Source of the DNA: Eledone cirrhosa
Lineage: Eukaryota
DNA length: 64,000 nt
Assembly (NCBI GenBank): GCA_964016885.1
Contig: OZ024740.1
Coordinates: forward strand, 257,920,001-257,984,000
Reading direction: 5' to 3'
The notes beneath the pieces are model-generated. The model made no database searches. It saw only the letters and a list, made by a program, of their open reading frames with translations, and was not told the DNA's origin. Position 1 is the stretch's first letter, and the number at the start of each line of letters is the position of its first letter. A program made the position numbers and the translations under genes. Shown one piece after another: positions 1-64,000 of the stretch.

Positions 1-134
1 GTTTAATTTTTCTTGAGCCAGAGACTAGATATGACGTTGTATTAGTTCACTCATCAGGAGGAAAAATAGCTCTTGTTATGATTCAATGGGCCAGCTTTGC
101 TTCACAATTTCTCGCTCTGTATCTTCGTGAGAAG

Positions 135-290
135 GGCGGAGAATTGGCATTAGAACGTTAGAACATCGGATAGACTGTTTTGTGATATTTCTTTCGGCTC
201 TCTGCTCTCTGAGTTCAAAAGCCACAGAAAACAATATTACCTTTCATCCATTTAAGATTGATACAAAGGTACCAGTCTAGTACTTGGGAT
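135..290 (+). mobile_element. tRNA-derived SINE copy, degenerate (family with cctttcatcc...gataa..gtaccagt core)
   Basis: B-box-like ctgagttcaaa followed by cctttcatcc and gtaccagt, homologous to copies at 15287 and 34291. Confidence 0.6.
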
Positions 291-806
291 CCTTCTTTCC
301 TCCATATCTTGTTCTCACTTTCTATGTCTCAATTTCTATTCTTCTATGGAAAACATCCGCTGTATTCATGCCCGGAGAAGAGATAAGCTACGCCGGGCTT
401 AATATGCTTTAGAAACGCCATACAAACGCTACTACGAATCCCTCAAGAGTTACGGGGTAGCTACATACATCTTCATCAGAATTGCCAGTGTTTGTGCAAT
501 ATCCATACACAAACAAATAGATTTCACAACAGGCTGCTCTGTTGATCAAACAACTAACTGAAATAATCATCATCGAAATCGACGGAGGCCCCAAACAGAA
601 CTCACTTCAAAATATGGCATCTTCCTATCAGTTTCGCCAGACAAGTGTTTCTCTGTAATAACATGGAAATTAGCAAAAAATAAAATGGAATAAAATCCGG
701 CTCATTAAATTTAGTGAAATAATTTCACTTTAATAGATATAATTAGTTACAAAAGAGTGAACACTAATTTCAATTAAACACTTAGAACCCTATGCACGCG
801 TGGCTT

Positions 807-1850
<1,044 letters not shown>

Positions 1851-1876
1851 GTATATATATATATATATATATATAT

Positions 1877-2586
1877 GAATAAATTTAGTCCTTCATCAGT
1901 GATCTACCAACCGTCATTGGTATTTCATCGCTTTAAAGACCATATACCTCCGGTTGGTGCGAGCAACGGCTAAAGAAAGTCGTTGGGACACGTAAATAAG
2001 GGGAACGAGCAAGACTGTAATCAATCAAAGATGCTAATGCAACGAAAAGTGAGGAAGAAGGAGTCAAGTCCCTGAAATCGATGAATATATGTTCTGTGAA
2101 ATCGTGGACAAGAGAGAATAAAGACCATCAAACTTGGTCGAAATGTGAGCAAGGAAAGAATTTCGCACAGGTCAAACGGGAGGAAGAAGGAGTCAAGTCC
2201 CTGAAATCAGTGAACATAAGTTCTGTGAAATCGTAGACGAGAGAGAATAAAGAACAACCGGCCTTGTCAAAGTGTGAACGAAGAAAGAATCTCGCACAGG
2301 TAAAACGGGAGGAAGTAGGCGAGGGAGTAGCAGAGAGTGAGTGAGTGAATGGTGAGGAAGAGGCTAACAGAGAGAGTGACTGTTAGCGGGGGTAAAGGGA
2401 AGTGAGAGATACAGATAAAAGAGGAAGCAGTAAGAAAGAAAGAGACGGGTCACAGCGGAGGAAAATATATGTGTGAATATGAAAACAAGCTTATTGCGTG
2501 GTTGCAAATGGGTTACATATGAATAAATTTAGTCCTTCATCAGTGATCTTCCAACCTTCATTGGTATTTCATCGCTTTAAAGACCA
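1877..2586 (-). mobile_element. Retrozyme-like element, 644-nt unit with about 66-bp terminal direct repeat
   Basis: 1877-1942 is repeated at 2521-2586 (offset 644); flanked by TA-rich tracts; homologous to 10744-11360. Confidence 0.75.
1893..1957 (-). ncRNA. Putative non-circularly permuted (pseudoknotted) hammerhead with kink-turn
   Basis: Minus strand CCAACCG-GA-GGUAU-A-UGGUCU-uuaaagcgau-GAA-AUACC-AAUGA-CGGUUGG-u-AGAUCA-CUGAUGA; covaries with 11262-11326. Confidence 0.65.
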
Positions 2587-2640
2587 TATATGCATACATA
2601 TCTATATATACATACATTCATGCACACACACACACATATA

Positions 2641-2799
<159 letters not shown>

Positions 2800-3346
2800 A
2801 TGGGCAGTCTGTTGCTTTGGTAAAGCACACAAAAAAGTATAGATTCAGCTAGAAAGAACTGTATTAAAAATGTCTTTGAAAATGATAAATGGCTTTGGTT
2901 CTGTCACTAATTATATAGAAATCCTTTCTTTCATTTCAGAACCAATGTCAATTCAACTAAGTTACTTCAATAACAGATGTGGTGCTAATAATTTGGTTGA
3001 TTTCTGAATAAAATTAAATGGGAATACCAAGAATTAATGTCAAAGTGGTAGAATATGATTCATTGGGTAAAAAAACATAGCAGAAGAAAAAGAAACTATA
3101 TCCGATATAATTAAATGATTGCATTGAATAATGCTTCAAAAAGAAGTCTAAGTACTTCCTATCAGTAGAAGCAATATATGAGACTAAAATCAACTAACAA
3201 ATGATAATATGTGTTATCTGGTATTAATGAAAGTATATTGTTGGGTTTCACGGAGGGAGATTCGAATTCAAATCTAATGCAAAGTACCATATTGTGAGGG
3301 AAATTTGGTGAACAAGAAATGTCTGAAAGTAACTGTTTTCGTCTAT

Positions 3347-3406
<60 letters not shown>

Positions 3407-3429
3407 TTCCTATTTCACACGAATTTGCA

Positions 3430-3861
3430 GAGCTGATCACGTAAATTCACATGGATGTCTATAGTATCGAATCTGGGATAACCTTCTATTTATCTCAACT
3501 CTGATATAAACCTAGGAATTTTAAACTAGACATATGATCATTATTTTTCACACATTATTGATACGTGTCTCATTCATGAATACTGATATTTACATTATAA
3601 TGCCTGATTTATACGAATTGATATTTTTACATTGATGAAACATAGTGTTTTAAATCTGCCTCGTTTATGTCTGGATATTTTTCTTTTCTCTCTATGTAAC
3701 GGCTGTTTTCTCTCCTAACCACATATATCTCTCTCTACATTAATACTAGAGCTAAATAAATAAATAAATAAATAAATATATCATTGATACGTCATTCAAC
3801 TGGTGCCCAACTACCTATTTTCTTTCTCTCTATCTCTATCTCTATCTATCTCTCTATATTT

Positions 3862-3893
<32 letters not shown>

Positions 3894-4350
3894 ATATATA
3901 TCTATCTCCCTCTGTATTTTTTCCTCTCTCTATATATCTCTCTCTATTTCTTTACATGAATTTCTTCTCTCTATCTATCTCTCTATATCTATCTCTCTCT
4001 ATTTAGTTGCATGCATTTCTTCTTTTTCTTCGTTTTTCTTTCTTTCTTTTTATAACTGTCCCTAATATTTTTCACTACCAAATCAACTTTTCAAATGGAA
4101 GTTGAAGTTGAAAGGTACGTCGAATCTATCTATTTATAAGACTGTTTATATTGTATTTTGTCTGAAGAAGGCATAGCATATTTTTAATATGATATCCCTG
4201 AAATATATATAATGAAATAAATATGGTTTTATAAATATAGTTTCCATTTATTTAATATCGTAAATATACTCCAAATACTTGTTGAGTGCTTTTATATCAG
4301 TTATAAATATTTACTCGTTGTAACCCAACAATCTAAATAAAACTTTGCAT
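3430..4350 (+). mobile_element. PLE 3' non-coding/pseudo-LTR fragment (same family as 13340-14130 and 50535-51040)
   Basis: Extended similarity to the tail of the PLE at 11400-14130; ends in (TA)n. Confidence 0.7.
4155..4218 (+). ncRNA. Type I hammerhead ribozyme
   Basis: AUUUUGU-CUGAAGA-AGG...CCU-GAAA-UAUAUA-UA-AUGAAAU; palindromic stem III. Confidence 0.75.
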
Positions 4351-4371
4351 ATATATATATATATATATATT

Positions 4372-4976
4372 TTGGGAGGGTCATGCTGCCAATAAAAACA
4401 CATGCGCCTGTCGGTTTCCACTTCAATTTTTATAAATTTCCGGTTGGTTGGCTGGTTGGTTCAGTAACGGGAAGGTTGTTTATATATTGTCAAAGCTCTT
4501 TCGTCACACATTCCGTGACCTCCTCAGTGACTAGGTTTATATTTTGTGTCTCTCTTTTGTTCTGCCCTACACCTTCTTTTTGTGTGTTGTGTGCTGTGTG
4601 CTTAGTTTGCACATGCGTTACATCCGTGCGTGTGTGTGTGCTTTTGTTTATTTACTTATGTGTTTATCTACTTGTCACTACTTGGTTATTTGTTCAGTAT
4701 GTGTGTGTCTGATTTGTTTGTTAGTTTGGTTTTTGTGTGTCTGTATTGATTCGCTTTGTCCTTAATTACTAGTTGTGATGTTGATAATTTTGGTTGGGGT
4801 CGTGTATGTTTGTCGCCTCTGTGATTTGTCTGGGCATTGCGGAAATTTATCATAAATTAAAGAGAAAACCAACAGGTACATGTGTTCTCATTGGTCGCTT
4901 GACCCTCCCAAAGTATAGCAATATCTGTTTCAACACAAGTTTCCATATGAGAAATCTTGCAAAACAAATTCAAAAA

Positions 4977-4980
<4 letters not shown>
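4372..4980 (-). mobile_element. Short HHR-bearing non-autonomous element (related pieces at about 15005-15250, 18275-18830 and 52040-52560)
   Basis: Shared ttggga/gagggtca end motif, TA flanks, and an HHR-like motif at 4489-4531 (GUCA-CUGAGGA-G-GUCAC..GUGAC-GAAA-GAGC-UU-UGAC). Confidence 0.55.
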
Positions 4981-5053
<73 letters not shown>

Positions 5054-5214
5054 TACATATATTTTCTGCCTTTGTTAATATTATAGCTCTAAAGAATTAG
5101 CTTTTAATGAACTCCCTTTTCTTTAAATCCATCAACCAATTACCTCCACCCATCCCAACCCCCCAACCTCTCCTACAAACATAAAAGAAAAGATATAAAT
5201 ATCACCACACTTAC

Positions 5215-5264
5215 TTGGACAGCCAGCTTCCTGATGATTTCTCACGAATGAAACAGTTCAAGTC
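5215..5264 (-). CDS. Candidate 50-nt internal exon of an unknown host gene (DLNCFIREKSSGSWLS)
   Basis: ttctacag acceptor and gtaagt donor in a unique-sequence island; one open frame. Confidence 0.3.
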
Positions 5265-5323
5265 CTGTAGAAGCTCTTCTATATTAATATATACATGTAT
5301 ATATTAATATATACATGTATATA

Positions 5324-5409
<86 letters not shown>

Positions 5410-5414
<5 letters not shown>

Positions 5415-5815
5415 TATTTCCTTGGAGATACGAAATATTTATACATATTGTATATAGCTATACTTGAAGCGAAATTCTATTTCTTTTTTATCATAAGTTG
5501 AGCCAACTTATGCAGCTTCATATGAAAATGAGATTAATCACCTCATTTACACAGACGAGAAAAGTATATATTCTCGCCTGTCTTCTAGTCCAGCAGTCGC
5601 AAGCGGTAGGAGGGACCGTCCTGACGAAGGCCAGTTAAGCCTGAAATGCATAGACGGTTGTCCCCCTTGCTTCTGCTGGACATCACCAGAGGGCCTTAGA
5701 CCCCCCCCCCCCCCCCGTGTTTGCATGGCTACGGCTTCCTAAAACCGTATTTCCTTGGAGATACGAAATATTTATGCATATCGTATAAAGCTATGCTTGA
5801 AGAGAAATCCTATTT

Positions 5816-5818
<3 letters not shown>
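5410..5818 (+). mobile_element. Retrozyme-like element, 333-nt unit with about 76-bp direct repeat, between (TA)n
   Basis: 5410-5486 is repeated at 5743-5818; central HHR. Confidence 0.75.
5615..5658 (+). ncRNA. Type I hammerhead ribozyme
   Basis: ACCGUC-CUGACGA-AGGC-caguuaa-GCCU-GAAA-UGCA-UA-GACGGU. Confidence 0.9.
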
Positions 5819-5874
<56 letters not shown>

Positions 5875-5879
5875 GTATG

Positions 5880-6410
5880 TTGGGACACTCTTAGATGCAA
5901 CTGGTAACATGTAACCCAGTACAACCTGTCACATGGTCACGTCGTCGGCGACTAAACCGGCAACCTCACCTAGTTTACTTGGTGAGGAGGGTGATTTTGG
6001 ACACCCTGCAGGACAAAAAACAGAACCTGACAAAGGGCGGAAGAACTGTGTAAAAGTGTGTAAATATGGAGGAATTGTATGTATATGTACATGTGTATAC
6101 ACAGGGTGCACGTGTACATATATGCGCGGAGACTTCGAAAAGGTCGGGCTGGACAACCGATCGCGCGGTTAAACCACTGGGAGTGAAGGACCCCTAGCCT
6201 TTGTCGGGGCATTCTTCTAGGAGAAGGCAACTCAGGAAACTGGGACAACTCCGATATATAGCCTGCGGCTCAGTAGTTACCGATGATGTGGATCTTGTCT
6301 TCTTTTCGGGTTATAGTTACTGTCGCTCAGAGAGTGGGATTGGCTCAGTGCACAGTCTTTCGTCACTTTAAAAAATATCTTCACGCACAGGCATTGCACG
6401 ATAGAATTAA
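5880..6410 (+). mobile_element. Interspersed repeat resembling an RTE 5' UTR/SINE; second copy at about 49300-49700
   Basis: Two homologous copies sharing gcgactaaa, ggtgaggagggtga and taggagaagg motifs. Confidence 0.5.
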
Positions 6411-6560
6411 TAAATCATTATTAATAATGGTATATCGTGCAATGGCAATACTCGATAACGAGGGGGCAGCCATCATGTATGTAAACAGAAATAACAACAC
6501 AATCGGTACAGTATATGAATGGGATATATTAGGTTAACGCTTGATGTAACAGGAAGAGGA

Positions 6561-6596
6561 TCTTAACGTTTCGGACGCGCGTCCTTCATCAGAAGA
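6561..6596 (-). ncRNA. Minimal PLE-type hammerhead ribozyme (loopless ACGU stem III)
   Basis: UCUU-CUGAUGA-A-GGAC-gcgc-GUCC-GAAAC-GUU-AAGA. Confidence 0.8.
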
Positions 6597-7381
6597 AAGA
6601 ATGAGAAATAAGAGAGATTGAGGGGTTGGGTGGGTTAGAATTGGAAACAAATGTCTTTAGATAAAAATAACAGATCCATTCATGTTGACATCTCTTGGAA
6701 AACTGTTGGTGCTGGCGTTTAGTGTATGTAAAGTGGATGATGGAGCGCGTCTACCTGAAATGAAGAAAAATACGTTTTGTAAAAAGAGCTATACTTGTGC
6801 ACGTGCGTAAGCCTGTGTGTGTGTCCGTAGCAAGCTAAGAAGAAATGTGTTTGTATATGTAAGTAAAAGAGTGTGTGTGCAGGAAGCATTACGAAGCTAT
6901 GGGCAAATGTGTGTTAATATAAGGGTGTGTATGTGTGTATACAGCGCAGTGAAGGGAAACGTGGAGAGAGCATATTTAGTAGGCCTGTATTAGTTAACAA
7001 AGAAAGTGTGGTAAGAAACCAGGTGGACCGTAACGCACAAGAGTACTCGATAGCTTGACACCCACATGTCAGAAAGTCATATTACTCCCTCTCCTTTGTT
7101 CTACAGGCCAGTTCAGCCACCACCGCCCCACCGCTATGAACGAATTTAACCACGTACATGACATCCCCAAATCATTGACCATTCCCCGCGACAGACAAGA
7201 AAAACAAAAAATTTTAAAGATTGTTTGATTTGATACTTCTGCTGTTTTTGTTTTGATTTCATATATGGACTGTATCCCTTGATAGATTCAGCTAGATTCC
7301 CGCTGTCCTAATACTGCTGGCTTAGTTCTCATTTAGCTGTCGAGACGACCGGAGCTCACCCGTCGGGGTCCTGACGCTTTT

Positions 7382-7451
<70 letters not shown>

Positions 7452-7455
<4 letters not shown>

Positions 7456-8144
7456 TATGTATACGTACATACATATATGTATACAGACGTACAGTAGTAT
7501 GCATATATAGACATACAGGCACACATATATATATGGATTTACCGAACATTTATTATAATGCTCGGTGTGTTTGTAAACAAACATCCCGAATTAAGCCGTA
7601 CAGTGTTTAGCAACCATCGTTGCCCTTTTTCTCAACACTGACAAAGGAACGATGTACTAGTTTCAAGCTTATTAGCTATCGTCAGCACCGTATACCTTCC
7701 TTCCAGATGATTGAACCTCTGAAAGTATATACTTTCCTTATGCATATTAACGGCTGAGCAGCCTAATTTGCATATCGAGTGAGTTAATCGGCTGGGCGCA
7801 CCGAAAACAATAAACGGAAAAAATGAAACGAAATTTTATTTCTCACTCTGAGTACGGCGGTTATTTAAATATAAGTACATCGTTCCTTTGTCAGTGTTGA
7901 ACAAAAGGGCAGCGATGGTTGCTAAACACTGTACGGCTTAATTCGGGATGTTTGTTTACAAACACACCGAGCATTATAATAAATATTCGATAAATCCATA
8001 CTTACGTATATATATGTGTGCATGTATGTATATATATACATACTACTGTACGTCTGTATACATATATGTATGTACTTATACATACTTATATTTAAGTAAG
8101 AGCCGTACTAAGAGTTAGAAATGAAATTTCGTTTCATTTTTTCC

Positions 8145-8148
<4 letters not shown>
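7452..8148. mobile_element. Fold-back non-autonomous HHR element (about 422-nt unit family; also 35500-35985 and 45230-45860)
   Basis: 7452-7877 (minus) is joined to an inverted copy 7878-8148; (TA)n on both sides. Confidence 0.8.
7649..7691 (-). ncRNA. Type I hammerhead ribozyme
   Basis: ACGGUG-CUGACGA-UAGCU-aaua-AGCUU-GAAA-CUAG-UA-CAUCGU. Confidence 0.8.
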
Positions 8149-8182
<34 letters not shown>

Positions 8183-8185
<3 letters not shown>

Positions 8186-9354
8186 CGGGGGATTAAAATT
8201 TATTTTACAGAACAACTTTTTTTATTTCGATGGCAATTACTTACAAGCTAATATCGGGGATTGCGATGGTACAAAAGTTGCTCCAGTAGTCATGGCATAC
8301 TTGGAAGTCTAGATATATGAACATTCCAAATCAAAATACGGATTGAACTTCCACAAATATTTATCAGAGAATTTGAAACGAGATGATTGCTTTATTCTTT
8401 GCTCTCACAGACTCGACCAACTAAATGATTTCAAAAATTTAATTAACGGCATCAATAACCACATCCAATTCACAATGGAATACAGCCAAGATCAATTCCA
8501 AAGAATACCTGCTATTCACCAACAACCATCCAAAGCACACGAAGACGAACATCCTTTTAACCTAGCAAGAAGAATTTGCATAATTGTCTCCAATTATGAA
8601 ACGCGAAATAAAAGACTTCAAGAATTTAAGGAAATTCTGCTCGAAAGACAGTACCCACCATTACTAATAAATAATGGAATAGAAAGGGCTAAAGCAATAG
8701 GCATTAATGAATTACGAAAGCAGAAACAAATTCACGGTACGCCCAATATTCTATCATATACCTCAACACACAACCCAAGAAATGCGGAAGCATACAACAT
8801 TATTCACAAGAACATCGCACTATTGAAACAAGACCCAAGAATGAAAAATGCCCTTGAAACACAAAATAATCAAAAGCAAAAGACAACCGAAATCAATAAA
8901 TATATTATTCATCAATGCCAAATTACCTACGAAAAACCTATAACCAACTGTAATCAAATGCGGCCGCTCTAATTGTGGAATCTGCACTCACCTCATTGAA
9001 AGCACCATGTATACATTTAAATCAGGACAAAATTTTGTTGTAAAAAATCACTTCACTTGCACATCAAAAAATTTACTTTATGCCATTAAATGTAAAGGAT
9101 GCAATGAAGATTATATCGAGCAAACTAAACTCACACTCAGAAATAAAATGACAATTCATCGCCAGCAGATACGAGACCCTACCACAAGACAGATACCATT
9201 TAGTGCACATCTAGACATATGCGCAAGCGATAAGACACCCAAATTCCAAGTCTTCCCAGTTTATCTTTGCGCTGACAATACGACAGAACAAATACGAATA
9301 AATAAGGAAAATGTGTTTATTCAAAAATATAGACCAGCATTAAATATAGTTTAA
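8183..9354 (+). pseudogene. 5'-truncated, frameshifted Penelope-like element: RT C-terminal part plus GIY-YIG endonuclease
   Basis: FILQNNFFYFDG..GTKVAP, IQFTMEYS, PFNLARRICIIV, CGIC and NLLYAIKCKGCNEDYIEQT...H motifs; starts next to (TA)n. Confidence 0.85.
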
Positions 9355-10352
9355 TATACATTATGTTAATACCATAACATGCTAACCATCCAACTAGACA
9401 CATACATACACACACACACATAACACCTTCTATATTCGAAAATAAAAACAAGGGGTAAATAAACCTTAACATACGTTAATACTCTAACACCTTAACATGC
9501 TAACCACACTCCTACACACACATAACTCCCTCTCCTACATCTACTAAAGGAATCATTTTCCTACACACATACACACAGACATATAACACCCATACACACA
9601 CACACATAACTCCCTTCCCCATTTCTACTAATAGAATCATTTTTCTACACACACACGTCAGCACACAAATAAAAATACATATCTCTACTTTCTTTACCCA
9701 ATGAACCAGGACAATTCTCCCCATCCCTTTTTTCTTGACCATTATCTTTTGTTTGGCACAAAATTCTCCAAATGGCTACAAAGAATTCCCAAATACGGAC
9801 GCGAAATTTAATGTATTTATTCACGTGACAGTCATAACCAATCAAATTACCTTTATAAAAAAACTTTTTGAGCCACATTTTTAAGTGAAAAGAACCCTCA
9901 AACACGAGCTGGCGCGAAAGTGCGAAAGTTAATGTGCTTATTCACGTGAGTGCATCAACAAATTTCACTCATATATGAAAAAACAATCTGAGTCCCCCGC
10001 CCCCCTTTTTTTTTAAAGGGAAATATATTAAGAACTTTGTGAAACGAACTGGCGCGAAATTTACTATACTTATTCACGTGACCGTCATCAACCAACCAAA
10101 TTACTTTTCTAAAAAAACCTAGCATTTCGAGCCATTTTTTTTCATATAAAACAGAAGTAACATTCGAACACCAACCAGATGAGAGAAAACCACAAACTTT
10201 CCATCTCAATTCTACTTTTGAAAAGCACAGGAACTACGAAACCGGTAAAGGAAACAAATAAATATTCTTAAAAAGACTCAGTTGCATTTTCGATTTCATC
10301 TTTTTTCCTTATACTTTCACTCGTGTTTTTTTTTTTTTGGAAAAAATACCTC

Positions 10353-10421
<69 letters not shown>

Positions 10422-10432
10422 TGTGTGTGTGT

Positions 10433-10507
<75 letters not shown>

Positions 10508-10589
10508 GGTTAAACAGAAATAACAACACAATCGGAACAGTATATGGAAGGTATATATTAGGTTAACGCTTGATATAGCAGGAAGAGGG

Positions 10590-10626
10590 TCTTAACGTTT
10601 CAGACCGCTAGTCCTTCATCAGAAGA
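10590..10626 (-). ncRNA. Minimal hammerhead ribozyme (6561 family)
   Basis: UCUU-CUGAUGA-AGGAC-uagcg-GUCU-GAAAC-GUU-AAGA. Confidence 0.75.
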
Positions 10627-10705
10627 AAGAATGAGAAATAAAATAGATTAAGGGGACGGGTAGGATGGAATTGGAAAAAAATGTCTTTAGATAAAAATAA
10701 TATGT

Positions 10706-10743
<38 letters not shown>

Positions 10744-10746
<3 letters not shown>

Positions 10747-11358
10747 TCAAAAATGGCGAGCTGTGTTGTTGCATTTATGTATAAAAAATGAAGACATAAG
10801 TGCAACAACACAGCTCACCATTTTTTATTCATATATACTTTCCCCTTTGCTGTGACCTGTCTTTTTCTCTTCCCTTGCAGCTATCCTCTTTCTCTCTCCC
10901 CCTTCTCTCTCCGTCTCCCTCTTACTTTCACTCATCCCCTCTGCTAGTCACCCTATCTCGGCTAGCCTCTTCCTCGCACTTCCACTCACTCACTCTCTGC
11001 TACTCACCCTCTCCCTCACTTCCTCCATCGTTCCACACTGTACGCGATCTTTCTTCTCTCTCACATCAGTACGGTTAAGATATGTCTTGGTTCTCCTCGT
11101 CAATATTCGCCTGTTCTTATGTTCGAAATGAATTATTGACTTGATTTTTTCATCTTTTCCTCTCTTTACGTTGCCTCACCATTCTTGTCTGTTTACATGT
11201 CTTTCTATTTCTCCACCCAACTCTTTTTATCCCAATAATTTATTTTAGTTATTGTATCGCCCTAGGCGGAGGTATATTGTCTGTAATGCGAAGAAATACC
11301 TATGATGCCTAGTAGACAACTGATGATGGATATTCCTAACCTCTATTTCTAATTCTTC

Positions 11359-11360
<2 letters not shown>
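10744..11360 (+). mobile_element. Divergent member of the 644-nt retrozyme-like family with a 5' fold-back (10744-10832)
   Basis: Similar to the reverse complement of 1877-2520; terminal hairpin; (TA)n flanks. Confidence 0.7.
11262..11326 (+). ncRNA. Putative non-circularly permuted hammerhead with kink-turn (second copy)
   Basis: CUAGGCG-GA-GGUAU-A-UUGUCU-guaaugcgaa-GAA-AUACC-UAUGA-UGCCUAG-u-AGACAA-CUGAUGA. Confidence 0.65.
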
Positions 11361-11407
<47 letters not shown>

Positions 11408-11515
11408 AAGTTATATTTAAAATTGTTGGGTTACAACTAGTAAATATTTATAACTGATATAAAAGCACTCGACAAATATTTGCAGTATATTTACAATATT
11501 AAATAAACTTAAACT

Positions 11516-12472
11516 ATGTCAACTTTAACTCTAACCACCCCCAGATCTGTCAAAAACACTATAGTAAACTCAGTCCAAAAACGTATCTCTAGGATCTCGT
11601 CGAATAGAAAGATTTTTGACGAAAAGGCCCAATACTATAATGATGCACTAGCTAGGGCAAGGTATGCTGATAAGATTGTATACATAGATAATGATAGACA
11701 AACTAAACAAAGTAACAACTTTTTTAATTACGGCAACAACATTAACAACTATAATAGAAAGCATTACAATAATTCCAAAGGACAAAAAAGAAATAGAACT
11801 AGGAACATAATTTGGTTTGCCCCCCCTTTCTCACTAAACATTAAAACCCACATCGCTAAATTATTTTTCAAAGCTCTTGATAATCGCTTCCCTAGAACAC
11901 ATAGGTATCACTCAATCTTCAATAGGCATACAATTAAATTAACCTACTCATCCACCAAAAATTTAGCACAAAATATTAATAGAATAAATAATAGGAACTT
12001 AAAACCTACTGATAATAGCATAAATAATATACAAGTTAACAAATGTAACTGTAGAGATAGATCTAAATGTCCGTTAAATAACAACTGCTTAGTTAAAAAT
12101 ATAGTATACAATTGTAATGTTAATACTGACTCTAATTCTTTTAACTACGTCGGTTCCGCATCGACGGAATTTAAACTTCGCTATAATAACCACAAGAATT
12201 CTTTCACAGATCCAAATAAAAAATCTTCAACGGCACTATCAGGGGTACTCTGGCAACTTAAGCTAGATAACGTTAGATATTCGACGGCTTGGAATATAGT
12301 CTCAAGAGGGATTCCTTTTAATTCATCCTCTGAGACATGTGACCTCTGCGCAGAGGAGATATTCTTTATACTAAAATCTAAAAACTCCCTTAACCTACGG
12401 ACAAATTTATTCAGTTGTTGCAAACATAGATTAAACTCAACGTTTAAATATAAATTTAAATTTAAAATGTAG
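11516..12472 (+). pseudogene. PLE RT thumb plus GIY-YIG endonuclease fragment
   Basis: IIWFAPPFS, CNC..CPL..C, NIVY...YVGSASTEFKLRYNNH, CDLC and CKH motifs; the upstream SNHP motif is out of frame. Confidence 0.85.
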
Positions 12473-13624
12473 TATATTTAGTTTGATTTATATTTATATG
12501 AGAACTAGCCGATAAATCTTTTGATTCCTAAATCTTTGATTCCCTCGTTTTACTCTTTTTATTGTTTATTTTATTATTTTATTTATTTTTATTTTTATCT
12601 AAACATTCCTCATGAAAAATTAAGCTACCCTAAAAGCCGATGCTCCAAATTTTTTTGAATTAACCTTACACTAGATAAACTTCTATATTAAACATAGGAA
12701 CATATGTAGACATTATTGGACATCATAATCTTTTTACGATATTCTTTGCTAGATGTGATTTGATAGATAATTTTTGGCTTTGTCTTGTAGTGAACTTGGC
12801 AATATATTGTCAATTAACTTTGAAGGGTTGTTTTTTTTTTTTTGTTTTTTTTTTTTTAATTTTTATTTTTATTTTTATTTTTTTTTTATTTTTACTTTTA
12901 TTCTTTTAGTATTGTAGTATTCTATAATATTTTTATTTTTATTTTATTTTATTTTTTTAATATTTTTATATATTTTTATATGTAAATTTTTATATGTAAA
13001 TTTTTATATGTATATTTTTATATGTAAATTTTTATATGTAAATCTTTAATACGTAATATTTTTTAATACGTAGTATTTTTAATATGCAATATTTTTATTA
13101 TGTAATATTCTTTCGTAATATTTTTTTAGTTTTTTTAGTTTTCTATTCTATATTTTTATATATTTTTACTTATTATTATTATTATTGTTATCTTTGTTTA
13201 TAATATAATATATATTTTCGATTAGTATATTGAAATCTGCTCTCTATTTCTGCTGATGGATAATCTTGTAGAGTAATCGCAAGAATAATAATACGCTCAA
13301 ATTTTTATACCACATTGAGAATGTTTTCCGATAACTTAGAGTTTGCGGAGTGAATCAGTTGGATTCACATTGAGATTTGTAGCTGTCACATAGACATGTG
13401 AATTTTTAAAACTAAACATAAGATAATGAATTTTCACACATTGTGAATACTTGTTTCATTCAGGAATACTGATATTTACAGTGTAGTGTAAGTTTTATAA
13501 ATACTAATACATTAAAACATAGGGTTTTCTACGCCTCGAATATGTCTGGATATTTTTAAATTTTTTTCTCTCTCTATATCTCTCTATATCTCTCTATATA
13601 TCTCCCTTACATTAATACTTGAGC

Positions 13625-13663
<39 letters not shown>

Positions 13664-14020
13664 ATGTATCATTGATACACTTACTCAAAATGACCTCCCA
13701 CAACCTAATTTTCTATATATATATATGTATCTATCTCTATTTCCTCTCTCTCTATATATATATCTTTCTGTCTCTTTACATGAAGCTCTTCACTTTATCT
13801 ATTTTTCCATCTCTCTATTTTGTACCATGCATTTCTTCTTTTTCTTTTTCTTCTTTTTCTTCCTTTTCTTCGTTTTGTCTTTCTTTCTTTCGTTTTTCCC
13901 TCTTTTCTTTCTCTCTTTCTTTCTCTCTGTATTTTCACTGCTAGCGTAAACCTCTTCAAATGAAGTTGATGTTTATTACGGTATGTCGAATATATTTATC
14001 TATAAAACTGTTTATATTGT

Positions 14021-14084
14021 ATTTTGTCTGATGAAGGCATAGCATATTGTTAATATGATATCCCCGAAATATATATAATGAAAT
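14021..14084 (+). ncRNA. Type I hammerhead ribozyme in the PLE tail
   Basis: AUUUUGU-CUGAUGA-AGG...CCC-GAAA-UAUAUA-UA-AUGAAAU. Confidence 0.7.
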
Positions 14085-14232
14085 AAATATGGTTTTATAA
14101 ATATAGTTTTCCATTTATTTAATATTGTATATATATATATATATATAATGTGTGCGTATGTTAGTTTGAGTGCGTGTGTGTATTAGTATATATATATATG
14201 TATACATATATATATATTAATATATGCATATA

Positions 14233-14329
<97 letters not shown>

Positions 14330-14470
14330 CTTAAGGTTTGTTGGTTCACCACTGGATAGAACTGGTCATTCCGTATGGTCAATCCTGGTGTAATATTGTG
14401 AAGAGTACTCAACGCTGTGCTGTTCACCCATCTTCGTTTGTGTAGTTGGTGGTGCGAATTCGGAGTTAAT

Positions 14471-14827
14471 TATAAATGAAGTAACAGGAGGCTGGACTGG
14501 TGTAAATCCTTGAAAGGTTTATTATACTATGATCATTTCAATGACCGGGTTCCATATGAATCCGGTGATATCATCAGGTATTGGAATATAACAAAGGAAT
14601 ATGTAAAAAGCCATGGGTCCGAAAAACCATGGGTCCGAGAAACCAGAGACAGAGAAGGCGGCTGACCAACTAGCTTCACAGCCAGCCGCCCTGGCTTTTT
14701 ACATATTCCTTTGTTATATTCCAATACCTGATGATATCACCGGATTCATATGGAACCCGGTCATTGAAATGATCATAGTATAATAAACCTTTCAAGGATT
14801 TACACCAGTCCAGCCTCCTGTTACTTC

Positions 14828-14834
<7 letters not shown>
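14471..14834. mobile_element. Fold-back element with about 140-bp inverted arms, each with an HHR (14524-14581 minus; 14724-14781 plus)
   Basis: Arms 14471-14613 and 14692-14834; AUAC-CUGAUGA-..ACCGG..CCGGU..-GAAA-UGAUCA-UA-GUAU. Confidence 0.8.
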
Positions 14835-14869
<35 letters not shown>

Positions 14870-14906
14870 GAAAGTATGACTCCTACGGCAGAGCTCAAGC
14901 CGTTTC

Positions 14907-15006
<100 letters not shown>

Positions 15007-15286
15007 CAATGACCAACAAAAGTACAAAAGTAGAATATAAACATATAAACATACGCAGACTCAGACACTAACACACGAACAGACATCAAACAGAATACGC
15101 ACACAAATGCAGGCACAGAGACAATAACAAAATATATAGATAAATATAAAACGTTATAGGAACTGAACGAGTGAAAACACTGAACGTGTCACAGATATGT
15201 CTGACGAAAGAACTTTGAAAAACTATATTCATATTTATATTTTTAACTCCCGGTCAATGATTGATAAATATTATTTGCCAACATAG

Positions 15287-15477
15287 GGCGTTGGAGTGGC
15301 AGTATCGGTAGAGGGTCGGACGCCATGCTTTCCAGCATAGTTACGTCTCTTTACGATCTGAGTTCAAATCCCGCCGAGGTTGACTTTGCCTTTCATCCTT
15401 ACGGGGTCGATAAAATAAAGTACCAGTAATGCACTGGATAATTGCTGGCCTTGTGCCTAAAGTAGAAACAATTATTT
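15287..15477 (+). mobile_element. tRNA-derived SINE
   Basis: A-box-like tggcagtatcggtag, B-box gagttcaaatccc, core gcctttcatccttacggggtcgataaaataaagtaccag (resembles a Meta/Sauria-type domain). Confidence 0.8.
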
Positions 15478-15676
15478 GCCAACTGTATTATTTATTGAAA
15501 TATAAAATATATATTGAAGCGGAACCAAACAAAACAGTGATTAATTTATCTTTTTTTTTTTCTGGCAATATTAGGACAACACTTCCCTCTCCAAATATAA
15601 CAATATATATATATATATATAAGTAAAGTGCCATACTAAGAGTGAGAAATGAAATTTCGTTTTCATTTTTTTTCAA

Positions 15677-15762
<86 letters not shown>

Positions 15763-16020
15763 GTAGGAAAGCAACACACAAGTTGATATATATATATAAA
15801 CAAATAGTAGAGAATAGATAAAGATTTCTTCAGTAGAAAATGCTGGATATTTCCGCGTTTAATACTAACGGTGTTTGTCCTCCCTTCTCAACAGAGAAGG
15901 AAGGACAAACACGGACAGAGATATGAACTCTTCTCTCTAAATATGTATGTAAATATTAATAATTTTTCTTCTCCTTTTTATTATTCGTATAAATATGTAA
16001 CATAACTGCATTATGCATGT

Positions 16021-16069
16021 CCGCAGTTGAAAAAGCATATAATGCTGAAACCGGTATTATTAAACGCGG
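16021..16069 (+). ncRNA. Hammerhead-like motif with U3-A8 core and weak stem I
   Basis: UUGAAAA-AGCAU-aua-AUGCU-GAAA-CCGG-UA. Confidence 0.45.
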
Positions 16070-16179
16070 AAATAACCACTTTATAAATAAATGTTTTGAT
16101 ATTATACTCAAAGTATCTCTTCAGCATTTTCTACTGAAAAAATATTTTTCCTCTCTACTATTATTTTATTTCTCATTTA

Positions 16180-16383
16180 CCAATGGTTTAAATTTTATAA
16201 AAATCCAAAGGAAAAATTTTCAGCGGGGGTTTGAGCCCTTGAAGAACCCTTTGATTAAAATGAAATATACTTATCCAAGTACCCTGGGCAATGTAGTTTC
16301 AGAATATATATGGTTATGGGGGTCTCTAAAACCATAGGAGGAGAATGTAAACAAACAAACACAAAAAACAGACAAGAACCACA

Positions 16384-16392
<9 letters not shown>
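16180..16392 (-). mobile_element. Non-autonomous Helitron 5' fragment
   Basis: Homologous to the 5' parts of 24681 and 46269. Confidence 0.55.
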
Positions 16393-16473
<81 letters not shown>

Positions 16474-16619
16474 TATTTATACACATATATATAGATATAG
16501 ATAACAAAGAGAGTGTGGTAAGATGCCAGGTGGAACATAACGCAACAAAGTACTCAATACTTAGATATTACCCACTCTACTACCCTATCTACATATCTAT
16601 ATATATATATATATATATA

Positions 16620-16730
16620 GGAAAAGTGACAGAATCCCCACGGCTAAGCACCGGTCGTTTCGACAGCTAGATCCGGATCTAGCTATCAAAACGGCCGGAG
16701 CTCAGCCGTCGGGGTCCTGACTCTGTTCCT
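16620..16730. repeat. About 110-bp imperfect palindrome between (TA)n; arm fragments at 7333-7383 and 14868-14908
   Basis: Centre agctagatc-cg-gatctagct with paired flanking arms. Confidence 0.65.
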
Positions 16731-17352
16731 ATATATAGATATAGAGAGAGAGAGAGATAGATAGAGAAACGGAGAGATTGTGAGTCGAGAGAGGGTGAGA
16801 GAGGGAGAGATAGAGAAACCAAGTAAAATAGAAAAAGACAGTTTGAGAAAAGAGAGGGAATATATGAAAGAGATACAGGGGGAAAATAAGAAAGCAAGAG
16901 AGTAAGCGATTAAGAAATAATGAAGGAAGGGAAAAGGAAAGAGAGAAAAAGAGAAAGAAGATAGAGATTGAAAAAGAGAGAAGGGAAGAATATAGAATGG
17001 GGGTGAGAGTGAGAAGATAAGAGGTTAGAGAGGGAGGAGTACGAGAGATATGAAGTAAAATAGTTAGAGAGGAATTAGAGAAAGAGTAAGAGATAAAGGT
17101 GTAGACAAGTAATTAAAAAAGTAAAATTTAGATTAAATAACAAGAACAACAACAGTGATAGGAATCAGTTGTGAATGAATAATCACATAGATAATGGTGG
17201 ATACGACTGTAATTATGTTGCACAGAACATGTATATATATATATATATATATATATATGAAGAGAGAGAAAGAGAGTGAATGAGTGAGAGAGACATATAA
17301 ATGTGTGTGTATCTACATGCATATTTAGATACATTTATCCAATTATCTATGT

Positions 17353-17579
<227 letters not shown>

Positions 17580-17591
17580 TATATATATATA

Positions 17592-17676
<85 letters not shown>

Positions 17677-17708
17677 GTATATATATATATATGTATAATA
17701 TATAAGAT

Positions 17709-17987
17709 CAAAACATGGTTAAAAGAGTTCCATGTATTTTATTATGCGCATTTCAAAAACAAATATCATCATGGGATGACATTTGCGTTTTCATCAGATA
17801 AAATAGGGAGACATGATATGAAGGTTAAAAAACACTTGTGAATAGTGCAGTTTTAAATCAACATATTTTAACCTTCATATCATGTCTCCCTATTTTATCT
17901 GACGAAAACGCAAATGTCATTGGATGATGATATTTGTTTTTGAAATGCGCATAATAAAATACATGGAACTCTTTTAACCATCTTTTG
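17709..17987. mobile_element. Fold-back pseudo-LTR with two HHRs (17736-17804 minus; 17892-17960 plus)
   Basis: AUUUUAU-CUGA(U/C)GA-long stem II-GAAA-UGCGCA-UA-AUAAAAU in both arms. Confidence 0.85.
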
Positions 17988-18113
17988 ATGTTATATATTA
18001 TTTATACTCCAGACCTACAAGTTGTAGAGTGCTACTTATCCGATATCTGCATTGCTTTATTGTACTACAATAAAACTCACCTCCATATATGTATATATAT
18101 ATATACATATATG

Positions 18114-18279
<166 letters not shown>

Positions 18280-19216
18280 ATACTTGGGGAGGGTCATATG
18301 TGTGTAATATTGCCAGAATTAATAACAGAACACACTCACTGTTTGGTTGGTTTTCGCTTCTGTGTCTTTTATATCGGTTAATTTAATTTATTCGGTCCTC
18401 AATGCTGCCATTGACTGACCAACGGTCAAAAATACAGATACAATATAGACACAAACACATATATATAGTCTATCAAAGTTCTTTCGCTGCACATCCGCAA
18501 CTTCGTCAGTGTTGCTATTATGTTTCCTCCTGTTGCATTGTATACTTACGCCATCTTTATTTAGTCTGTTTATTTATTTTTTTATTTGTTTATTTATTTA
18601 TTTATTTGTTTATTTATTTATTTTTTTGTATTCTCGGCGCATGCATTTGCGTATAGTGTTTTGTTTGATGTGTGTTCTTGTTTGGGTGACTGTGTATTGG
18701 TTAATATATTCTATCTTAGTTTACTAGTGTGTGTTTATATGTTTGTTGTTATCGTGCTTGTGTATGTATGTATTTATTTATTTATTTATCTATGTATCTA
18801 TTATACCTCTCTTAGGTCAGTGTTGTTTGTTTAGGTGTTGTTGTTATTCCATTCATTCTTTCTGTTTAGCATTGGCCTTCTGAGTTCTATTTCTCTGGCC
18901 TCTCTTATTTGGCTATGTGCTAGGTCATTTCTATGTTTAGATATGATTCTAACTTCTATGTTGTCTATTGTTACCGTCGTGATGTTGTCTGACATGTTCG
19001 TATAGTACTGACCCGTTTTTTCGTCCTTTTAGTTCCCCCCAGTGTTGGTCTATCCATTAACCTATGCTACGAGCTGTCTCGCCTATGAATGTTGTTGTCA
19101 TGTTTCTGTAAGTACCCTCTGTACATCTTATGCTATAGATTACGTTTCTAGTTTTACAGTTTATCCGGGGGTTTACTCTACGTATGATACATTTCCTATT
19201 AGTACAGTGGGTTTTC

Positions 19217-20945
19217 TTATAAGGGTAGGTTTTGCTGATCAGGGATGTTATGGGTCTTTCTCAGGGTCTTTCTACACAGGTTAGCTAATTTCCCTCCAGG
19301 GGTAGCGTCCACAAACATGACACTCTGGTATCTCTGGTTGTCGTACCATGAGGTGGCTTTCCCTATCTTATGTCTAGCCCTATCTAAGCCATTCCATGAT
19401 TTTCTCCTGTATAATGGGCAAATTCCTTTCATGTCCAGTTCTATGAGGGTCTTATACTTCTCCATGGCTCCTTCGTATACTCTGATTCTGTCTCTTTGGT
19501 TGTAGCCAGAGAACTGCATGTGGTTGATGAAGTGTTGGGTGTATCTTTCCATTTCTGTGGGGTCGCACATGCGGGACACATTCTTCATCACTCGTACCAA
19601 GTCTGCGATCAGAATATTAAACTTAGCCCTACTGGACATTGCTGAGTTTTTGAGTATCAGGTATTTGGAGGCCATGGCTTTAGCATAGTGTGAGTGGAGA
19701 ATTTGGGCTCTCTCGTCTATAGTGTTAATCCAGAGTTCCGTGTCTAATACAGGTAGTCTATTGTTAGGGTGTTTGGAAGGGAAGTCGATAGTTGCAGTTA
19801 TACTCTGGTGTATGGAATTAGCTATCTGCTGGATGCTTTCCATTGTGCTACGTTCTAAATCAAACTTGTTAGTGCTCCCTTGTGGGGATGTCCTTATTAC
19901 TATATTGATGTCGTTTACGTAACGAGACTACATGATGAGGTGTATGGAACTCTCATCAAGGAGATCTTTGAGTCTCCTTTGCCACCATACCATAAAAAGT
20001 TTGGCAACGTCACCAGCTTTGCTGACGCCAATGGCTGCTCCCTCATTTTGGCTGTAGATCTTCTCGTTGAACATGAATATGTGGCCCTTTAGGGTCGTTT
20101 TGATACTAGCCCCTATTGCATGTGCGACCATTTTTCTTACCTGATCATTGTTTTGGGGAGTCCGTATAGATTTTGTCCACCCAATCCACCTTCCCATGGG
20201 AGACCTTTTTGCCATTGAGGCTATGGTGGGATGTCTACGTCTTATGGGTCTACTGGGGCAGAAACGTCTAAAGTCATAGCTGTCTAGGAATCAGTGTCGT
20301 AGGTAAGTCTAAGTAGGAGGCCCAGTTCGTCTGTGTCGACGTCGCAGAACTCCACCTTACTCTCAATGATAATCTCCACACATTTTTCCACAGCAAAATC
20401 AATGTTAATGGATGGATACATGTGATACCACATCCATACTGCCTATTATGCAGTTGGATAGGTTCCTGTTTTTGTTGCACTCACTGATTCTGCCGAGAAG
20501 GTCCTCTGTACTGTCACATACATCTGGGAACATCTTGATTATGGGACGTATAACCATTGAGAGGAAGTAGGAGATCCTGTAGTTGCTAGCTATATTTGTT
20601 CCGCATACAGGTCTTGTTGGTGGTCCTGTTGTCGGGTTGTCGACTGTCTTGTGGTCTTTGCGGAGCCCATACAAGGGTGGTATGCCATTGTTGGACGCCT
20701 GGAAGTTGTTGGCAGAGCGTCTGCTTGGCTTTATGATGTCGGCCCACATCATCATGTGAGCTTTGAGGATTTTCTCTCTCCCATCATGTATCTGCTGTGC
20801 AATTTCGCTCGTGTTGGTGATGTGGGTTGCATAGCCTTGATGTAGTTCGGCATGCTGTCTATTGACATCCTACCAGACTTATCCGTGGCTAGACATACTA
20901 CCTCACCATCCCTTGTGCGCTGCTTGAGGCTAACCAAGCCTTCTG
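19217..20945 (-). pseudogene. Frameshifted Penelope-like reverse transcriptase (a third, distinct PLE type)
   Basis: TDKSG, PPLYGLRKDHK..PTRPVCG, GSMDV, YSQNEGAAIG, YVNDI, LPVLD and FSGY...PLYR motifs across several ORFs. Confidence 0.85.
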
Positions 20946-23900
20946 ATTTAAATGATCTCAGGTCAAATTGTATAGATGTGATAGCCATCATCGAGTCCAG
21001 GTTTCACAACAAGCAGCAGCTAACCCTATGTTCGATGACTTTGAGATCTACGCATCCCTCTTTCAGCCAGGAGGTGGAGGGGGAGTTGCTGTTCTGTTTC
21101 GAAAAAACTTGGATCTCAAAGCACAAACGATTCAGTTGGATACGGAGGGCAACTTGGTGGTCTTGAACGTGAATGGTAGTGAAGGTGGAGCTTTCAGACT
21201 GGTGGCGGTATATGCCCCGACTGGGACATCGCGACCAGAGTTCTTCAGGCGTCTGGAGCCATTCCTGGGAACGTCTCGCTCCTTAGTATTTGCGGGGGAC
21301 GGAATGGCATTGTTGATGCACGTTGGGACTATGTAGGAGCTTGTGATAATAGAGGGGGGTGTAATAGCCTCAAAAAATCTCATCAGCCAATTCCAACTGG
21401 CTGATAGAAATCGACTAGACTTCCCAAGTGTACCACTGTGGACGTGGATCAACCGCACTGGGTCTTCTAGATCGCATTTAGACAGATTTTTAACTAGACA
21501 GACAGATAAGAAAAAATTAATCTGTCCACAAATGCACATGGTTGCCTATTCAGACCACAAATTAGTCACCTGCGTAGTCAACCTTGATAGAACACATAGA
21601 CAGGGAACCGGATACTGGAAGCTAAACACATCGCTTCCGGCGCGTAATGCCTACAATAAACGGATTAGTACCTTAGTTAAGTACCAGTTGATGGGGGCGA
21701 TCGTCAACAACAGGTGGTGGGGCTCTCTCAACAGAGCAATTAGAATACAATCGATAGCAATTGGCAAGGAAGTAGCTTTAGAAAAAAACAAAACCGAAAA
21801 GGAACTAGTAGCTAAATTAAAATAGGCACTTAGGAATGGCAGTACAGCTGACGTGCTAGCGGCGAGAACGGCACTAGACCAGTTCTTCAACGTGAAACAC
21901 GAAGGTTGTATTGTCAGAAGTAGAACACGTGTTGTAAGCAACGAGGGAGCCATAGCTGTTAGCTGGGCCCAAGTGGCAGAGGCGAAAAGTGGCAACAAAT
22001 CCACAATTCGGTCCTTGCTAGACAAAGATGGACGCATTCTACTTGAATCCAAGAAGATGTGCACGGCCTTGCAGCAGTATTTTGCACAACTGTTCGGCCT
22101 AAGCGGTACGTCAAGGAGGTGATGGACTTCAGCTCCTACCTCGACGGCGTATCACGACTCTCGAGCACGTATGCGGAGAGCTGCGAAAGGCCGATCACAG
22201 CGGGCGAAATAGAAGATGCCCTAGGCCGCTGTGGGAAACGCAAATCACCCGGTTTAGATAGTCTATCCTATGAGTTTTACATAGGCATGCCAGACTTGCT
22301 CTCTGGCGTCCTCGGAGCGGTCTACTGCAACTGGTAGCAGAACGGAAGGATTCCCAGTTCTGTAGGTAGAGGTGTAGTAACGCTGATCAGGAAAGTTGAG
22401 AACAAGGAGGATGAGATAAGCAATTCAGGCCCATAACTCTGCTCAACACAGAGTTAAAGATTTTGGCCAAAGTATTAGCAGCGAGGCTGGCGCTTATTGT
22501 CGAGAACCTGGTAGGGGAAGCGCAAACGTGTGCAATCCCGACCAGGTCCATACACGACAACCTCCACCTTATGCGATACATCATAGAGAGAGTAGGGCGT
22601 AAACTTGGCTTCGGTCGGCTTCTTATCAATTTATATCAGTCTAAAACATTTGATAAGGTCGACCATCAATACTTTGAAGCGGTTGTCAAGGCGGCCGGCT
22701 TCGGTCCCGTCTTCAGAGGCTGGATTGCTGCCATGCACAACAGCATCTGCTGGGCAGTCAAGATGAATGGCTACCTATCGGAGCCATTCCAAATCATGCG
22801 TTCCATCCGTCAAGGGTTCCCTCTCTCCTCCATTCTGTATGTACTAACTCTTGAGCCATTACTGCGGGAGCTGGAGCTGTCACAGGGCATATCACTCGAA
22901 CGAGGACTGCGGAAAGCAGCGTCGGCCTGTGCTGACGACATAACAGTAATGGTGTCGAAAACCTCGAAAGTCGGGGTAATCGGCAACCTATTACAGGGAT
23001 ACGAAACATTGACAGGAGCAAGACTAAACCCAAACAAGTCCGTCGGTTTGCAACTCGGCACATGGAGAGGCAAACCCATGCCTTCCGACAGTGTCATTGG
23101 ACGCTGGACAGAAGGACCGGTGAAATTGCTCGGGGTCTGGTTTGGTCCAGACCTCCAGGTGGACAAGAACTGTCACGGCGAAGTGGTTTGGACTCACCCA
23201 GAAGTGGGCTGAGTGCAAACTCTCCTTGAAAGGTCGAGCGGAGGTGGCTAACACTTACATAGCGTCCGTCATCTACTATCGCTTGACAATCGTGCCTTGT
23301 CTCCGCGAATACCTCACCAAAATGGAAGCCTACTCTTCAAGTTCCTCTGGAAGAAACAGGCGCCATTGGTGAGGAGATCCATCTGCTGTCAACACCCTTC
23401 TAACGGAGGGCTGGGTATGCCGTGGCATACACGCAAACACGCGCTGAGGCTACGCCATCTCCAGGTATTCCTGACCGGTGAACCGGTGTGGCTGTCGTTT
23501 GTGAGACGACCTCTTCCACAACTCGTCTCACTAACAGAGCTGCAGTCCTGGGTCAAGCGAAGACCGAAAATGGGCGCCTGGCACCTCGAGTGCATTCAGG
23601 CGCTCACAGCCCTCTACCAAGCGGAACCGGCAATCAGCAGAGACTCCACTTCGACATTCTATAGGGGATTAGTGGTGGATAAGTGTGACGACATTCTCTG
23701 TGAAACTCTAGGCATCGAGGAAGACGAACTGACCAGTCTGTTCGGGAGGACTTTCCGTCCAGTGCCTATGGATAACTTCCAGAGGTGTCTGGCCTGGCAG
23801 TGCTACCGAGGAACTCTACCAGTTCGAGACAAACTCTACAAGCACGGACGCCCTGGCAGAGATCCTGCCAAAATAACCTGTCCAAGATGCGAGTAGGACA

Positions 23901-24505
23901 CCGAAAGCGTTCTGCGCGCAATTGTTCGGTACCCAGGGGTGACCGACCTGTGGAATTATGTCGAACAGCTAATGTCACCTGTGGGACGCATCCAGTTGTC
24001 AGCCAGCTCCATCGTGAGGATCACCACGCCACCTTCATTTAAGAATGAAGGAGAGGGCCCTTCCTTGTCTGGTGGCTATGGCGAAAGAGGTAACATTGTG
24101 GACGAGGTTAAAAGGACTGAGGGAAAGCACCTTTCTCTCCGGACAACAACTCATCCCTTTCTTTAAGTGCCACTTCAGAAGGAAGATGAGAGTGGAGAGA
24201 GGGGTGCTACACCCCAGTAAATTAGCTGAAAGGTGGGTGAATGTGGCGAAAATGACCCGAGTGAAGACGGGAACACCTACAAAACGTGTTCCTGGTGTTG
24301 ACGGTTGTTCTGTCCACGGGGTGTAAAACAACGCCGCAGTAGCGTTACCCCCCCCCCCCGCCCTCTCCACTAATGCGGATTTCAATTGTTTTATTTTTAT
24401 ATAGTTTATTGTTATTTATCATTGTTAAAGATTTTATGTAAAACCCCCGCCATCATGTCTTATAATGTCCCATTTGTGTACGCCCCTGCGGCAAATAAAG
24501 AAAGA
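20945..24505 (+). mobile_element. Decayed L1-clade (Tx1-like) LINE ORF2 plus 3' UTR
   Basis: APE motifs GVAVLF, VYAP, LDRF, SDH, YWKLN; RT motifs KSPGLD, RPITLLN, FDKVDH, RQGFPLS, ADD; C-terminal CPRC; AATAAA at 24494. Confidence 0.9.
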
Positions 24506-24582
24506 TATTTATCTATCTATATCAATCTTTATAGCTATATCTATCATCTTAAATCCCACTTCTCTCTCCCTCCCTCCCTCCA

Positions 24583-24662
<80 letters not shown>

Positions 24663-24680
24663 TCTCTCTCTCTTTATATA

Positions 24681-25344
24681 TCTATATATATAAAGTTGTA
24701 TTCCTGTCTGCTTGTTTGTTCAAGAACTACTCCTATGGTTTTGGAGATAGACCCCCATAACCATATATATTCTGAAACTACATTGCCCAGGTTACTTGGC
24801 TAATTAAAGGGTTCCACAGGGGTACAAACCGGCACTGAATATCTTTTCCCTTCGATTTATATGAAATTTAAACCATAAGTAACTGACAAGATATGATGCC
24901 TATTCACAAAATTTCAGCAAATTTCAATAATATTAAGACACTCTGATGGGGTTAATCAAAGGGTTCCCGGGGACACAAACCCCCGTTGAATTTTTTTTCC
25001 CTTCGATTTATTTAAAATCAAACCATACGGTAAATAACAAGATATGATGCCTATTCACAAAAGTATTGAATTTATATTTTGAAAAAAATTATTTACAAGA
25101 AACAAAATAAGTATAAGATTTAATAATGTAATTTTGATTTGATATATTACAAATAATAATGATTTCCAATTTTTCATGCATTATATTTTGCATTGAGTAA
25201 TACTGAACTGAAATGCAGAGTTTTTCTCCATAAATTATATCATTGGTTTAACATCAATCATCATTTTCTATCGAGTGCTTTGTGATTGCTTCAAACAACT
25301 TGAATAGTAACTGCTATGTAGCAGGTACAACTTCGATTTATACC

Positions 25345-25347
<3 letters not shown>
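24681..25347 (+). mobile_element. Non-autonomous Helitron
   Basis: A|TC...CTAA|T termini, subterminal hairpin ctgct-atgt-agcag, homologous to 46269-46890. Confidence 0.6.
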
Positions 25348-25400
<53 letters not shown>

Positions 25401-25743
25401 AAAAAAGGAAAAGAAACAGTAGAAAATGCTAAAGGGATTCCCTCTCCGAAATAACATCAAAACATTTATTTACATATTAGGAATTTCCGCATTATATGTA
25501 CCGGACTCAGCTTGTGCGCTTTTTCACACAACGGAAGTGTATGATGCAATTAAATTGCATATTAATCAGATCAATAACAATATGGGGAAAAATTGTTTTT
25601 ACATACATATATAAAGAGAAAAGTTCACATTGTTGTCAGTAGTTTTCTTTCTTTCTCTCTTAGTGCTTACCTAACAATCTACCTATCTATTTCTCACTCT
25701 TTCTCACAAGTATGTATATAGCTGTGTGTGTATGTGTGTGTGT

Positions 25744-25789
<46 letters not shown>

Positions 25790-25924
25790 GTGTGTTGGTG
25801 TGTGCATTTGTGTGTATTAAGTAAGAAAAAGAGAAATAGATATAGGTACGTAGGCAATCAGACAGGCAGAGAGATAACACATATGCAAATAGATCGATAG
25901 ATAGGTGCATGAATAGACAGACAC

Positions 25925-25999
<75 letters not shown>

Positions 26000-26060
26000 T
26001 ATTTCTTTATTAGCCACAGGGGCACAAAAGAAGGGGACAAATACAAAGGGGGAAGTTTAC

Positions 26061-26061
<1 letters not shown>
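26000..26061 (-). mobile_element. 3' tip of an L1/Tx1-like element inside (GATA)n
   Basis: gcccctgtggctaataaagaaa matches the 3' end at 24482-24503. Confidence 0.6.
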
Positions 26062-26109
<48 letters not shown>

Positions 26110-26576
26110 CAGAACGATCGATAGGTAGGTAGGTAATTAGGGTGGTAATAGGGAGGTAATTAAGGTGGTAGTTAAGTAGATTGAAAGATATAAATCTAGC
26201 GTTTGCTAAGACCACACGTTAAACATACATTCAACAAAAGAAATTATTTTTAGCAATATCGCTAAGACTAGTAAATAAGCAGGGAAATAGCCAAAATTAT
26301 TTGGTTCACACCGTCATCCCGTTTACACCTGTTTCTTAATTGTACACACGGTAAGCAAACGTGTGAGCTATACCTGGCTGATTAAGATGAAAACTCTTGA
26401 TCAAATGATTCCTATCACTGCTTTTAGTCGCCATCATTCTGTTTTACCACAATTTTCCTCTCTCACCTTCTCTCTTTATTTATTTCCCTCTCTCTCCCCC
26501 TTTATCTCCCTTTATCTCTCTCAATCTCTCCCTCCTTCTCTCTCGCTTTCTCTATTCCCCTTTCCCCCTCTCTCCC

Positions 26577-26610
<34 letters not shown>

Positions 26611-26839
26611 TTCTCATCCCTCTCCCGTCACTATTATCACCACCTGCACTTCCGACGCCCTCATCACAGTCATGATCATGATGGTCATGATGATGAAAAT
26701 CATCAACAACATCATATTCATCAAAATCATCTACAGCAGCAGTATCATACTCATAACAACATCCACACCTTTATGGTCAGCGGTCATCGTCATCTTCACC
26801 GTCATTTTCATCATCACCGTTATGATTTTCACCGTCATC

Positions 26840-58717: not shown

Positions 58718-59332
58718 TTCGCTCTCTCTTTCTGTGCGCATATACAAATATATGTGTGTGTATGTGTGTGTGGTGTTATTTTCTGTTTCTGCATGTGTGT
58801 GTGTGTGTCGCATTATTCTCAGATCATATGTGAGTGCACGCATGCATTTGTATGTGTGTTTATAATTGCGGCATTATTCTCTGTGTGTATGTGTTAGTGT
58901 CTATGTTTGTATGTATGAGTGTGGACGTGTGTTTGTGTGTGGCGTTATCTGCCATTATTTCCTCGACAGAATGACTCCGCCTGTTTTTCACATAAGATTC
59001 CTTCCAAAAATTTGTTCAAGGAAAAATGAAATTTTCAGTTGGCGGAGTTGGCTGGTAATTGCGGTGGTTTTTGTTATTGGCTTTTGTGTTTCAATATCAC
59101 TTATGGGTTTCGTCGACAATTTCTCTCGAAGATTTTGTTTAGGATTATGTTTAACCCTTTTCATTCCAAACCGTCTGAAACTGCCCCTGATTGCATTTGT
59201 AAAGTTAGATACGGAACACCCACTTGATAATAAGAATAGTGATTATATTACTAAATCCTTCCTTAATACTTGAAAATTTGGGAAATTATTTGAAAATCAT
59301 AGCCACGGATTTCATTAGTGATATGGTAAAAA

Positions 59333-59661
59333 AGGGTAAAGGGCCCCTTTGGTCACGAATGACCACGGGATTTGCAATTAGAAAGTTCCTATCTGAGACA
59401 CAAGTCTGGGCAAAATTGTTTGTTGAAGACCAGCAGTCACACATGCATACCAGCCTCCCCTCTCCATGACCCAGATTTTATCTAAGGAAAAGGCAAAGGC
59501 TGATACAGCTTGGCTCCAGTGACTTCGCATTCATTTCTGCAGCTGAGAACAACGAGAAATAAACTGTCTTGCTCAAGGACACAATGGATCACCCGGTCCG
59601 AGAATCGAACTCAAAACCTCATGATTGCCAGCCCAACGCTCTAACCACTAAGCCATGCGCC
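59333..59661 (-). mobile_element. tRNA-derived CORE-like SINE
   Basis: ggcgcatggcttagtggttagagcg (A-box), gagttcgattctc (B-box) and gtgtccttgagcaagaca core. Confidence 0.75.
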
Positions 59662-60350
59662 TCTGAGATATGGCTAGGAAAATGTGGGGAATGAGAGCGG
59701 GTATTTGAAATGTATTCATTGCTGCTTTTATTGTCATTATTTTGTTATCAATTTACTTATTTGTTAATTTTTTTAGTAATATTTGTAGTGATATTTGTTT
59801 GTGAATGACAAAACTTTGATTGATAATAGTGGATGGATAGTTAGAGAGCGTGATGTCGTATTTCAAAGAGACGACTGGTAGCATAGATAGATGGAATATA
59901 CAAATAGAATGAGAGGATGTGAAAGAGAGAGAAAGATAGAGAGAGAGAGAGATAAGGAGACAGAGAAAGATAGGGAAATAAAGAGAGAGAAAGGGAGAGA
60001 GAGATAAGTAATAGAATAGTACTCATAAAGAGTGTATCGGTTGTTCGATTAACATATACGCGTAAGTGCCTGAGCATTATATACGCGTAAATGCCTGAGC
60101 ATTACACAATCACGTGTAACTTTAGCATACATTTTCAGCTTAACAAATAGATAACTATGAAGTAATTCACAGTCTTAAAAATAACACTAGGACGGGTGGT
60201 GCACCAGCATTGCCGTTCAACCAGTAAGTGAATGATGGGTCTTGAACCCCTTATTAAACCGTAGGTTGTTGTAATTGTGCTCATATCTTTTCGGGTCAGA
60301 ACATGAACAATTTTTTCCAGAGACAGGATGAAGGAGAATGAGAAAAAGAA

Positions 60351-60385
<35 letters not shown>

Positions 60386-62274
60386 GAGGGAGAGAGGGGG
60401 AGAGAGAGAGAAAGAGAGAGAGTGAGAAACAAATGGACTGGTATTTTGTTTATCGACCTCGAAAAAATGAAAGACGAAGTTGAATTTGGTGGGATTTGAA
60501 CTCATACCTAAAAGCATTCGACTCGAAATTTTAACGACTTTGCCAATTCGTCATCTTTAGTATTGTATGTATGTATGTATGGTCCCGCAACCCCTGATGG
60601 AGCCGTAGGGGCGCCGTAAAGGCTAACGGCATTTCTAGGACACTTTCTACTTGGTGGAGCCCATTTTTCTCCAGGTCAGAACACGATAGATTCCTTCCAG
60701 AAAAGGATAGAAAGTAAGAGTGGAAGTGAGAAAGAGATATAGAGAAGGAATCGACCCCAGTAGTGGACTGGTACCTTTTCATCGACCTCGAAAGGATGAA
60801 AGGCAAATTTGGCCATGGTGATATTTGAACTCAGAAAGTTGAAGGCCCGGAAGGAATACCGCAAAGCTATCTATCTGATGTTTTAACAACTCTGTCAATT
60901 CGCCGCCTTTCTCCTTTAGTAAAAGAATAAAAAAAATTAAATAAAACAACAATTTTTTTTTATATTTCTAAACATAATACTGTATAATTACTACAGATTA
61001 TTTACTGTAATACAGAATGCCTTTAGTTAACTCAACAGAACCACATAAATCCTTGAAATCGATCGATCGATGGTGATGTAGAACTGGGGGAGGGTTATAC
61101 CTTAAATGTTACTCAGACCACTTTGTGTAAGAATACAATTGGGATTACAGTAAATAAGCGTTGTTGACTGGAACAACCATAATCCTTAAGTTGTTACTTC
61201 CTTTACAACAGCCTGACCTGCCGCTCAGTAAGCTTGTCATGTCAATTATGTATTGAAATCTAGAAATACATAAATGAGTGAGTTAACGGACGAATCCTTG
61301 GATAAAGTGTACGCAGGCTCACAATATGTTGTCGTTGTTAGTGCTGATGCTGATGTTGAAGCTAACATCTTAGTTGTATATTAAAGATTCCGTTGTTGCT
61401 GCTGCTGTTGGTGTCGTCTGCTCAGATGAGATTTATAAAGTCGAGCTGTTTGTCAAGAAAATAATGGTCTCTGACAGTTTATTCATCAAATGAGTGATCT
61501 TGGAGAAATCTAGAGTTGATCTGAAAACTGGCTTAAATGGCTTGTGAACTAAAATGGCGACTAAGAATTGTTTTCTAAATGAGGTGAGTGGTAATGGGAT
61601 GGTGATACCGTCATATATATATTCAATGCACACTACATGTCGTTGATGTTATTGTTGTATAGCCCAAGGTCAGTTGTGATCGAGCATTCTCAATGGTATG
61701 ATGTTTTATTAAGCATCCTGTCAAACAAAATAGCCGAGCAACGTTTAGCAGTGAGTCACTGAGTTAAACACTATTGCACGACAGGAATAGTAGATTTACA
61801 ACAATTCTTTGTGTGTTGAATTATCATTTCACTTTCTTCTACTATCGGATATTGGACTACGATCAAGCTGGAACCTATCATTCAACGGTTTTACTGAATT
61901 ATATTACCACAGTATGTGGCAAATTCTCACAGTCGTTAGAACGTTGGATAGAATGCTTTGTGATATTCGTTCCGGCTTTCTGCTCTCTGAATTCAAATCG
62001 CGTTGAGGTCAACTTTATCCATTTGAGGTTAATAAAAAAAGTACTGGGGTCGATTCTTCCTCTATATCTCTTTTTCACTTCTATTCTCTCACTCTATCCT
62101 TCTCTGGAAGAAATCTACTGTATTCAGACCTGAAGAGGATTGGACCCCGCCATGTTTCAAGATGCCCTAGAAACGTAGAATCAATTACTCGCTATATCGT
62201 CTACGGTGAAGATGCATCGCTTAGTGGTCACGATCGCAACTGATCCGGTTGGATATCCAAACGTGACCAGCCAA

Positions 62275-62775
62275 GCTCATGGGTGTTATTCAAACATCTT
62301 GCTCGGGGTATACTCATGGGTCACTTACTGGCTCGTTTCGCCCGTAAAATCTGTCCATTTGAAACACATGCCATAGTATCGGAGTTGTGATCTCTCAATT
62401 CAGAGAATTTTCGGCTCTACCCGGAGTCACTCTCTGATCTCTAAGCTACGCACTTTATCGAATAACATTACTCCAAAGACACTTCGGAGGAACCCCATTT
62501 CGGCCGCTTGTATTCGTGATCGTATTCTTTCGGTCATTACCCAAGATTCATGGCTATAGGTAAGGGTTGGCACGAAAACCGAATTCAAGACAGCGAGTTT
62601 GGCTTATACACCTACCACCCTTTTTCTGATTACCGAATGTTGAAGCTGGCGCATTACTGCACCAGGTAAGGCAATTCTTGCACGTAATTCAGCCTCCTGC
62701 CTTCCATCACTCGTGAACACGGCTCCGCGGTACTTGAACTTCTCTGCCTGTTTCGGTGAAACTCCATTCACATGT
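62275..62775 (-). mobile_element. RTE-clade LINE C-terminal fragment
   Basis: Translates as EKFKY.G.VFTSDGR...PTLTYSHESW...IQAAEMGFLR. Confidence 0.8.
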
Positions 62776-63350
62776 AGCGAAGGTAATATAATGAAAAAAA
62801 ATATACATTCAAATTATTTATTAACTCAACTCTAAAATATCATTACAAGCCACCGATATTTTTATTCGTGTGTATTACATCGACAAAATTGAGAAGATGA
62901 AGCTATGTGTCAACAGACGAAGTGTTCGTTTTCTCAATTCCAATTGAATGATTGGCACAGTTTCTAAAATATTTTGATAAGCAAACAAATTTCGATGTTT
63001 ATATAAATATGTTGGTTTATATAGAGCCATTCTGCTTCAATCCTACAATCGTTCTGATAATCGACAATGTGAAACAGGGCAAAGATTCAAGAAGCTTCAC
63101 ATTCTAATGCTACACACACACACATACACTCGTATACGTATTATATACAAACACGTTTTTTTCCCCTTTCACATAGACGCACTCGATCACCACCTTTTAA
63201 AACATGTTTATCTTACACAGAACACCAGCATCAACAATTTTCATACAGATGGTGACATGAATAGACTTGTTATTTTTCTCTATTTTTTTTCCTCTCCGCC
63301 TCTGCCCGTCACCTAATTTTTTTTTATTTTTCCTGTAATTTCTAATTCTA

Positions 63351-63386
63351 TTTTCTGATGAAGAATTAGCGTCCGAAACGTTAAGA
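63351..63386 (+). ncRNA. Minimal hammerhead (6561 family), degenerate stem II
   Basis: CUGAUGA-AGAAU-uagc-GUCC-GAAAC-GUU-AAGA. Confidence 0.55.
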
Positions 63387-63472
63387 CAGTTTTCTTACTA
63401 TATCAAGCGTAAATTTAATAATATATTTCTTCATTGTACTGTGTCGTTTGCTTTGTTATTTCTGTTTGCTTT

Positions 63473-63512
<40 letters not shown>

Positions 63513-64000
63513 TCCAGAATATGCTGATTATGGACTTATTATTAATAGATAAACAGCGGATTCCCTGTAAAATTCAAAAGCATAGACGTAGATGTTTCTA
63601 TTACAGCAGATATTTGTGTGTTAAACAAAATACTGGCCGGTAGAATTGAAAAATTTTATTTTAAAACTTGAATAAGTTAAACTGTCGAAGCAATGAATAC
63701 ACTGTTTTCGTGGCTAAGGCTTCCGTTGCCCTACAATTCATCTTATATGTGTGTTCCAAATGAATTTGTTGCGCAAAATGCCAGCAATGAGAATGATATC
63801 CTTGTATATCGATCTATCTAAACACATATATAAATATGTGTGTGGGGGGGGGGGGTATCTGCACCAAGCATCCGAGAAACGTAAGTAATGTTTGATATGC
63901 AGTCAAATCAGCTTTAAGTGATATTTCGCTATCACATGCATAATATATGCATTCTGCTGCTTACAAGCATAAAATACTCAGATATAAGTATAATCGATAT

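Follow-up and report, generated by a model that had tools for sequence, protein, structure and literature searches.

The window analysed here, 64 kb of Eledone cirrhosa DNA, resembles an animal genome, with many microsatellites and Penelope-like element (PLE) debris. Near its start lies a short element, named element A, which comprises a 644-nt unit plus a 68-nt repeat within a (TA)n tract, and which is preceded on its 5' side by degenerate TA/TG microsatellite sequence (Table 1). A 77-nt direct repeat (1870-1946 and 2514-2590, 96% identity) gives a period of 644 nt, which is real at the level of DNA; an RNA monomer of that length is putative. No ORF of at least 150 aa overlaps element A, and the folding of the 644-nt monomer is weak (z of −1.4 when linear and −1.8 when circular).

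Two relatives of element A are present in the window, the full copy B and the short copy C, which starts 11 nt further in than element A. Counted from the predicted cut site described below, copies of the family end at two 3' positions separated by about 45-50 nt, +68 (A) and +117 (C), or about +86 and +130 (B). The (TA)n target, the partial tandem in A, the inverted 5' arm in B and the tail with two 3' ends are PLE hallmarks (PMC8557442), and element A is likely a non-autonomous, non-coding Naiad-type PLE. It lacks the ORF with N-terminal GIY-YIG and reverse transcriptase (RT) domains by which an autonomous Naiad is recognized, and our search for an autonomous partner found none. The PLE ORF fragments in the window are apparently of the C-terminal-endonuclease type and have no link to the element. 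Reads and contigs from the sequencing runs of two organisms include a large number of diverged copies, and contig depth peaks over the ribozyme and some 50 nt upstream of it.

Table 1. Coordinates of element A, its relatives and coding debris in the window.
Feature	Position	Strand	Remark or basis
644-nt unit between two predicted cut sites	1943..2586	-	repeat period
3' partial repeat, +1 to about +68	1875..1942	-	runs into (TA)n target
(TA)n target tract at element 3' end	1852..1876	.	
Predicted complete split-core hammerhead	1892..1962	-	block-order scan, pairing and duplex energies
Predicted k-turn: bulge 1918-1916, tandem GA 1915-1914/1950-1949	within 1907..1957	-	published k-turn consensus
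Distal helix, 7 bp, 1957-1951/1913-1907	within 1907..1957	-	prolongs stem III
Conserved 8-bp hairpin directly 5' of ribozyme	1964..1985	-	2 two-sided changes relative to copy B
Internal duplication, 129 nt	2045..2302	.	83% identical
Upstream partial ribozyme	2536..2586	-	only the portion 3' of the cut site
TATA common to element and flank	2587..2590	-	junction ambiguity / microhomology
Copy B	10744..11362	+	about 70% identical to A, between TA tracts
Copy B, inverted short arm	10744..10793		
Copy B, direct arm	10794..11362		
Copy B, predicted complete ribozyme	11257..11327	+	predicted cut after 11276
Copy C, short, truncated, +12 to about +117	52589..52686	-	between TA tracts
Three broken PLE ORFs (apparently C-terminal GIY-YIG) and a LINE-like RT fragment (Pfam RVT_1)	8313..8972; 11513..12472; 19217..20869; 21337..23896	+; +; -; +	

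Other hammerhead-like repeats also occur in the window. The TA tract that holds element A ends a relative (921-1855) of a 591-nt family, in which inverted repeats are nested (arms 1290-1539 and 1606-1855, 96%). The family itself forms a perfect tandem array at 36598-41343, with about 8 units that are 100% identical; each has a type-I-like hammerhead with a TTGATAA core and a palindromic stem III, as in a retrozyme-like satellite. In the TTGATAA core, U3-A8 replaces C3-G8, which we take to be a compensated pair. Seven canonical-order (type I) hammerhead-like motifs, with CUGANGA at 4162, 17899, 50189 and 50852 (+) and at 17797, 50631 and 42105 (−), represent further repeat families, none of which matches Rfam at the gathering score. 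A minimal type-I-like piece at 10630-10595 (−) has the same bases after CUGAUGA as element A, possibly a trace of common origin.

On the minus strand of element A, we modeled a hammerhead of about 70 nt. Its core is complete, with CUGAUGA at 1899-1893, GAAA at 1926-1923 and AUA at 1945-1943, and is identical in copy B. Stem I (1942-1937/1905-1900, 6 bp) and stem III (1948-1944/1923-1919, 5 bp) flank the site, and stem II (1+4 bp) closes the core. A17 corresponds to 1943, placing the predicted scissile bond after A1943 of the minus strand, and the 3' product would begin at 1942. From 5' to 3', the order is the stem II 5' strand, stem III with the AUA site, stem I, the stem II 3' strand, GAAA, stem III, a k-turn-like loop, the stem I partner and CUGAUGA. 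The block order is S-G-C, hence outside types I, II and III (CGS, GSC and SCG).

The 5' strand of stem II (1962-1959) lies upstream of the whole cut block and pairs with 1931-1928. The 10.1-11.1 pair (1892-1927), A-U in copy A and U-A in copy B, is the sole stem II pair that uses a base after CUGAUGA. Since most of the stem II 5' strand is thus upstream of the cut block, block C is split, and this chain break between CUGAUGA and stem II is outside the six theoretical permutations. With the upstream strand, the stem II duplex reaches −5.9 (A) and −5.2 (B) kcal/mol, compared with +0.3 (A) and −0.6 (B) kcal/mol for the downstream partner. An early stem II model, with 1 bp, a 3x3 loop and 2-4 bp downstream, was abandoned for its unstable duplex relative to the upstream strand pairing. 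In copy A, a helix of 1942-1935 with 1893-1886 competes with stem I (−6.2 versus −4.9), whereas in copy B stem I is the stronger (−5.7 versus −3.7). We rejected the competing helix as the true stem II, as GAAA would then be about 10 nt off. The GGA at 1891-1889 (−), two bases past CUGAUGA, has no partner in the model but is kept in copies A, B and C and in Octopus Naiads; it may be involved in a tertiary contact, or pair with the new 5' end once cleavage has occurred.

An all-block-order scan of the window gave two S-G-C matches, element A and 11276-11326 (+) in copy B, and a stricter descriptor gave the same 2 matches in the window versus 0 in each of 300 block-wise dinucleotide shuffles. Pair counts and controls used A and B, the same two sequences from which the fold model was derived: all 23 of 23 pairs are kept in both full copies, with 5 two-sided and 2 one-sided changes; slid controls are 30-52% paired; 11 of 500 column shuffles reached the observed value; when the 12 paired columns that changed were filled with random letters, all pairs survived in 357 of 200,000 trials; and with the upstream hairpin included, 30/31 (A) and 31/31 (B) pairs form, 7 changes are two-sided, and 8 of 200,000 random trials succeeded. 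The upstream stem II strands are invariant between A and B, so covariation in this helix is seen only among published sequences, read by eye. Rfam gave 0 matches at the gathering score in the 64 kb. Pattern scans of metagenome and viral contigs gave 0, 6, 3 and 22 loci, of which none (0/31) has both stems I and III; these we dismissed as chance matches and not relatives. We hold with high confidence that the fold is conserved, and the family is probably cleavage-competent. Covariation is better support for the predicted activity than the 5' junction.

The same fold might be a binding or priming element for a Penelope-type protein, with no cleavage, or with protein-assisted cleavage only. The competing helix of copy A, stronger there than stem I, would suit this reading. 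So would the Poseidon element PAc, the one PLE reportedly tested in vitro, whose hammerhead required protein and was dispensable for insertion (PMC11167929), and the Xenopus retrozyme dimers, 8 of 9 of which failed to cleave in Li et al. 2026 (10.64898/2026.07.22.740005). However, both full copies and the Naiads read by eye retain the NUH site and every core nucleotide, and binding would need fewer such positions. We consider this role improbable.

Element A does begin at the predicted cut position: the upstream repeat starts at 2586, the equivalent of 1942. As originally allowed, the junction is ambiguous by 4 nt, since identity runs on through TATA, and it lies between −4 and +1. GGAGG/CCAACC is absent from the upstream repeat; also missing there, beyond what the original prediction noted, are the conserved hairpin (1985-1964) and the stem II strand at 1962-1959. 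Under uniform truncation, the chance of a junction in −4 to +1 is 5/644, or 0.8%. The original prediction concluded that self-cleavage had made the template 5' end, and took the junction as independent support for activity. For copy A, a ribozyme-cut template RNA is, in our analysis, indeed the most economical reading, and we lean towards it by a modest degree, R2 elements offering a precedent (PMC3774820); set against it are the single copy, the TA microhomology, the other ends and the lack of a dominant depth step. The junction is not independent proof of activity: the TATAT of the cut site is microhomologous to the (TA)n target, and of the family's four 5' ends in the window just one coincides with this site.

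The monomer contains five TA runs of at least 4 nt, of which the cut site is one and the others are at +67, +107, +117 and +497. If such runs are favoured, the chance of the observed junction is about 1 in 5 (runs of at least 4 nt) or 1 in 3 (at least 5 nt). The four family 5' ends in the window, at +1, +12, ~+80 and ~+90, all fall in the stretch 0-100 nt downstream of the site, and the other ~540 nt contain no such end. Short copies would be expected in any case. Depth and reads were taken from 4 of 13 sequencing runs. The ratio of contig depth 5' to 3' of the site was 0.97 (X1) and 1.48 (X4), and 0.78 and 0.77 in two biased RAD runs, compared with about 0.5 expected for elements built like A, bearing in mind that depth does not equal copy number. 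No pile-up of loose ends at 2586 appeared among the 24 rows listed, which stand beside 545 others, and only 115 of 6087 and 111 of 5200 RAD reads fit both repeats. RAD molecule ends were located at 1885 and 2159-2162; they appear to match MseI- and EcoRI-like sites, which would enrich an internal fragment. Any pile-up of 5' ends might go unseen among tandem arrays or under the RAD bias.

A real ribozyme on an uncut (multimeric or circular) template, truncated by chance where TATAT annealed to (TA)n, would account for the position of the cut site in one of five TA runs, for the three of four 5' ends that lie elsewhere and for the lack of a depth step in X1 or X4. It also agrees with the PAc report, in which uncut RNA was the main template in vitro and no RNA-seq reads ended at the hammerhead site (PMC11167929), and with the microhomology priming proposed for R2 5' junctions. 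On the other hand, copy C joined its flank with 2 nt of microhomology or less, so a junction can form without a long TA run; the ~540 nt that lie upstream of the site contain not one of the four 5' ends; and a circular template would offer no reason to stop at the junction. We regard an uncut template as a real but lesser possibility. A longer tandem might also have been trimmed after insertion, through a microsatellite-mediated deletion ending at TATA. The degenerate TA/TG microsatellite of the 5' flank and the near-identity of the two repeats, which differ at 2 of 66 positions, are compatible with such trimming, but no upstream remnant of the element was found in the flank, and we think it very unlikely.

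According to Craig et al. 2021 (PMC8557442), Naiads target (TA)n and are without canonical hammerheads, some having a core that fits no descriptor, noted as 'HHR_core / half_core'. In the parts of the PMC8557442 supplement with the consensus file of 54 Naiad families, a search for four CTGANGA variants, which passes over motifs broken between lines, gave 62 matches (19, 16, 18 and 9). By eye, 9 of the 62 are clear split-core hammerheads (three near-identical Acropora, two Octopus and four other records), having complementary stem II strands of 4-6 bp that differ in sequence and of which one is upstream. Two more are partial. A further six, from a nematode stretch, are type-CSG hammerheads whose blocks are intact and which have one additional helix. 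The remaining 45 are mostly chance matches in coding regions, although several look structured. Type CSG was known before from two metagenomic sequences only. About ten more structured-looking CUGANGA segments, near parts 16-19 and 23-24 of the same file, fit neither form and are possibly further hammerhead wirings.

The two Octopus Naiads have, by eye, the upstream hairpin and the k-turn pattern, and their 3' ends lie about 120 nt past the site. Compared by eye and without alignment, these 3' ends are alike in architecture to the element and have short motifs in common with it. The two groups share the (TA)n target, partial tandems, an inverted 5' copy and the tail, and by eye the split core lies near several consensus 3' ends; element A differs in having no ORF and in stem sequences unlike the Octopus consensus. 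The split-core ribozyme is probably common to Naiads and element A. No paper describing a split-core fold in PLEs was found in the literature searched, most subscription papers being outside it.

Overall, we somewhat favour the view that element A was mobilised by a Naiad and that its 5' end marks the cut of the template RNA by a predicted split-core hammerhead. A tandem transcript would fold and be cut at the upstream site, leaving the downstream ribozyme whole; alternatively, the RT may have jumped between cut monomers. A Penelope-type RT/endonuclease, likely from a Naiad, would nick (TA)n, and internal priming on the RNA, near +68 or +117, would give the two 3' ends, that is, the tail. The cDNA would then extend to the cut 5' end and be joined via TATA. 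In the PAc report, the PLE tail is explained by two internal RT start sites, and the two 3' ends of the element family match this (PMC11167929).

The three helices of the fold reconverge at their outer ends by 0-2-nt linkers, and the length of stem III differs widely among relatives, which points to a head-to-tail dimer, with one unit's tails pairing with another unit's loop, as the active form; on this model we judge the prospects about even. One-sided cleavage of such a dimer would yield the template implied by element A. Dimeric PLE hammerheads were reportedly described by Lunse in 2017. A monomer might be active if the k-turn folded the distal helix back onto the tops of stems I and II, a possibility we place somewhat short of even. 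The standard k-turn pattern, a 3-nt bulge followed by tandem G-A/A-G between helices, is kept in copies A and B and in the two Octopus Naiads. The 3b-3n pair is Watson-Crick in copy A and U-G in copy B; by the ion-folding rule, a Watson-Crick pair here predicts no kink in ions alone and U-G should kink (PMC4382518). U at 3b, which suits an active monomer, is common in reads (246/731 in X11, 459/866 in X12 and 92% of X1 depth). Yet in other Naiads, stem III and the distal helix together form 14-22 bp by eye, one with a 1-nt bulge, with linkers of 0-2 nt, a geometry in which an active monomer looks impossible.

The head-to-tail dimer may extend beyond element A. We put forward, tentatively and with less than even confidence, that Naiads of several animal phyla and their non-autonomous satellites carry an active broken-chain hammerhead that works as a head-to-tail dimer, one unit being cut and the other left whole. 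The resulting template would begin at a cut site and still carry a whole ribozyme at its 3' end, the state that element A would preserve as a fossil, and the (TA)n target could provide part of stem III at the AUA site. If true, a hammerhead topology excluded by assumption in a systematic permutation study does occur, and non-circularly permuted hammerheads are placed in animal genomes. This would also explain the apparent absence of hammerheads in Naiads, which are among the most abundant invertebrate retroelements, as opposed to other PLEs. If 5' ends pile up at the cut site, there would be genomic evidence for ribozyme-cut RNA as a PLE template.

Among known ribozymes, the fold is most readily compared with type-SGC HRIMA-1, which shares the order of site, GAAA and CUGAUGA, is pseudoknotted and has a short linker between stems I and II (Eckert et al. 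2023, PMC10085705). In type SGC, block C is intact, a helix joins the extensions of stems I and II, and the examples come from metatranscriptomes only; a split block C was assumed not to occur (PMC10085705). Element A, in contrast, has at most one stem II pair after CUGAUGA and takes the rest from the 5' end. Its stem III is extended via the k-turn-like loop, its distal part is formed by the 5' arm with the strand that precedes stem I, no helix joins extensions of stems I and II, and it is located in a genomic retroelement. The published SGC descriptors, with CUGAUGAG or CUGAUGAUG, CGAAA and 2 or more further pairs, do not match element A (PMC10085705). Its ribozyme is therefore distinct from the published type SGC, as block C is split.

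Non-LTR retrozymes are likewise short, non-coding, PLE-linked hammerhead repeats in Cervera and de la Pena 2020 (PMC7229834), where hammerhead dimers from axolotl are also described. The unit length of element A is inside the 51-972 bp range given for retrozymes in Li et al. 2026 (10.64898/2026.07.22.740005), which ties them to PLEs and reports a search for type I motifs only. Non-LTR retrozymes, as presented there, have type I hammerheads in tandem units, whereas the two ribozymes of element A, one full and the other partial, have a different topology. The 5' HDV-like ribozyme of R2 is similar in lying mostly 3' of its cut site and in setting the template 5' end, and target-like sequence at the site aids 5' joining, according to Eickbush et al. 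2013 (PMC3774820). The two systems differ in ribozyme and in element class, and the cut 5' end that is experimental in R2 is deduced from sequence in element A.
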